From the IMG/VR virus record IMGVR_UViG_3300006114_000017, positions 1 to 45,771 of that record: a stretch of DNA of 45,771 bases, one strand, 5' to 3'. Of the stretch, positions 1 to 45,771 are shown one piece after another. Each line of letters starts with the position of its first letter. The first letter of the stretch is position 1. Made by a program: the position numbers and the translations under genes. The notes below the pieces were generated by a model, which saw nothing but the letters and a program-made list of their open reading frames with translations, made no database searches and was not told the DNA's origin. The stretch comes from a virus.

Positions 1-1346
1 CCACCGGATCCTGGCAGGGCAGCATAAGCTACACCACTAACGGTGTTAAGGTTGCCTGAAATTAACGCGATAGAGCTCGTTTGACCAGTAACAATGCCTG
101 AAGTTGTGTTGTATTGTCCAGACAGTGTAACAAATTGTCCACTAAGAGTAGCAAGATTTGCAACTGTACCTGTTACTGTTGGATTAACGTTGATTATGGT
201 ATTGACTACACCACTAACAGCAGTGGTTCCTACAAGTGTTGCAGCTACTGCACCTGTACCAGTTGCCGTTACGTCCCCAGTAAGAGAAGTAATTCCTCCT
301 CCACCGCCACTAACCGTTGCTGGCACCCATTGTGTGTTGTTCCATACAAGAGATTGTCCGCTAGTAGCAGTTACACCACCAATGATGGGGCTGGTGATGT
401 TCAATGCACCACTGATCGTACCGCCAGAGCGTTGCAGAGCAGAGTAAGCAACTCCGCTTACAGTGTTGAGGCTACCCGAAGTAGTTGCGTAAGCTCCACT
501 AAGAGTTACGAACTGACCACTTAATGTTGACAGGTTGCTATTTGTTGTGTTGAGGTTCCCTGAGGTTACAGCATAGGCGCCTGACAATGCAACAAATTGA
601 CCTGACAGGGTGTTAAGACTGCCACTAATGCTCGCAATCGATCCAGTGTGACCGGTTACAATTCCGCTGGTTGTTACATACTGGCCACTGAGGGTAGCCA
701 AGCTGCCTGACAAACTGGCGATATTAGCTTCATCAGTGACTTGCTTACCTGAAATTGTAGCAATATAACCAGATTGAGTAGTAACAACGCCAGACGTAGT
801 GGCATATTGACCCGACAACGTTGCGAGTGAGCCACTCAAGGCAGCAACGTTTGCAGTAGTAGTGGTTACGATGCCGCTAGTTACCACATATTGACCTGAG
901 AGAGTCGTAATCTCATTTGTAAGGGTGATTGCTGACGTATTGAACTGGAGGTCATCTACGGCTGTTCTAACGGGGAATACGTTGAACCCTGACGTAGTAC
1001 CGATGGCATGGGCAACAGAAGATGTTCCATCCCAGCCACGTCCATTATTTGTACCGTCAGTCCATACGGTGATTAATGCATTCGTGCCAATGCTGATGGC
1101 TCCTGAAGCACAAAGAATCTTTTCTTCTGTGCCAAGGCCATAGTCAACTACAAGGGTAAATACACCACTAGTTCCAAGAGGGTTAGTAGTGGCAGTTCCG
1201 CTCGAGCTTACTTCATACCATCCTGCTGTATTTGCCAGTTGCAAAGTTTGACCAGCAGAGTACCCACTTGCCAAAACTGCGGAAAGGTACGTAGGTGTGG
1301 CAGCACCTGCAAGAGATCTAGGAGTTGTGTAATTGGGGTAAGCCAT
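1..1346 (-). CDS. Tail-fibre-like structural protein, partial. The N-terminus is in the window (ATG at 1346..1344) and the gene continues beyond base 1. It carries tandem ~14-aa repeats of the form ..LSGQY(V/A)TTSG(I/V)VT.. / ..SLNTVSGVAYSALQ..
   Basis: Minus-strand frame with codon phase ending at 1346 is open at every position I checked (for example 3-59 and 423-479). Back-translation gives ...SGSLNTVSGVAYSALQRSG... Candidate SD 'AGGAA' lies 8 nt upstream of the ATG. The plus-strand ORFs here (94..447, 114..524) are PPPP/low-complexity shadows. Confidence 0.5.
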   Translation of the reverse strand, partial: MAYPNYTTPRSLAGAATPTYLSAVLASGYSAGQTLQLANTAGWYEVSSSGTATTNPLGTSGVFTLVVDYGLGTEEKILCASGAISIGTNALITVWTDGTNNGRGWDGTSSVAHAIGTTSGFNVFPVRTAVDDLQFNTSAITLTNEITTLSGQYVVTSGIVTTTTANVAALSGSLATLSGQYATTSGVVTTQSGYIATISGKQVTDEANIASLSGSLATLSGQYVTTSGIVTGHTGSIASISGSLNTLSGQFVALSGAYAVTSGNLNTTNSNLSTLSGQFVTLSGAYATTSGSLNTVSGVAYSALQRSGGTISGALNITSPIIGGVTATSGQSLVWNNTQWVPATVSGGGGGITSLTGDVTATGTGAVAATLVGTTAVSGVVNTIINVNPTVTGTVANLATLSGQFVTLSGQYNTTSGIVTGQTSSIALISGNLNTVSGVAYAALPGSG

Positions 1347-1356
1347 CAGTTAATTC

Positions 1357-1962
1357 CTAAGAAAATTGTACGCTAACGTTGAGTTGCAGGCTATCCCCTG
1401 GGTTTAAGTTAATTGCTGAGAAACTACTCTTCAAGAACATATATCCAGCTGGTCCTACAACCGGAGTGAGCGAGGGAATAATACTCGTCACCTTACTAGA
1501 GCCATTTGTAGCTCTAATTACATTGAAGACATTGGTTCCATTGCCAGAAGTTACAGTCATCACTTCGGTAAGCACCTGTACATTGAACGGAAAGGTACCT
1601 GGAAAGCCGCTGTAGCCGCTCACAGTGATGGTGGTATCCGTAGGTCCAACCTGATTTGCAAGCGACCCTACAGCTGAACTAGACTGACTGGTAAAAAGGC
1701 CTACCTCGGTGATCGAATCAATACCACTAGCAGTAAAAGTACCGTTACAAAGGTAAGTATCTCCTGACGTAACAGTAGTTACAATGCTTACTGTTCCAGA
1801 GATAGGAGTTCCCAAAGGGTTACCAAGAGCAATGTCGGTAGGCAAGGCAGTACTAATACCAGTTCCAAGGTAGAGGTATTTTGGCTCACTCAAGGAATAA
1901 CCGACCCCTGTAATGGCATTCACAAAGTTGCTTCTTGTGTTAGAGGTCAGTACCGTGTTCAT
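1357..1962 (-). CDS. Hypothetical virion structural protein (201 aa, Thr/Ser/Gly-rich)
   Basis: ORF track. ATG confirmed at 1960-1962. Lies in the structural gene block next to the fibre gene. Confidence 0.45.
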   Translation of the reverse strand: MNTVLTSNTRSNFVNAITGVGYSLSEPKYLYLGTGISTALPTDIALGNPLGTPISGTVSIVTTVTSGDTYLCNGTFTASGIDSITEVGLFTSQSSSAVGSLANQVGPTDTTITVSGYSGFPGTFPFNVQVLTEVMTVTSGNGTNVFNVIRATNGSSKVTSIIPSLTPVVGPAGYMFLKSSFSAINLNPGDSLQLNVSVQFS

Positions 1963-2067
1963 TATCTTCCTTTAAAGCAGTAGAACCAATGGCGCCGAGA
2001 TCTTCCCGGTCACCATTGGCTCTAATAATTACTGCTTCTACCTTTAAACTAAAAGGTAAGTGTTCCA

Positions 2068-2796
2068 TTAGCTCTGCTGACGGTACGTTCTCTTCTGACC
2101 AGTCTGGTACAGGTTTCCGCTGTAGCTAGCAAAGTAACCAGCGTATTGTTGCGTCTCAGAAACGTTTGTCTGGATCTGACGAACCTGTTGTTGAAGGGCA
2201 GGTACACCGCTCGAGCTGGCATTCGTGGTACCAGCCTGAAGCTGCGTAGCGTTAGCAATATTACCGTTGAAACCAACGAATGGAGTGTGAACAGTAGCGT
2301 CATCAATCCAGTTAGGTGTAGCGTTAGGAGCGCCTACGTAGCTTGGGTAAGCCTGACCCTCAGTACCGGAAGGTACAAAGGCAGTCAGCGTAGGAGCAGT
2401 ACCAGTCAGATTAGATACGGTCAGGTTTACACCACTAGGAACGATGATGGTTGTAGTCGTGTCGTACAGGTAGTTAGCGCCACCAGCATTGACATAGAAC
2501 GTGTAACCAGCAAGAGGACCAGCAGCAAGAGCTGCAACCAGACCACTAACTTGCGTACCAGTCGAGGTACCAGTCAGAGTTGAGGTTACAACACCAGTAC
2601 CGAAACCACTAATGGTGAATGTACCAGCAGCTGCAGGGACTGAAAGCTCCAGGATACCGCTAGCCGTGTAGGCAGCGTTAACCATAATGGCTGGGTCAAC
2701 AGCCTCGAAGTAGGCATTAGCACCACCGCGTGTTACACCACGCAGTGCGGCCTTTGTAGCCTGCTCGTTTGGAACGTTAGGAATTGGCTGTGCCAT
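2068..2796 (-). CDS. Hypothetical structural protein (242 aa, Thr/Gly/Ala-rich beta-type composition)
   Basis: ORF track. ATG confirmed at 2794-2796. Co-directional and tightly packed with neighbours. Confidence 0.45.
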   Translation of the reverse strand: MAQPIPNVPNEQATKAALRGVTRGGANAYFEAVDPAIMVNAAYTASGILELSVPAAAGTFTISGFGTGVVTSTLTGTSTGTQVSGLVAALAAGPLAGYTFYVNAGGANYLYDTTTTIIVPSGVNLTVSNLTGTAPTLTAFVPSGTEGQAYPSYVGAPNATPNWIDDATVHTPFVGFNGNIANATQLQAGTTNASSSGVPALQQQVRQIQTNVSETQQYAGYFASYSGNLYQTGQKRTYRQQS

Positions 2797-2797
2797 A

Positions 2798-3067
2798 TTA
2801 GAATCCTCTCACGGTTGTGTTGTATTGGTCGTTCTGGAATACCAGGCCAGTGTTGTTTTGACCCTGCCAGCCGTTACCACTCAAGGTAGGCTGTGCATAG
2901 CCACCACTAACGGTACCGGAGAATGTCTGGGGTGCCCAGACGTTGAACCATGGCTCGTTGTAGATTGTTGTGCCGCTCAGAACCGTACCACTGGGGATAA
3001 TTGCACCCAATGGCTCGGCAGCAGCCTCAACAACAGGCTTCACTGTGTTCTTGATCTCGTCGCTCAT
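2798..3067 (-). CDS. Small hypothetical structural protein (89 aa)
   Basis: ORF track. ATG at 3065-3067. There is a 1-nt gap to the downstream gene. Confidence 0.4.
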   Translation of the reverse strand: MSDEIKNTVKPVVEAAAEPLGAIIPSGTVLSGTTIYNEPWFNVWAPQTFSGTVSGGYAQPTLSGNGWQGQNNTGLVFQNDQYNTTVRGF

Positions 3068-3110
3068 TTAAGCTCCTTCTAGAAGGTGGAGCTTTGCAGT
3101 CCACCGGTTG

Positions 3111-3677
3111 TTATACGTTCTTTGGTTTTGCGGTGCTAGTGCTGTTGTTCCAGATCTGCTCCCATGACTGCGAAGGACCCTTAGGCTCAGCTTCATCAGG
3201 AAGAGGAATCTTGTACAGACCTGTGTTTTCACTAGCTCCGGCAGCGAGGCTTTCACGGAGGTGATCCATGTGACTCTCGCTTGTACTGCTTTCGTCCTTA
3301 AGTTCAGCGATCTTTTCCATAGCCTCTTCAGAGGTAATGAACGCAATACGACCACGCTGTACAGCTCTCAGCAAGTAAGGATCCTTGCGGATTTCCTCTG
3401 CGATAGGCTGAATGCTATTGTGAAAGCCAGTTCCGGCTAGCTTAAAGCTACCCTTGTCACTGGCAAACACGGTAGAACCAGACATAAGGTTCTCGATCCA
3501 GTCTGCAGTCTTAATGTCTTGCATATCCTTAAACGAAGCTGGTGCACGCTTTTGAAGTGCTGCTGCTCTGTCTGCGGGGTCTGCCTTGTGCTCTTCAAAG
3601 TGACCACCCAAGTCCACTACTGGGACTGGGGTACTCTCTGCTCCGACATCACTTGACTTTGATACAGTTCTTGCCAT
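3111..3677 (-). CDS. Hypothetical protein (188 aa), immediately downstream of the capsid gene
   Basis: ORF track. ATG at 3675-3677. Confidence 0.45.
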   Translation of the reverse strand: MARTVSKSSDVGAESTPVPVVDLGGHFEEHKADPADRAAALQKRAPASFKDMQDIKTADWIENLMSGSTVFASDKGSFKLAGTGFHNSIQPIAEEIRKDPYLLRAVQRGRIAFITSEEAMEKIAELKDESSTSESHMDHLRESLAAGASENTGLYKIPLPDEAEPKGPSQSWEQIWNNSTSTAKPKNV

Positions 3678-3771
3678 TTTAATGCTCCTATTTTCAAGGG
3701 ACTCTCGTCCTCAATAGATACGAAATTTTCATACCTAGTTGTTACTTCAAGGGTATTTCTTTGTACGATGA

Positions 3772-3806
3772 CCGGGGAGCGATCTCGGAGGATCCGACCT
3801 CCCCGG
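3772..3806 (-). other. GC-rich stem-loop in the 3' flank of the capsid gene. Stem is CCGGGGAG/CTCCCCGG, 8 bp, ~19-nt loop.
   Basis: Inverted repeat read directly from the sequence about 20-55 nt past the MCP stop codon. There is no U-run on either strand, so it is not a canonical intrinsic terminator. Confidence 0.25.
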
Positions 3807-3826
3807 CCGTAGTACGGTTGTTAAGA

Positions 3827-4837
3827 CTAAGCCTTAACGATCTTGCCCAGACCACGGGGGTTGAGAACGATCTCGGAAACGAGCTCGTCCATGACCCAAC
3901 CCTTGTGGAACTTCTCAGGCGTGTGGTTCTCTTCGACGTCGAGCGAGTACATGACGGGGAAGACACCGAGGAACTCGGGGCTTGGGGTCATGTAGACAGT
4001 ACCCTGAGGTACTTCGATCGAACGCTGAACTTGGAAACCACCGAATTGAACGATGCGCTCACCAGCAACAACACGGTCCTTGAAGGCCCAACCGGTCTGG
4101 TTGATGTCCCACTTGTAAAGGTCACGGTAGTCGAGTGGGTTGAACAACAGTCTCGAAGCTTCCAACTGGTGGACTTCGATGAGTGCAACGAGGTCGTACA
4201 GCGAGTCAGGGGTGATGTAACCCGAGAGCTCGTTAACGATGTGGTTGGGCGAAACTACGTGGTTGGGGTCAACGGCGTAGTTGTTGATGGCAGCTTCGAG
4301 GACCGTGATCAAACGGGCGTCTTCCTGCATCATGATTGCCTGCTTGGACATGTCCTGGGCGTACTCCACGATGTTTACGCGGAGGTACCACAAGTCTTCC
4401 TTCTTGATCTGAGGGAAGGTAGCGATACGGAACAAACGGACTGGAACCTTCTTACCTTCGAAGGGTGTCACACGGACTTCACCTTCGTTACCGGAAAGAA
4501 TGTAAGCCTGGCCGTACTCGTCGAGGACGTCGTACATGACAGGTACACCAGGGGTAAGCGGGTCTTCCAGGAGGACGTTACGGGTCATACCTTGGTAACG
4601 GAGCTTCAGCTGGATGGGACCGATCATACCCTGGCCCAAACGGACCATGTAGTTGTCCTTGTCGGCCAGAACACCGGCGAGGCGACGCTGCTTCTCTTCA
4701 CGAGTAGCAGTTACGCGGCCAGTTGCAGTCTTAAGACGGTCCTGAGCCTCAATGATACCGGCGACGTAGTCGTCCGACTTCTTGGCTGTGCGGGGAGCGA
4801 GGTGCTCAGCGACAGCGCCATTGGGAGTGATTGACAT
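3827..4837 (-). CDS. Putative major capsid protein (336 aa, HK97-fold candidate)
   Basis: Sits just downstream of the scaffold-like gene in the portal ... scaffold ... capsid order. The gene is markedly GC-rich with strongly biased 'highly expressed' codon choice (GGT, CGT, AAG, GAG, TAC), unlike its neighbours. SD 'AAGGAAA' precedes the ATG at 4835-4837. The fold assignment is inference, not demonstrated homology. Confidence 0.5.
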   Translation of the reverse strand: MSITPNGAVAEHLAPRTAKKSDDYVAGIIEAQDRLKTATGRVTATREEKQRRLAGVLADKDNYMVRLGQGMIGPIQLKLRYQGMTRNVLLEDPLTPGVPVMYDVLDEYGQAYILSGNEGEVRVTPFEGKKVPVRLFRIATFPQIKKEDLWYLRVNIVEYAQDMSKQAIMMQEDARLITVLEAAINNYAVDPNHVVSPNHIVNELSGYITPDSLYDLVALIEVHQLEASRLLFNPLDYRDLYKWDINQTGWAFKDRVVAGERIVQFGGFQVQRSIEVPQGTVYMTPSPEFLGVFPVMYSLDVEENHTPEKFHKGWVMDELVSEIVLNPRGLGKIVKA

Positions 4838-4861
4838 TTTCTATATTTCCTTTCAAATACC

Positions 4862-5389
4862 TTAGGCAGTTGCGCCGAATGGAACGAGACGGACAACAAT
4901 TTGCGTGGGGCTGATGACATCGATCAACTCAGCGACAGGAATGGCGTTCAAGGCACCAACAGTGGCACTTGTACCCGAAGACGAAGTCAGCTGACCAGTA
5001 CCTGAAGCGGTGTACAGCAAGGTACGAGTACCGTTCGTAGGAACGTTGTAAGCTACCGTCGTGTCGAAAGCAGGGGCGGTGATGGTGAAGAAGGCGTTAG
5101 AGCCACCCAACCATACTGACCATGCGTTGACGCCAACCTGAGTTACGTCGTCAATGTTAGGGTTACGGTCAAGAGCAGAAAGACCAAATGGCTTTGCACC
5201 TGAAGCAGTAGCCGTAGCAGCATTGGCAACGGTGTCGGGACCTGTACGGTACATGACCATACCTGAGTAGATGTTCGTGGTGTCCGTGGGATCCAGGAAC
5301 GTGTTGTAAGGTGTAGCCTCGTACTTTTCGTACAGTGGGGTGCACGTACGGTGAACCCCAACGTTAGCTACGCTATTAAGTTGCAGCAT
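4862..5389 (-). CDS. Hypothetical capsid-associated protein (175 aa). Decoration protein is one possibility.
   Basis: ORF track. ATG at 5387-5389. Located between the scaffold-like and capsid genes. Confidence 0.4.
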   Translation of the reverse strand: MLQLNSVANVGVHRTCTPLYEKYEATPYNTFLDPTDTTNIYSGMVMYRTGPDTVANAATATASGAKPFGLSALDRNPNIDDVTQVGVNAWSVWLGGSNAFFTITAPAFDTTVAYNVPTNGTRTLLYTASGTGQLTSSSGTSATVGALNAIPVAELIDVISPTQIVVRLVPFGATA

Positions 5390-5421
5390 ATTTTCTTTCT
5401 CCTGTTAGTAGGGGATTTGGG

Positions 5422-6882
5422 TTAAAGTGTCATCAGCCAATCGTCAGACATAACGTCCTGACGAGTAACTGTTGAGGCCGTTGTCAACCGACCCATTTCT
5501 GGCAAACGATTACTTCCGCTTGCCACTTTCTGGCTCCGGGGTTGACGAGCCCCAGACTCTTCAAACATGTCGATGGAAGCTACAAAACCTGCCAGCTTAA
5601 CATCAGACATTTGTTCAAACTTTGCGATGTGCTTAGCACGATCTTCGTGTTGGATCATGCTCATCTTTTCGAGACGATCTACAACTTGGATAGCAGCGAA
5701 GATCTTTTCACGGCTAGCCTGTACAGCGGCAACAGTGCCTGCGTAAGGAGCCAGGGCAGGGTTGGTGCCATCTTCGAAGTCGATTCTGCCGTGGCTAGGG
5801 CCGTGCAGTTGGTCATCAAGGATTCCTGTCTCGGTACCATCGTTGTAGAATGGTACGTAACCAGCGTCTTCACCGTTTACTTCCTCAGGAACGAGTGCGT
5901 TGGTCTGGTGGTCAGGCTGCATTACGCGCTGACGGTCCCAAACACCAGCCTGGTCATCAAGGTCACGGACATCAACAACCTGGAGGCTCTCCTGGTTACC
6001 GTTAGAAGCCTCCTTAGGCTCCTTCTTGCCATCGCAGTTCTTGGTCTTGCAACCAGGGCCACTGCACCACTCGGTGCGAGCAGACTTCTTCTTCTTCAAG
6101 AAAGCAGGCTTGTCGTCGTCGTCTTCGTCATCATCGTCTTCGCAGTCTTCGCAGCCCTTACCCTTGCAGTTCTTGCAGGATGACTTCTTGCTCTTAGACT
6201 TAGTCTTCTTCTTAGCGGCAGTCTTCTTGTCGTCTGCATCGTCATCATCGTCGGCACCGCCATCCGAGTCGCTGTCGTCGTCTGTGGCAGCAGTCTTGAT
6301 CTCTTCCAAGAGGCCCTCAAGAGCCTTCAGGTCGACAGAAGCTTGACGGTAGTCACCGGTAACAACAAGGTCGTTCTCGATGTCAGTTACGATGCTTGCA
6401 ACGGTACCAACAACCTGGTTGAGGTCATCGTTAGTGCTAGCAAAGCGCAGAACGGTTGCAGCGTCATTCGAAGCAGTGATAAGGTTATTGAAGTCGAAGT
6501 CAACTTCGTCACGGATAGCATCGCGTACTTCACGGCTAGCCTTGTAAACCTGGTACAGACTCTCGTCAATAGGGTTAATGCTTGCGTACATTGGGCCACC
6601 TTCAGAGTAAACGGCACTCGAGCCAGGACCACCGATGATTTCGCTTCCATCGTCAACGCCAGTGAAGTCACGGACATCAAGTTGACGTGTCATTGGCTGG
6701 TTAGCAATCCAGTCAGCTACTTCTTCAGTAGGAGCAGGAGCTTGCTCAGGCCAACCGCCTGAACCAAGACTGTCGACCTGGTCGTATGGTTGCACTCTTG
6801 GAGTGGTAGTCGTTCCCGACATGCCTCTTTGTTGGAAAGCATTTTCTGCTTGCTTAATCATCTCGTCATCAAAACGGCTCAT
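5422..6882 (-). CDS. Putative scaffolding-like protein (486 aa). It has a central poly-Asp/Glu tract followed by a poly-Lys tract containing CxxC knuckles.
   Basis: SD 'GAGGAG' lies 6 nt upstream of the ATG at 6880-6882. The protein has a helical charged composition and sits directly upstream of the capsid region. Low-complexity segments read ...DDDSDSDGGADDDDDADDKKTAAKKKTKSKSKKSSCKNCKGKGCEDCEDDDDEDDDD...CSGPGCKTKNC. Confidence 0.35.
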   Translation of the reverse strand: MSRFDDEMIKQAENAFQQRGMSGTTTTPRVQPYDQVDSLGSGGWPEQAPAPTEEVADWIANQPMTRQLDVRDFTGVDDGSEIIGGPGSSAVYSEGGPMYASINPIDESLYQVYKASREVRDAIRDEVDFDFNNLITASNDAATVLRFASTNDDLNQVVGTVASIVTDIENDLVVTGDYRQASVDLKALEGLLEEIKTAATDDDSDSDGGADDDDDADDKKTAAKKKTKSKSKKSSCKNCKGKGCEDCEDDDDEDDDDKPAFLKKKKSARTEWCSGPGCKTKNCDGKKEPKEASNGNQESLQVVDVRDLDDQAGVWDRQRVMQPDHQTNALVPEEVNGEDAGYVPFYNDGTETGILDDQLHGPSHGRIDFEDGTNPALAPYAGTVAAVQASREKIFAAIQVVDRLEKMSMIQHEDRAKHIAKFEQMSDVKLAGFVASIDMFEESGARQPRSQKVASGSNRLPEMGRLTTASTVTRQDVMSDDWLMTL

Positions 6883-7592
6883 GATTGCTCCTCGCTAGTT
6901 TCTTCGTTTTTATTTTGTGCATCAATCTCTGCGGTGCCCTTGAGCAGGTCCCACATTCTTGTGGTACCATCCATGGCTGCATTCATTGAGTCATCTTGAA
7001 GAGCTCCAGGATTCATACCCTTTGCACTCTTCTTTTTAAGCTTCTTCTTATTCTTTTCGATCTTTTGTGATGCTGGACTTAGGAAATTACGCTTGATGTT
7101 TTTTCCTACCTCAGGATCTATACCCAGGAACTTGGGTCTTTTAAATCCTAAAGCTCCAGCAATTTCGTGTCCGCAGGCAGGATTTTCACAAGAACCTGAC
7201 AAATCGCCCTTTTTCATCGAGTCATTAACGAATGTACGCTGCTTACAACGAGGACATTCAGCCTTACCACTTGATGTACCGCTAAGGTCGAGACCTTCAA
7301 AGTCTGGTGAAACAATGTCTACAAAAGACAAGCTTCTGTAGGCAGCTTTAGCATTAGGGTTCTGCTCTGCAAGACTCTGCTGCTGCTTTACAACCTGTTG
7401 GATGCCCATCGCATCTTGCCATTCTTGAATAGCTTCTTGTACCCGAGGGTCAATATAGCTACAGTCTGGACAAATGCCATCTCTGTAACCATTACCTTGA
7501 CACTGCGGGCAATCACCAAGAGGTGAAATGGATACCCTGATTACTTCCAGTGCATACTTCTTAATATCGCTAGATACCTTGAGGACAGGCAT
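6879..7592 (-). CDS. Zinc-ribbon protein (CPQCQ...CPDC and CPRC...C..C motifs) with a Lys-rich C-terminal half
   Basis: The ORF-track start at 7622 is a TTG that overlaps the upstream gene. The in-frame ATG at 7592 lies immediately after the upstream stop, so I adjusted the start. Cys motifs are read from the translation. Confidence 0.4.
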   Translation of the reverse strand: MPVLKVSSDIKKYALEVIRVSISPLGDCPQCQGNGYRDGICPDCSYIDPRVQEAIQEWQDAMGIQQVVKQQQSLAEQNPNAKAAYRSLSFVDIVSPDFEGLDLSGTSSGKAECPRCKQRTFVNDSMKKGDLSGSCENPACGHEIAGALGFKRPKFLGIDPEVGKNIKRNFLSPASQKIEKNKKKLKKKSAKGMNPGALQDDSMNAAMDGTTRMWDLLKGTAEIDAQNKNEETSEEQS

Positions 7593-7594
7593 TG

Positions 7595-8254
7595 TTAGTA
7601 ACGCTTCTTTTGCAACAACCAAGCTGATTCGTCTGCTGGCTCAAATACAAAGCTCAGCTCGAAGAAGTTAGGTCTGATGCAACTTTCGAATACAAGGCTC
7701 TCAATACGCTTGCCAGCCTTGTAAACAGTAACGGTGCGTCCCTTAAGACGAGGAATGTGTGTGCAGTACTCAGCAGGCTTGCTGGCAACCTTGCCGCAGG
7801 CACTGCATTGTGTGCAATCGACGTCAGCACCCATGCTGACAGCGTTCAAGCTACCTTCCATAATGGAGTTGGCTAGCTTAGGAAAACTTTGTGCATCTAC
7901 TTCCATCAGGCAGTAAACACTTCCGTCTGTTGCACCGGAGGCGAGCTTGCTCTCACGGTAAACAGCATCGAGAATAACCCCACGAGCACGATCAGGATCT
8001 GAGTTGTTGTGCTCAACGTAGATAGGCCGACCAACAAAAGTCTTGTAGCTTTGCTTGATTTGGTCTACAGGCCAACCATCATAATTAGCGTTTACTCTGG
8101 AGGAAATGGCTCTAGAAACAGCGTAAACATAACCAGGTTCTGGCTTAAAGTTAAAATCGTCAAAGGTTACATTGTGCAGCTCAATTGGCTGACCGACGCC
8201 AGCAAGAGTCTCTCTACCTTGTAGAGCAATTGAGGGAGCACCAAATTTTATCAT
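7595..8254 (-). CDS. Hypothetical head-module protein with a CxxCxxC...CxH motif. Its position suggests a prohead protease, but this is unproven.
   Basis: ORF-track start at 8302 is a TTG. An in-frame ATG (MIKFG...) with a GAAAAGG SD-like sequence is more plausible. It sits between the portal and the scaffold, the usual protease slot. No protease motif was confirmed. Confidence 0.25.
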   Translation of the reverse strand: MIKFGAPSIALQGRETLAGVGQPIELHNVTFDDFNFKPEPGYVYAVSRAISSRVNANYDGWPVDQIKQSYKTFVGRPIYVEHNNSDPDRARGVILDAVYRESKLASGATDGSVYCLMEVDAQSFPKLANSIMEGSLNAVSMGADVDCTQCSACGKVASKPAEYCTHIPRLKGRTVTVYKAGKRIESLVFESCIRPNFFELSFVFEPADESAWLLQKKRY

Positions 8255-8317
8255 CTTCAGAACCTTTTCTGTATTAACATATATTTTACATCGTTGTAAC
8301 AATTAAAACTATGTTAA

Positions 8318-8713
8318 TTAGTGATGTAAGTTAATTTCGTCTTCGAGAGCATCAACGAGATTGTGTACTTCTTTGCTTTGTTCTTGCTCGAGTTCAAGGA
8401 TCTCATTGATCTTTACAAGCAATTCTTGGATGGTTGTAAGGCTTTCACGCAATACTTTAGCATCTGCTCGAGTCTGCTCAAACATACTGATACCAACAAC
8501 AGACTCAATGAACAGTGCCATGTAGGAAGCCCATACATTCCACCAGCCAATAACGTTGATGTCAATTGTTCCCCAAGCAGCGCAGAACAAAGTAATAAAC
8601 GTAATTGTCCCAATGAAATACCAATTACGAATAGAAAACTGAATCTTCCAAGAAATATGCTTGCCAAGACCGATGGGGTCGCCCGTAATAGGGTGTCTAA
8701 ATCTCCTGGCCAT
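8318..8713 (-). CDS. Small membrane protein: 2 predicted TM helices plus an acidic C-terminal coiled coil (131 aa)
   Basis: ATG at 8711-8713. Hydrophobic stretches FIGTITFITLFCAAWGTI and VIGWWNVWASYMALFIESVVGI are followed by a heptad-like charged tail. Confidence 0.45.
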   Translation of the reverse strand: MARRFRHPITGDPIGLGKHISWKIQFSIRNWYFIGTITFITLFCAAWGTIDINVIGWWNVWASYMALFIESVVGISMFEQTRADAKVLRESLTTIQELLVKINEILELEQEQSKEVHNLVDALEDEINLHH

Positions 8714-9087
8714 TATTCCTCGTTTTCGTGCGCTGCTCTGAGTCCTTCGTGGTAGCCAAGGTGTCTATCAATAGACTGTGTAAGCTTGTCTACGTGCTGT
8801 TCGATACCCATCAAGTGGTCAACCTTTGTCTCTAGGCGATTCCACTGGTCTTTAGGGCTCGAGCCACCGTTAGTCTTGAACTGGCTGAACAAGCGTTCAA
8901 ACTTCTCGTCTTGATCAATCTTGCTTTCAATGATTGACTTCTCAAGCTCATCCATCTTTTTGTCGCTATGGCGCACAATAAGCTTGTAGATGAAACGTGC
9001 CACAGTTGCAAAACCAGCTGCAGCAAAGAAGAAGTTAGAGATATAGCTAAACCAGGTATTGCTTGAATTAAAAAACGTGCCGAGCAT
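8713..9087 (-). CDS. Small membrane-anchored coiled-coil protein: N-terminal TM, charged helical C-terminus (124 aa)
   Basis: ATG at 9085-9087. ATGA overlap with the downstream gene. N-terminal hydrophobic segment is WFSYISNFFFAAAGFATVARFIY. Confidence 0.45.
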   Translation of the reverse strand: MLGTFFNSSNTWFSYISNFFFAAAGFATVARFIYKLIVRHSDKKMDELEKSIIESKIDQDEKFERLFSQFKTNGGSSPKDQWNRLETKVDHLMGIEQHVDKLTQSIDRHLGYHEGLRAAHENEE

Positions 9088-9275
9088 TATGCATCAATTT
9101 TTTCATAGATGCTATTTGACAAATCAAGCTTGTGGGCATTTCGGCACTTAATGCCTTCTCCCTCTTTGATAATGTCAAGCTTAACTAGGGGGCTAACTAC
9201 GTCAAGAAAGCTCTTCTTATTGAAGGCAGCTTTTGGTAGAAGACGAGGAGTCTCATTATTAAAAAGAGTGCTCAT
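9087..9275 (-). CDS. Small hypothetical protein (62 aa)
   Basis: ORF track. ATG at 9273-9275. Stop/start overlaps the downstream gene. Confidence 0.3.
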   Translation of the reverse strand: MSTLFNNETPRLLPKAAFNKKSFLDVVSPLVKLDIIKEGEGIKCRNAHKLDLSNSIYEKIDA

Positions 9276-9333
9276 GGATGTCTCCGTTGATTAAATATTA
9301 CACGTTCTACTAATTAGTGCAATATCTATTGTG

Positions 9334-11715
9334 TTATAAATCTTCCTTTGGAAGATCTGGGTGATAATCTCCGCTAATAGCAGGTGCACTGATCGCACTA
9401 TCTCCACCCATACTGTTGCCACCGGCCATATCAGCGATAGGGTTACCAGTATCTTCAGGGTTAGTAGGAGTAGGGATCATTGAGCTATCACCGTCAAGAG
9501 CATTAGCAAGATGTTGCTTAAATGCCTCTTCGTCAAACTTCTCATAGCTATTGTCAACAATAACCTTCATACCAGTAGCAAGCTTCATACGCTTACGCTT
9601 CTTCTGCTCAAATGGTACAGCGAACTTCATACGGTCACCGTATTCAACGCGACCACTAAAGTCATCGTAATCATCTTCGTCCCAACCAGATACGGATGCA
9701 GTCTTCTTCTTAGGTCCATTCTTAGGACCCTTCTTAGAAGGCTTAGGTTGGCTCTTACGCTGTTCGTAGCTTTCTTCTGGACGTTGACGTTGCTGAGCAG
9801 CTTCTTGGTTGATGCTTGGGTATACTTGTGCACCAGCAGCAGCGTCACTGTTGCCTGCGGCATTACCAGTCATATTGGGTGCGCTAGGTGGAGCTACAAG
9901 ACCAGCCATAGCACCTGGGGCAAGCTGTGCACCAAGCGATGGGTCTTCCATCATCGCTAGGTAGGCCTGGTATTCCTGTACATATTCTGGTGGTACTGGC
10001 AATTGCAGAACCATCAAACGGTTGAACAGTTCCTTCTTGAATTGCTGTTCAGCAACAACCGTCTTAATCTTCTCTTCCTTACGTGCATCAATCTCGTCAT
10101 CGAAGTCGATTGGGATATTGACAGCAAGTGTGCTGAGGGAGATGGGGAAGCCTGAGGCGCTGAGCTGCTGGAGGAACCCACGCTCAACTGTCTCATCTCT
10201 GAGGTTCATCGAACGGAATCTTACCTCTGGAATGGCCAGCTTGGGTCGTTCTTCAACATATTCAGCACCAGTCTCTTCATCAACCATGAGAACAGTTTCC
10301 ATAACAGGTACCATTTGGCCACCCACGTTACGCATCTCATAGTGACCTTGTCTTTCTGCTACTGGCTCCATACGGGAACGGATAAACTTCTCGATCTTGT
10401 GCTGGTAAGTACTAAGCATCTGAGTAATAAGCTCTCGGTTCAAAGCACCTGAAGCATAGGTACCACCCTGGCCACCCTGAATAAGGTCAGCACCGATACC
10501 GAATACACCCATGAGGTTTGTCTGTACACGCATGAAATCTGTGTCAAGACGAGGCATGCTTTCACGTCCAAAGGCGTTCTGGATCTGCAAACCGTGGTGG
10601 TATGTCATCAGACGGAAGTCTGAGTTAATAGCCATGGCCAAGTCGTCACGCAAAGACTGGAGCTCCATAGCATCTGGGATCCATGGACCGTCCTGGTCTA
10701 CGTCAGGAAGTCCCAAGGTAGCAAGGATAAGGGGAGAATACAGACGGTCAGCAATAGCGTCTTGAGCGGAGTTGAGGGACTCCTCAAGCATAAGAGTGCG
10801 AAAGGCACGAAGAAGAATAGGAGTACCATGTTCGCTCCACGGGTTGGTAGAGAACTTGATCTGCTTCATGATTACATCAGAAACAGGGATTTCCTTATCT
10901 TGTCTAGCCCAAGCCACAACGTCTGGATAGAGCTGCATAAGCATTGCATACTCTTGTGGAGGATCACGACGTTCGATAAGACGCTTGATCTCTTCAGGTA
11001 CCTTAACGTGGAACTGGTATGTTCTAAGAGCACGGTTCTTAGCGACGATAACGTCGTTAGGGTTGATGATCTCATCTTCTTCCCATGCACCAATACCATC
11101 GTGCCAAGAACCCATGGCGAACACTTCACCAACGGTCCAGTGCTCACGACCAAGGTCATAGAGGAAGTCTTGGTAATTAAGACCATCAAAGAACAACTCA
11201 TTATAGAAGTCAGAGATGCGCTTGTCGGGGTGTACTAGCTCGATGTCCAGCAAGGGGAAACGAGTATAGATGTCAATAAGACCAGGTACCAAGTGGTGAG
11301 TGGTGTAAAGAAGGCGAGCCCAGTCACGTATCTTACGAGTCTGCTCATCTGGGTCTTCCATGTTGAACCACCACGTGCGCTCACGCCAGTATTCAAATGG
11401 GTCGTGTAGCTTAGGAAGTGCCCACTGGGCATCTGATCCTGTAGCAGCAGCAGTTCTGCGGTTAGACGTTCTAGCCATGCCGTTCTCAGCAAGGAAGTCA
11501 GAACCTAACTTATTAAGACGTTGTCTACCCTCTGGAGGTCCACCCATTGCAGTAGCCATTGGACCAATGTCATTAAGCATTGATCCTGGCGTAGAAGCCC
11601 TATTGAGCATGTCACGTGCAGCGACACGCCCAGCAATAGGGTTCTTAGGAAGGGTGATACCAGATGTCTTCATGCGGCTAAATTCCGCAGAAGCACTCCA
11701 GTCGTTGGTAGCCAT
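9334..11715 (-). CDS. Putative portal protein (~793 aa)
   Basis: Large protein at the head of the morphogenesis block, with a long acidic/Lys-rich C-terminal tail. The first codon reported by the ORF tool is TTG at 11718. The ATG at 11715 was taken as the start. The call rests on size, position and composition. Confidence 0.55.
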   Translation of the reverse strand: MATNDWSASAEFSRMKTSGITLPKNPIAGRVAARDMLNRASTPGSMLNDIGPMATAMGGPPEGRQRLNKLGSDFLAENGMARTSNRRTAAATGSDAQWALPKLHDPFEYWRERTWWFNMEDPDEQTRKIRDWARLLYTTHHLVPGLIDIYTRFPLLDIELVHPDKRISDFYNELFFDGLNYQDFLYDLGREHWTVGEVFAMGSWHDGIGAWEEDEIINPNDVIVAKNRALRTYQFHVKVPEEIKRLIERRDPPQEYAMLMQLYPDVVAWARQDKEIPVSDVIMKQIKFSTNPWSEHGTPILLRAFRTLMLEESLNSAQDAIADRLYSPLILATLGLPDVDQDGPWIPDAMELQSLRDDLAMAINSDFRLMTYHHGLQIQNAFGRESMPRLDTDFMRVQTNLMGVFGIGADLIQGGQGGTYASGALNRELITQMLSTYQHKIEKFIRSRMEPVAERQGHYEMRNVGGQMVPVMETVLMVDEETGAEYVEERPKLAIPEVRFRSMNLRDETVERGFLQQLSASGFPISLSTLAVNIPIDFDDEIDARKEEKIKTVVAEQQFKKELFNRLMVLQLPVPPEYVQEYQAYLAMMEDPSLGAQLAPGAMAGLVAPPSAPNMTGNAAGNSDAAAGAQVYPSINQEAAQQRQRPEESYEQRKSQPKPSKKGPKNGPKKKTASVSGWDEDDYDDFSGRVEYGDRMKFAVPFEQKKRKRMKLATGMKVIVDNSYEKFDEEAFKQHLANALDGDSSMIPTPTNPEDTGNPIADMAGGNSMGGDSAISAPAISGDYHPDLPKEDL

Positions 11716-11727
11716 CAATTAGTCTTT

Positions 11728-11910
11728 CTATAGCCCGCATCCGCAAGACTCAATGCCAGGGATTGCTTGGCAACCACATGCATAGTTGACGCTTCGGGTA
11801 GACTTAATGATACCACCAGATTTGTTCTGAATGATAGGGTTTCCGTTAAAATCAAAGTTGGCACCAACGCGGCGGATAGATGCCTGTCTAATGTTTTGCT
11901 GTCTTTCCAT
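11728..11910 (-). CDS. Small Cys-containing protein (60 aa; CGC...CGCG)
   Basis: Fills the 200-nt gap between the 1054-aa gene and the portal. An 'AAGGATAA' SD-like sequence precedes the ATG. Confidence 0.3.
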   Translation of the reverse strand: MERQQNIRQASIRRVGANFDFNGNPIIQNKSGGIIKSTRSVNYACGCQAIPGIESCGCGL

Positions 11911-11919
11911 AAGTTATCC

Positions 11920-14900
11920 TTAAGCTTGAGGTTCGTTCCAAGAGATACGACCCAAAAGCTGCACACCAACACCATTAAGGTTCTGGGCAACTAGAGTCAA
12001 TGTATCTGGACCATCTGGGTAGATGTTCTTATCAGGTGTAGCGAGTGCTGCAACAGTAGAAGTACCACCGTTGAGGACACTGTTACCAAGGTCGCGGACA
12101 CCGGCAACGTTAACTTCCTGTGTGGTGTCTACAAAGAAACCACCGGTAACTTCACCAGCAGCCAAACCACTAGCAACCGTAACACCATTGGGTACAGAAG
12201 AGTAGTCAGCAATCTGGCTAAGCGATGAGTTCGGGCTGTTTGTACCAGCGACGACGTTTGTCCACTGTGGCAATGTTCCACCATTGATAAGCTGTGGCAC
12301 GCCATTCAAGTAAGCCTTGATAAGCACGTTACCGGCACCAACCCCCTGTGTACCAGTAACCGTAACTGACACGTCAAGCGTCTGCAGCTGCAACTGAACT
12401 CGGTTAGCCAGTTCGTGTGATCCAAGGATAGAACTTGTTTGGCTGTTGTCAACGCTAGGGGCAATACGAATCGACATCAGAGCCTTGGTCTGACCAGAAG
12501 CCAACGTAATTGGAGTAGTCTGACCATAGGTGAACAAAAGGTTGGCGTCAGGCGAGAAACCACCATCCATTGTTACTGCAGTACCCCAGTGGCTAAAGTA
12601 TGGGCTGTGCGTAGGCATTGCCAACTCAACCGTAGTGGGTGCGGTAGCAGAGTATGAGAATGCAGTTCCTGCAAGTCCCATAGCCTGCACTGGAACCGTT
12701 GCGCTGGCGTTAGTCGATACAGAAGCATTGCTAAACGTAATGAAGTTACCGCTGATGGAAGCAACGTATGTGTTGTCGGGGAACAACGTCGGTGCAGTAA
12801 CCTTAGAACCAATTGCAACACCGGTAATAGTTCCGCTACCAATTGGGCTACCAGACGTTAAAGAAAGCGTCAGGGAAGCAGGGGTAGCAATACCACGTGT
12901 CAAACCACCGAAGCTGCTAGCAGTTACAGTTGTGTAATTAACGTATTCAACACCAGTCGTGGCGTTCTTGATCGCAAGAGTGCCTGATGCAGGGAATGCG
13001 CTATTGCCAGCTGGATTCAGCGTATTGTTAACATAGATTGTGGTGTCTGTTGCACCGATGCCAGATGTGGTAGTGGTAATTGGTGGGATCGTAGATGTTT
13101 CGTAACGACCCGGCAAGTTACCAGAGCGCATGTAGGCAGTGGTGTTGATGTTGTTGTTAGCCAGCTTGTGGCAGAACATGATGTTACCATCAGTAGTTCT
13201 CAGGCCCCAACGCACGAAACCAGCTCCGTACCACGAGTAGTCAAGGTACCACATCTGCATCTTGGTAAGGTCAAGCTTGTAACCGCTAGGTCCAGTTCCA
13301 TCAAGTTTGTCGATGTTCCATTGCGACTGTGGCACACGGTTGTCGACAGTGGCTGTAACAGTCACGTAGTTGGCAGTAATACCACGGTAAGCAGGGCTAA
13401 TGGTGATCTGCGTATCGCTAGCGATATCAGTAACACGGTAAGAGCTACCACGGATAACAATGTACTGACCAGGGGTCAGCTGCTTGCTAAAGATGGTTGG
13501 GAAATTGCCATCGGTTGCAGTAACCGTTGTGCTACCGTTTGTTACAGTTGCACGACCAGCAACCTGCTTAATTGAGCTACGAAGAACAGCGTAAAGCTGC
13601 TGACCATCGTACTCGAAGAACATGCCATTTTCTTGGTTGAAAAGACCCATTCTCTGTACAGCACCGTACCAACCATTAACTGTGCAAATAAAGTTTGCAG
13701 GATAATCAGATGGTGAAGTATTGCCAAGAGTACCAGTAGCAGTAATAGTGAACTGAGTGGCATTAAGAATGTTGGCAATAGGGTATGTGCCGTTGTAACC
13801 ACTAGTAATTACACCAGCGATATTTACACTTGTACCAGGGGTAAGGTTGTGCTGTTCACGAGTTGTTACGGTGATCGTCGAACCAGGAGTTGTGCCAGTG
13901 GCAGAAATACCATCAACAGTGAATGCAGTGTTAAGGATCGTACCGGTGGCCATTTCAAGACCCTTACCAGACTGGTAGTGGAAGTTACGACGGGTTTGAC
14001 GAATAGCAGATTGGTGGTTGCTCAAGCTTTGTGGTCCGAACAGCACACCACCGTCAAATGGACGCTGAGCGAACAAAGATTGGTTGCGAGGAGTGATTGA
14101 ACCACCGGTAGGAGTACCACCAGGTGCGCTCAATGCATAGTAGGTAAGACCGCTAGCACTGGTAATACCAGTTACATAGAAGTTACCATTCGCAGCAGAT
14201 TGGCTAGTACCGCTAACGCTAATTTCATTACCAATGCTCAGGCCATGAGGAACGGTTGTCGTTACAGTAATCAAGTTACTTGAGTTGGTAAACGTTGGTG
14301 TACCGCCGATAGCAGCACCGGTGTAGTACTGCTGCTGCCAGACCTGAGTCTTAAATGGGTCAAAGAAACCCGAAGTACCACTAGGAGTACCAAATGTGTT
14401 TACTGTCTTGGCAGAGTAAGTGAACGAGTTTGTGCCGCTTGTTTCTACGATGAAGTTACCGTTGGCTGGAGCGAAGAAAGCATCTTGCACAGAGAATGGT
14501 GTGCCTGTGGCAAGGCCGCCACCACTTGTAAGAACAGTCACTGTCTTGCTGTTGGCACTCATAGTCATACCAGTTACGGTAAGACCATTAGTAGCCAGCG
14601 AAATTGGTGGGTACATGTTATAACCAGCAGGGTGCCAGTTAGTTGTGCCGAGAGCTTCCCACTTAGAAGTCTGGTTACCATACTCAAAGTCGGTGTCAAT
14701 CATCGACTGAGGTGTAGAGACGCGTTGCTTACCCACTGGGTCGTAAAGCTCTTCCACAGGAACTGTGCGTTGAGCATATTCATCAACTGTGATAGTGATC
14801 TTGTCGGTGGCAAGCATGCCAGATGTACCGCCGTTGAACACAACAGTAGTTACACCCTTGCTAGAAGAAGTAGGAAGATTAGTAGTGCTAGAAACCTGGT

Positions 14901-15084
14901 TAGAAACTGTAGCAGTAAAACCAGCTAGAGTAAATACAGGGTCACCAATTTTAAACAATGTTACGCCACGTGTAGTGTTTACTACGGATACAAGACGTTC
15001 CTGTGGAATATACTGGTTGATTACGAGAGTTGAAGTACTCGGTGTAAATACGTAATTATCGTAGTACGATGTTGTTTGTGCCAT
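11920..15084 (-). CDS. Large Thr/Ser/Gly-rich structural protein (1054 aa). Tail or receptor-binding/tailspike-like is a candidate function.
   Basis: ATG at 15082-15084 with an AAGGA SD. Composition is beta-rich and low-complexity. No ATPase or nuclease motifs were seen, so a terminase call is rejected. Confidence 0.45.
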   Translation of the reverse strand: MAQTTSYYDNYVFTPSTSTLVINQYIPQERLVSVVNTTRGVTLFKIGDPVFTLAGFTATVSNQVSSTTNLPTSSSKGVTTVVFNGGTSGMLATDKITITVDEYAQRTVPVEELYDPVGKQRVSTPQSMIDTDFEYGNQTSKWEALGTTNWHPAGYNMYPPISLATNGLTVTGMTMSANSKTVTVLTSGGGLATGTPFSVQDAFFAPANGNFIVETSGTNSFTYSAKTVNTFGTPSGTSGFFDPFKTQVWQQQYYTGAAIGGTPTFTNSSNLITVTTTVPHGLSIGNEISVSGTSQSAANGNFYVTGITSASGLTYYALSAPGGTPTGGSITPRNQSLFAQRPFDGGVLFGPQSLSNHQSAIRQTRRNFHYQSGKGLEMATGTILNTAFTVDGISATGTTPGSTITVTTREQHNLTPGTSVNIAGVITSGYNGTYPIANILNATQFTITATGTLGNTSPSDYPANFICTVNGWYGAVQRMGLFNQENGMFFEYDGQQLYAVLRSSIKQVAGRATVTNGSTTVTATDGNFPTIFSKQLTPGQYIVIRGSSYRVTDIASDTQITISPAYRGITANYVTVTATVDNRVPQSQWNIDKLDGTGPSGYKLDLTKMQMWYLDYSWYGAGFVRWGLRTTDGNIMFCHKLANNNINTTAYMRSGNLPGRYETSTIPPITTTTSGIGATDTTIYVNNTLNPAGNSAFPASGTLAIKNATTGVEYVNYTTVTASSFGGLTRGIATPASLTLSLTSGSPIGSGTITGVAIGSKVTAPTLFPDNTYVASISGNFITFSNASVSTNASATVPVQAMGLAGTAFSYSATAPTTVELAMPTHSPYFSHWGTAVTMDGGFSPDANLLFTYGQTTPITLASGQTKALMSIRIAPSVDNSQTSSILGSHELANRVQLQLQTLDVSVTVTGTQGVGAGNVLIKAYLNGVPQLINGGTLPQWTNVVAGTNSPNSSLSQIADYSSVPNGVTVASGLAAGEVTGGFFVDTTQEVNVAGVRDLGNSVLNGGTSTVAALATPDKNIYPDGPDTLTLVAQNLNGVGVQLLGRISWNEPQA

Positions 15085-15092
15085 TGTTTTCC

Positions 15093-15848
15093 TTAGCCGA
15101 AGTAGTTATGGTTGTTGTCAACACTTGACAATGGTGTTGGGTTCTCGTTGTAGTTAGTAACAACACCACCAGAGATAGTTAGTTGATCAGAGTCAGCAAT
15201 ATTAGGTTGACCAATACTACCATCAACCCATGTTGCTTCTTGGCCAATACTAACGGCGCTAAGGTCAACAAACAATCCAGGCAATGCCCAGTCAATAATA
15301 CCTGTGCCACCTGATGCTGTCAATCTATAAGCAGTATAAAATAAACCATCTGCGATCGGAATAGAAATCAGTGTTGGTGTAGAAGCAGCGGTAATGGTTG
15401 TTGTGGCTAAAGTTGCCCAGTTTGTTGAGCTGTATGAGCTAGCCGACGATGTGTAGTAAGCATTGGGCGTATAACGGTCATATGTGCCTTGCAATCTGAT
15501 TGTTGCTGTACCAGTCCAACCAGCTTCTGCGCTAAGCACAGCAGTAATTGATTGCAAGTCTTGAAGTGTTACAGAAGCATCAGGTGCGCAAATGATACTA
15601 ATATCAACTGCACCATTGCCATTAACATTAAGATTAAGACCAGGGTTAACTGAGCCAGGTTGCGCGTATGCGACATTACCACTCGTTGTCATGTAGCCAA
15701 CTGCTCCATTGCTGAATTGAGCAGCGTAGGCCACTGCAGGAGGGTACACCGCACCAGGTGTCCCATCATTACCATAATTGGTAACAAATTGACCCAATGG
15801 CCATGTCTTCTTTTGTTGCTTTGGGCCTTTACCTTCTGCGATGTTCAC
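15093..15848 (-). CDS. Hypothetical structural protein (251 aa)
   Basis: GTG start at 15846-15848, preceded by a strong AAGGAG SD 6 nt upstream. Confidence 0.45.
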   Translation of the reverse strand: MNIAEGKGPKQQKKTWPLGQFVTNYGNDGTPGAVYPPAVAYAAQFSNGAVGYMTTSGNVAYAQPGSVNPGLNLNVNGNGAVDISIICAPDASVTLQDLQSITAVLSAEAGWTGTATIRLQGTYDRYTPNAYYTSSASSYSSTNWATLATTTITAASTPTLISIPIADGLFYTAYRLTASGGTGIIDWALPGLFVDLSAVSIGQEATWVDGSIGQPNIADSDQLTISGGVVTNYNENPTPLSSVDNNHNYFG

Positions 15849-15857
15849 AATGTCTCC

Positions 15858-16538
15858 TTAAAGACTCATATAATCTATGCCTAGATCCGGCGTATCTGAT
15901 TGCTGGAGAAACTTCATAGCATTCATGCTAATGTCATCATCTGCAACGCTCATAGCCGGTGCATCAGCCATTGGTACTGACTGAACTGTCTGTGGCCTTG
16001 GAGCAGGAGCAGCTTGCACAGGAGTTTGTGCTGGTCTTGCCGTAATCGCCTTGTCTAACTTACCTTCAAGGTTCTTAAAGGAGTTAGCAACTGGGTTCAA
16101 TGAGTTCTTTATTGCTGATTCAATTTTGCTTATTGCTTGTTCGATCTGTGGACCAATTGGCTCTTCAGCCTTAGTTGACTCCGGCTTGATAAAGTACTTG
16201 TGTAGGACATCATTGCAAAGGTCCCAAGTTAACTTATCAACTCTTTTGCCAACAAGACGCATGATCCTTTTTGCCTTGTCATCCCATTGGTATTCATATT
16301 GATTGCCATCGTAGTCAATCAACTTTCCCCAACGGAACTCATCCTCAACCTGATCAAGGGTTAAGAACTCTATGTTAGCAATCTGATAAAGCTCGGGCTC
16401 TTCGTCTTCCCAGACTTCTTCCCAAGGGTCTTCATCTTCCCAATCCTGATCCCATGTGGGCTCAAACATTGGCTCTACAACCTCAAGGACCTCTTCTACA
16501 GGAGTAGAAACGATCTTAGTTTTTCTAGATCTGAACAT
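15858..16538 (-). CDS. Hypothetical protein with an acidic Trp/Glu-rich N-terminus (226 aa)
   Basis: ORF track. ATG at 16536-16538. Confidence 0.45.
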   Translation of the reverse strand: MFRSRKTKIVSTPVEEVLEVVEPMFEPTWDQDWEDEDPWEEVWEDEEPELYQIANIEFLTLDQVEDEFRWGKLIDYDGNQYEYQWDDKAKRIMRLVGKRVDKLTWDLCNDVLHKYFIKPESTKAEEPIGPQIEQAISKIESAIKNSLNPVANSFKNLEGKLDKAITARPAQTPVQAAPAPRPQTVQSVPMADAPAMSVADDDISMNAMKFLQQSDTPDLGIDYMSL

Positions 16539-16541
16539 GAG

Positions 16542-17105
16542 TTATTGGGCAATCACCAATTCGTAGTCGCCCTTGCGCTCTACAGAGGCAGTGCGGTCGT
16601 CCCAAACAACAGCGAACTCAGCATCACCAACGGCAATAACCGTACCGGCGATCTTCGTAGTGGGTGTCTCAGCAACGACTCGAGCATTGACCAAAGAACC
16701 AGTCTTAGCGTTAGCTACAAGACCAAGTGTGAAGTCAGGGTGAGCTTGGTTGGTACGGAAGCCACTGGCTTGGCTAGCAAGCTTGCTGGCAGCCTTAGCA
16801 GGGGCAAGTTGCAAGTCTTGTGTGCCAGCAACCTCGGGCTCCATAACCATGAGAGCACGGTCCTGAGCAGGGTTAGACAGGTCATTGCCCTGCATACCTT
16901 CATCAACATAACGCTGGATCTGGTCGCCCAGGCCCTGACGCTGCTGCATGTAGGCGTCCATGTTCTTCTCGAAGTGGTTGCTGTCCTGGTCGATGAAGTC
17001 ACCAATCCATTGCTGGCTAGGGTCCATAAAGTTAACATCGGGGTTGGCATCGGCTGCTGTCTTGTCGAACAGTTCAGCTACTTTAATATTCAAACGGGGT
17101 TCCAT
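16542..17105 (-). CDS. Hypothetical protein (187 aa)
   Basis: ATG at 17103-17105. SD 'CAGGAGAAACC' lies upstream. Confidence 0.45.
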   Translation of the reverse strand: MEPRLNIKVAELFDKTAADANPDVNFMDPSQQWIGDFIDQDSNHFEKNMDAYMQQRQGLGDQIQRYVDEGMQGNDLSNPAQDRALMVMEPEVAGTQDLQLAPAKAASKLASQASGFRTNQAHPDFTLGLVANAKTGSLVNARVVAETPTTKIAGTVIAVGDAEFAVVWDDRTASVERKGDYELVIAQ

Positions 17106-17164
17106 TGGTTTCTCCTGTGCGTGGATACATACACTACGGTATGTATTGTTGATAATTACATTGT

Positions 17165-17653
17165 CTACTTGCTAGGCGGATTCGGCGCACCTGTGTTATC
17201 AGCGTCATATTCCTCTGATTTATTAACACGGCTTGCTTCTTCTACAGCAGGCGATTTCTTCATTTTTGTTAAGCCATTTGGCTCTGGGTGAGCAAAATAA
17301 CGCATTTTCGATGCAAAAGCCCAAACATCATCATCTTCTTGAACGCTGGCAGTCATCACAGGCTGTTCAGTGTGTGCAGATAAATTATCTGAGTATGGAC
17401 TACGAAGATCTTTGGTAAGCAAATTCTGCAATGAGAAGTCATAGTTATCTTGCTTAGCACCACCTGAGTTCATCAGGCAATATCCGTGTGAGTACAGTGG
17501 GCGCCTACCATCGACTGCAGTACCGTCCACAAGTACCTTACCCAAACCATCAGTGAATGATGGCATATCACAGAAACGGCAAGGTACTCCTGCAGGAGCG
17601 TCTTTTGGCTCTACGTAGCTTCTTTTACGGTTCATGTTATCCCTCGTCTTCAT
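17165..17653 (-). CDS. Hypothetical protein (162 aa). An alternative start gives MNRKRSYVEPKD..., which matches the recurrent N-terminal motif described in the findings.
   Basis: ATG at 17651-17653. A second in-frame ATG 6 codons later starts right after the upstream gene's stop codon. Confidence 0.45.
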   Translation of the reverse strand: MKTRDNMNRKRSYVEPKDAPAGVPCRFCDMPSFTDGLGKVLVDGTAVDGRRPLYSHGYCLMNSGGAKQDNYDFSLQNLLTKDLRSPYSDNLSAHTEQPVMTASVQEDDDVWAFASKMRYFAHPEPNGLTKMKKSPAVEEASRVNKSEEYDADNTGAPNPPSK

Positions 17654-20042
17654 CTTCTACATCAAACCCAGCAGCTCTCATACCACCATTGATGTGACCT
17701 TCGTTGTGGATGCCATCCGCAACATTCTCTTGCTCTTCGTGGCTCATGTTACGGCCATTCTTCTTAAAGAATTGCTTGTTGACCGTGTCAACCATGCCAT
17801 CAACGTCTCTATCTGAAATCTCTGGTGCTGCGCCACGGTTGAGTCGACCAGGCATTTGTGCAGACATTGGTGCGTCAAAGCTAGGACTTTCAACAGACTT
17901 CTTGTAAGGAGCATCAGCAATGATAAATCTCTGCTTGTCCTTCTCGCTTACATTGCCTGATGGGATACTGCGTATTTCTGGTGGAATCAGGTTGTAAGGG
18001 TGGTGCTCTGGTACTCCATACGTGTCTTCAAACTCGTGACCAAGACTTCTAAGTCGTCGTCTAGCTTCATTGTTAGGCGTAGTGAGCATGTGGTGCTTGA
18101 TACCCTCAGTGCTCAATCCTGTTGGCTTAACGTGCTTAACGATAACCTGGACCTTTGATTCTGGGTTGCTAACGTAATTGCGAGTACCATCTGGGTTTTT
18201 GCTGTCGCTTGTTAATAGATCTTTCTTTTGCATAGTTGTCTGGACATCGCCCACAACTTGAACGTGTTGTGAGTTAAGACGGTCCATTCTTGCAACCTGG
18301 CTAATGTGACAAGCGAAAGGAACTGCAGTTGTTCTTCTTGCGGTAGATCTTTCACCAACGATTGGTTGAATGCTATCAAGCGCATCAGAGATGTGGTTCT
18401 GCAAAGGTCCTCGGACAGCTTTGTCACGCTGACTACTGAATGTACTGTTTACAGTTGCGCCCTTTGAGAACATGGTCTTACGACGACCGCCGTATTGCCC
18501 CTTAAGCTGTTCTCTGAGGGCATCACGCTCATCTTTAGCAGTGGTTCCCCAGTGAACACCTTCGACGTATTGCCCATCGTGGCTAACGTTTGTGACAACA
18601 CCAAATACGTGCTTGCCTTGGAAACCACCACTGCTAGCAGACTCATCACGCTTGAGTCTTTGTCTGTTCGGGCTCTTTGTAAAGTTCTTTTGTTCACGGA
18701 TATTATTAGCAGCTTCTACCTGGTTTGTCCAGTCTTCGTAGTCCTGCTTAAATTGCTCATCGTGAGCACCATTCTTGTACTTAGAATCACCAGGAGTAGG
18801 CATGCCTGGCACGTGCACGGTTGCACCCCATTGAGGTGCCTTATACATCGTGTTAGGGACAGCCTTCTCACCAGGTGCTGTCTCGTATGCAGAATCTTGA
18901 GGCTGCTCAGCATGTAATGCGGCATTTGGCTCATTCGTATCCCAACCAAGGTGCCAGATAGGAGTACCACGTCTGATCTCTTGTCTAGGGTGACCACCCA
19001 TAATCTCCAAGGCAGGAGCGATGTTATCCTTTTCACCAACCACTGCTCTATAGGCAGCAAAAGCCATGGTATTTGGGCTTGACTTGCTACCCGCGAACGC
19101 TACGTGGCGTGGGATCTTAGGGTCTGTGCACTTTTCGCAACCATTAGTACAGTCGCAGTTATCACGAACAGAATCAACATACTTGCCACGTTCAATGTCA
19201 GCAGCACCCATTGGGCCGCCTTCACCGGTCTCAAAGTCACCTTGTCCTAAGTGGTGATCACAACCTGATTGACAATGCCAATCCTTGCCTTCATCGAATG
19301 TTTGTTCGTGTCTACAATTAAAGTCGGTGCATTCACTCTCAGGGTGGCAAGCCTTCTCTACGATGTTGCCATTCTTGTCTTTTTTATCTTTTTTGTGATT
19401 AAGAACTGCCTTATTAACAGGACAATTAGTATCGCACATTCCAGCCAAGCAGTGAGTGTTGTGCCAGTTAACAGCATCATTGTGGCGCCTAGTCTCTTCG
19501 TTGACATTTGTCATTCTATCGAAGGTGCCAGCATGTTCTCTTGGCTCATGATAACCTAAGTTGCCACAAGTAATGCATTCAATCTGATCGTGAGATCTAT
19601 CTGCTGGAGCCTCTGGGAAGCCGCCGTGCATCTTGCCCTTACAAGTAGGGCATGGGAATGCTGAGATTGCTGTAAGCACAGGAATCTTCATAGCTGCTTT
19701 GATGTAATTACGGTTGCTCAAATGGTCGCTTGGTACAACTGCAGTCTCCTGCAACTTTCTTGACTCTGGTGAGTTCTCAACGAACTTAACCTTCTGGCCC
19801 TTTGGGACTCTGATGCTCTTTTTGTCCTCAACGGTTCCTGGAGTGTGATACGTAAGGTCGCCAAACTCTTCTTGCTTCTTAGTCTTCTTCTTTTCCTTTT
19901 CCTTGCGCTGTCTAGCAACAGGCTCAGGCTCATAGGAAGAGAAGCCAGAATCACCGAGCTGTTCAGGGGTCAATGCACTGTATTCACCATACTCATCCTC
20001 GGGGAAAGAAGCAGTCTTTGAGTTGAAGATTGGTCTATTCAT
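17637..20042 (-). CDS. Large hydrophilic Cys/His-rich protein (801 aa) with multiple CxxC and CxxxxC clusters. Candidate internal (ejected) virion or zinc-binding protein.
   Basis: ATG at 20040-20042. Motifs include CPTCKGK, CITCGN, HCLAGMCDTNC, CHPESECTDFNCRH and CDCTNGCEKC. Confidence 0.5.
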   Translation of the reverse strand: MNRPIFNSKTASFPEDEYGEYSALTPEQLGDSGFSSYEPEPVARQRKEKEKKKTKKQEEFGDLTYHTPGTVEDKKSIRVPKGQKVKFVENSPESRKLQETAVVPSDHLSNRNYIKAAMKIPVLTAISAFPCPTCKGKMHGGFPEAPADRSHDQIECITCGNLGYHEPREHAGTFDRMTNVNEETRRHNDAVNWHNTHCLAGMCDTNCPVNKAVLNHKKDKKDKNGNIVEKACHPESECTDFNCRHEQTFDEGKDWHCQSGCDHHLGQGDFETGEGGPMGAADIERGKYVDSVRDNCDCTNGCEKCTDPKIPRHVAFAGSKSSPNTMAFAAYRAVVGEKDNIAPALEIMGGHPRQEIRRGTPIWHLGWDTNEPNAALHAEQPQDSAYETAPGEKAVPNTMYKAPQWGATVHVPGMPTPGDSKYKNGAHDEQFKQDYEDWTNQVEAANNIREQKNFTKSPNRQRLKRDESASSGGFQGKHVFGVVTNVSHDGQYVEGVHWGTTAKDERDALREQLKGQYGGRRKTMFSKGATVNSTFSSQRDKAVRGPLQNHISDALDSIQPIVGERSTARRTTAVPFACHISQVARMDRLNSQHVQVVGDVQTTMQKKDLLTSDSKNPDGTRNYVSNPESKVQVIVKHVKPTGLSTEGIKHHMLTTPNNEARRRLRSLGHEFEDTYGVPEHHPYNLIPPEIRSIPSGNVSEKDKQRFIIADAPYKKSVESPSFDAPMSAQMPGRLNRGAAPEISDRDVDGMVDTVNKQFFKKNGRNMSHEEQENVADGIHNEGHINGGMRAAGFDVEDEDEG

Positions 20043-22491
20043 TTGCTGGCTCTTCTACCTTCGCTGGGCTAATGGACCAGCTATCCGTTTGGTGTGTTGG
20101 GAACTTAGAAACAGATTGCTTAAAAGTTTCTTTTGCTGCGGGGCCACTGAAACGTTCAATCTGTTCAGCTAACTTATTTGATGCCTTTGTAGCTTCTTCC
20201 ATGTTTCCATGAGAAATGTGCTTGTACAATTCATCCTTAGTTTGATTGTAACGTCCAGTTGATGCATCTGGCAATGAGTTAACAGTCTTTTCTACAGAAG
20301 ATACACCTTCACGCATGTGCTCCGGGAATGCTTCAGGGTCGTGCTGGAACGTGGGCTGAGCAGCTCTCATCTTACGCTCGACTTTGTTGCTCATGTATGG
20401 AGGCAGCAAGTCAGGGAATGTACCGAACTCTTTAGACACTTCCTTAACAAGAGCAAGGTCTTTTGATGGTGCTGTGTAATGAGCATTCGGTGCTTTCCAG
20501 TGCTGCTCACTTTGACGAACAATCTGGTTCATACGCTCTTCAGGAATGTCAATACCATTCTTCATCATTCCGCTAACAAGGCGCTGATCAAGTGGTGCAT
20601 CGCTCTTCATGTCTTCTACACTTGAACCAAGCTTGCCCTTGTATGTTTCCATAGTGGTCTGGCCAGTTGATGGGTCAATGTAATTAGGGAAGTGATCAAA
20701 ACTGTGAGGGTTATCTGCTGTTCCTAGGCCACCGTATTGATTAGCAAACACTGCTTGTACGTGTCTCTTAGGCAAGTAGAACCCTGGTTTGCCACCCTTT
20801 GTCCTAGCACCATGGATGATGCGAGTGCCTGGGGGCAATGTGTTTGGGTCTGCGGCGCTTCTGATGTGACATGGGCATGGCAAGTTAGTAGGTTTGCCAT
20901 CCTTATCGAACATCTCCTGGTCGTCATGCTCGCAGTTCTTGCAATCATCACGTCTCAAGTGTGAATAGTGGTCAACACCAGTATTACCAACACCAGTACC
21001 AGAAAGTGGCATGTTGATCTCTGCGTTGCCATAGAAATCATCTGCGTATCCGTGCGTAGGAGGCTTCTTCTTCTTAATTACCTTTGGACCATCTACTGTC
21101 TTATCGATCAGAGTACCATCGCAGTGTGGGCAAACGTTATCAGGTGTCAAGGCAATGCTTGAGTCATCTGAGTGGCAGTTGTCGCAACTGATAGCGGAAG
21201 TATCATGTCCAGTAGCGTTGCAAGCAACACATGGGGTTGACTTTGCACCATCTTCGGTGAACTTATCACCCTTGCAAATCTTGCAAAGAGGTGCATCTTC
21301 TGGATTAACGTACTTTTGCTTACCGCCACCAAGGCCAATAGTGTGAGGTACCAAGATGGGGTTACCAGCACTGTCCGTGCTTTCCTTCATGTTAACATTG
21401 CCCTTGAAACAGCAACGGCAACCTACGATGTTATCATTCTGGTTGGAATTGATTTTACCATCACCACATGCGCACGAAGGGTGCTCCTCATGTGTAGTAG
21501 TTTCCCAGTCTCCAACAGTCTGCTGACCAGCTTTAAGCGTCTCATATCTGGTGTAACGCTTTACATGATCTCCGCCAGGCGTAAAGTGGATCATAGGCAT
21601 ATAGGTGCCTTCTGGGCCACCTTCATCGAATGCATGAGCTAGCTCTACACTCTTTTGACCCTTGCCGTTATCTACTTCACGATATGCTTTAAGTAGCGGG
21701 TTCTGCAGGAGTCTTTCCTTGTAGCCGGGTGTTGTGCCATGAACCATCTGTGGCAGCTGCTCTGGTTCCTTGCCTTTAGGACCGTGTGGGACTTCACAAC
21801 CGTTCTCTGAGTCTCCGCCACAAACACAAAGGCTTCCACCTCTTTTGTATGGACCGGTGCCGAGAGCCATTGACATAAGGTGGTCGATTGCATCACCCTT
21901 GTGTGTAGCAATCGTATTTGCTACCGAATCAGGGTCTAGACTTTCAGTTTCTGCTCCAACACCACGTGCTCTTTGCTTCCTACCTTGCGCATTGGCACGT
22001 AATAGCTTATCAGTAGCAGTGCTAATGTTTTCGCCTTTTGCTCTGCGTCTGAAACCAATCATGCCATGCGGAGCAAGCTCGAGAAGCTTGTCAGCGTTTT
22101 CGTGTTGTGAGTACTGTGATCTAGGAATTCTAATCATCTTGTATTCACCACTGCGCATCAAGTCTTGCTTGAGCTCACGGGCGTAGTCACCACCACGTTC
22201 ATTTTCACCTGAATACTTAGGCAAGTCTTTGTGGATGAATTCGTAACGCTTAGGTTCTGCAGTTGGGTTGTTAATGGGGTGGTAGTCGTTGTCACCAAAT
22301 TGGATAGCAAAAGGGGCGTCATTGAATTCTTCAGCCTGGGTACGTCGCTTTTCGACAGACTTGCGCTTCTTTCTTGCTTCACTCTCAGCCTTTTGATATT
22401 CTCTCTGCTTCTTGTTTACAAAGATGCGATCATCGTTACTGGCGGAAGTCTTAACGTATTCTATGTTCTTATTAAAAACAAACTTATTCAT
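20035..22491 (-). CDS. Large hydrophilic Cys-rich protein (818 aa) with multiple CxxC clusters. Possibly a paralogue or partner of the 801-aa protein.
   Basis: ATG at 22489-22491. Motifs include CVCGGDSENGC, CACGDG..GCRCC, CKICKG...CVACN...CDNCH...CPHCDG, CKNCEH and CPCH. Confidence 0.5.
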   Translation of the reverse strand: MNKFVFNKNIEYVKTSASNDDRIFVNKKQREYQKAESEARKKRKSVEKRRTQAEEFNDAPFAIQFGDNDYHPINNPTAEPKRYEFIHKDLPKYSGENERGGDYARELKQDLMRSGEYKMIRIPRSQYSQHENADKLLELAPHGMIGFRRRAKGENISTATDKLLRANAQGRKQRARGVGAETESLDPDSVANTIATHKGDAIDHLMSMALGTGPYKRGGSLCVCGGDSENGCEVPHGPKGKEPEQLPQMVHGTTPGYKERLLQNPLLKAYREVDNGKGQKSVELAHAFDEGGPEGTYMPMIHFTPGGDHVKRYTRYETLKAGQQTVGDWETTTHEEHPSCACGDGKINSNQNDNIVGCRCCFKGNVNMKESTDSAGNPILVPHTIGLGGGKQKYVNPEDAPLCKICKGDKFTEDGAKSTPCVACNATGHDTSAISCDNCHSDDSSIALTPDNVCPHCDGTLIDKTVDGPKVIKKKKPPTHGYADDFYGNAEINMPLSGTGVGNTGVDHYSHLRRDDCKNCEHDDQEMFDKDGKPTNLPCPCHIRSAADPNTLPPGTRIIHGARTKGGKPGFYLPKRHVQAVFANQYGGLGTADNPHSFDHFPNYIDPSTGQTTMETYKGKLGSSVEDMKSDAPLDQRLVSGMMKNGIDIPEERMNQIVRQSEQHWKAPNAHYTAPSKDLALVKEVSKEFGTFPDLLPPYMSNKVERKMRAAQPTFQHDPEAFPEHMREGVSSVEKTVNSLPDASTGRYNQTKDELYKHISHGNMEEATKASNKLAEQIERFSGPAAKETFKQSVSKFPTHQTDSWSISPAKVEEPANE

Positions 22492-22493
22492 TA

Positions 22494-23276
22494 TTAACTT
22501 TCGTCTTCCTCGAGGTCATTAACATCGAACATTCTTTGTACCTTTGCCCCAGGTATATTAACTGTTGGTGTATTAGATGGTTGGTTACTTGGTGGCGTAG
22601 CTTCAGGAACTGTTTGAACCTTACGCTCTCTTCTCTTTGGCGTAGGTGTTTCATCGACTGGTGTCGTTGATTCCTCAGAGTTATAACCCTTAACCTTTGA
22701 CTTCGGCATCTTAATATCATGCTTTGGTGCTTCATCATCGGCAGATAAATAAGTAACACCTGTAGTTACTGTCTGATATGGTGTTGGTGTTGTAACTGGA
22801 GCATCGCTGTCTTGTATACCACGAGTTCTAGAACGTTCTTTGTTCCTAACAACTCGTCTCTTCGTTTCGCTCTTCAAGCTACTTACAGCACGCTCAGTCT
22901 TGTTAATGTTCCTATTTTCAATGCGTTGATCTGTCTTACCAGATTCGCCTGGGTTCAGACCAGATGGACGCTGGTTAGCAACAGCATGTTCCATCTCAAC
23001 GATTTCATTACCAACAAAAAGAGCATGGTTTGCGCATGTGTGAACCTGTGTCACTCCAGATGGAGTGTAAATGAATTCACCATCTTTGTTCTCTGCTACG
23101 CCACCACGCTCGTAGCTCTTAGCACCTTTTGCTCTAGCTTTCAAAGCTTTCCTAGAAGAACGCTGGATGCTATCGCACGGGCCCAGAGAATCATATTTCT
23201 TCGCTTGTTCTGGAGCTAAGCTATCTCTAAGATCAGCTATGCAGCAACGCTTTCCCATATTAACATGCGTATCCAT
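22494..23276 (-). CDS. Hypothetical basic protein (260 aa)
   Basis: ORF track. ATG at 23274-23276. Confidence 0.45.
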   Translation of the reverse strand: MDTHVNMGKRCCIADLRDSLAPEQAKKYDSLGPCDSIQRSSRKALKARAKGAKSYERGGVAENKDGEFIYTPSGVTQVHTCANHALFVGNEIVEMEHAVANQRPSGLNPGESGKTDQRIENRNINKTERAVSSLKSETKRRVVRNKERSRTRGIQDSDAPVTTPTPYQTVTTGVTYLSADDEAPKHDIKMPKSKVKGYNSEESTTPVDETPTPKRRERKVQTVPEATPPSNQPSNTPTVNIPGAKVQRMFDVNDLEEDES

Positions 23277-24505
23277 TATTGATCTCCCTTGCAGCGGTAA
23301 GACTCAGCAATAAATTTGTCAACACGGTCAAATTTATTGCCAGGGTAGCTATCTGGAAATGGAGCGGTTTTGATTTTAGCGATGCCACTCTTGTAATCAT
23401 CACTTTGCTTAATCTTGGAGATGTTTTCTGGTGTTTCAAAGCCTCTTCTTTTTTCACAACCACAAAAGACGTGTGACTCTTGCTTAGTAGGCGTTGAGGG
23501 TGTAGACGCAGGAAGCAATGCTTGCTCTTCTCTTTTTTGCCTTATTTGCTTTATTTCGTCGAAAGTGTCTTTGAAGGCACCTGCGTAACCAGTACCTTCT
23601 TGCTCTCCGCGTCTTACAAGCATCTTATTGATAGATTCAATGTTTTGACGACCCTTCATTGCAAGCACTCGGTCTTGACCCTGCACACCGTGTTCGGGGA
23701 TAGCAATGGTAGTCTTACGTGATGGTTTGCTAGCAGGCACTCTAGAAGTTCCAGAAGACGCGCTTGAGTCATCGTCTTCAAAGTCTTCTAACTCTGGTAC
23801 GTGTTCTTCTGGGGTTTCATCAGTGGGAGCAGACTTTGTCTTATTGAACTTCTTATTGACAGGTGGCAATGCCTGGATAGGAATACCCTTATCTTCTTCC
23901 TGATCACCTTCATGTTCTTCTTCGTGAGAAACATTCTCTGGGATTTCTTCTTCAGCTTCTTCAGCTTCGTGAGGAGATTCTTCTTCTGGGTGTCCAGGAA
24001 GCGTTTCAGGATCGTAAGTGAACTTACCTACTTGTTCTTCTTCAGCTTTCTCTTCATCATTGGGTTCTGTATCAACTTGTTCTGGCTCTTTGTCTTCAGT
24101 TGCATCAGACCATTCTTCCTGCTTGCCTTCGTAGTCATCAGGATCGTAATCGTCGCTAGAAGCGTTGAAAAGCATTTTGAATGTGGCTGTCTTGCCCAAA
24201 GATGGCAATGCAATAATATTTGCTTTTTTCAAGAACTCAATAGATTCAGGAGAATATTTGATCGTGCCAGGCGTTTGGCCCTGCTTATTCAAAATGTCTT
24301 TAAGAGCGTCTTCTTCGCTGGTATAAAGCTTTTTAGGCGTTGAAACTGACGTAGGAGCAGTAGGGTGCTCTGTTCTCTTATATTTTCTAGGCCCTGGTTC
24401 TTTTTGCCCTGATTGTGTGTTATCTTTTCTCAAATACCACTCAGGGTCTCCATTACTAATGGCACCCGTACCCGAAGAGTACTTAGAATTAAATGTTTTA
24501 GCCAT
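23276..24505 (-). CDS. Hypothetical highly acidic protein (409 aa). N-terminus is MAKTFNSKYSSG...
   Basis: ATG at 24503-24505. Glu/Asp-rich central region. Confidence 0.45.
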   Translation of the reverse strand: MAKTFNSKYSSGTGAISNGDPEWYLRKDNTQSGQKEPGPRKYKRTEHPTAPTSVSTPKKLYTSEEDALKDILNKQGQTPGTIKYSPESIEFLKKANIIALPSLGKTATFKMLFNASSDDYDPDDYEGKQEEWSDATEDKEPEQVDTEPNDEEKAEEEQVGKFTYDPETLPGHPEEESPHEAEEAEEEIPENVSHEEEHEGDQEEDKGIPIQALPPVNKKFNKTKSAPTDETPEEHVPELEDFEDDDSSASSGTSRVPASKPSRKTTIAIPEHGVQGQDRVLAMKGRQNIESINKMLVRRGEQEGTGYAGAFKDTFDEIKQIRQKREEQALLPASTPSTPTKQESHVFCGCEKRRGFETPENISKIKQSDDYKSGIAKIKTAPFPDSYPGNKFDRVDKFIAESYRCKGDQ

Positions 24506-24535
24506 ATCAACCTAACGATTCAACAAAGGTTGATA

Positions 24536-25141
24536 TTACTTGTTGTATTGATCTGGGTAGTTCTTGTGAAAAGGATTGTGCTTCATAGGGCTCGTAAACT
24601 TGTCGTGCTCTTGAGTGGGCTCAGGGTTGTTAAACTTCTTCCTGGAGTCATCAATGCCCTTGTCAACTCTGCTACCAATGCAATTGTGAAGGCCACTAGC
24701 ACCACACTTCTTACAACGATCATCCTCACGTGGCTCATAGTGTTTGTGGTAATCGTTAGGGCCAGACTTAGGATTGTACTGTGGAGGAGTCTTCTTATTA
24801 GCATTGTTGGGGTCATCACCATTACCACCAGCAAATGTGGTTTCAGCAGCAATCTTGCAGAATTGGCAAGATGCGTGACGGAGCTGCCACTCTTCGTGTA
24901 CAGCGCGTACGAGTTTAGCCTTGGAGTCACTGACGTTGGCGAGTCTGCGGTGTGCAGTGCGCTCGATGTCCTCTTCGACCATTTGCATGCGGAAAGCAAG
25001 CTCCTTATCGCTGTGAGCCATGAACAAGAAATCACCTGTGTTGGTAAGCAGCTCGTGCTTAGCAGTGACAAGCTTCTTACCAGCAAGCTTGGCATCAAAT
25101 GCCATATTTACTGAGTCATCGTAATCGAACATCGAGGTCAT
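24536..25141 (-). CDS. Hypothetical protein with CxxC...CxxC motifs (201 aa)
   Basis: ORF track. ATG at 25139-25141. Confidence 0.45.
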   Translation of the reverse strand: MTSMFDYDDSVNMAFDAKLAGKKLVTAKHELLTNTGDFLFMAHSDKELAFRMQMVEEDIERTAHRRLANVSDSKAKLVRAVHEEWQLRHASCQFCKIAAETTFAGGNGDDPNNANKKTPPQYNPKSGPNDYHKHYEPREDDRCKKCGASGLHNCIGSRVDKGIDDSRKKFNNPEPTQEHDKFTSPMKHNPFHKNYPDQYNK

Positions 25142-25230
25142 CGTGTTACTCCTTATACTGTTCCCTTAGGAACGCTGGACAGTAGGCAATATATGCCTAA
25201 TACCTGTTATAAGATAGAGCATGTTTTAAA

Positions 25231-25314
25231 TGGTCGATGGGGAGAGATTCGAACTCCCGTACCCGAAGGATCTGGTTTACAGCCAGACGCGATTGGCCAC
25301 TCCGCCACCCATCG
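25231..25314 (-). tRNA. tRNA-Tyr (anticodon GTA), type II with a long variable arm. CCA is encoded.
   Basis: Hand-folded cloverleaf: acceptor CGATGGG/CCCATCG, 3-bp D-stem, anticodon stem TCTGG/CCAGA with loop CTGTAAA, long variable arm, T-arm GGGAG-TTCGAAT-CTCTC. Confidence 0.7.
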
Positions 25315-25319
25315 ATTTG

Positions 25320-25390
25320 CTGAGGGAGAAGGACTCGAACCTTCAACAAAAGCTCCAAAGGCTCCCGTGTTGCCATTACACCATCCCTCA
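25320..25390 (-). tRNA. tRNA-Gln (anticodon TTG)
   Basis: Acceptor TGAGGGA/TCCCTCA, anticodon loop CTTTGGA, T-arm GAAGG-TTCGAGT-CCTTC. The anticodon stem has two G-U pairs. Confidence 0.6.
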
Positions 25391-25412
25391 ATGTTTATTG
25401 CATGGCATGCAG

Positions 25413-25499
25413 CGGAATGAGTAGGATTCGAACCTACGGAGGCTTTGATACCTCGCCGGTTTAGCAAACCGGTGCTTTCGACCACTCAGCCATCATTCC
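25413..25499 (-). tRNA. tRNA-Ser (anticodon GCT), type II with a long variable arm
   Basis: Acceptor GGAATGA/TCATTCC, anticodon stem CCGGT/ACCGG with loop TTGCTAA, long variable arm, T-arm GTAGG-TTCGAAT-CCTAC. Confidence 0.65.
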
Positions 25500-25504
25500 T
25501 TATG

Positions 25505-25576
25505 CTCCCAGGGTAGGGATCGAACCTACGACCGAGCGATTAACAGTCGCTTGCTCTGCCGCTGAGCTACCTGGGA
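25505..25576 (-). tRNA. tRNA-Asn (anticodon GTT)
   Basis: Acceptor TCCCAGG/CCTGGGA, D-loop AGCTCAGCGGCAGAGC, anticodon stem AGCGA/TCGCT with loop CTGTTAA, T-arm GTAGG-TTCGATCCC. Confidence 0.7.
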
Positions 25577-25584
25577 TTGTAAAA

Positions 25585-25941
25585 CTAGTCTCCTTTGACC
25601 ACTCTGATACTATCATAGTCGAAGTGTTGGGTAGAGAACTCAAATACGCGTGAATTCTCTAGACCAATGATTCTGTGACGTAAACCGACAGGTACGTGGA
25701 AAAGGTCTCCCGCATTAAGCACCTTTTCCTGTGCGAGCTCGATATCGTCTGTCTCACCGTAAAGTACGATGACCTTACCGTTCTCTACGTAGAAGGTTTC
25801 GTCCTTGATGTTGTGATAATGGTAAGAAAGCTTCTTACCCTTATTCATGTGCAAGATCTTGGCGCAGTACTTCTCAGAGTTACAAAGAATCTCTTCATAA
25901 CCCCAGCCCTTTTCTACAAATTCCTTATTCAAAGAAGTCAT
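25585..25941 (-). CDS. Small cupin-fold sugar-phosphate isomerase-like protein, with the pattern of the type II phosphomannose-isomerase C-terminal cupin (118 aa)
   Basis: Pattern WG.E..L.....Y..K.L......LS.H.H....E...V..G...V ... VP.G..HR is typical of PMI-type cupins. The ORF tool starts at GTG 25944. The ATG at 25941 is preceded by an AAGGAA SD. Confidence 0.5.
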   Translation of the reverse strand: MTSLNKEFVEKGWGYEEILCNSEKYCAKILHMNKGKKLSYHYHNIKDETFYVENGKVIVLYGETDDIELAQEKVLNAGDLFHVPVGLRHRIIGLENSRVFEFSTQHFDYDSIRVVKGD

Positions 25942-26242
25942 CACTGTTTATTCCTTTGTCATCGATGTAAAAATCAGCAGAAGGTTTACCCATGATTAGA
26001 TGATGGTACTTACAACCCCATTGCTTAAGCTGACGCTCCGTAATGTCACGGAAAAGTATTTCTACAAGCTTTGGGTCATTATTTGTCCTATGCATACCTC
26101 GAGCCGTAAAATAAACGACTGTATGACCCTCTGAATAAAGCTTGTTTATCTGATCAATACGTTCTTGAACAGGCAGTGCATTTTCATACTTACCATCAGT
26201 AAGTGTGCAGATGGTGCCATCAATATCTACAACGTATCTCAT
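25925..26242 (-). CDS. Small HAD-superfamily phosphatase (105 aa). Proposed GmhB-like heptose-1,7-bisphosphate phosphatase role.
   Basis: HAD motif I VDIDGTI, motif II FTAR, a Lys in GKPS, and motif IV YIDDK. The pathway role comes from gene context only. Confidence 0.45.
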   Translation of the reverse strand: MRYVVDIDGTICTLTDGKYENALPVQERIDQINKLYSEGHTVVYFTARGMHRTNNDPKLVEILFRDITERQLKQWGCKYHHLIMGKPSADFYIDDKGINSDDFFE

Positions 26243-26628
26243 CGTTCTAAGATCCTAGTGGTTGAATAAGGCTCAAGTCTAGTGAAATAATCAATCTTCT
26301 TTGCGTACTCTTTACCAGGGAAGTCCTTGCCGAACCAGTCAGCACCAGCAAACCAGATATCTGGGGATAAAGCCTTGACGATATTGATCAGTTCTTCATC
26401 TGAGTCAAAGAGTAGCGTTTGATCAACATACTTAAAAGCATCAATAACAAATTGTCTATCATACTGATTATGGAAAGGTCGATCAGAGCCTTTCTTCTCT
26501 TTTACACGCCTATCAGTGTCGATAGCAACAGTTAGGGTGTCACCATGCGATTTGGCATGTTTTAGAAGTGCTACATGGCCTTTATGAATGACATCAAACG
26601 TGCCAGTTAAAAAGATCTTCTTATCCAT
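26239..26628 (-). CDS. hldC: D-glycero-beta-D-manno-heptose-1-phosphate adenylyltransferase (HldC / HldE domain II-like cytidylyltransferase fold)
   Basis: FLTGTFDVIHKGHVALLKHAK...GDTLTVAI.TDRRVKEKKGSDRP...VD.TLLF..D...I.....PDIWF.GADW parallels E. coli HldE domain II (GVFDILHAGHVSYL..ARKLGDRLIVAVNSD..TKRLKGDSRP...). The HxGH nucleotidyltransferase motif is present. Confidence 0.7.
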   Translation of the reverse strand: MDKKIFLTGTFDVIHKGHVALLKHAKSHGDTLTVAIDTDRRVKEKKGSDRPFHNQYDRQFVIDAFKYVDQTLLFDSDEELINIVKALSPDIWFAGADWFGKDFPGKEYAKKIDYFTRLEPYSTTRILER

Positions 26629-27406
26629 TTAGATACTCGTCTACAGTCTTGAATTTGTAGTCACCCCACTCTGGCTTAGCACAGGTATACGTCTGATACT
26701 TGCCAACCAGGTGTTCTGGGAACGGTACATATTCTATAGCACCGTTATAAAGGTATGCAACTGACTCAGCAACGTCTTTAAAGCTAATTGGGTTGCTTGT
26801 GCCAAGATCATAGATGCCAGAAGGCTTATCGTTGTTGAGAACGATTTCAACAAGGTCATCAACGCAGACAAAGTCTCTCTTGAAGTTCTCTGAGCCTTCA
26901 AACAGCTTTAGAGAGCCTGTCTCTTTAATTTGGGCTGAGAACTTGCTAACAGGGCTTGCCTGGTCACCTTTACGGCCTTCATAATCACCATATACGTTGA
27001 AGTAACGAAAACCTTGGATAAGAGAGAACTTATCCATGTTATCTTGCACCCAGTAGTCAACTGTCAGCTTTGACATAGCATATTGGTTCTTAGGGTTAGG
27101 AATACCCTGCAAATCGCCATAAACGGAAGCAGAAGAAGCATACTTAACAGGGATACCAAAAGAGATAGCAATCTCAAAGAGGTCTATCGTGTATTCAACG
27201 TTCCAGGCATACAGTTTCTTAACATCCTTTTCAGTAGTGCTGGAGATAGCACCCTGGTGCAAAATAAGATCAACTTTATCCCATTCTTTAAAGTTATAAA
27301 GGAAGTGATAAGCATCTTCTTTATCAATAGGCAATAAAGGCTTGTTAGAAAGAACCTTGCTAAAGTTTCTACCAATGAAACCTTCTGAACCAGTCAAAAT
27401 GATCAT
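26621..27406 (-). CDS. hldD: ADP-L-glycero-D-manno-heptose 6-epimerase (HldD/RfaD-like SDR)
   Basis: [14 protein letters not shown]... shows the N-terminal Rossmann motif. [27 protein letters not shown] and [20 protein letters not shown] are near-identical to conserved HldD segments ([50 protein letters not shown]). Confidence 0.8.
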   Translation of the reverse strand: [261 protein letters not shown]

Positions 27407-28131
27407 ATCGTTGTAACCCCTCTATGCTTTACCACTTCAGAAGCGCATTTATTAGCATACTCAATGCTTTTGATGATATTGCCGCAATTAGCATACTCAA
27501 CGACAAGTGCTGCCATGAAAGCATCGCCTGCACCTGAGGAGTCCTTGACTTCTACCTTGTCAACGTGATAACGGTTACCGTTGTACTCGCAACCATCTCC
27601 ACCCATCGTATGGATGATCTTCTTCTTGAAAGATTCTGTAACTTTGGGGTCAGAGTTCTTGTATTCGTAATCGTTGATCTTAATGATGAAAGCCTTTTTG
27701 GCCCACTTCCCTAGCTTCTTCTTAGTATCGAGGAATACACGTGGGTGTGACTTACAAATATCTTTGATGTCGTCTTCTGTTAGATAACCTTTGTTATAGT
27801 CAGAAATAACTACAATGTCATATTCGCTGTAATCGATATCGTTTTTAAACCTACCATAGTTTGGCTCTGTATCGACTCTAATAAACATGTGGTTAGTTGC
27901 TTCATGAACGTATCTTGTCTTAGTAATAGACCGCCAATTATGGTTGGTTCTAATGTTGACGTCATCCGCAAACTTTTTGATGTTGTTTAACACGTTCAGT
28001 GCCATACCAGGATTCTTTACCTCATGCATGGCGTTTAGCACAGGTACTGGAATATCGGGTGCAAGACGCATTGCATCACAATAAACAAATACGTCCATGC
28101 AACTTTCACCTATTACTAAAATTTTAGTCAT
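27403..28131 (-). CDS. hldA: D-beta-D-heptose-7-phosphate 1-kinase (HldA / HldE domain I-like, PfkB ribokinase family)
   Basis: ILVIGESCMDVFVY matches VMVVGDVMLDRYWY. PVPVLNAM...NPGMALNVLNNIKKF matches PVPVVKV...RPGGAANVAMNIASLG. PfkB signature GAGDAFMAAL...ANKCASEVV matches GAGDTVIGVL...ANAAAGVVV. Confidence 0.7.
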   Translation of the reverse strand: MTKILVIGESCMDVFVYCDAMRLAPDIPVPVLNAMHEVKNPGMALNVLNNIKKFADDVNIRTNHNWRSITKTRYVHEATNHMFIRVDTEPNYGRFKNDIDYSEYDIVVISDYNKGYLTEDDIKDICKSHPRVFLDTKKKLGKWAKKAFIIKINDYEYKNSDPKVTESFKKKIIHTMGGDGCEYNGNRYHVDKVEVKDSSGAGDAFMAALVVEYANCGNIIKSIEYANKCASEVVKHRGVTTI

Positions 28132-28613
28132 TAGAAAATAGGTAAGCCATCTTTTTTAAGATAGATCATGGCAGGGGCCTTGATCAAATATGCATCAATC
28201 ATAGCCTTTTCTGTAGCTTCACGGCTAGTAGGAAAGTAACTTTGTACATTTTTGAATACCGTAGCTAAGCGTTCAGGGTTGAGCGGACGGTGAGTAGGAC
28301 CATGCGTTGGATAATCAGAATAACCAACCAACATAACAGGCAAGTTTTGTTCATCAATATCAATTTTGACTTGCTCATAAGGTCGTTCGATTACAAAAGG
28401 AGTAATTGAATAAACTACTGGACGAAACCCATCGATAGCAAGACCAGCAGCCAAGCTAGTAATTGATTGCTCAGTGAGACCAAGGTTGAAGAACCGTTCA
28501 GGAAACTTTTCTTTGAACTCAGTCATCTCTTGCTCTACGTCGCCTGTAATCAATACGATGCGATCATCTTTTTCAGCGAGCTTAACGATTGTCTTACCGA
28601 ATGCTACTCTCAT
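28131..28613 (-). CDS. Transketolase C-terminal (pyrimidine-binding, Pyr-domain) subunit. Short, about 160 aa.
   Basis: GLTEQSITSLAAGLAIDGFRPVV...F matches the transketolase/DXS Pyr-domain consensus. Start moved to ATG 28613 (MRVAFGK), which forms an ATGA overlap with the upstream subunit stop. The typical C-terminal domain appears absent. Confidence 0.55.
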   Translation of the reverse strand: MRVAFGKTIVKLAEKDDRIVLITGDVEQEMTEFKEKFPERFFNLGLTEQSITSLAAGLAIDGFRPVVYSITPFVIERPYEQVKIDIDEQNLPVMLVGYSDYPTHGPTHRPLNPERLATVFKNVQSYFPTSREATEKAMIDAYLIKAPAMIYLKKDGLPIF

Positions 28614-29335
28614 GCCAGTTCCTCCAATGCTTGCTTTTCTAGGTCTCCACCTAGCCAATTTGAGTGCCATTTAGGTTGGTTTTCCATAAAGCTTACACCC
28701 TTACCCTTGATTGTGTTTGCAACAATCAAAGTAGGAGATACTGCAGCTTCAAAATTGATGTTGATAAGATCATCGTTGTGACCATCAATTTCATGCACTT
28801 CCCAACCAGCAGCTTGTGCAGCAGCAATAAGAGCACGGTCTACGGGCATGATTTCGTCAACGTACCCAGAACCCTGGATCTTATTGTTATCTACGATAAC
28901 AACCAAGTTATTGAGCTTTAGGCGTGCAGCAATAAGAATTGATTCCCAAGTAGTGCCTTCTTGGCATTCGCCATCACCCATAAGAACAAACACTTTTTCA
29001 TTTGAGTTGTTGAGCTTACGAGCAAGAGCCATCCCCATAGACACTGGGAAACCATGTCCCATGCTACCTGCGGTGCAATAAATGCCATTCTCAGGCTCAT
29101 AATGAGGGTGACCTTCAAGGGTGGGGTTATAACCTTGTTCACGCAAAAGCACATAGTATGACCAGCAGCTGTGCCCCTTGCTCAAAACAAAACGGTCATT
29201 CTTTCCCATGATTTTATCAAAAAGATTGATCAGAATTTCAGTACAACTAAAGCTACCGCCATAATGATAACCACCATTAGCTTTGCTAATCTCAATAGCA
29301 TCTCTGCGTACTTGCTTTGATCTTTCGTTTAACAT
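28610..29335 (-). CDS. Transketolase N-terminal (thiamine-diphosphate-binding) subunit
   Basis: GHSCWSYY, GSMGHGFPVSMGMALA, GDGECQEGTTWESILIAARLKLNNLVVIVDNNKIQ (the TPP-binding GDG-x25-N motif) and KGKG are present. ORF-tool start is TTG 29362. The ATG at 29335 overlaps the upstream stop (TAATG). Confidence 0.65.
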   Translation of the reverse strand: MLNERSKQVRRDAIEISKANGGYHYGGSFSCTEILINLFDKIMGKNDRFVLSKGHSCWSYYVLLREQGYNPTLEGHPHYEPENGIYCTAGSMGHGFPVSMGMALARKLNNSNEKVFVLMGDGECQEGTTWESILIAARLKLNNLVVIVDNNKIQGSGYVDEIMPVDRALIAAAQAAGWEVHEIDGHNDDLININFEAAVSPTLIVANTIKGKGVSFMENQPKWHSNWLGGDLEKQALEELA

Positions 29336-29901
29336 TAATTGGCCTTTCCAGATAGATTGCAAATTAGAATTTTTTTATCTTCATCGTAATCAAACTCACA
29401 TGCGTTGTCATACTCTTTAATATAGTTAATTAATTTTTGCTTTGTAGTTTCTTCATCACCAAAATCAAGAGCCATACCACTAGAAGAATCACCAAGCAGA
29501 TCAATATCATCAATCAGAATAGTGTGAGCTTTGCGAGGGCGAGCAAAGATTACGTTTAACTCATCCATCAAAGGAACTGCTGGGTGTTCTACATTCGGGT
29601 CACCGCTTGCGCTGTGAGCATCGAGCCAGAAATCTAGCGGGACATCATAAGGCTCAATCATCTCTGATAATTTTTCTTTTGAGTCGCCTAGAAATAACAC
29701 TACTCTGTTGTCATTATCAAACTTGCTACAACAATTATCGTAGAAAGATTTATTGAACTCAACAGTTATAACCTTTTCATAACCAAGACCAAGTGCTATT
29801 TCTACTGTATAGCCATGTTGTGTACCAGTTTCTACAAAGATATTATTTCTCTTATATTTAGAGAACATCAATGTCATTGCTTCTGTGCTTCTATCTGCCA
29901 T
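29335..29901 (-). CDS. Putative class I SAM-dependent methyltransferase (188 aa). Sugar O-methyltransferase is a candidate function.
   Basis: Gly-rich motif-I-like VETGTQHGYTVEIA is followed by an acidic residue at the end of beta-2 (EKVITVEF). No SIS motif is present, so it is not GmhA. Family assignment is tentative. Confidence 0.3.
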   Translation of the reverse strand: MADRSTEAMTLMFSKYKRNNIFVETGTQHGYTVEIALGLGYEKVITVEFNKSFYDNCCSKFDNDNRVVLFLGDSKEKLSEMIEPYDVPLDFWLDAHSASGDPNVEHPAVPLMDELNVIFARPRKAHTILIDDIDLLGDSSSGMALDFGDEETTKQKLINYIKEYDNACEFDYDEDKKILICNLSGKAN

Positions 29902-30911
29902 TATTCCATCTCAATCATTATTCTACCGGCAATGCCGCTTCTAAGTGTATCAAATGCTTCATTTACTTCGTCAAGTTTATATCTGTGAGTAATGAACTCA
30001 TCAATATAAAGCTTCCCAGCCTTCTCGAGCTTAACATAACGCAAGATATCGTTAGAAGGATCTGTCTTGCCACCCTGGGTAGCCTTGATACTAAGACCAT
30101 TACCATTAAAGAAGCTGAGTGCATTGACGATTTCAAGTGACGTTCCTGGCTTGGGTTGACCCACAAGAATCATTCGGCCATTGTTAGATAGATAGCCAAA
30201 GCTCTTCTTAATAACATCGACGTTTCCAGTCGTATCAATAACAACGTCTACTTTACCTTCAAACTCTGTTTCTGAAGTGTTGTAAAAGAAGTCAGCACCA
30301 GCCATGAATGAAAGGTCGCGCTTGCTTTCATTGTTGTCAATAGCAACAATTGGGCTAAGGCTACGCATAGCTGCACCTTGGATGAGGTTAAGCCCTACAC
30401 CACCCGTACCGACAACTGCAACGCTTTCACCAAACTTAAAATCGCACTCATTGTCGATAATACCTAGTGCGGTAGTCAAACTGCATCCAAGGAGCGCAGC
30501 GAGGTCATTAGGGGTCTCTGAAGGGACTGTAGTGAGTCGGTTCTCTGACACGATAGCCCACTGAGCAAGAGTATTTACCTTGCCACTACTAAAAGTCTTG
30601 TCACCAAGGGTGTACTGAGGAAACGCAGCATCGATACCAGTACCTGGTCGCCAGTGCATAACAACCTTGTCACCTACTTTAACAGTGGTTACTCCAGGGC
30701 CAATGTCTTCTACAATGCCACAACCCTCATGACCCATAAGGTGAGGAAGGAACTTGCCATTACCCTTGTTGCCATTGATCTCGTGTAGTTGTGAGCCACA
30801 GATACCGCTGACAAGGACACGAACCTGTACTTGACCCACTTGGAGCTCAGTAAGGCCAACATCTTCAATAGAAAGAGGAGCGTTGAGCTCTTTGAGAACG
30901 GCAGCCTTCAT
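29901..30911 (-). CDS. Zinc-dependent medium-chain alcohol/polyol dehydrogenase (MDR family)
   Basis: GHEGCG catalytic-zinc motif, GxGxxG NAD-binding motif (VVGTGGVGL), and the ~335 aa length typical of threonine/sorbitol dehydrogenase-like MDRs. Confidence 0.65.
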   Translation of the reverse strand: MKAAVLKELNAPLSIEDVGLTELQVGQVQVRVLVSGICGSQLHEINGNKGNGKFLPHLMGHEGCGIVEDIGPGVTTVKVGDKVVMHWRPGTGIDAAFPQYTLGDKTFSSGKVNTLAQWAIVSENRLTTVPSETPNDLAALLGCSLTTALGIIDNECDFKFGESVAVVGTGGVGLNLIQGAAMRSLSPIVAIDNNESKRDLSFMAGADFFYNTSETEFEGKVDVVIDTTGNVDVIKKSFGYLSNNGRMILVGQPKPGTSLEIVNALSFFNGNGLSIKATQGGKTDPSNDILRYVKLEKAGKLYIDEFITHRYKLDEVNEAFDTLRSGIAGRIMIEME

Positions 30912-31759
30912 TAGATCAACTCGTACAATGACTTGACGGTGCTGAACTTCTTATTGATGTCAAATGTTCTAGCCATATCACGGTAAGGAACATTTGTATT
31001 AACTCGGTCAAGCAGAGAGATGAACTCACCAACCGTTTCCATGCTCCACTTGTTAACAGCAGCAATGAAAGGTGCATTTGGTACGCCAACAACTGCCTTA
31101 CAACGCTTAGCTAGCTTACCAATATCAACCAAAGTCAAATTGTGATCTTGAGTGCTGCGGTAGCCTTCCACCTTGACAGTAGTAATGACTTTCTTACCCT
31201 CATCGGTCAAGTATTGCAGCAATGCAGCAAAGTTCTTGTCTTGTTCTTCTCTAGACATAAGAAGGACTGGGCTAACAGGGTATCCATTAATTACTAGGCA
31301 GTCAAACTCTTCGCCATCGAGTACATCCTCGGCAAAGCACTCTTCATCAAGTACAACATCATCAATAGAGTTGAATGGCTTGTTTAGGTGAGGCAAGTTG
31401 TACTGGTGCAGGTAGTTACCCATTTCATATACCCACATTGAGTAGCTGCTAAGGGTGTTGTCCTGCTTCGAGTAGTGGATAGGATCATAAATGCTATCGC
31501 CAAGCAAAGCGTGGCACCACAAGTCAATTGAATAACGTGGGTGTGGTGCATCAATAAAGCTTACGTTTGTATCTTGGATCAGCTCAACAAGTTGAGAACG
31601 ATACTGAGCAGGAATTAAGATGTTGCATTTAATTTGTTTGTTGTTTTCACACAACTTCTTCAAAACATGCAATGCAACAATGCAATCACCATGGCCTTTA
31701 TCACAATGGAAGTAAAGGTCGTTAGTCATTAACATATCTAAGTTAATTGATTTATTCAT
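30911..31759 (-). CDS. Putative GT9-family (heptosyltransferase-like) glycosyltransferase
   Basis: N-terminus ...GHGDCIVALHVLKKL resembles the GT9 N-terminus (xSSLGDVIhTLPAL). C-terminal ...LTLVDIGKLAKRCKAVVGVPNAPFIAAVN resembles GT9 ...LxELAALIxxAxLxIGNDSGPMHLAAA. The start is uncertain: the ORF-tool GTG at 31795 overlaps tRNA-Asp. The first ATG (31759) lies 3 nt from the tRNA 3' end, and later ATGs lie at ~31735 and ~31729. Confidence 0.45.
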   Translation of the reverse strand: MNKSINLDMLMTNDLYFHCDKGHGDCIVALHVLKKLCENNKQIKCNILIPAQYRSQLVELIQDTNVSFIDAPHPRYSIDLWCHALLGDSIYDPIHYSKQDNTLSSYSMWVYEMGNYLHQYNLPHLNKPFNSIDDVVLDEECFAEDVLDGEEFDCLVINGYPVSPVLLMSREEQDKNFAALLQYLTDEGKKVITTVKVEGYRSTQDHNLTLVDIGKLAKRCKAVVGVPNAPFIAAVNKWSMETVGEFISLLDRVNTNVPYRDMARTFDINKKFSTVKSLYELI

Positions 31760-31761
31760 AG

Positions 31762-31835
31762 CGACCTTGATGGGACTCGAACCCACGACCCCCACCGTGA
31801 CAGGGTGGTGCTCTAACCAACTGAGCTACAAGGCC
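31762..31835 (-). tRNA. tRNA-Asp (anticodon GTC)
   Basis: 5'-GGCCTTGTAGCTCAGTTGGTTAGAGCACCACCCTGTCACGGTGGGGGTCGTGGGTTCGAGTCCCATCAAGGTCG. Anticodon stem CCACC/GGTGG with loop CTGTCAC. T-arm GTGGG-TTCGAGT-CCCAT. Confidence 0.7.
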
Positions 31836-31844
31836 TAAACTGCG

Positions 31845-32159
31845 TTACTTCTTAGGCGTAGCCTTCTTGACAGCAGGAGCCTTCTTAGCAACGGGTGCTG
31901 GCGTAGGTTCTACGACAACAGCAGCAGTCTTAGGCTGAGGAAGGGTACCAAGCAACCAACCAAGATTGGGGTACTTCTTCTCCAAGGCAGTGATAGCCGT
32001 GTAGTACAGGCCAGAAGCGACAGGTGTCAACGCAGCGAACGTACCGGTGTTGAACTTACCCCACTTGGTTGCACCCCAAGCGATAAGAGCACCAACGATA
32101 GCAGCAACAAAGGCACGGCCTATAGCTCTAGTTGTTGTTGTGTTAATTGGATCTGACAT
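31845..32159 (-). CDS. Small membrane protein, holin-like (104 aa; two hydrophobic segments, Lys-rich C-terminus)
   Basis: FVAAIVGALIAWGA and FAALTPVASGLYYTAITAL segments, with a C-terminus ...KKAPAVKKATPKK. Sits two genes downstream of a peptidoglycan-peptidase-like gene. The holin call is from topology and context only. Confidence 0.35.
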   Translation of the reverse strand: MSDPINTTTTRAIGRAFVAAIVGALIAWGATKWGKFNTGTFAALTPVASGLYYTAITALEKKYPNLGWLLGTLPQPKTAAVVVEPTPAPVAKKAPAVKKATPKK

Positions 32160-32330
32160 TATTTATTCTCCTTGTTGTTTTGGAACTTCACCGACACCTG
32201 TACGCCATTAACTTGGGTTCGCAAGCTATTCAAAAGACCAGCCATTGTTTCACTGATTTCTTGGCTTGCAAGCTCATCGCTCTGAGCGTCACGAGGGTCA
32301 TAACTGATTGTAATGACTGCTTTTTTCATA
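32160..32330 (-). CDS. Possible 56-aa hydrophilic protein, translationally coupled (TAATG) to the holin-like gene
   Basis: Hand-translated minus-strand ORF MKKAVITISYDPRDAQSDELASQEISETMAGLLNSLRTQVNGVQVSVKFQNNKENK. It is below the 60-aa cutoff of the ORF track. A promoter-like TTGATT-N17-TATCAT lies in the 41-nt gap upstream. Confidence 0.25.
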
Positions 32331-32371
32331 ACTTTATGATATATGCAATATTTGCATAAATCAAGCTATTA

Positions 32372-32920
32372 TCAATTATTTGGCAATTCTGTCAAAATAT
32401 TGAAAGAAGCAGCAAGATCAGCTGGCATCATTTGGTAAGGGTTGCGGTCGAATACAATGCCGCCTGCCCACAAGGATTGTGCTACTACGGCACTACAAAT
32501 CATGGTGTTGCTATTTGTGAACTGCATCTTAATACCAGTCAGCAACTCCAAGGCAATACTCAAGATGGTTAGGAAACCATACTTATCCTTAATGAAGCTC
32601 TTGCAAGCAGAAACCGTTTGATCACGGCTTTGCTTGTTAAGCTTTGTTGTAACGTAGTAATACTCTACGTCTTTGTATTCACTAATGTTGCTTACGATAA
32701 CACCACGGCCAACAGCCTCAACGATGGTTCCACCTTCATCGATGATCATAGCTGCATGGTTCCAATGAGCAAAAGGCTTCATCTTTCCGTGGTAACGGAT
32801 GAATTGACCAAAACGAATGAACTTAGCTAGAATGCCCTTAGATGAAACCAGGATGAAGTCACCTGGTACATACTTTGTTGGGTCTTGTCCTGCGGCATAT
32901 ACCTTATATGTCGTAGTCAT
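32372..32920 (-). CDS. Permuted NlpC/P60 (YaeF/YiiX-like) papain-fold peptidase. Candidate endolysin or peptidoglycan endopeptidase.
   Basis: The His motif HWNHAAMII precedes the Cys motif NTMICSAVVAQS. This is the circularly permuted His-then-Cys order seen in the YaeF/LRAT branch. Assigned from the motif pattern only. Confidence 0.35.
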   Translation of the reverse strand: MTTTYKVYAAGQDPTKYVPGDFILVSSKGILAKFIRFGQFIRYHGKMKPFAHWNHAAMIIDEGGTIVEAVGRGVIVSNISEYKDVEYYYVTTKLNKQSRDQTVSACKSFIKDKYGFLTILSIALELLTGIKMQFTNSNTMICSAVVAQSLWAGGIVFDRNPYQMMPADLAASFNILTELPNN

Positions 32921-33965
32921 CTACATCACCTTCATATCCATATGTTTCATTCAAACCAAAGTGATTACTGGCGAACCAGCCCTCTACTGCACCACCATCT
33001 GGCACAGACTGACCACCACCACGTGCTTGTGGCAGGTCAACAGCACTTTCAACGTCTTCTTCGATTGGCTCATCTACAGTTCTGCTACCAACGGCAATGT
33101 TCCCGAATGGAGCAGCTGAAGCATCGCTTTTGACTCGCTCAGTACCCAAATCTGTACCTTGTTCGTTCCCAGGTTGCGTTACGTACCAGCTAGCACCACT
33201 AATTGGAGCTCCACCACCAATACCAGTAGCTGGAGTGGCTTCTTGGTGAAGCCCACCGTCTCGAGGAGCATCATTGACACTCTGGAACTCGTTTGGTCGG
33301 TTAAGAGTGAAAGCACCACCAGTATCGCTGTCAATAGCAACGATCTTGAAACCCATAAACAGTTTTGGGTGATTCTTAGCTGGTGCACCACCGTCTAGAG
33401 GGGTAGCTCCATCACTATCCATGTCAGTAATGTCACTTGGGGTGTCTTCGTCAACAGGTTGGCTTTCTTCAGCACCTGGACCATAGACAGTTGGCAAGAT
33501 TTCACTGGTTGGGTCAGCGTAGTGTACGCTAGCATGCCAACCAAGCGATCCGTCTTCATTAGGACCGATCGTGTATTGTGGATCGTGGTCTAGTGGTACG
33601 TTAAGCTTCTCATCAACACCAGAATCACTGCCGTGTGGCCCCCAGGCGCCTACGGTGCCCTCATTCTCTTTGCCAGCCTTAGGTAAACGGATGATTTGTA
33701 TCTTACGGATGGCATCAGCAGCAGTTACGCTCTCTACGAACTGGTTCCAGAGAATCTTGTCTCTTGCCATCGTAGCTGAAAGGTTATCACCAAGTTGAAG
33801 AGATAGGATAAACCCATCATCCATCAAAGTAACTTCAGGATCAGCAAAGTATCCTTCGAACTGCGACATGATTGAACGAACGACTGCGTCCTTGTTATAT
33901 TCTGAGACATAACGGTTAAAGACGCAGCGAAAGTTCTTGCGCTGAGGAGTATTTGCAGATGCCAT
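32904..33965 (-). CDS. Hypothetical acidic Gly/Asp-rich protein (353 aa)
   Basis: ORF track. Co-directional and tightly packed. Confidence 0.45.
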   Translation of the reverse strand: MASANTPQRKNFRCVFNRYVSEYNKDAVVRSIMSQFEGYFADPEVTLMDDGFILSLQLGDNLSATMARDKILWNQFVESVTAADAIRKIQIIRLPKAGKENEGTVGAWGPHGSDSGVDEKLNVPLDHDPQYTIGPNEDGSLGWHASVHYADPTSEILPTVYGPGAEESQPVDEDTPSDITDMDSDGATPLDGGAPAKNHPKLFMGFKIVAIDSDTGGAFTLNRPNEFQSVNDAPRDGGLHQEATPATGIGGGAPISGASWYVTQPGNEQGTDLGTERVKSDASAAPFGNIAVGSRTVDEPIEEDVESAVDLPQARGGGQSVPDGGAVEGWFASNHFGLNETYGYEGDVDDYDI

Positions 33966-33968
33966 ATA

Positions 33969-34835
33969 CTACATACGCGGATACTTGAGCTTTTTAAACC
34001 GTTCGAGGCTCATTCCCTCATATCTACGGCACAAAGAGTCAAGTGAAATCTGCTGGATGTCATAACTACCGTTTTGGACACCATGCTTAACGACAATACC
34101 TCTAAAGTGAGCATTGCCTTGTGGTCCCTTGTAGTTTTCATCGTGCAGGTAACAAGCACCGGCTACAAGGCCATGCTGTGAGAACGCATCATTCTCATCT
34201 CTTCCACCATTTACGTAACGCATGCCATAAAGGAACGTTTGTTGGTGACCCATAGTAAATGAGTGGCCGATATTCTTCAGACGAGCATCAATCGTACCAC
34301 CATAGGGGTTTCCCGTCATAGGGTTATAAAAGAAGTGACTGTAAGCTACACCATCAAGCCAAAGAATGTGCTTGAATGGGCTAACTCTCCAACCGCTACG
34401 GGCATAGTCAAGGTCATCTGTGCTAAATAGGCCATCAATCTGTGCATCCATCTCTGTTGCACGGTTGATACGATCTTCGTGGTTACCAAGAAGAATGTGA
34501 CGCTCTGGGTTCCAGATAGCATGCTTAGACTTACGCTTGTTTTCGTTATAGTCATAAAGAGGCTGGTTTAGGATGTGCCAGTGTTCATTGGCAGCTTCAA
34601 TGTCTGCTTTGACACGACGACCCTCCATGCTCTTCTTACCCTTATCGTACATTGAAAGGGCTGGCATATCAGCGTGGTCACCAAGGTGAATGATCTTCAC
34701 ATCTTGGTTGTGGAACTCTTCTACAATATAGTTACCGATCCAAGTGAGGTGGTCGGTTGGGACCCCATCTTTAGCTTGGGTGTCCGGGATAACGATGTGT
34801 GTTGCTGGGTCTTTCTCGACAGAGCTATTCGTCAC
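33969..34835 (-). CDS. Calcineurin-like metallophosphoesterase (288 aa)
   Basis: Ordered metallophosphatase motifs IVIPDTQ, IIHLGDHAD and LLGNHEDRI, plus later His residues (GHQQ, HGL). Confidence 0.6.
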   Translation of the reverse strand: MTNSSVEKDPATHIVIPDTQAKDGVPTDHLTWIGNYIVEEFHNQDVKIIHLGDHADMPALSMYDKGKKSMEGRRVKADIEAANEHWHILNQPLYDYNENKRKSKHAIWNPERHILLGNHEDRINRATEMDAQIDGLFSTDDLDYARSGWRVSPFKHILWLDGVAYSHFFYNPMTGNPYGGTIDARLKNIGHSFTMGHQQTFLYGMRYVNGGRDENDAFSQHGLVAGACYLHDENYKGPQGNAHFRGIVVKHGVQNGSYDIQQISLDSLCRRYEGMSLERFKKLKYPRM

Positions 34836-34843
34836 ACTATTCC

Positions 34844-35044
34844 TTAGTTCTGGTCCTCTGCATCAAGATCCTGCAAGTCTCTATAGTTCTCGCTAGGCTT
34901 ATCTTCATCATTAAGACCAGCTACGTCCTTAGTTGTCTTAATTGTTGAAGTAGGGCTATCTGTGATGACGCGGGCATTCTTATCTGGCTTGTTGCTGTAT
35001 CTAATCATTGCTATGCCTTTCCTTGTGTTTATCAAGTTTTGCAA
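34844..35044 (-). CDS. Small hypothetical protein (66 aa, or 54 aa from the internal ATG)
   Basis: ORF track. Overlaps the upstream gene by 44 nt unless the MIRYSNK start is used. Confidence 0.3.
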   Translation of the reverse strand: MQNLINTRKGIAMIRYSNKPDKNARVITDSPTSTIKTTKDVAGLNDEDKPSENYRDLQDLDAEDQN

Positions 35045-35297
35045 TGAGAGTCTCGTTGATCATTTTTATGCATCTAACGCGATCCTTTGGCAAAACGTTC
35101 TTCCACAGGATAATTTCACTAGGTAACGTTTTTACGATACCTTCGTGCTTGTTATTAATTGTAACGAGTGAAGCTTGAAAATGCAAGTCACATACGTTAC
35201 ATTTTGTATCATTTACAACTTCGTTTACAAATTCTAGTTCTATTTCGTTAGAAATATTATCGTTGTACGTAATACCTTCAGGTAATTCTAATGCCAT
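35001..35297 (-). CDS. Small hypothetical protein (98 aa; CNVC...C)
   Basis: ORF track. Confidence 0.35.
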   Translation of the reverse strand: MALELPEGITYNDNISNEIELEFVNEVVNDTKCNVCDLHFQASLVTINNKHEGIVKTLPSEIILWKNVLPKDRVRCIKMINETLIAKLDKHKERHSND

Positions 35298-35299
35298 AT

Positions 35300-35566
35300 T
35301 TAGTTAGCTTTGTAAGCTACAAGTGCCAAGTTCTTTAGGCACTCTTCTGGGGTGATCCCATTTACGCTTGATAGTTTATTGATAAACACCATCATAACAC
35401 CAGCAAGTGAGCTGAAGAGTTGGATGGGATCACTCTCGAGGACCATTTCATAAGCTAGTTCCTCTTGGCCGCTGATGATTGCTGTCATCAAAGCGACTAC
35501 GTTGCCAATGTTCTCTGTTACAGAATCCATTATGCCTCGGTAGACGCCTTCAAGAACCAACTCCAC
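35300..35566 (-). CDS. Small hypothetical protein (88 aa)
   Basis: ORF track. Confidence 0.35.
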   Translation of the reverse strand: MELVLEGVYRGIMDSVTENIGNVVALMTAIISGQEELAYEMVLESDPIQLFSSLAGVMMVFINKLSSVNGITPEECLKNLALVAYKAN

Positions 35567-36051
35567 TTTTGGTGTTGATCAATGCGTTCAGCAATGAAGT
35601 TTGCAATACCTTGCTCGTTATCTTTGTCAGCAAGAACAAAGACCTTTTTAATGTGATCAATGTATTCGTTATTCATATCTAAGAATTGCTTAGCAAGATT
35701 ACGTGCATCATCATCGTTAGAACCTACTTCTTTAATTCTACTAAGTCCAGACAATTGGCTCATTACAAAAGGAGCTTTAGCATCAAGCTTTCTGATGTTT
35801 TCTGCAATTGGGTCAATGTTTTCGTAGATATCATCTACGATCTCATCAAAGAACTTGTGATATTGATAGAAGTCATTACCAACAACATTCCAGTGGAAAC
35901 CATGAATAGTGTGATAGAGAACGTATGCTTCAGCAAGCATTCTTTTCAGAGCAGTGACCAAATCACTAACATCTTCTTCATATTCTGGGTTTCTAGTGTC
36001 GTCTTCTACTTCTGTTGCACTGACGACTCTAAAGCCATTCCAATTGTCCAT
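35530..36051 (-). CDS. Dps/ferritin-like protein (DNA-protection-during-starvation family; 173 aa)
   Basis: The ferroxidase-site motif block ...YHTIHGFHWNVVGNDFYQYHKFFDEIVDDI... matches the Dps signature HWNVxGxxFxxLHxxFEE. The length is right for a Dps four-helix bundle. Confidence 0.55.
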   Translation of the reverse strand: MDNWNGFRVVSATEVEDDTRNPEYEEDVSDLVTALKRMLAEAYVLYHTIHGFHWNVVGNDFYQYHKFFDEIVDDIYENIDPIAENIRKLDAKAPFVMSQLSGLSRIKEVGSNDDDARNLAKQFLDMNNEYIDHIKKVFVLADKDNEQGIANFIAERIDQHQKWSWFLKASTEA

Positions 36052-36053
36052 TG

Positions 36054-36788
36054 TTACAGCCAGTTAAGGCCATCTCCGAACGACTCATCAATTGATTGCT
36101 CAACAAGGCGAGCAGACAGCTTGTTTGCGCTAGCACTCTTGATGCTGCGGAAGCCTGCACCCTCGTTCTTAGCACGACGGCAAATCTCTACATTGTCAAC
36201 AAAGTTTTCAATGATAGATGCACGCTTTACAGTGTCAAGGATAGGAAGCGTCTTACGCTCTACGTAGTAAACAGCAGCTTCACGTGTGTCAAGCTGGCTG
36301 CCCAGAAGGCGGTTGTGTTGGTCTTCGACCCAAACCTCAGCACCAGCGGTAACGAAGTTGATCCAGTCAGCTGACTCAAACTCGTTCTCAATGCCAGCAG
36401 CTGTACGGTACAAAAGGCTGCCATCGTCTTCGCCAAGGTCACTTGTGCCAGCACTGCTAACGCGATATTCCTTAGCAATTGTGCCACCAGGCAAGCTATT
36501 GAGGTAGTCCTCAGTGTCAAAGTCAACGTACTCTGAAGCCAGCTTCTCGAGCGATTCCTTCTCAGCACCAAGCTCGGTGATGATGTTAGCATAGCGCTCG
36601 ATCTCTCTTTGACCAACGTTAGGGTTGCTAGCAGCCATACGAGTCTTGTCCAGAATGTCCTGCAGCCTGTCAAGACGTGTCAAGATGCTCTCTGAGGTAC
36701 CATTAAACCAGCGTGCATCAGCAGCTGCGGTCTTGGCTTCAATCTCAATATTTTCGTAGTTCATAATGGAATCTTTCTTTTTCCTCAA
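36054..36788 (-). CDS. Hypothetical protein (244 aa)
   Basis: ORF track. Confidence 0.45.
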   Translation of the reverse strand: MRKKKDSIMNYENIEIEAKTAAADARWFNGTSESILTRLDRLQDILDKTRMAASNPNVGQREIERYANIITELGAEKESLEKLASEYVDFDTEDYLNSLPGGTIAKEYRVSSAGTSDLGEDDGSLLYRTAAGIENEFESADWINFVTAGAEVWVEDQHNRLLGSQLDTREAAVYYVERKTLPILDTVKRASIIENFVDNVEICRRAKNEGAGFRSIKSASANKLSARLVEQSIDESFGDGLNWL

Positions 36789-36791
36789 ACA

Positions 36792-37442
36792 CTATTGCGC
36801 GTTACGGCTATGATTACATTCATCGTGTGTCATATGTTCTGTGCAAAAACTAGGGCCCAACTCTTCTGAAAGCAACTCGGCTAGCTTCTTGCTAGCAGTA
36901 GTACCACTATTCAATGGGTTAGCACCATTCAGCTCACCGGGTTGAAGGTCATTGGGAGCAGTAGCTTGGCCAATAGGACTTTGGTTAGTGGCAGAAAAAT
37001 CTTGTGATTTTCCCGAAGGAGGAGCTGGGTTAGGACCGTTGTTGGCAAAGTTCTGTGAGCTTGCTGCCTGTGGGACAATCAGATCGGGAGCACCTTCAAA
37101 ATAAGCAAGTGCGTTAACGATCTTTGATGCACCCTTGCGGTGTCTCCAAGAGTAAACTGAATCAGCTGCCTTATCAAGTGCATCTTCTTCACTTTCCTTT
37201 TGACCAGGCTCGTATGGGTGACACTTGGCTCTGTCTCCAGGACCCTTCCAGCCAGGCTTAGTGCCTTCTGCAGTTTCAATAGTGCATTCTCTCAGCTCGT
37301 TCTTAATATTGGCAGCAGTGATGCTAAAACCAAGATATGAGCTAAGAATTACGCGGCGGCAACCATTGCAATAGATTTCTGGGCCAGCCTTGCTAGATGT
37401 TCTAACAAGCTCACCCTTTCTGCATATAAAACATTTTTCCAT
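36792..37442 (-). CDS. Hypothetical protein with an N-terminal zinc ribbon (MEKCFICRKG...CNGCRR). C-terminal half is rich in Gly/Asn/Pro/Ser.
   Basis: The ORF-track start at 37559 overlaps the upstream gene by 116 nt. The in-frame ATG at 37442 follows the upstream stop directly. Confidence 0.4.
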   Translation of the reverse strand: MEKCFICRKGELVRTSSKAGPEIYCNGCRRVILSSYLGFSITAANIKNELRECTIETAEGTKPGWKGPGDRAKCHPYEPGQKESEEDALDKAADSVYSWRHRKGASKIVNALAYFEGAPDLIVPQAASSQNFANNGPNPAPPSGKSQDFSATNQSPIGQATAPNDLQPGELNGANPLNSGTTASKKLAELLSEELGPSFCTEHMTHDECNHSRNAQ

Positions 37443-37443
37443 A

Positions 37444-38724
37444 TTAGAACCTAAAGAACTTTTCGAGAACATCAACGGGGAGACCGATAGATGAAGTTCT
37501 TGCAGCAGGTGGGTTCGTTGGGTCTTTTGCCCAAGCTGCTCTAGAAGCAACATCTGCATTGTTTTTAGCTTTGTTGTAGTTCATGCCAGTTCCAGGAGTC
37601 GCTATAGCTTTTCCATGTGCTTCTGCTGCATCCATGTGTGCGAAGTAAGCTTCTCTGTGATCAGGGTTGTTACCATGGAAAGTATCAGCACCATGAAACT
37701 CTGGAGAACCATCGGAGTTTGTTCTTCCTGTCCATGGAGTGTTACCCTGCAACTTGTTAGCAGCATTGAGGTGATTATCACGCAAAGTTGCATGATAGTT
37801 ATTGGTATCATCCTTTTGGGAGTCTTTACGATCCATGAACATGTGTGCAGCATCATACATACCGGCTTGCTTGGATGCAGTGGCGTGACCAAAACCATCA
37901 GTCAGCTCAAGAGGACCACGATCAGCTTCGCCAGGTGTCATATCGTGTGAACGAGGAATTAAGTTGCTATTTGGTTTAATGTCATACAAGCTTTGACCTT
38001 CGCTCTGCTGAGGGGTCTTGTTGTAGAACTTGTATTGTGTGTAACCGTTGTAGTAGTCCTTGCTCAAGAGGGCAAGATCCTCGTCCATTGGCTTACCGGC
38101 TTGTGCATCGCCGTAGCCTTGGTAGTAAAGCTCACTGTCGTTAGCTTCTTTGAACATAGCGTAGAAAGCACCAGCGGCACCCATCTTGGCTTCTTCCTTA
38201 ACGATGTCACGCCCAGCATCAAGGTCGCCAGCAGTAGGGCCTTCTACTGTTGTAAGGCTCTCACCCGAGAAGTTATTTTCGCCAATGCCGTGGTCATTAG
38301 CAGGCTGGTTGCAACCACAATTTGTGCATGCAATGCGTGTTCCTGGGAAGTATGTCTTTTCGCAGTGATTACAGAATGGCTCACCATTCTCCATCACGTA
38401 TGCAATTCTTGCATTCATGCTCATGTTTGCTCCAATAATTGTTGATAGCGATCCTGGAGATACGCTAGAAAGCCCTTCATTGCTTACAACTGGTGGTTGC
38501 CCCTCGAGATCAATTGTATCCTTAGGCTCATCGCCCAAAGCAGTCAATCTCGTAGAGTTTTCGTCTTCGTTACCAATGTCTGCAAATCTAAAGTGGCCAA
38601 CAGTACCGACTTGGCTTTGTCCTGGAAGGCCAAACCCTGCATCGTCTTCTTCGGTAGCGTCTTCAATGCCTCGTAGCGAAGCATCGTCTCCGTAATTACC
38701 GTTATCCTGCGTAGCGTATCTCAT
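37444..38724 (-). CDS. Hypothetical protein (~426 aa) with a CNHC...CTNCGC cluster. Rich in Gly/Asp/Asn/Tyr.
   Basis: First codon at 38727 is TTG. The ATG at 38724 was taken as the start. Confidence 0.45.
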   Translation of the reverse strand: MRYATQDNGNYGDDASLRGIEDATEEDDAGFGLPGQSQVGTVGHFRFADIGNEDENSTRLTALGDEPKDTIDLEGQPPVVSNEGLSSVSPGSLSTIIGANMSMNARIAYVMENGEPFCNHCEKTYFPGTRIACTNCGCNQPANDHGIGENNFSGESLTTVEGPTAGDLDAGRDIVKEEAKMGAAGAFYAMFKEANDSELYYQGYGDAQAGKPMDEDLALLSKDYYNGYTQYKFYNKTPQQSEGQSLYDIKPNSNLIPRSHDMTPGEADRGPLELTDGFGHATASKQAGMYDAAHMFMDRKDSQKDDTNNYHATLRDNHLNAANKLQGNTPWTGRTNSDGSPEFHGADTFHGNNPDHREAYFAHMDAAEAHGKAIATPGTGMNYNKAKNNADVASRAAWAKDPTNPPAARTSSIGLPVDVLEKFFRF

Positions 38725-38759
38725 CAATGACTAGTGCGCCTTGGGGGCTATTTTAACTC

Positions 38760-39839
38760 TTATTCCCAGCTGGTTGGTTTGTCATTGTTAGTTGAATTGA
38801 AACGATCTTCATTCAACAAATCAATTAATCTATTGCTGCTACCAGTGATTGGTCGAGCTGGCGTTGGGAAGTTAGATATAGTTTGTGGGAAATTAAGCTC
38901 AAGGTTAATTCCTGCTCCAGGACCAGATGACCCTTTTTCTGGCGTTTGCTTTGTAGGCATTGGTTCTTGACCAGTTTCAAGCTTAGTTTTCTGTTGTGGT
39001 GGGTTACTAGTCTCTTGCTCACTCTTAGTAGAAGTTTCTTCTTCAAGAGAAGGTTCTGGCATAGCTTCTGTTTTATCACCAATTGTTTTAGGAGCTGGCT
39101 GCCAAGTTGTGGGAGATGGTTGTGGTGTGCTAGGAGGAGTCTTTGATGGCTTACCAGGAACAGTGAAAGGTGGAACTGTGATTGGCTTAGTAGGAGCCAA
39201 TGGGTGAGTCTCGAGAGGCATGATGCTACCAACTACGGGGTTAGCAGGGCTTGCAAAGCTCTGTCCACCACCAGAATCTGGCGTATTGTTGATATCATTG
39301 CTATTGTCGCCATTTTCATTACCGCTTGAGTTGCTACTAGGCAAGTTCTTCAATGCATCGCTAAGGCCACCACCTTCTGCACCTGCAGCGGCCTCTCCAG
39401 CGCCAGCGACTGCTTCTCCAGCACCAAGAAGCTCTGGGATAGCAAGAAGAGGACCAGCAGTCACAATTGTGCTTGCTGTGACCATGCGAAGTTCCTTAGC
39501 AGCGAACCCCTTACCAGCTTCTGACTGGTAAACTTGGTTATCTGTCAATGCATAAGGAATAACGTTAACAGTTGCGTGCGCTTTGCGCAGCATTTCTGTT
39601 GCAATGCCTTGGTTTCGGTATTCTGGCTCGACGTAAACACCATCCATGATGTAGTTGCCACTAGCTTGCTTTTCAGCAGTGAAATAACCGATTCTTTCGT
39701 CTCCAACCATTGCTTCAACAAGAAGACCAGAGAACGTGCCACCAGTCTTGTATTGCATTGGGCCAACGTTAGCAACAATTCGAACCTTGTCACCTTGTTC
39801 TTCAAGGATCTCATTAAGTCTTGGTGGGATAGTAGCCAT
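38760..39839 (-). CDS. N-terminal GNAT acetyltransferase-like domain fused to a long Pro/Thr/Ser/Gln-rich (mucin-like) low-complexity tail (359 aa)
   Basis: VYVEPEYRNQGIATEMLRKA matches the GNAT acetyl-CoA-binding motif A (Q/RxxGxG/A). The tail reads ...PTKPITVPPFTVPGKPSKTPPSTPQPSPTTWQPAPKT... Confidence 0.4.
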   Translation of the reverse strand: MATIPPRLNEILEEQGDKVRIVANVGPMQYKTGGTFSGLLVEAMVGDERIGYFTAEKQASGNYIMDGVYVEPEYRNQGIATEMLRKAHATVNVIPYALTDNQVYQSEAGKGFAAKELRMVTASTIVTAGPLLAIPELLGAGEAVAGAGEAAAGAEGGGLSDALKNLPSSNSSGNENGDNSNDINNTPDSGGGQSFASPANPVVGSIMPLETHPLAPTKPITVPPFTVPGKPSKTPPSTPQPSPTTWQPAPKTIGDKTEAMPEPSLEEETSTKSEQETSNPPQQKTKLETGQEPMPTKQTPEKGSSGPGAGINLELNFPQTISNFPTPARPITGSSNRLIDLLNEDRFNSTNNDKPTSWE

Positions 39840-40594
39840 TATAGTTTTCCTAGGTCAGTAGTGAGGTCTTCAAGGCGCATATCGCCATATTGACCCTTTT
39901 CAACAATCTCTGGAGTGATGAGAGCCCAGCTCTCTTCCATGTAGCTTTGCAGCCATCTCCACGTTACCTTCTGCACTTTACCCCAGGTAATACATTCAGC
40001 GTAGTCCTTGTCGTAACCTACGAGGATGACACAGTGGCCACCTTCGATCTGATTGTCAGCAGGAGTGCCTGTAAGGTCCCATGGCTGGTTGTCAAGGAAT
40101 TGCTGCTGGAAGGTGACTGGGAGCTTTACACCAATGTATACAAGCCCATATGAGGCAATTACGCTACGGAGCTCATCAAGGTCAGCATGGTCAGTAGGGG
40201 CGAACGCAGCAAGCTTTGTGTTGAACAAGCCGTTGGTCTGCCAGTACTTTAGTAGGTCCGCCTCGACCGCTCCAGCATCTTGTCCATTCGTATAATTGAG
40301 ATAACTTTGCTCGACTTCGGTGTCAGAAGGGAATCCTTCTGTAAGTTGTAAGAAAGCAGCGTTAGCCATTCTGGCGTGAACAATACCAGCAAAAGTACAA
40401 TCCCCATATTTATCATTTCCTAACATTCCCCAATTATCTACGTTTGGCACTGCTACGCTCTCTGGTGCAGCTGGCAACGGGTTGCCCTGATAGAAAGCAA
40501 GCATGTGCAACCCAGCAGGGCGCTTAGGATCTAGCTTACCTAATTTACCAACAATACGATCAGTCATTATTATCTCCCATAAACATCTTTCCAT
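39839..40594 (-). CDS. Papain-like (C1-like) cysteine protease (251 aa)
   Basis: Catalytic Cys context KYGDCTFAGIVHA. The His block GGHCVILVGYDKDYAECITWGKV is strikingly like papain-family D-HAVxxVGYG...I.NSWG. Confidence 0.45.
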   Translation of the reverse strand: MERCLWEIIMTDRIVGKLGKLDPKRPAGLHMLAFYQGNPLPAAPESVAVPNVDNWGMLGNDKYGDCTFAGIVHARMANAAFLQLTEGFPSDTEVEQSYLNYTNGQDAGAVEADLLKYWQTNGLFNTKLAAFAPTDHADLDELRSVIASYGLVYIGVKLPVTFQQQFLDNQPWDLTGTPADNQIEGGHCVILVGYDKDYAECITWGKVQKVTWRWLQSYMEESWALITPEIVEKGQYGDMRLEDLTTDLGKL

Positions 40595-40938
40595 TGACTA
40601 AAAGTCAAACCAGTTTTGCCTGCAAGGAACGAGTGAGTGTTGCAATATGGCCTTGGCACTGAAGAATCAGACCAATGCATGTATTTTGCTTCGTACTTCT
40701 TACCTTGGCAGTCGCCATGAGCACATGCAGCCATACCCTTGCGGTCTACGTAAGGTGCTTTCCTAGTTTTCTTAGGAGGCTCTGGCTGTGGGTTCTCTGC
40801 TAAGTACTTCTGCGTGTTCTCGCAATCGGTAGTGTCTTTGCACCTACCGCTGCTAACGATTGTGTGGGTGCCATCATCTGATGCACCACAGAGCTGACAT
40901 TGGTCAGGACGAGCAGCGTAACGTTCTGACCAAGACAT
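40570..40938 (-). CDS. Small Cys-rich protein (122 aa). N-terminus MSWSERYAAR...
   Basis: ORF track. Motifs CQLCG, CKDTTDC and CAHGDC. Confidence 0.4.
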   Translation of the reverse strand: MSWSERYAARPDQCQLCGASDDGTHTIVSSGRCKDTTDCENTQKYLAENPQPEPPKKTRKAPYVDRKGMAACAHGDCQGKKYEAKYMHWSDSSVPRPYCNTHSFLAGKTGLTFSQWKDVYGR

Positions 40939-41414
40939 TAGAAGTATTTCTGTCGTTCTGACGGAGTCATCTTGCCTGATTTTGCTACAGCAGCATCGTG
41001 GCTCAGCGGTGTTGGGTTGGGGTTATGACGTCCATTGACTATTGTTTCTCCAACTGATCTAAGCAAGCTATAGTGATTGGGAATAACATTTTTGTTGAGA
41101 GCGTCAATCGCTTCATCATGTGTAGCTAGCAGTCTGGGCTCTAAAGCTTCTGGGCCACCAAGCCATGGATCATTGCGTGCACGTGCACTAACATATAAAC
41201 TGATATTGTGACCCTGGGTATAGGCATGCATCATTTCGTCTTCGGTAATACCGTGTCGCCTAGCATCATCAACATGCTTCTTTTGAATAAGCTTGGGGTT
41301 GCCTGAGTTGGCGTGATCAATCAGCTTCTCAAAGTAGTGTGGATCACCATAACCAAAGGTATCTTCAGCTGCGTATCTTCTTTTCCAATTCATTAATCTT
41401 CTCCAAGGATCCAA
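40938..41414 (-). CDS. Hypothetical protein (158 aa). Contains ...MNWKRRYAAED... near its N-terminus.
   Basis: ORF track. ATGA overlap with the downstream gene. Confidence 0.4.
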   Translation of the reverse strand: MDPWRRLMNWKRRYAAEDTFGYGDPHYFEKLIDHANSGNPKLIQKKHVDDARRHGITEDEMMHAYTQGHNISLYVSARARNDPWLGGPEALEPRLLATHDEAIDALNKNVIPNHYSLLRSVGETIVNGRHNPNPTPLSHDAAVAKSGKMTPSERQKYF

Positions 41415-41584
41415 TCGGCTACTTCTTTACTGCGTGAGTGTTCTTGTCCAATAGATGGCCCTTCTTGTCTACTCAGTTCAGAAATAATGTGTTTTTCTGC
41501 TTCAGTAGTGTTAGGGCATTGCAGTTTAGGCCAGCCATGGCATGAACAGCTTTCTGCTGCGTATCTTTTAGACCAATTACTCAT
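41393..41584 (-). CDS. Small Cys protein (63 aa). N-terminus MSNWSKRYAAESCSCH...
   Basis: ORF track. Confidence 0.35.
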   Translation of the reverse strand: MSNWSKRYAAESCSCHGWPKLQCPNTTEAEKHIISELSRQEGPSIGQEHSRSKEVADWILGED

Positions 41585-42003
41585 TTGATGAGTCCTCTCA
41601 CGTATTTTGCTGCCTCAAAGTCACTGTAAGCTGTGACGTGTTTGCCACCATGACCTCTGTGGTGGAAAAGGCATAGCCATTCCAGGTTTGTTGCGCTCTC
41701 TACCCATGCACCAACGGTGTCTGGGTCGCTAACGCCGGGGTAATCGACTTCGAGCCACTTAAGATCGACGCCATTCTGCAATGAGAACTCAATATGAGTG
41801 TGGTGAAGCTCCAAAGGGTGCTCAGAGTCGCACTCACTGAAGTCATTGCGGTGTTCACCGATAGCACATTTAGCTGTTGCCTTCGTTTTCTCACGGAAAT
41901 GGTGAAAATCGACGTAATGTGGGTCATCTTCACGCTCTGGGTGAGGTGGATAGTGAACGGTGTAATGATGAGTGATGTTCTGGTCGTGTTCTTCGACGGT
42001 CAT
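41581..42003 (-). CDS. His-rich protein, possibly HNH/His-Me-finger nuclease-like (140 aa)
   Basis: Pattern C-x10-C ... LELHHTHIEF ... N ... LEWLCLFHHRGH resembles the HNH layout of a Cys pair, catalytic HH, Asn and a CxxH pair. Weak. Confidence 0.3.
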   Translation of the reverse strand: MTVEEHDQNITHHYTVHYPPHPEREDDPHYVDFHHFREKTKATAKCAIGEHRNDFSECDSEHPLELHHTHIEFSLQNGVDLKWLEVDYPGVSDPDTVGAWVESATNLEWLCLFHHRGHGGKHVTAYSDFEAAKYVRGLIK

Positions 42004-42395
42004 TAGTCTTTTTCCCTTCTATCTTGCTGAAGGTAGTCAATAACTTCGTCTAAACTGCCAAAAACGCGTATATCATCTTCATATTCGTCGTTATCTAGGT
42101 CAAAATCGTCTTCATCTGACGAAAAAAGCTCTTCCATGATCATCTGGAAAGCAGAAAAGGTGATTTCTCTTGAATATTCTACAAAAACACCGTCATGCTG
42201 ACAGTATTCACTTACGTTAATACGATAAGTGTGGTCTTCATCGTCATCTTTTGGCTTATCGATGGAGAAATCATCTGAAAGAGAGGAAATCTGGGCAATA
42301 CTCTCCTTAAACCGGGAGACATATGCACTTTTCTCTGTAGTATCACTGTACTTTGCTATGTTCTTGCAAGTTTCACAGTCACAGTTGTTTGACAT
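42003..42395 (-). CDS. Very acidic small protein (130 aa; N-terminal CDCETC, C-terminal Asp/Glu runs)
   Basis: ATG at 42393-42395, with an AGGAA SD and a near-consensus sigma70-like promoter upstream. Confidence 0.45.
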   Translation of the reverse strand: MSNNCDCETCKNIAKYSDTTEKSAYVSRFKESIAQISSLSDDFSIDKPKDDDEDHTYRINVSEYCQHDGVFVEYSREITFSAFQMIMEELFSSDEDDFDLDNDEYEDDIRVFGSLDEVIDYLQQDRREKD

Positions 42396-42412
42396 GTTTT
42401 CCTTAGTTATAT

Positions 42413-42441
42413 ATATAAGAGGATTTTTTAAATTTTGTCAA
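42413..42441 (-). promoter_or_regulatory. Sigma70-like promoter on the minus strand: TTGACA -N17- TTATAT, then an AGGAA SD, driving the acidic-protein gene
   Basis: The -35 hexamer is the reverse complement of plus 42436-42441 and the -10 of plus 42413-42418. It lies in an AT-rich 72-nt intergenic gap. Confidence 0.35.
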
Positions 42442-42467
42442 TAGATTTTAAGATAAAACTTTAAAAT

Positions 42468-43583
42468 TTATTCGCCAGAGTAGCTATCATCAGCGTGAAC
42501 AGCTCTATTTATAGCTGTTGAAGGACTGTAAAGGTGAGAAACACCCTCTCCACCTCTCGCACGATGACGTACTCTTGGTGCAACTACAGCTGCATGGTTG
42601 TCTTCGTCCTGTCTAAAGTTGACATGGTGGTTGATAATGGTCTGTTCAGCCTTCGTACCATACAAAACACGGTGGTGTGAACGTCTTCCGACCTTACCAA
42701 ACTCTCCAGCTTCCTTAGAAACGGGGAAACCAGCGAAATAAGCGGCTCTAATCTTGGGATCTTGAGTTCTTTTGGCTGCTTCTTCGTGGTGTTGCATGTC
42801 CCAAAGCTGGTTTGTGGGGTGAGTACTGTCATTTACAACGCAGTATGGGCAGAAACACTTAACAAAACGGGCAGTTTTACCCTGATCGATGACATTTTGC
42901 TCAACAGGATCGATAGCATCGTGCGTATTGCACATGTTATTGATGGTGTGGTTGAATGCGTGGTGCACTGCAAGGTCACCATGGGTGTGATCACTGACAG
43001 TTTTCATGGCATCTCGGTAGAACTTAGGGTCCTTGATGCCATTACGCTTACCCTCGTTGAATGCCATGATCGTTTCAATGTGCGATTGGCCCAAAGCTGA
43101 GAGTGGGTGGACCATCAAACGCTCACCAGTCTTTGCATTCACGTGTTCACCGGCACGGAAAGCACGATCATCCAGGTGGCCCTCTTCGCTGGGAGCAATC
43201 ATCATAGTAGGTTGATGGATACCCTGCTCGAGCTTGTAAGGCTTACCAGTGGTCTTGTTGCGAACAGCAACGGTCATGTAGTCACTTGCGGTTTTAACGT
43301 TGGCAAGCTGCGAGTGAGCGCGACTGTGATACCAGTCGCCCTTTTTGCTTTGCTTCAAGCCAAACAAACGCACTGCGTCAGGATTGGGCTCTTCGCCCTC
43401 ACCAAGGCTACCTATGTAGTGATTAGCGGCTTTCTCAGCAGCATGAGGCACATGATAGTACTCAGGGTCTTCCTTGTGGGTGGCGTAGCCAGTACCCTCT
43501 TGGAAGATAAGCGTCATAGCGTTGGCAGGTCCGCCAGTCTTGAATTGCTTATCGTGTTTTGCAGCTTCTCTGCTGTTGAACAT
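42468..43583 (-). CDS. Hypothetical His-rich protein (371 aa)
   Basis: ATG at 43581-43583. An AGGAG SD lies 8 nt upstream. Confidence 0.45.
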   Translation of the reverse strand: MFNSREAAKHDKQFKTGGPANAMTLIFQEGTGYATHKEDPEYYHVPHAAEKAANHYIGSLGEGEEPNPDAVRLFGLKQSKKGDWYHSRAHSQLANVKTASDYMTVAVRNKTTGKPYKLEQGIHQPTMMIAPSEEGHLDDRAFRAGEHVNAKTGERLMVHPLSALGQSHIETIMAFNEGKRNGIKDPKFYRDAMKTVSDHTHGDLAVHHAFNHTINNMCNTHDAIDPVEQNVIDQGKTARFVKCFCPYCVVNDSTHPTNQLWDMQHHEEAAKRTQDPKIRAAYFAGFPVSKEAGEFGKVGRRSHHRVLYGTKAEQTIINHHVNFRQDEDNHAAVVAPRVRHRARGGEGVSHLYSPSTAINRAVHADDSYSGE

Positions 43584-43689
43584 AAGTTGTACTCCTAGTT
43601 AAGTTAAAACAGGCACCGCGCGTCACCGGCCCTAGACCCGATTCCGAATTTTCTTTTACCCTTATGTTATAAGGGGTTTAGACTCTTAG

Positions 43690-44355
43690 TTAGCAACCAC
43701 CACGGCAAATCCATCCAGTACCGTATTCTTGACTTGGGTCCCAAACAATGTCTTGGGTGTTTCCACAGTTGTAGCAGTAGCGAGAATTGCCTGGGATGTG
43801 CCCATCCATAGGCTTATTTTCCCCCATTGAGTTATCGTTGGCGTAACGCTCAGCGAAAGAAGCACTCTTAGGCTTAAGTGGTGGCACATCGCGAACGTGC
43901 TTGTAGACTTGTGGGTCGTACTTAGTGTCTGGGTCTTGCATCATTTTCACTCTTGAATTAAGAGGAACGTTAGGATTTGTTACTTCTTTGCTAATGTTTG
44001 TCTGAGGAGCCTTGCTCTTTGTGCTTGTCTGCTCTGTGGGGAAATGCTTTTCCATAAGATCACTATAGTGTTCCACAAGGCTCTTTTGGTTAACGCCTGG
44101 TTGTGTGCGCTTCAGTACTTCTTGGTGCATCTCATTAATTTTGCCAACGCCTTGCTGGAACTTCCCAATGCTGTCCATAACGTCATTGTGGTTATTACGG
44201 ACTTCATCAACCATTCTTGCATTAGGGACGTTAGGCTTGTTCTTTTCGTATTCATCACGCGTTTGGTATCTATTCTCAGCGATTCTAATCGCCGCCATTT
44301 TTGCATTGCCAAGTGAGTTCTGGTAGCTCTTTGACCAGTCGTTGAATTGTGCCAT
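43690..44355 (-). CDS. Hypothetical protein (221 aa) with a C-terminal zinc ribbon (CYNCGNT...CRGGC). N-terminus MAQFNDWSKSYQNS. It is the first gene of the minus-strand unit.
   Basis: ORF track. Confidence 0.45.
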   Translation of the reverse strand: MAQFNDWSKSYQNSLGNAKMAAIRIAENRYQTRDEYEKNKPNVPNARMVDEVRNNHNDVMDSIGKFQQGVGKINEMHQEVLKRTQPGVNQKSLVEHYSDLMEKHFPTEQTSTKSKAPQTNISKEVTNPNVPLNSRVKMMQDPDTKYDPQVYKHVRDVPPLKPKSASFAERYANDNSMGENKPMDGHIPGNSRYCYNCGNTQDIVWDPSQEYGTGWICRGGC

Positions 44356-44908
44356 GGTGTAGCCCTTTGTAGATAGTAGAACGATTGCTATCCCCTATAC
44401 CAAGAACTATATGTATTTACATTATTCTCTCTTTTTTTCTATCTACTTTAGTGCACCTAGTATTTCATACGTGGCCAAGGCCTCCGGCATTTTTAATTCT
44501 TACCAGTACGATCTCAACGCCTGCTCTATCGAATACCCCATAGGGCTGCCCGCCATTTTTTAAAGGCGTTTCTATACGCTCCCATTGGGACCCCTATTGG
44601 CGAGCCTTACAGAGCCTTTTAGGCCCCTCTCAAGGCACTCCTCTAAAACCCTTTAGTTCTGGAAATGGCAAAACCTACCATCCTATTTCACGCCTTGGAT
44701 TGCGTGTTAGTTACACGCTAGCAAAAGATTATGAACTTCTTTGCGTCCTTGGGCACAATGTCCAAGTGAGGCTGAGAACTCATGGTCCTAGCAATCACCT
44801 GTATGTTGCTGAACTACAGCACCGTACAGCTGTGTGCGCAAACGTACTACTCAGTAGTGCGCGAACGTACGCAGCAACCCAACACCTATGCATTAGAAAG
44901 AGATTAAA
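44356..44908. promoter_or_regulatory. A 553-bp non-coding strand-switch region carrying short repeats and a dyad element
   Basis: No ORF of 60 aa or more. It separates minus-strand genes (ending at 44355) from plus-strand genes (starting at 44909). It contains CCCATAGGG / CCCATTGGG / CCCCTATTGG motifs and TGCGCAAACGTAC-TACTCAGTAG-TGCGCGAACGTAC. Confidence 0.4.
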
Positions 44909-45094
44909 ATGAAGCGTTTTCAGCTGATTTCCCTGCTCCTTGGTAGCTTTGCGTTCACGTTCGCAGTATCGTTCGTGAACACAATGATCTCGTGGTACAC
45001 ACCCATGGGGCAGGCACAGACCGTACTCACGGTCTCGTTGTCGTTCACCTTCGTGGTGTTCGTGGCTGCAGTCCTGTACACAGCCAAGAAGTAG
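44909..45094 (+). CDS. Small membrane protein with two predicted TM helices (61 aa)
   Basis: ATG at 44909 with a purine-rich AAGAGA upstream. Hydrophobic segments LISLLLGSFAFTFAVSFV and VLTVSLSFTFVVFVAAVLY. Confidence 0.4.
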   Translation: MKRFQLISLLLGSFAFTFAVSFVNTMISWYTPMGQAQTVLTVSLSFTFVVFVAAVLYTAKK

Positions 45095-45176
45095 TACGCA
45101 ATGCCGAAATCATCACGTCGGGAGATGTTGTGGTCGTCGTAGGGTGATGCCTACGGCCTGATGATGGCAGTCAGCT

Positions 45177-45224
45177 AACTAAACCAGTCCTGAGGAGGAC
45201 ACTATGAAGGAAGTAACAACGATC
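45177..45224 (+). repeat. Copy 1 of an exact 48-bp direct repeat: AACTAAACCAGTCCTGAGGAGGACACT + ATG + AAGGAAGTAACAACGATC. It covers the SD and the first 7 codons.
   Basis: Read directly from the sequence. The second copy is at 45625..45672. Confidence 0.8.
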
Positions 45225-45572
45225 GACGCTGCTAAGGCTTTGGTTGAGCACTACGCTGCTGCGGCTGAGCTCATGACTGCTGAGGCTAAGGCTGAGTACG
45301 AGGCTGCTTTGGCTGCGTACGAGGCTGTTGAGGCTAAGTACGAGGCTAAGCAGGACGCTGCTTGGGCTAAGCGTGACGCTGCTAAGGCTGAGTACTACGC
45401 TGCTCAGGCTGAGTTCAAGGCTGCCGAGGCTGAGTTCGACGATGCTTGGGCTGAGTACCACGCTGCTTTGGCTAAGTACGACGCTGCTTTGTCTAAGCCT
45501 GAGGTCAAGGCTGCTTGGGCTAAGTTCTACGCTGCTATGGCTGAGCTCAACGCTGCTCAGGCTGAGCAGTAA
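45204..45572 (+). CDS. Ala-rich acidic repeat protein (122 aa) with heptad spacing of aromatic residues
   Basis: Strong GAGGAGG SD 7 nt upstream. Extreme codon bias (Ala=GCT, Glu=GAG, Lys=AAG, Tyr=TAC). Repeats of the form AEYEAAL/AAYEAVE/AKYEAKQ. The antisense ORFs listed here are shadows. Confidence 0.55.
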   Translation: MKEVTTIDAAKALVEHYAAAAELMTAEAKAEYEAALAAYEAVEAKYEAKQDAAWAKRDAAKAEYYAAQAEFKAAEAEFDDAWAEYHAALAKYDAALSKPEVKAAWAKFYAAMAELNAAQAEQ

Positions 45573-45624
45573 CAGCTCGGTTCACAAGGGGTATGAGCTC
45601 CACCCCACCCAACGGGCTCAACCC

Positions 45625-45672
45625 AACTAAACCAGTCCTGAGGAGGACACTATGAAGGAAGTAACAACGATC
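45625..45672 (+). repeat. Copy 2 of the 48-bp direct repeat
   Basis: Read directly from the sequence. Confidence 0.8.
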
Positions 45673-45771
45673 AGCGGTTCCGTCTACCTCATCAATGAAG
45701 ATGAGCAGATGTGGTGCCGGAAGTCAACTGCCCCTGTGCGCAAGTACGATAACGGGGAGTACGTCGACACC
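45652..45771 (+). CDS. Hypothetical protein, N-terminal fragment (MKEVTTISGSVYLINEDEQMWCRK...). Continues beyond the window end.
   Basis: Same SD and first 7 codons as the previous gene. Open to the window end. Confidence 0.45.
   Translation, partial: MKEVTTISGSVYLINEDEQMWCRKSTAPVRKYDNGEYVDT

What the first reader, a model, noticed from the sequence alone, without database searches (positions are those of the whole stretch)
44356..44908. Strand-switch control region with half-palindromic CCCAT(A/T)GGG motifs and a direct-repeat/dyad/direct-repeat element
All genes below 44355 are on the minus strand and all genes above 44909 are on the plus strand, so this 553-bp gap must hold divergent early promoters and possibly an origin. 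Visible elements include CCCATAGGG (~44536), CCCATTGGG (~44581) and CCCCTATTGG (~44591). There are several T-runs. At about 44835-44872 lies TGCGCAAACGTAC-[TACTACTCAGTAGT]-GCGCGAACGTACGC: a 13-bp direct repeat flanking the perfect palindrome ACTACT-c-AGTAGT, 35 nt upstream of the first plus-strand ATG. That looks like an operator or regulator site.
Basis: seen in the sequence. Interest (0 to 1): 0.5.

Follow-up and report, generated by a model that had tools for sequence, protein, structure and literature searches.

The report
Conserved divergent control region of phage
The 553-bp gap is the shared control region between two back-to-back gene blocks of an uncultured lake phage.

Summary
The sequence features are real and sit at the stated coordinates. 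The window is part of a freshwater myovirus-like phage; its portal is about 39% identical to those of Mycobacterium cluster C phages.

Homologous loci from eight lineages (A-H) split the gap into two parts.

1. **44356-44741.** This is a single-copy non-coding module with invariant islands I1, I2, I4, I7 and I8. It persists although the flanking proteins have diverged to 22-64% identity. It is not coding, matches no Rfam family, and is not unusually structured as RNA. It is purine- and G-rich on the minus strand. The strand-composition switch falls at I1, which carries two overlapping opposite-strand -10-like hexamers in the geometry of known bidirectional promoters. I7 is a 20-bp invariant box around the palindrome GTGCAC.

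2. **44742-44908.** On the plus strand this folds into three hairpins (z = -4.8, against 0.0 on the minus strand). The direct-repeat/dyad/direct-repeat is hairpin H3. Its repeat sequence occurs only in the window's own lineage.

Best reading: a divergent promoter/operator hub plus a structured 5' leader. A replication origin is not excluded. Nothing here is shown experimentally. Interest is moderate to low.

Noticed nearby: a type II hammerhead ribozyme candidate at 45102-45176.

The parts
43690..44355 (-). First gene of the leftward block (221 aa; N-terminal motif NDWSKSY, C-terminal Cys cluster). Function unknown.
   Evidence: ORF. No Pfam, PHROG or PDB match. Homologues of 131-200 aa in lineages B, C and D occupy the same position. 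The first ~50 nt of coding sequence is nearly identical at the DNA level across lineages A-D.
44387..44423 (-). Island I8. Two conserved boxes (CAATGTAAA ... TTGGTATAGG) at fixed spacing, in the proximal 5' region of the first leftward gene.
   Evidence: It stays next to the gene start when lineages D, E and F carry a ~110-nt insertion between I7 and I8. On the plus strand it reads as TATACC-16-TACATT in 6 of 8 lineages, and as TAGTCC-16-TACATT in F.
44444..44468 (.). Island I7. A 20-bp box, AATACT(A/T)(A/G)GTGCACTAAAGT on the minus strand, centred on the palindrome GTGCAC (44452-44457). It is flanked by back-to-back TAnnnT hexamers: TAGTAT on plus (44458-44463) and TAAAGT on minus (complement of 44445-44450). 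Candidate operator and/or divergent promoter core.
   Evidence: Invariant apart from the two bracketed positions in 8 lineages. Single copy in the window, with 0 expected at up to 3 mismatches. A second upstream copy is present in lineages C, E, G and H, and is partly deleted in A, B, D and F.
44489..44517 (-). The only sigma-70-type consensus match in the gap: TTGAGA-17-AAAAAT, pointing towards the 221-aa gene.
   Evidence: An AAAAAT hexamer at the same place relative to I7, with a -35-like hexamer 17-18 nt upstream, recurs in 6 of 8 lineages. Scan totals are at chance level.
44480..44601 (.). Diverged tandem duplication (~66 bp unit) specific to the window's lineage. Each unit holds a GC-rich stem, CCG(C/G)CATTTTT, a small hairpin and a CCCAT(A/T)GGG motif.
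   Evidence: Repeat family D7 and alignments A1 and A2. Other lineages hold one unit.
44614..44660 (-). Islands I4 (GAGAGGGGCCTAAA.GG, 44614-44631) and I3 (44640-44660, a degenerate copy of I7). They form part of a run of G-clusters on the minus strand.
   Evidence: Every lineage has 4-8 G-runs against 1-3 C-runs in the block, and GC skew of +0.10 to +0.27 in minus orientation.
44669..44696 (-). Island I2: AAGGCGT(G/A)AAATAGGATGGTAGGTTTT.
   Evidence: 0-4 mismatches in six of the eight lineages and 6 of 28 in the E/G/H group. The I1-to-I2 start distance is exactly 45 nt in all 8 lineages although the spacer sequence varies.
44723..44741 (.). Island I1: AAGAAGTT(C/G)ATAA(T/C)CTTT on the minus strand. 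It carries overlapping -10-like hexamers on opposite strands: GATTAT on plus (44727-44732) and CATAAT on minus (complement of 44728-44733). Candidate bidirectional core promoter and the point where the two transcription directions part.
   Evidence: Invariant except at 2-3 positions in 8 lineages. Positions 2 and 6 of the two hexamers pair with each other, as in the 18-bp class of bidirectional promoters. The purine-loading switch of the window lies at about 44750.
44743..44772 (+). Hairpin H1 of the rightward leader.
   Evidence: -16.5 kcal/mol, z = -2.96 on plus against -1.44 on minus. Other lineages also have a stable hairpin starting within a few nt of I1.
44799..44829 (+). Hairpin H2 (UGUAUG.UGCUG-AACUA-CAGCA.CGUACA), built around the conserved CTACAGCACC.
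   Evidence: It is shared with lineages C and F: 94% of cells pair, 2 pairs change on both sides, and several change between G.U and Watson-Crick pairs. Slid controls reach at most 58% paired. With three sequences the shuffle control is uninformative.
44829..44875 (+). It has a 10-bp lower stem, a 4x4 internal loop (CAAA/CGAA), an 8-bp upper stem and a UCA loop, with 3 G.U pairs. Each 'direct repeat' unit is GUGCG-CRAA-CGUAC, whose ends are wobble-complementary, so the repeat follows from the stem design.
   Evidence: -27.1 kcal/mol, 93% of the ensemble, z = -4.28 on plus; -18.4 kcal/mol, z = -0.48 on minus. The 14-nt repeat occurs only in lineage A. Long interrupted hairpins occupy the equivalent place in lineages F and D.
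44909..45094 (+). First gene of the rightward block (61 aa; two hydrophobic segments).
   Evidence: A homologue in lineage C follows the same leader.

Best explanation
The gap is the common control region of two divergently transcribed gene blocks of an uncultured freshwater phage.

**Left part, 44356-44741.** This is a clade-specific, single-copy, non-coding module. It acts at the DNA level as a cluster of promoter and regulator sites, and it is probably transcribed leftward as a long purine-rich leader. I propose these roles:
- I1 is the divergence point. It holds two overlapping -10-like hexamers on opposite strands, which would start transcripts about 18 bp apart in the two directions.
- I7 is a 20-bp invariant box with a palindromic core between two back-to-back TAnnnT hexamers. 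It is the best candidate for an operator, for a second promoter pair, or for both.
- TTGAGA-17-AAAAAT (44517-44489) is a further leftward promoter candidate.

**Right part, 44742-44908.** This is the 5' leader of the rightward transcript. It folds into three stable hairpins. It is an RNA element most likely used for leader stability or endonucleolytic processing, in the way RNase III-type interrupted hairpins work.

**Shown here**
- Conservation of the islands, their single-copy status and their fixed spacing.
- Absence of a coding signature.
- Absence of Rfam matches and of unusual RNA stability in the module.
- Strand-specific folding of the leader.

**Inferred**
- That any of these sites is a promoter or operator.
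- The transcription start positions.
- Any RNase cleavage.
- That the flanking genes are 'early'.
For: **Relatives.** Eight lineages were recovered through flanking proteins and DNA patterns, and all share the divergent layout and a large gap.

**Conservation.**
- The islands are nearly invariant, while the adjacent 371-aa family protein is only 22-64% identical and the first gene is sometimes replaced.
- Each island is single copy in the window and in the related loci.
- The I1-to-I2 distance is fixed at 45 nt in all 8 lineages.

**Not coding.** The frame open across I2 and I1 has a stop in lineage D and no conserved start. Of the 15 codons spanning the two islands, eight vary between lineages and only one of those changes is synonymous; none of the six codons spanning I1 changes synonymously.

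**Not a known or strongly folded RNA.** There is no Rfam match even at E<=10. Block folding z-scores lie mostly between -1.6 and +1.2 on both strands; the exceptions are B on the minus strand (-2.6) and G on the plus strand (-4.1).

**Composition.**
- The block is purine-rich in minus orientation: 0.57-0.65 of bases in 7 of 8 lineages and 0.53 in D.
- The window's plus-strand purine fraction rises from 0.46 or below to 0.50 or above at about 44750, next to I1.

**Promoter geometry.** The I1 hexamer arrangement equals the 18-bp bidirectional class described in bioRxiv 10.1101/2020.01.31.928960.

**Leader.**
- It folds at z = -4.81 on plus and -0.04 on minus.
- The same asymmetry appears in lineages B, C and F.
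- H2 is kept through compensatory changes in lineages C and F.
- A hammerhead candidate directly after the first rightward gene suggests the rightward RNA is made and processed.
Against: - No transcription start data exist.
- Sigma-70 consensus scans give counts at chance level: 1 found against 1.8 expected in the local region, and 30 against 33 over 20 kb.
- No clear -35 partner is conserved for I1 or I7.
- Lineages B and F carry G:C at the one base pair shared by both I1 hexamers (GGTTAT / CATAAC). That should weaken both directions.
- The predicted start bases next to I1 are pyrimidines.
- Invariance over 19-28 nt is more than RNA polymerase alone needs, so other, unidentified binding partners must be assumed.
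- Part of the conservation may simply reflect recent recombination of this module between lineages. The distribution of the I7 copy-1 deletion conflicts with the protein identities.
- The H3 sequence is lineage-specific, and the H2 covariation rests on three sequences.
Confidence: 0.5

Rival explanations
1. The conserved module is, or contains, the phage replication origin. It could be transcription-primed: a promoter-like box, followed by G-clusters on the non-template strand that favour a persistent RNA-DNA hybrid, followed by A/T-rich DNA that opens easily.
For: - The module is a single-copy cis element conserved far beyond what promoters need.
- It is G-rich on one strand in all 8 lineages, with 4-8 G-runs.
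- An A/T-rich stretch lies next to I7 at about 44411-44443.
- The cumulative GC-skew minimum of the window falls at 44950-45100, just right of the gap, and gene direction diverges there.
- Tandem I7 copies in lineages C, E, G and H recall the paired promoters at the T7 primary origin (from my own knowledge of T7, not tested here).
Against: - No replication gene was identified nearby.
- The skew switch is equally explained by transcription direction. The skew also changes sign at about 16 kb without any change of gene strand.
- No regular iteron array is present.
- This rival is not exclusive of the promoter reading.
Confidence: 0.17
2. The module is a non-coding RNA gene, or a functional long leader read leftward. 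Examples would be a G-rich regulatory RNA or an attenuator containing the short upstream reading frame that starts at the invariant ATG inside I2.
For: - Purine and G loading in minus orientation is present in all lineages.
- An invariant ATG with SD-like purines lies in I2, followed by 7-28 variable codons (inspection of the sequences).
- Lineages D and E have a GC hairpin followed by TTTT just before I7.
- Relatives D, E and F do carry a clear small-RNA-like cassette in this region, with promoter, hairpins and terminator on the plus strand.
Against: - No Rfam match.
- The RNAalifold consensus is weak, at -13 kcal/mol with a positive covariation term.
- Folding z-scores are not significant in most lineages.
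- The hairpin in the I1-I2 spacer is not kept between lineages E and G.
- The T-run after the GC hairpin is missing in lineages A, B, C, G and H.
Confidence: 0.15
3. One reading: the direct-repeat/dyad/direct-repeat at 44834-44872 is a double-stranded DNA operator or iteron pair bound by a phage regulator that controls the first rightward gene.
For: - The two 14-nt copies are 23 bp apart (about two helical turns) with a dyad between them, 37 nt upstream of the ATG.
- The 13-mer GTACTACTCAGTA recurs in lineage D at the -10/start region of a promoter-like site.
Against: - The repeat unit is absent from every other lineage.
- The symmetry is imperfect as DNA but complete as RNA through 3 G.U pairs, and only on the plus strand.
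- Lineages F and D have different sequences that form the same kind of long interrupted hairpin.
Confidence: 0.1
4. Part of the gap encodes small proteins: the 41-aa ORF at 44782-44907 (called as a gene in some public contigs) or the 70-aa TTG ORF at 44700-44912, which overlaps the next start as ATGA.
For: - Both frames are open in the window.
- The 41-aa ORF is called in JGI and ENA contigs.
- A TTG or GTG sits at the same spot in 7 of 8 lineages.
Against: - The 41-aa product is not conserved in lineages C or F beyond three residues.
- Gene callers disagree between identical contigs.
- The long frame has a stop at the start position in lineage D and ends after 19-23 codons in lineages B and E-H.
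- Nearly all its changes are non-synonymous.
- No SD precedes the TTG.
Confidence: 0.04

Closest known systems
Bacterial bidirectional promoters with overlapping -10 elements (18-bp class; Warman et al., bioRxiv 10.1101/2020.01.31.928960)
   Same: I1 has -10-like hexamers on both strands offset by one base, so that position 2 of one pairs with position 6 of the other. It sits exactly where the two gene directions and the strand composition diverge.
   Different: No start sites are mapped. Two lineages have G:C at the shared key pair. The invariant stretch (19 nt) is much longer than a -10 pair. The host polymerase is unknown.
Phage T7 early region: tandem host-polymerase promoters followed by RNase III processing hairpins such as R0.3 and R1.1 (from my own knowledge)
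   Same: Several promoter-like boxes are followed by a leader containing a long hairpin with two stems separated by an internal loop (H3), just upstream of the first small gene.
   Different: There is no sequence similarity, cleavage is untested, H3 is lineage-specific, and the region here serves two directions.
Divergent promoter/operator regions such as Tn10 tetA-tetR or lambda OR (from my own knowledge)
   Same: A palindrome-centred invariant box (I7) lies between opposed -10-like hexamers in a gap between divergent genes.
   Different: No repressor gene is identified. The palindrome is short (6-12 bp), and its full copy is single in lineages A, B, D and F. The phage shows no sign of lysogeny functions in the window.
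T4-type PeSL cassettes: promoter plus stem-loop units that flank shuffled early genes (Arbiol, Comeau and Krisch 2010; from my own knowledge)
   Same: Conserved non-coding and 5'-gene cassettes are shared between lineages whose gene bodies differ. Examples are the 48-nt repeat at 45177 and 45625, the shared first codons, and a module phylogeny that conflicts with the gene phylogeny.
   Different: The 390-bp module is single copy per genome rather than dispersed.
Transcription-primed origins (T7 primary origin, T4 oriF/oriG, ColE1; from my own knowledge)
   Same: Promoter-like boxes are followed by G-clusters and then A/T-rich DNA, all within a unique conserved cis element.
   Different: No functional or positional link to replication genes was found, and no origin test is possible with these tools.

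Membership tests
Sigma-70-type promoter | TTGACA-like and TATAAT-like hexamers 16-18 bp apart, found more often than chance | tested here: inconclusive
   There is one match in the gap (TTGAGA-17-AAAAAT, 44517-44489). Counts equal the shuffle expectation. Relaxed candidates recur at fixed positions relative to I1, I7 and I8 in 5-7 of 8 lineages.
Bidirectional promoter, 18-bp class | -10 elements on opposite strands overlapping so that positions 2 and 6 pair with each other | tested here: inconclusive
   Met in the window and in lineages C, D, E, G and H (GATTAT over CATAAT or GATAAT). Not met in lineages B and F (GGTTAT over CATAAC or GATAAC).
Bidirectional promoter, 18-bp class | Divergent primary 5' ends about 18 bp apart | not testable with these tools
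   This needs 5'-end mapping.
Palindromic operator | Dyad symmetry conserved among relatives | tested here: met
   This holds for I7. GTGCAC is invariant in 8 lineages, and TTAGTGCACTAA is a perfect 12-bp palindrome in lineages G and H.
Palindromic operator | Conservation of the flagged direct-repeat/dyad/direct-repeat among relatives | tested here: not met
   The 14-nt unit is found only in lineage A. The dyad 13-mer recurs once, in lineage D, at another place and on the other strand.
Palindromic operator | A cognate DNA-binding regulator | not tested
   Flanking proteins have no Pfam, PHROG or PDB assignment.
Intrinsic terminator | GC-rich hairpin immediately followed by a U-run | tested here: not met
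   H3 is followed by AACCCAACACC, and no terminator-like site was scored in 44356-44908.
RNase III-type processing hairpin | About 20 bp of interrupted double-stranded RNA with an internal loop, located in a leader or intercistronic RNA | tested here: met
   H3 has 10 + 8 bp around a 4x4 loop and is specific to the plus strand. This tests geometry only.
RNase III-type processing hairpin | Cleavage by RNase III | not testable with these tools
   This needs an in vitro cleavage assay or in vivo 5'/3' end mapping.
Any Rfam RNA family | Covariance-model match | tested here: not met
   There is no match at gathering score. At E<=10 on 44300-44960 the only hit is a chance snoRNA hit at 14.5 bits.
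Iteron-type replication origin | Three or more regularly spaced direct repeats, an A/T-rich unwinding element, and an adjacent initiator gene | tested here: not met
   There are only two copies of the repeat and they are lineage-specific. An A/T-rich stretch is present. No initiator gene was recognised.
Protein-coding gene | Open frame conserved in relatives, with mainly synonymous change | tested here: not met
   (see the rival explanations).
Hammerhead ribozyme type II (for 45102-45176, outside the finding) | CUGAUGA and GAAA cores, a GUC cleavage site, three stems, and a score above the Rfam threshold | tested here: inconclusive
   The cores are present. The score is 31.5 bits against a gathering score of 37, with E = 2.6e-4 in a local search. 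Sister copies in relatives score 27.9-36.7 bits. The five copies align with invariant cores, and 7 pairs change on both sides.

The most novel reading that the evidence does not exclude
The 390-bp module would be a previously undescribed clade-specific cis element of freshwater actinophage-like myoviruses, doing more than promoting transcription. The most interesting version is a transcription-primed (R-loop) replication origin, or an origin-plus-early-promoter hub. In that version the hub also serves as the homologous 'linker' through which these phages swap their hypervariable early genes.
Probability: 0.2. Interest if true: 0.55.

Novelty: new member of a known kind. Interest (0 to 1): 0.35.

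Why it matters
Almost nothing is known about how large phages of uncultured freshwater bacteria start their infection programme. This locus offers a compact, conserved set of candidate start signals that can be tested directly:
- I1, I7 and I8 as candidate promoter or operator sites.
- A structured leader on the rightward transcript.
- A neighbouring self-cleaving ribozyme.

Mapping bog-lake metatranscriptomes to the contig, or in vitro transcription, would test them. The locus also shows that the repeat a reader spots by eye can be the least conserved element, while the functionally constrained DNA lies beside it. If the module turned out to be an origin or a recombination linker, it would help explain the mosaic early regions of these phages.

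Tried and rejected
- **Similarity to isolated phages.** None at the DNA level in either megablast or blastn mode. The 221-aa protein has no tblastn hit.
- **IMG/VR scans** with the 221-aa protein, the exact dyad, I2 and the conserved N-terminal coding 24-mer found nothing.
- **Metagenome scan with I2.** It returned the known lineages plus five high-GC chance hits, L024-L027 and L029.
- **GTDB genome scan with the I7 core.** It gave 12 chance hits with no other island nearby.
- **Known RNA families.** None.
- **Structured-RNA reading of the module.** Rejected on a weak RNAalifold consensus and non-significant z-scores.
- **Coding reading.** Rejected.
- **T7/T3/SP6-type promoter reading of I7** (it shares CACTAAAG with the T3 promoter). 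Set aside because I7 is single copy in 45.8 kb and no single-subunit polymerase was seen among the large ORFs. It is not formally excluded, because the rest of the genome is not in the window.
- **Physical genome end.** Two lineage-G contigs start at the same base, 269 nt beyond I1. I attributed this to assembly breaks where the hypervariable rightward genes begin, because the same sequence is internal in lineage E.
- **DnaA-box and Bacteroidetes-type promoter motifs.** Checked by eye only; none is conserved.
- **Population variation.** The near-identical copies L001-L012 are 99.95-100% identical to the window and gave no information.

Full report
**What the window is.** The window carries phage genes: a portal, a major head protein and a large virion protein by PHROG, plus five tRNAs. 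Nearly all genes are on the minus strand up to 44355. The portal is about 39% identical to portals of Mycobacterium cluster C myoviruses and of Gordonia and Rhodococcus phages. GC content is about 46%. Proteins identical to the window's flanking genes occur in contigs from JGI and ENA metagenome samples. From their accession series I take these to be humic-lake samples, but I did not check this. An actinobacterial host is an inference from the portal similarity. No isolated phage shares DNA similarity with the region.

**The observation.** The one correction is that the palindrome ACTACTcAGTAGT (44845-44857) overlaps the two 14-nt repeat copies (44834-44847 and 44857-44870) rather than lying between them.

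**Relatives.** I recovered eight lineages:
- A is the window plus the near-identical L001-L012.
- B is L013-L016.
- C is L017.
- D is L018-L023.
- E is L031 and L040.
- F is L032-L034.
- G is L039 and L043.
- H is L044.

They came from homologues of the 221-aa protein, from the better-conserved 371-aa neighbour and from a DNA pattern scan. All eight have the same layout: a leftward block that starts with a variable first gene followed by the 371-458-aa family, a large gap, and a rightward string of small variable genes.

**The conserved module (44356-44741).**
- Aligning the gaps shows that most of the left two thirds is conserved as nearly invariant islands, which I call I1-I8. In contrast, the 371-aa family is only 22-64% identical, and the first gene is replaced in lineages E-H.
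- Each island occurs once per locus.
- The start-to-start distance from I1 to I2 is 45 nt in all eight lineages, although the intervening sequence differs.
- The module does not code for protein. The only frame open across I2 and I1 has a stop in lineage D and no conserved start. Of the 15 codons spanning the two islands, eight vary between lineages and only one of those changes is synonymous.
- It matches no Rfam family.
- It has only a weak consensus fold. It is not unusually stable as RNA on either strand in most lineages.
- It is purine- and G-rich in minus orientation in every lineage. In the window this loading ends at about 44750, immediately right of I1.
- The window's lineage carries a diverged ~66-bp internal duplication (44480-44601), which explains the two CCCAT(A/T)GGG motifs. 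The conserved core there is the palindrome GGG(A/T)CCC.
- The distribution of a partial deletion of the upstream I7 copy (shared by A, B, D and F) conflicts with the protein identities (A closest to C and F). The module has therefore been exchanged between lineages.

**Candidate signals in the module.**
- I1 contains GATTAT on the plus strand and CATAAT on the minus strand, offset so that positions 2 and 6 of the two hexamers pair. This is the arrangement reported for the commonest class of bacterial bidirectional promoters.
- I7 is a 20-bp invariant box with GTGCAC at its centre and opposed TAnnnT hexamers at its sides.
- I8 has two boxes at promoter-like spacing.
- The scan tool's only hit is TTGAGA-17-AAAAAT at 44517-44489, and a similar site recurs in six lineages.
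- None of this is proof. Consensus scans are at chance level, lineages B and F have a damaging substitution in I1, and -35 partners are weak.
- The clade does use canonical signals. Lineages D, E and F carry, between I7 and I8, a plus-strand cassette with TTGACT-16-TATACT (or close variants), two hairpins and a strong terminator.

**The leader (44742-44908) and the flagged element.**
- On the plus strand this segment folds at -59.4 kcal/mol, z = -4.81, with 0 of 200 shuffles as good. On the minus strand z is -0.04.
- It forms three hairpins.
- H3 (44829-44875) is the direct-repeat/dyad/direct-repeat. It has a 10-bp lower stem, a 4x4 internal loop, an 8-bp upper stem and three G.U pairs.
- Each repeat unit is GUGCG-CRAA-CGUAC with wobble-complementary ends, so the 'direct repeat' follows from the stem design.
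- The repeat sequence is unique to lineage A. Lineages F and D have other long interrupted hairpins at the same place, and lineages B, C and F show the same plus-over-minus folding asymmetry.
- H2 is shared with lineages C and F and is kept through compensatory and wobble changes, though three sequences give little statistical weight.
- I therefore read the flagged element as an RNA hairpin of the rightward leader. It resembles RNase III-type processing or stability hairpins in geometry only; cleavage is untested.

**Verdict.** This is a real, conserved control region of a familiar kind: a divergent promoter/operator hub with a structured leader. A clade-specific module within it has binding partners that remain unknown. 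The origin reading (confidence about 0.17) and a leftward regulatory-RNA reading (about 0.15) remain open and are not exclusive of the main reading.

Noticed in passing
window 45102-45176 (+); also L007 7323-7385 and 9190-9252, L017 3731-3793, L018 2697-2771: Type II hammerhead ribozyme candidates sit in the gaps between the small rightward genes. The window copy scores 31.5 bits against an Rfam threshold of 37, with E = 2.6e-4 in a local search. The five copies share the CGAAA / GUC / CUGAYGA cores, and 7 pairs change on both sides. Hammerheads flanking genes in phage transcripts are already described (PMC3088659).
   Followed up: partly
window 45177-45224 and 45625-45672: A 48-nt exact repeat covers a small hairpin that encloses the GGAGG ribosome-binding site plus the first 7 codons (MKEVTTI) of two different genes. 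The 17-mer ATGAAGGAAGTAACAAC starts rightward genes in lineages A-D as well. This looks like a shared 5' cassette on otherwise unrelated genes. The window ends just after the second copy, probably at an assembly break.
   Followed up: partly
window 45204-45572 (+): A 122-aa alanine-rich acidic protein is built from ~21-nt (7-residue) repeats (AxAEYxAA...). A similar protein lies beside the module in lineage E (L031 6706-7107). Function unknown.
   Followed up: no
L018 3540-3660, L031 5650-5775 (-), L032 12730-12855 (-): Lineages D, E and F carry an insertion between I7 and I8. On the plus strand it reads as a promoter (TTGACT-16-TATACT or close variants), two hairpins and a strong intrinsic terminator. 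This would be a ~90-nt candidate antisense small RNA opposite the 5' region of the first leftward gene. It is absent from the window.
   Followed up: partly
window 43690-44355, 41393-41584, 40938-41414; L032 11934-12650: Several leftward proteins begin with, or contain, the same short motif NWxKRYA(S/A)E. In L032 it occurs twice in one protein. The first ~50 coding nt of the 221-aa gene are nearly identical in DNA across lineages A-D, while the rest of the protein is 31-67% identical.
   Followed up: no
L007 7724-7793 (+) and L017 5211-5280 (-): A tRNA-like gene lies in the rightward block, just beyond the window end. Rfam scores it as tRNA at 57-58 bits, but ARAGORN reports it without a normal anticodon ('tRNA-???').
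   Followed up: no
window 42396-42467 (-): An A/T-rich gap upstream of the 130-aa acidic protein gene holds a near-consensus TTGACA-N17/18-TATATA. The scan tool misses it because of its position-6 rule.
   Followed up: no
L039 and L043 position 1; L013-L016, L018-L019 and L032 contig ends; window end: Many independent contigs of these phages end 0.3-3.3 kb beyond I1 on the rightward side, and two lineage-G contigs start at the identical base. This is probably strain-level hypervariability and repeats in the rightward genes breaking assemblies, not a physical genome end.
   Followed up: partly
window 44844-44856 (+) and L018 3631-3643: The 13-mer GTACTACTCAGTA of the window's dyad recurs in lineage D on the opposite strand, at the -10/start region of the inserted cassette's promoter. 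Chance is roughly 0.02 for the regions compared. Its meaning is unknown.
   Followed up: no

Follow-up and report, generated by a model that had tools for sequence, protein, structure and literature searches.

A 48-bp gene-start module shared by two unrelated small phage genes and its probable use as a crossover site between gene cassettes

Two consecutive small genes of an uncultured tailed phage open with an identical stretch of 48 bp, which is a portable gene-start module, and recombination or gene conversion between small-gene cassettes has probably used this module as a crossover site, a reading that we base on sequence comparison with related phages. The 48-mer, AACTAAACCAGTCCTGAGGAGGACACTATGAAGGAAGTAACAACGATC, lies at positions 45177-45224 and 45625-45672 on the plus strand of the stretch of DNA that was analysed (45,771 nt, hereafter the window). 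The two copies are 448 nt apart and show no mismatch to each other, confirming the exact duplication reported in an earlier note on this DNA, and their edges are sharp at both ends. A third copy is absent from the window even with three mismatches allowed, the chance expectation for the 48-mer is 0, and 0 of 100 dinucleotide shuffles contained any match. After codon 7 the two genes share nothing, one encoding a 122-aa Ala-rich protein and the other an 86-aa protein (gp86), so that their description as otherwise unrelated also holds.

The possibility of an assembly artefact or mis-join had been raised together with the repeat. Only 99 nt of the window follow copy 2, and several related contigs stop at the module or close to it, as would be in keeping with such an error. 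However, five contigs of other metagenome samples (JGI 3300025450, 3300025416 and 3300025403; ENA ERZ27272019 and ERZ27271956), 99.95-100% identical to the window, span both copies with the same 448-nt spacing. The repeat is therefore real, and the probability that it was created during assembly is negligible.

The module consists of a 27-nt 5′ untranslated region followed by 21 coding nt (ATG and six codons, MKEVTTI). In copy 1, the untranslated region occupies 45177-45203, and codons 1-7 occupy 45204-45224, with the ATG at 45204. The leader forms a 5-bp hairpin, GUCCU/AGGAC (45187-91 and 45196-45200), closed by the loop GAGG, and the Shine-Dalgarno (SD) sequence GGAGG (45194-98) is located half in the loop and half in the stem, 5 nt from the ATG. 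The corresponding elements of copy 2 are the hairpin at 45635-39 and 45644-48, the SD at 45642-46 and the ATG at 45652. The hairpin folds with −7.4 kcal/mol, a stability ordinary for its composition (z = −0.73 versus shuffles), and its stem is invariant within the leader type of the window. The 48-mer is plainly a translation initiation region, composed of an SD hairpin and a start codon. On the plus strand between these small genes there is no intrinsic-terminator-like site; terminator-like minus-strand calls at the two copies were rejected, being the SD hairpin read backwards. Scans of IMG/VR with the 48-mer and with a relaxed leader pattern gave no matches, and a scan of GTDB genomes for the leader likewise gave none and thus no host clue.

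The window is part of the genome of an uncultured tailed phage and carries five tRNA genes. PHROGs recognised the portal and one virion protein; the portal, 39% identical to that of cluster C mycobacteriophages, alone gave matches, albeit distant, in the searches of GenBank phages. Nearly all genes of the window lie on the minus strand, and the repeat is located at the beginning of a plus-strand series of small genes. The plus-strand block (44909-45771) has a GC content of 54.6%, compared with 46.1% in the remaining window, in agreement with the GC-rich block described earlier. The first plus-strand gene past the strand switch (44909..45094, from the list of open reading frames) encodes a 61-aa predicted membrane protein, and its stop codon lies 5 nt before the ribozyme described below; the same gene precedes the ribozyme in the related sequences L001-L006, of which L001 is 100% identical to window positions 38595-45771 and extends the window by 3.1 kb. 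Upstream of the block, a conserved island is present at 44640-44695. A DNA search of GenBank phages (INPHARED) with the region found no match, nor did a tblastn search with the 486-aa protein or a DNA search of IMG/VR. Pfam and PHROGs returned nothing usable for the two module-headed proteins and their neighbours.

Upstream of copy 1 lies a predicted type II hammerhead ribozyme (45100..45178, plus strand), which was identified by Rfam RF02276, by a covariance model of our own and by covariation. The motif, which includes GAA and CUGAUGA, also recurs between genes in the L001 extension. Rfam assigns a type II hammerhead at three sites of L001, among them window 45100-45178, which scores 31.5 bits in RF02276 (via L001 6508-6582) against a gathering score of 37; sister copies score 27.9-36.7 bits, and two copies in the relative L138 score 38.3 and 37.5 bits. 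The covariance model built from the hammerhead copies finds exactly one match in the window, with 105.8 bits. Specifically, the element comprises an open stem II (GCC 45103-05 and GGC 45166-68), GAA (45106-08), stem III (45109-45134), stem I (45136-43 and 45150-57) with the loop GUGAUG (45144-49), and CUGAUGA (45158-64) followed by an extra U (45165) between A9 and G10.1. The window thereby contains the hammerhead core, namely CUGAUGA, GAA, the A45109-U45134 pair (A15.1-U16.1) and C45135 as the N-U-H site, and cleavage is predicted between C45135 and G45136.

Comparison of ten distinct copies supports the fold. The core is invariant save N7 (U or C), and U15.1-A16.1 replaces A-U in two of the three ribozymes of the window lineage (both sister copies). 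All 17 counted pairs are 100% paired, compared with 25-54% for controls with slid partners, and six pairs, four in stem I and two in stem III, have changed on both sides. [quoted passage not shown] Furthermore, the tail GUCA (45170-73) and UGAU of loop I (45145-48) form a putative 4-bp pseudoknot; such a pairing of loop I with the 3′ tail has been described for type II hammerheads (PMC3088659). The two segments can pair in 10 of 10 copies, their positions being invariant and hence without covariation, and they appear to differ from the Rfam consensus (UGG/CCA) by a compensatory change. An IMG/VR scan with a long hammerhead pattern gave no match, and at least 118 single matches to a short core pattern in IMG/VR were discarded as chance-like. 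Copy 1 begins 3 nt past the last ribozyme nucleotide. The earlier proposal of an RNA-processing site therefore fails for the inside of the repeat and probably holds for the adjoining sequence, where the predicted hammerhead is found.

Copy 2 is preceded by a different element, a pseudoknot-like RNA (45588..45620, plus strand) that is recognised by its conservation and whose pairing was read by eye. Two putative helices, GGGG 45588-91 with CCCC 45603-06 and UGAGCUC 45594-45600 with GGGCUCA 45614-20, are interlocked, and the element stops 4 nt before copy 2. Its core (about 37 nt) hardly varies across most of the 11 distinct contexts found, and two contexts (L142 and L144) retain only CCAACGGGCTCA. 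The core varies mainly by C/U exchanges, which are compatible with a change from G-C to G.U, and has one G fewer in L143. Rfam contains no family for this element, and an IMG/VR scan with the core gave no match. In a related lineage, termed B below, a tRNA-like minihelix precedes the module copy that heads the 86-aa gene.

The gene headed by copy 1 (45204..45572, plus strand) encodes an Ala-rich heptad-repeat protein (122 aa, 37% Ala, pI 4.6) and has a DNA period of 21 nt. Its AlphaFold model is all-helical (pLDDT 88) and has no significant match in the PDB. Searching for homologues with the protein stripped of its N-terminal 7 residues gave no match, an outcome that is probably due to the composition filter of HMMER. 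The protein belongs to a multi-copy, length-variable family (30-182 aa, usually ending in AEQ) of related uncultured phages. A metagenome scan with the pattern GGAGG-N3-7-ATGAAGGAAGTAACAAC found 21 DNA stretches, all of which head Ala-rich heptad proteins save two chance matches in an unrelated capsid-type gene. Eleven of 13 distinct family members begin with MKEVTT, MKEATT or MKEVTM, a count biased by the exact 17-mer that the metagenome search required, and the remaining two begin with MTNFDVF and MTKLYVY. Starts of the MKEVTT type follow five or more types of leader. ATGAAGGAAGTAACAAC stays constant across at least five different leaders upstream of it, and where it does change (V to A, T to M) the amino acid changes as well. 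Other leader types also contain SD hairpins, with compensating outer pairs (UCCCU/AGGGA and CACCU/AGGUG). SD hairpins occur in 17 of 26 strong-SD leaders, which are not mutually independent, versus 10.8 ± 2.3 when the upstream bases are shuffled, an enrichment that hints modestly at a regulatory role.

The only gene outside this family with an MKEVTT start is gp86. Its 5′ part, MKEVTTISGSVYLI..., occupies 45652..45771 on the plus strand and is cut by the window end; the full gene (L001 7058-7318) encodes 86 aa and is followed by a second hammerhead. The only homologues of gp86, 97% and 85% identical, both carry the MKEVTT start. An exhaustive HMMER search returned only the known 85% homologue and three giant repeat proteins (E 1e-4 to 1e-5), which were rejected as homologues, because about 25 bits per repeat are not significant and the domain families differ. 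A Vault_4 match at residues 3-28 falls below the cut-off for the full protein (21.7 versus 22.9 bits), and the AlphaFold model is too poor for use (pLDDT 52). Residues 3-62 show weak, sub-threshold similarity to beta-domain families (Vault_4 and the start of Fib_succ_major repeats), including VTTI; these matches are kept as a hint that VTTI is perhaps native to gp86. In the window phage gp86 is either a 5′-end chimera or the donor of the module, and the direction of transfer may be either way. The wide occurrence of MKEVTT in the Ala-rich family favours that family as owner and gp86 as recipient; this direction is disfavoured by MKEVTT being unlike the rest of the Ala-rich proteins and by the VTTI in the weak similarities of gp86.

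Relatives of the window were reached via the exact Ala-rich protein and gp86, and are divided here into lineage A, that of the window, and lineage B (L007-L016). Further module copies occur in related phages. Lineage B has three, which head gp86 and two Ala-rich genes in a gene order unlike that of the window: a tRNA-like element precedes the module of gp86, a hammerhead that of a 98-aa Ala-rich gene, and a pseudoknot element that of a 71-aa Ala-rich gene. Across the relatives the gene order is mosaic. Both window copies carry CCAGTCCTGAGGAGGACACTATG, and all three lineage B copies carry ACAGTCCT(T)AAGGAGGACAC-ATG, which differs from the window by changes that include a 1-nt indel; leaders of other lineages are mosaic between the two states. 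Such lineage-specific leader states, common to paralogous copies, require gene conversion or repeated exchange.

Breakpoints between close relatives coincide with the module and its adjoining RNA elements. Over 5,740 nt ending at position 45627, the contig L002 matches the window with 99.97% identity; from 45627/45628, 3 nt into copy 2, it carries a different leader and a different gene (MPAPKTKNLRK...). No more than 3 nt thus separate the 5′ edge of copy 2 from the breakpoint of a strain-level polymorphism. The gp86 genes of lineages A and B differ at only 3 of 261 nt (98.9% identity), all three differences being non-synonymous, versus 68-77% nucleotide identity for the minus-strand genes shared by the two lineages. 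This near-identity runs from the ATG to TAACAAACGCCGAA, the 5′ core of the downstream hammerhead, and the upstream leaders and the downstream ribozyme stems differ. In addition, the body of the Ala-rich gene and the pseudoknot element are identical in the window, L002 and L146, which represent three different flank contexts, the exceptions being a C/T position in the pseudoknot element and, immediately behind codon 7, an indel of 3 nt and a single substitution. In L146, the junction of pseudoknot, AACCC and 48-mer is the same as at window copy 2, yet it heads an Ala-rich gene. The suggestion that the repeat marks a recombination hotspot that swaps early-gene cassettes is supported by these comparative data, namely the L002 breakpoint at the edge of copy 2, the contrast of 98.9% with 68-77% and the mosaic orders. 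The ends of several related contigs at or near the module fit local heterogeneity, as a hint only.

These observations can be accommodated in a two-level model. The MKEVTT start heads the multi-copy, fast-changing small Ala-rich heptad-repeat genes of this phage group, and the small plus-strand genes would be cassettes bounded by a hammerhead, the pseudoknot-like element, the minihelix (in relatives) and the start module. At the DNA level, the module and the adjoining RNA elements would provide short blocks of identity for homologous recombination, and exchange, either among co-infecting relatives or among the copies of a single genome, would move whole cassettes and leave genes unbroken. A recent event of homologous recombination or gene conversion between cassettes would have produced the two identical copies. 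At the RNA level, it is most probable that the hammerhead upstream of copy 1 cleaves itself at C45135/G45136, and it would thereby cut a long transcript, as has been proposed for prophage hammerheads (PMC3088659, PMC6765202). The released mRNA would carry the stem I hairpin at its 5′ end, followed by the module, from which translation would be initiated in the standard way. The sequences show the repeat, the ribozyme (by model score and covariation), the shared starts, the mosaic gene orders and the breakpoints; from these we infer that recombination was at work, that the ribozyme cleaves in vivo and that the hairpin may affect translation. Very strong selection, rather than recent transfer, might in principle account for the near-identity of gp86; against this, no synonymous change is seen and 3 of 3 differences are non-synonymous.

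Other explanations of the 48-mer place its cause at a different level. The module could be an RNA operator, at which a translational regulator binds the SD hairpin and the first codons and co-regulates the genes that carry them, with recombination being secondary; RegA of T4, a translational regulator acting on its targets, provides a comparison. The location of the SD inside a hairpin, the enrichment of analogous hairpins with compensating outer pairs in other leaders, and the constancy of ATGAAGGAAGTAACAAC behind at least five leaders with only non-synonymous changes all fit such an operator. However, a candidate regulator was not identified, the invariance of the 17-mer is partly circular since it was a search criterion, and both the breakpoints at the module edge and the contrast of 98.9% with 68-77% would be left unexplained. 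We consider an operator as the primary cause unlikely, and note that it is compatible with the recombination explanation rather than exclusive of it. Selection could also act on the peptide, with MKEVTT(I) serving as a functional N-terminal tag, for example for capsid targeting, since MKEVTTI is found on both unrelated proteins and the start is kept on nearly all Ala-rich members and on gp86, including the 85%-identical homologue. A peptide does not require identity across 27 non-coding nt and every synonymous site, though, and the lack of synonymous variation points to causes at the DNA or RNA level. The putative tag would be no longer than 6-7 residues and shows no evident protease motif, MTNFDVF and MTKLYVY replace it in two family members behind the same leader type, the genes lie in a small-gene block on the strand opposite to the virion genes, and the breakpoints would again be unaccounted for, all of which makes a tag quite unlikely.

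The 48-mer could instead be the neutral trace of a single local duplication or insertion of recent date, with no further role, and two exact copies 448 nt apart do look young. Yet the module heads one to three genes in many lineages with differing orders, a strain-level polymorphism breaks at its edge, and the copies of the second lineage share a variant of their own; together these point to repeated events at the same site, and a single neutral event is improbable. Highly improbable is an embedded promoter or transcription-factor site, for instance of a phage-specific promoter type, which had been among the initial proposals for the leader. Nothing was found in its favour: no sigma-70-like site is present in or near either copy, the element lies 0-27 nt before the start codon within a tight series of genes on the same strand, and the conserved island at 44640-44695 is a better promoter candidate. 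Recombination or gene conversion between cassettes at the start module is therefore the explanation that we prefer.

A broader possibility, which we put forward tentatively and regard as somewhat doubtful, is that the plus-strand block is an integron-like system of shuffling and expression without an integrase, in which the RNA elements double as punctuation and as homology blocks. If so, the ribozymes, the pseudoknot element and the module would cut and translate each cassette as RNA, and homology reaching into the first seven codons would graft a ready start onto foreign or newborn open reading frames; repeat expansion behind a captured start may likewise have given rise to the Ala-rich family and its DNA period of 21 nt. 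Integrons carry arrays of gene cassettes that are small, lack promoters, are shuffled and share a conserved boundary element, and the window locus resembles them in each of these respects. Unlike in integrons, an integrase and an attC-like site were not found, and exchange would use general homologous recombination.

The locus also resembles the PeSL cassettes of T4-type phages (Arbiol et al. 2010, PMC2839356; PMC4122927). There, small genes are framed by conserved motifs of promoter and terminator, and the crossovers have been located between SD, −10 element and ATG (PMC2839356). In both systems, conserved composite intergenic motifs flank small, variable genes of mostly unknown function, expression signals travel with the gene, and insertions, deletions and replacements between close relatives cross over in the motif, as seen here at 45627/45628 between 99.97% identical contigs. 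Likewise, gp86 forms a cassette with the start module at one end and the ribozyme core at the other. However, a PeSL consists of a sigma-70-type early promoter and a terminator stem-loop, neither of which was found at the window locus, which is therefore not a PeSL and is only PeSL-like in behaviour. What is conserved in the window is instead a predicted self-cleaving ribozyme, a pseudoknot-like element and the module for translation initiation. The homology extends over 21 nt of coding sequence, so that recombinants share an N-terminus, and the phage group is unrelated to T4. PeSL are further characterised by excised mini-circles; exchange between the two copies described here would give a circle of 448 bp.

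Like the type II hammerheads of prophages (Perreault et al. 2011, PMC3088659; RF02276), the window ribozyme has a permuted architecture with an open stem II and a putative pairing of loop I with the tail, and several copies flank single genes or short blocks, which suggests that long phage transcripts are processed. For prophages, single genes with several hammerheads around them are on record (PMC3088659), and the biological role of bacterial and phage hammerheads is still undemonstrated (PMC6765202). In contrast to that record, the 48-mer lies outside the ribozyme, starting 3 nt after it, and the conserved 5′ core of the ribozyme forms a cassette boundary, which is not described in PMC3088659. 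[quoted passage not shown] MKEVTTI similarly is a short conserved N-terminus on unrelated, fast-evolving phage proteins, but its conservation is at the nucleotide level and includes the untranslated leader.

Phage genes flanked by hammerheads are thus already known; new here are hammerheads that coincide with cassette boundaries and a shared start that gives chimeric N-termini. The locus is a compact case, in which one ribozyme has a defined predicted cleavage site and the start downstream of it is reused on another gene, and in natural strain variants the crossover points of small-gene shuffling outside the T4 group are seen to fall at conserved RNA elements and a start module. This would extend the PeSL idea beyond promoter-terminator motifs and offer a route to chimeric N-termini, and even if ordinary, the locus is a clean example of modular phage evolution.

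At 45100-45178, the plus strand of the window carries a type II hammerhead ribozyme whose core is canonical; it is the sole hammerhead within the window, and cleavage is predicted between C45135 and G45136. Two further hammerheads are found in L001 (7321-7387 and 9188-9254), a contig that is identical to the window over 38595-45771 and extends past its end; both lie in this extension, and in both U15.1-A16.1 replaces A-U. In the divergent intergenic region of the window, a 56-nt island at 44640-44695 (AAAACCCTTTAGTTCTGGAAATGGCAAAAC...) is 89% identical between the window's lineage and lineage B (L007-L016), which are elsewhere 68-77% identical; it is a candidate for an early promoter or an operator. 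Also conserved are two hairpin-plus-T-run motifs (window ~44463-44490 and ~44540-44565).

SD sequences held in 5-bp hairpins recur in other leader types, including those at L001 9003-9023, L007 ~11010-11034 and L148 ~6020-6043 (related contigs), with differing outer pairs (UCCCU/AGGGA, CACCU/AGGUG). SD hairpins are enriched, occurring in 17 of 26 strong-SD leaders versus 10.8 ± 2.3 in shuffled controls. In addition, a conserved pseudoknot-like element, GGGG-UA-UGAGCUC-CA-CCCC-ACCCAAC-GGGCUCA, is located at 45588-45620 on the plus strand of the window, at ~10675-10711 and ~10963-10999 of L007, and at other loci, and matches no Rfam family. Ala-rich genes, and in relatives also a 49-aa gene, lie upstream of the element, and its downstream neighbour is usually a 47-aa gene (MPAPKTKNLRK).

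The Ala-rich gene of the window (45204-45572) belongs to a heptad-repeat protein family, represented at loci L135-L153, with 37% Ala, a pI of 4.6 and an aromatic residue at about every seventh position. The proteins are predicted to be all-helical, and homologue and fold searches returned no match. Each genome has one to three such genes, encoding 30-182 aa, among which internal deletions and fusions are apparent: the 30-aa protein of L136 and the 100-aa protein of L138 have the same ends, and L139 has one of 182 aa. Two similarities, neither of them significant, involve residues 3-62 of gp86, the 86-aa protein encoded at L001 7058-7318 and, for its 5′ part, at window 45652-45771: one is to the beginning of Fib_succ_major repeats of a 2309-aa protein (~25 bits per repeat), the other to the Vault_4 model (21.7 bits, under its cut-off). 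The same small-gene block includes, a few genes further downstream, an HNH_3 endonuclease gene (L001 9448-9867); homing endonucleases can stimulate local recombination.

Small plus-strand genes also surround a tRNA gene (L001 7724-7794; L007 12023-12092) that scores 55-57 bits with Rfam. Its anticodon loop apparently has 6 nt, and ARAGORN reports it as 'tRNA-???' with a two-base anticodon. In lineage B, the gp86 leader lies directly 3′ of a tRNA-like minihelix (L008 7005-7054), composed of a 7-bp acceptor stem and a T arm with GGTTCGATCCCC. The minihelix is a possible target for processing by RNase P/Z; its match to the mascRNA model is weak (E = 0.17).

What the first reader, a model, noticed from the sequence alone, without database searches (positions are those of the whole stretch)
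45204..45572. Highly expressed-looking Ala-rich acidic heptad-repeat protein at the start of the plus-strand block, a candidate anti-restriction or mimic protein
The 122-aa protein is about 45% Ala with a net charge near -13. Aromatic residues (Y/W/F) recur at 7-residue spacing, at positions 32, 39, 46, 54, then 64/65, 71, 78, 85 and 92. This gives AEYEAAL-type heptads, so probably a continuous amphipathic helix or coiled coil. Its codon usage is extreme (GCT/GAG/AAG/TAC). It has a perfect GAGGAGG SD and is the second gene after the divergent control region. That matches the position and composition of early acidic DNA-mimic proteins such as T7 Ocr (gene 0.3). Alternatives are a type I antifreeze-like or apolipoprotein-like helix, or a scaffold.
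Basis: partly seen in the sequence, partly recalled or inferred. Interest (0 to 1): 0.55.

Follow-up and report, generated by a model that had tools for sequence, protein, structure and literature searches.

The report
Ribozyme-led alanine-rich repeat phage protein
This is a real but orphan phage gene for a rod-like, alanine- and tyrosine-rich helical repeat protein that sits behind a self-cleaving hammerhead ribozyme in a recombining early-gene cassette; its function is unknown, and nothing ties it specifically to the T7 Ocr type of DNA mimic.

Summary
The ORF at 45204-45572 is real. The 7-residue aromatic spacing, the GAGGAGG SD and the extreme codon use are confirmed.

New findings:
- The gene is built from about 13 copies of a 21-nt unit.
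- It belongs to an orphan family (30-182 aa, all MKEVTT[IY]...A[EK]Q) found only in a small group of metagenomic phages.
- Copy number, order, repeat number and chimeras differ between close relatives.
- A type II hammerhead ribozyme (45102-45176) lies directly upstream.
- A perfect 48-nt repeat (SD hairpin, ATG and 7 codons) is shared with the next, unrelated gene.
- Synonymous sites are more conserved than non-synonymous ones (pN>pS in 21/21 pairs; GCT is about 95% of Ala codons).

AlphaFold gives three helices, one of 71 residues. There is no Pfam, PHROG, NCBIfam or fold match. The only sequence echo in the PDB is the Ala-rich A-region of streptococcal AgI/II, and it is not significant.

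Charge density is modest (pI 4.6) and not conserved (net -2 to -18), which weakens the Ocr-like DNA-mimic reading.

Best guess, at low confidence: an abundant, fast-evolving early helical rod that self-associates and binds a host factor.

The parts
44356..44908 (.). Divergent non-coding gap of 553 bp between the last minus-strand gene (43690-44355) and the plus-strand block. It is presumed to be a control region.
   Evidence: ORF map. The sigma-70 scan found no convincing promoter, 1 site against 1.0 expected. GC and AT skew change sign at the equivalent point in relative L007.
44909..45094 (+). 61-aa ORF with two hydrophobic segments. It is the first clear gene of the + block and lies upstream of the ribozyme.
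   Evidence: A 61-aa gene also neighbours the 35-aa family member P0013, there in the opposite order; its identity with this ORF was not checked. No family hit.
45102..45176 (+). Type II hammerhead ribozyme (long stem III variant). Predicted self-cleavage is after C45135.
   Evidence: Rfam RF02276 scores 31.5 bits (gathering score 37), E = 0.001-0.014. Homologous copies in relatives score 38.3 and 37.5 bits, above the gathering score. The core motifs GCCGAA and CUGAYGA and the H17 site are present in 8 of 8 copies. Stems I and III are 100% paired with 5 doubly changed pairs. The covariation score is 0.417 against 0.166 +/- 0.037 in shuffles and at most 0.057 when slid. Cleavage site.
45177..45224 (+). 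Copy 1 of a perfect 48-nt direct repeat. It is a shared translation-initiation module: SD hairpin, ATG and the first 7 codons (MKEVTTI).
   Evidence: 2 copies with 0 mismatches, 0 expected by chance.
45187..45200 (+). Hairpin GUCCU-GAGG-AGGAC that holds the SD (GAGGAGG at 45192-45198).
   Evidence: The stem is kept and the loop varies (GAGG or AAGG) in relatives.
45204..45572 (+). The 122-aa Ala/aromatic heptad-repeat protein. The heptad consensus is [E/D/K]-A-A-[K/E/W/L]-A-[E/K]-[Y/L/F].
   Evidence: AlphaFold2 gives pLDDT 87.8 with helices at 2-21, 26-96 and 99-121. The identical protein is on at least 22 contigs.
45285..45566 (+). Degenerate 21-nt tandem array of about 13 units (71-80% matches) that encodes the heptads.
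   Evidence: TRF and the repeat families with 21-nt spacing.
45573..45624 (+). Conserved 3' element 'B' (..ACAAGGGGTATGAGCTCCACCCCACCCAACGGGCTC..). It follows the Ala-rich genes checked in the window, L008 and L026.
   Evidence: The RNA fold is modest, z = -2.2. No Rfam hit.
45625..45672 (+). Copy 2 of the 48-nt repeat, heading the next gene.
45652..45771 (+). First 40 codons of an unrelated 86-aa gene, cut by the window end. It shares MKEVTTI with the Ala-rich gene.
   Evidence: Full gene in L001 at 7058-7318. Relatives P0001 and P0002.

Best explanation
Shown:
- The ORF is a genuine gene of an orphan family of tandem heptad-repeat proteins. Members run from 30 to 182 aa, with N-terminus MKEVTT[IY] (MKEATTI in one paralogue), C-terminus A[EK]Q, about 37% Ala and 11-14% aromatic residues.
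- In the window, L007/L008, L018 and L023 the family gene sits in a cassette made of a type II hammerhead ribozyme, a conserved SD-hairpin/start module, the ORF and (where checked) a conserved 3' element. A second paralogue in L008 and the copies in L019, L020 and L026 have element-B-like sequence upstream instead of the ribozyme.
- The cassette recombines. Position, copy number (1-2), repeat number and chimeras differ between closely related co-occurring phages.

Inferred mechanism:
1. The early polycistronic transcript cuts itself after C45135.
2. This leaves an mRNA with a 5'-OH and a 5'-terminal hairpin, carrying the Ala-rich gene and the 86-aa gene up to the next ribozyme.
3. That mRNA is translated efficiently from a strong, shared initiation module.
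4. The product is a stiff, intrinsically stable alpha-helical rod. It has a Tyr/Leu/Phe(/Trp) stripe, an all-Ala stripe on the opposite face and charged flanks.
5. The rod self-associates as a coiled coil or alacoil-like bundle. It acts stoichiometrically by binding and neutralising a host factor early in infection.
6. Rapid diversification of length and surface through 21-nt repeat recombination reflects an arms race.

The target is unknown. The protein is not a member of the Ocr family.
For: Gene and fold:
- Gene and composition.
- Helical model: pLDDT 87.8, with a 71-residue helix.
- Heptad consensus from 77 units.

Family and rearrangements:
- Family members and their lengths.
- Position is shuffled relative to the 86-aa gene.
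- One member lies among replication and 7-deazaguanine genes.
- A 35-aa member is again the first + gene after the divergent gap.
- The 182-aa variant is a chimera of the window type and a second paralogue.
- The 30-aa variant is an exact repeat-to-repeat deletion of the 100-aa one.

Expression signals:
- Hammerhead.
- Published precedent for hammerheads that flank single phage genes and process polycistronic RNA, including ardA: PMC3088659.
- 48-nt perfect repeat.
- Copies of the start module within one genome resemble each other more than their counterparts in the other genome.

Evolution:
- pN exceeds pS in 21 of 21 pairs (pN 0.06-0.30, pS 0.006-0.16).
- Backbone genes of the same phage pair show pS 0.57-0.72 and pN 0.12-0.13.
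- No stop codon occurs in any member although 49 of 122 codons are one step from a stop.
Against: - There is no experimental or homology evidence for any function or partner.
- Members of 30 and 35 aa show that most of the rod can be lost. This fits weak constraint as well as it fits an arms race.
- pN>pS may come from misaligned repeats plus strong codon selection rather than from positive selection.
- The heptad 'a' position is hydrophobic in only about 30% of units, so a classical coiled coil would be weak.
- The AlphaFold model is a monomer made without an alignment (pTM 0.54).
- Timing as an early gene is inferred from gene order only.
- The window's ribozyme copy scores below Rfam's gathering threshold, and cleavage has not been tested.
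Confidence: 0.35

Rival explanations
1. It is a DNA-mimic anti-restriction or anti-nuclease protein, working like T7 Ocr, ArdA, lambda Gam or the T7 gp5.9 coiled coil. An acidic helical dimer would occupy the DNA-binding site of a host restriction enzyme or end-processing nuclease.
For: - It is early in the gene order, small and net acidic (pI 4.63).
- It is helical.
- Some members are much more acidic, with net -15 to -18.
- gp5.9 shows that a coiled coil can mimic DNA (PMC9836394).
- ardA sits directly downstream of hammerheads in Agrobacterium and Legionella elements (PMC3088659).
- Fast evolution fits an anti-defence role.
Against: - No Ocr or ArdA family hit, and no Ocr, ArdA, Gam or gp5.9 fold among the 50 listed matches.
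- The protein has 19% acidic but also 11% basic residues. That is about -0.6 net charge per heptad.
- The 98-aa paralogue is nearly neutral (net -2, pI 5.2), so charge is not the conserved feature.
- The conserved features are Ala and the aromatic stripe, which DNA mimicry does not need.
Confidence: 0.15
2. It is a self-assembling structural protein of the infected cell, such as a filament, bundle, condensate or scaffold. The opposed aromatic and Ala stripes would give two packing faces.
For: - Two opposite, chemically distinct stripes.
- Very high predicted expression.
- Periodic sequence with no conserved site.
- Length is variable, as in rod or spacer proteins.
Against: - A 30-35 aa version could hardly build a lattice.
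- The gene is not near the capsid or tail genes.
- No structural homologue was found.
Confidence: 0.12
3. The aromatic ladder binds a polyproline-II helix of a proline-rich partner, as the Ala-rich A-region of streptococcal antigen I/II wraps its P-region.
For: - The only PDB sequence that resembles the family is the AgI/II A-region (3iox_A). E = 2.6 for the 122-aa protein and 0.09 for the 182-aa variant, with shared motifs such as YEAA-AA and AKY.
- In that structure the helix binds PPII through aromatic-proline contacts (PMC3707005).
Against: - The E-values are not significant, and the similarity may be purely compositional.
- No Pfam hit to any family reached the threshold.
- No proline-rich partner was found in the + block; the proline-rich stretches found lie on the minus strand and were not examined further.
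- The protein is cytoplasmic, not a wall-anchored adhesin.
Confidence: 0.05
4. The protein has little or no function of its own. The ORF would then be an expandable 21-nt minisatellite riding in a strong expression cassette. Alternatively the selected feature is at the nucleic-acid level, such as an iteron-like array at two helical turns or an RNA element.
For: - Length ranges from 30 to 182 aa.
- Every repeat-mediated indel is in frame by construction.
- Synonymous sites are more conserved than non-synonymous ones, and GCT is near-fixed in all members.
- The 21-bp period equals two turns of DNA.
- The array lies next to the strand-switch region, where the skews change sign.
Against: - The SD and ATG are strictly conserved.
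- No member has a stop codon despite 20-30% non-synonymous divergence and 49 stop-adjacent codons.
- The amino-acid heptad pattern, rather than the nucleotide sequence of the units, is what is kept (units are 60-80% identical).
- The family also sits far from the divergent region in L026.
- The mRNA is not selected to be unstructured.
Confidence: 0.15

Closest known systems
Hammerhead-flanked genes in phages and prophages (type II hammerhead, Rfam RF02276; Perreault et al. 2011, PMC3088659)
   Same: A type II hammerhead with a loop I/3'-tail pseudoknot lies in the intergenic space just upstream of a single small gene. Several copies punctuate one operon (three in L001). In published cases the gene downstream can be the anti-restriction gene ardA.
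   Different: Here the ribozyme is fused to a conserved SD-hairpin/start-codon module that includes the first 6-7 codons, and the pair moves as a cassette. The window copy scores 31.5 bits, below the gathering score of 37. Cleavage is untested.
PeSL mobile regulatory cassettes of T4-type phages (Arbiol et al. 2010, PMC2839356)
   Same: A repeated regulatory motif bounds small ORFs of unknown function. It is the site of insertion, deletion and replacement between close relatives.
   Different: PeSLs are early promoter plus stem-loop motifs. Here the repeat is a ribozyme plus a translation-initiation region, and the shared sequence extends into the coding region.
T7 gp5.9 and T7 Ocr (acidic helical DNA mimics; PMC9836394, PMC7064336)
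   Same: Small, acidic, helical phage proteins. Ocr is an early gene product (from general knowledge of T7). gp5.9 is a coiled coil.
   Different: No sequence or fold similarity. Charge density is much lower (pI 4.63 against 4.0) and is not conserved across the family. The Ala/aromatic periodicity has no counterpart.
Alanine-rich A-region of streptococcal antigen I/II (PDB 3IOX)
   Same: An Ala-rich helix with Tyr every 7 residues and motifs such as YEAALAAY and AKYEA. It forms a very long single alpha-helix.
   Different: The match is not significant (E = 0.09-2.6). There is no P-region or V-region, and a signal peptide or wall anchor is not evident from the sequence. It is a cytoplasmic phage protein.
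Alacoil / (EAAAK)n-type stable helices and type I antifreeze proteins (from general knowledge)
   Same: Ala-rich, salt-bridged, intrinsically stable helices. Alacoils have Ala at every seventh position.
   Different: Type I AFPs have an 11-residue Thr period, which is absent here (only 3 Thr, all N-terminal). These are structural classes, not homologous families.

Membership tests
T7 Ocr (gene 0.3) / ArdA anti-restriction DNA mimics | Sequence or profile similarity to the family | tested here: not met
   The Pfam scan at E up to 1 returned only two sub-threshold chance hits (Mod_r, FGase). PHROGs and NCBIfam returned nothing.
T7 Ocr (gene 0.3) / ArdA anti-restriction DNA mimics | Exceptionally high, conserved negative charge density with few basic residues | tested here: not met
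   The protein has 19% acidic and 11% basic residues, net -10 and pI 4.63. Family members range from net -2 (pI 5.2) to -18.
T7 Ocr (gene 0.3) / ArdA anti-restriction DNA mimics | Fold that mimics bent B-DNA as a dimer | tested here: inconclusive
   The monomer model has three helices. Foldseek against the PDB found nothing with E below 0.7, and no Ocr or ArdA among the 50 listed matches. An oligomer could not be modelled.
T7 Ocr (gene 0.3) / ArdA anti-restriction DNA mimics | Blocks type I R-M enzymes | not testable with these tools
   This needs plating or biochemical assays.
T7 gp5.9-type coiled-coil DNA mimic | Parallel dimeric coiled coil displaying Asp/Glu; binds RecBCD | not testable with these tools
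   Only the heptad pattern was tested. The 'a' position is hydrophobic in about 30% of units, and the surface positions are a mix of E, D and K.
Type II hammerhead ribozyme (RF02276), for the element at 45102-45176 | Conserved catalytic core (CUGANGA, GAAA, cleavable N-U-H) in the type II permutation | tested here: met
   GCCGAA...GUC|G...CUGAUGA in the window copy. The core is invariant in 8 of 8 copies, and H17 is C or A.
Type II hammerhead ribozyme (RF02276), for the element at 45102-45176 | Stems I and III supported by covariation; loop I/3'-tail pseudoknot | tested here: met
   Cells are 100% paired, with 5 pairs changed on both sides. The score is 0.417 against 0.166 +/- 0.037 in shuffles (0 of 500 reach it) and at most 0.057 when slid. 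The UGAU/GUCA pseudoknot is possible but invariant.
Type II hammerhead ribozyme (RF02276), for the element at 45102-45176 | Score at or above Rfam's gathering threshold | tested here: inconclusive
   The window copy scores 31.5 bits against 37. Homologous copies in L018 score 38.3 and 37.5.
Type II hammerhead ribozyme (RF02276), for the element at 45102-45176 | Self-cleavage | not testable with these tools
   This needs an in-vitro transcription assay.
Antigen I/II A-region (Ala-rich repeats) | Significant similarity to the A-repeats, with P-region, signal peptide and wall anchor | tested here: not met
   PDB phmmer gives E = 2.6 (0.09 for the 182-aa variant). No Pfam hit. The protein has a single Pro; no signal peptide or LPXTG motif is evident by eye in the sequence, though no predictor was run.
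Type I antifreeze / exchangeable apolipoprotein helices | 11-residue (or 22-residue) periodicity | tested here: not met
   The period is 7. Ala pairs number 30 at lag 7 and 15 at lag 11; aromatic pairs number 6 at lag 7 and 2 at lag 11. The DNA period is 21 nt.
PeSL-like mobile regulatory cassette | Repeated regulatory motif at the borders of ORFs that are inserted, deleted or replaced between close relatives | tested here: met
   The 48-nt repeat flanks the gene. Order and copy number differ between L001 and L008. The 86-aa gene is almost identical between phages whose backbone genes differ at pS 0.57-0.72. This is an analogy only; the motif itself is different.

The most novel reading that the evidence does not exclude
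The family is a phage 'contingency' locus. It would be a periodic aromatic-ladder helical rod that mimics or clamps a periodic host polymer or filament, such as DNA, a polyproline-II segment or a coiled-coil protein. Its length and surface would be retuned at high frequency by 21-nt repeat recombination. Its expression would be insulated by a self-cleaving ribozyme and a portable start module. The near-fixed GCT codons would then reflect a second, nucleic-acid-level constraint on the same array.
Probability: 0.12. Interest if true: 0.7.

Novelty: new variant of a known kind. Interest (0 to 1): 0.45.

Why it matters
If the protein proves to be an anti-defence or host-takeover factor, it would add a very simple, designable scaffold to that repertoire: a heptad rod whose length varies naturally.

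Whatever the protein does, the locus is a compact natural example of three things working together:
- a hammerhead ribozyme that cuts an early phage operon into units;
- a translation-initiation module, reaching into the first codons, that is reused by unrelated genes and serves as a recombination site;
- a coding minisatellite whose synonymous sites are more conserved than its amino acids.

All three are testable with a short in-vitro transcript and a few expression constructs.

Tried and rejected
Homology and structure searches that found nothing:
- DNA and tblastn searches of 50,697 phage records. The low-complexity filter probably masks the protein query.
- A HMMER single-sequence search of 5.8 billion proteins found nothing, not even the query itself, although the exact protein is in the collection. 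Composition correction probably hides it.
- IMG/VR scans with the protein, two neighbours and the start-module DNA found no relatives.
- Foldseek returned only generic helical hairpins, with E of 0.77 or higher.

Explanations for the GCT bias:
- An unstructured mRNA is rejected. The native MFE is -143.5 kcal/mol against -124.7 +/- 6.6 for synonymous resamples, and resampling Ala codons alone makes no difference.
- Palindrome (restriction-site) avoidance is inconclusive. There are fewer 4-mer palindromes than in Ala-only resamples, but not than in all-codon resamples, and 6-mers are not depleted.

Other checks:
- No phage tRNA-Ala explains the codons. The window's tRNAs are Tyr, Gln, Ser, Asn and Asp.
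- The 18-nt hammerhead pattern scan of 596 Gb of genomes gave 56 hits. My estimate puts that close to the chance expectation. The downstream ORFs were unrelated, so there is no clue to the host or to associated genes.
- The skew profile cannot separate a replication origin from the transcription strand switch.
- The antifreeze, apolipoprotein and capsid-scaffold readings are rejected on period and location.

Full report
**Observation**

Window 45204-45572 (+) is an ATG ORF of 122 aa. Its composition is 36.9% Ala (45 residues), 23 acidic and 13 basic residues (net -10, pI 4.63), and 15 aromatic residues. '45' is the count of Ala residues, not the percentage.

Aromatic pairs at a spacing of 7 number 6, against 1.63 +/- 1.14 in shuffles (p = 0.0013). 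Ala pairs peak at lags 7 and 14.

GAGGAGG lies at 45192-45198, 5 nt before the ATG. Codon use is extreme: GCT 42/45, GAG 16/17, AAG 12/12, TAC 9/9. It exceeds even the major capsid gene, where GCT is 11/23 and GAG 12/24.

At the DNA level the gene is a degenerate 21-nt tandem array of about 13 units with 71-80% matches. Because of that array, two other frames are also open, so ORF length by itself proves nothing.

**Setting**

The window is a linear piece of a phage genome.
- Portal, major head and virion protein genes lie on the minus strand.
- The portal is about 39% identical to those of Mycobacterium cluster C phages.
- There are five tRNAs.
- The minus-strand block ends at 44355. A 553-bp gap follows, then a plus-strand block that runs off the window.

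Contig L001 is 100% identical to window 38595-45771 and extends 3 kb further. In relatives the + block continues into AAA+, DnaB, primase, exonuclease and nucleotide-metabolism genes. Calling it 'early/middle' is a reasonable inference, but it is not shown.

**What surrounds the gene**

- A perfect 48-nt direct repeat (45177-45224 = 45625-45672) covers an SD-containing hairpin (GUCCU-GAGG-AGGAC), the ATG and the first seven codons. It heads both the Ala-rich gene and the next gene, an unrelated 86-aa protein.
- Directly upstream, 45102-45176 matches the type II hammerhead ribozyme (RF02276) at 31.5 bits, E about 0.001-0.014. This is below the gathering score of 37. Homologous copies in relatives reach 38.3 and 37.5 bits.
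- Eight copies share an invariant core (GCCGAA, CUGAYGA, H17 = C or A). Stems I and III covary: 100% of cells are paired and 5 pairs are changed on both sides. The score is 0.417 against 0.166 +/- 0.037 in shuffles and at most 0.057 when slid.
- Predicted cleavage is after C45135.
- L001 carries three such ribozymes in 3 kb. They would cut the operon into units, one of which is the Ala-rich gene plus the 86-aa gene.
- This arrangement is known from prophages, including hammerheads directly upstream of ardA (PMC3088659).
- A conserved 3' element (45573-45624) follows the Ala-rich genes checked.

**Family**

Standard searches see nothing, probably because of composition filters. Searching metagenomes for the start-module DNA and using a family profile recovered members of 30, 35, 71, 72, 98, 100, 112, 112, 121, 122 and 182 aa.

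All but one start MKEVTT[IY]; one paralogue starts MKEATTI. All end A[EK]Q. Ala is 33-38% and aromatics 11-14% in the members measured. Net charge runs from -2 to -18. The heptad consensus from 77 units is [E/D/K]-A-A-[K/E/W/L]-A-[E/K]-[Y/L/F]. On a helix this gives an aromatic/hydrophobic stripe, an all-Ala stripe on the opposite face and charged flanks.

**Dynamics**

- In a related phage (L007-L016) the order is 86-aa gene, ribozyme, 98-aa member, 71-aa member. In the window it is ribozyme, 122-aa member, 86-aa gene.
- Another relative has a 35-aa member as the first + gene.
- Another has a 72-aa member among replication and 7-deazaguanine genes.
- The 30-aa form is an exact repeat-to-repeat deletion of the 100-aa form.
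- The 182-aa form is a chimera of the window type with a second paralogue.
- Start modules within one genome are more alike than their counterparts between genomes.
- The 86-aa gene differs by 3 non-synonymous and 0 synonymous changes between phages whose backbone genes differ at pS 0.57-0.72. The cassettes are therefore exchanged.
- This resembles the PeSL cassettes of T4-type phages (PMC2839356), but with a different boundary motif.

**Selection**

In all 21 pairwise comparisons pN (0.06-0.30) exceeds pS (0.006-0.16). Backbone genes show the usual pS >> pN. GCT is about 95% of Ala codons in every member measured, against 39-52% elsewhere.

No member has a stop codon, although 49 of 122 codons are one step from a stop. 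The reading frame is therefore maintained.

The synonymous conservation is not explained by a need for unstructured mRNA. Palindrome avoidance is inconclusive. Codon selection, recent expansion with diversifying selection, or a nucleic-acid constraint all remain open.

**Structure and comparisons**

AlphaFold2, run on the single sequence, gives pLDDT 87.8 and pTM 0.54, with helices at 2-21, 26-96 and 99-121. Foldseek against the PDB gives only generic helical matches, E of 0.77 or higher.

The one PDB sequence with any resemblance is the Ala-rich A-region of antigen I/II (3iox_A). E = 2.6 for the window protein and 0.09 for the 182-aa variant. That helix binds a polyproline-II helix through aromatic-proline contacts (PMC3707005). 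The match is not significant and serves only as a lead.

An unrelated protein family carries the same DAAWAKY-type arrays, of variable length, between conserved end domains. There they look like a spacer or stalk.

**Interpretation**

What is shown:
- a real gene of an orphan tandem-heptad family;
- a ribozyme-led, recombining cassette;
- rapid evolution by repeat recombination.

What is inferred:
- high early expression from a self-processed mRNA;
- a stiff helical rod that self-associates and binds a host factor stoichiometrically.

The Ocr-type DNA-mimic reading is not excluded as a mechanism. Coiled-coil mimics exist (PMC9836394), and there is a precedent linking hammerheads to ardA. But membership of the Ocr or ArdA families fails. 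The charge is modest and not conserved, whereas the Ala and aromatic stripes are. I therefore rank that reading below the more general 'abundant early binder' model and give it about 0.15.

Rivals that remain open:
- a self-assembling structural role;
- PPII binding;
- a largely functionless or nucleic-acid-level repeat.

**Verdict**

The more solid and more interesting result is the anatomy: hammerhead ribozyme, shared start module, hypervariable coding minisatellite. This is a new variant of known kinds (hammerhead-flanked phage genes, mobile regulatory cassettes) that carries a protein family with no known relatives.

Noticed in passing
window 45652-45771 (full gene in L001 7058-7318): The first 40 residues of the 86-aa neighbour hit Pfam Vault_4 (major vault protein repeat) at E = 5e-5, 23.9 bits against a cut-off of 22.9. 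Between two phage lineages whose backbone genes differ at pS 0.57-0.72, this gene differs by only 3 non-synonymous and 0 synonymous changes. That suggests very recent horizontal exchange.
   Followed up: partly
L001 7323-7385 and 9190-9252; L007 10266-10340 and 11184-11246; L018 1691-1753 and 2093-2167; L023 842-916: Further type II hammerhead copies punctuate the + strand operon. Two copies (L001 7323 and 9190) carry a U15.1-A16.1 pair in place of the canonical A15.1-U16.1.
   Followed up: partly
L001 7724-7794; L007 12023-12093; L018 1458-1528: A tRNA lies inside the + block (Rfam 55-57 bits). ARAGORN calls it 'tRNA-???' with an odd anticodon loop, and in L018 calls a tRNA-His with anticodon ATG.
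   Followed up: no
window 25231-25576 and 31761-31835 (minus strand): A cluster of four tRNAs (Tyr-GTA, Gln-TTG, Ser-GCT, Asn-GTT) and a separate tRNA-Asp-GTC. There is no tRNA-Ala, despite the GCT-rich gene.
   Followed up: no
proteins P0003-P0006, P0011, P0014, P0016 (loci L027-L029): An unrelated, unannotated protein family carries the same DAAWAKY/DAARAKY heptad arrays, in variable numbers, between a conserved N-domain (..HLHHD..LEW..) and a C-terminal ..CPD..WNGKTIF motif. It lies among small overlapping phage-like genes.
   Followed up: partly
L026 1-16645: A related contig places a 72-aa family member among LuxC/LuxE-like, aminotransferase, PTPS (QueD), radical-SAM, GTP cyclohydrolase I, dCTP deaminase, Phage_Hfq, DnaB, UDG and primase genes. 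This suggests 7-deazaguanine-type DNA modification in this phage group.
   Followed up: no
L008 about 7000-7070 (upstream of the 86-aa gene): The sequence GGTTCGATCCCCTGGGTGGGCA looks like the T-arm and acceptor 3' half of a tRNA. It occupies the place where the window has the ribozyme and the Ala-rich cassette. ARAGORN, run on the homologous locus L007, did not call it.
   Followed up: no
window 44470-44570: Two short GC-rich motifs followed by T-runs (GGCCTCCGGCATTTTT and GGGCTGCCCGCCATTTTTT) lie in the divergent gap. Counterparts occur in L008. Their role is unknown.
   Followed up: no
window 29901-30911 (minus strand): A phage-borne zinc alcohol-dehydrogenase-superfamily gene (phrog_2640, E = 1e-89).
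   Followed up: no
window 45594-45654: Element B contains an ATG preceded by AAGGGG. It opens a 20-codon frame whose TGA overlaps the ATG of the next gene (read from the sequence). In L008 the same frame is read through into a 68-aa ORF call. It is probably not a real gene.
   Followed up: no
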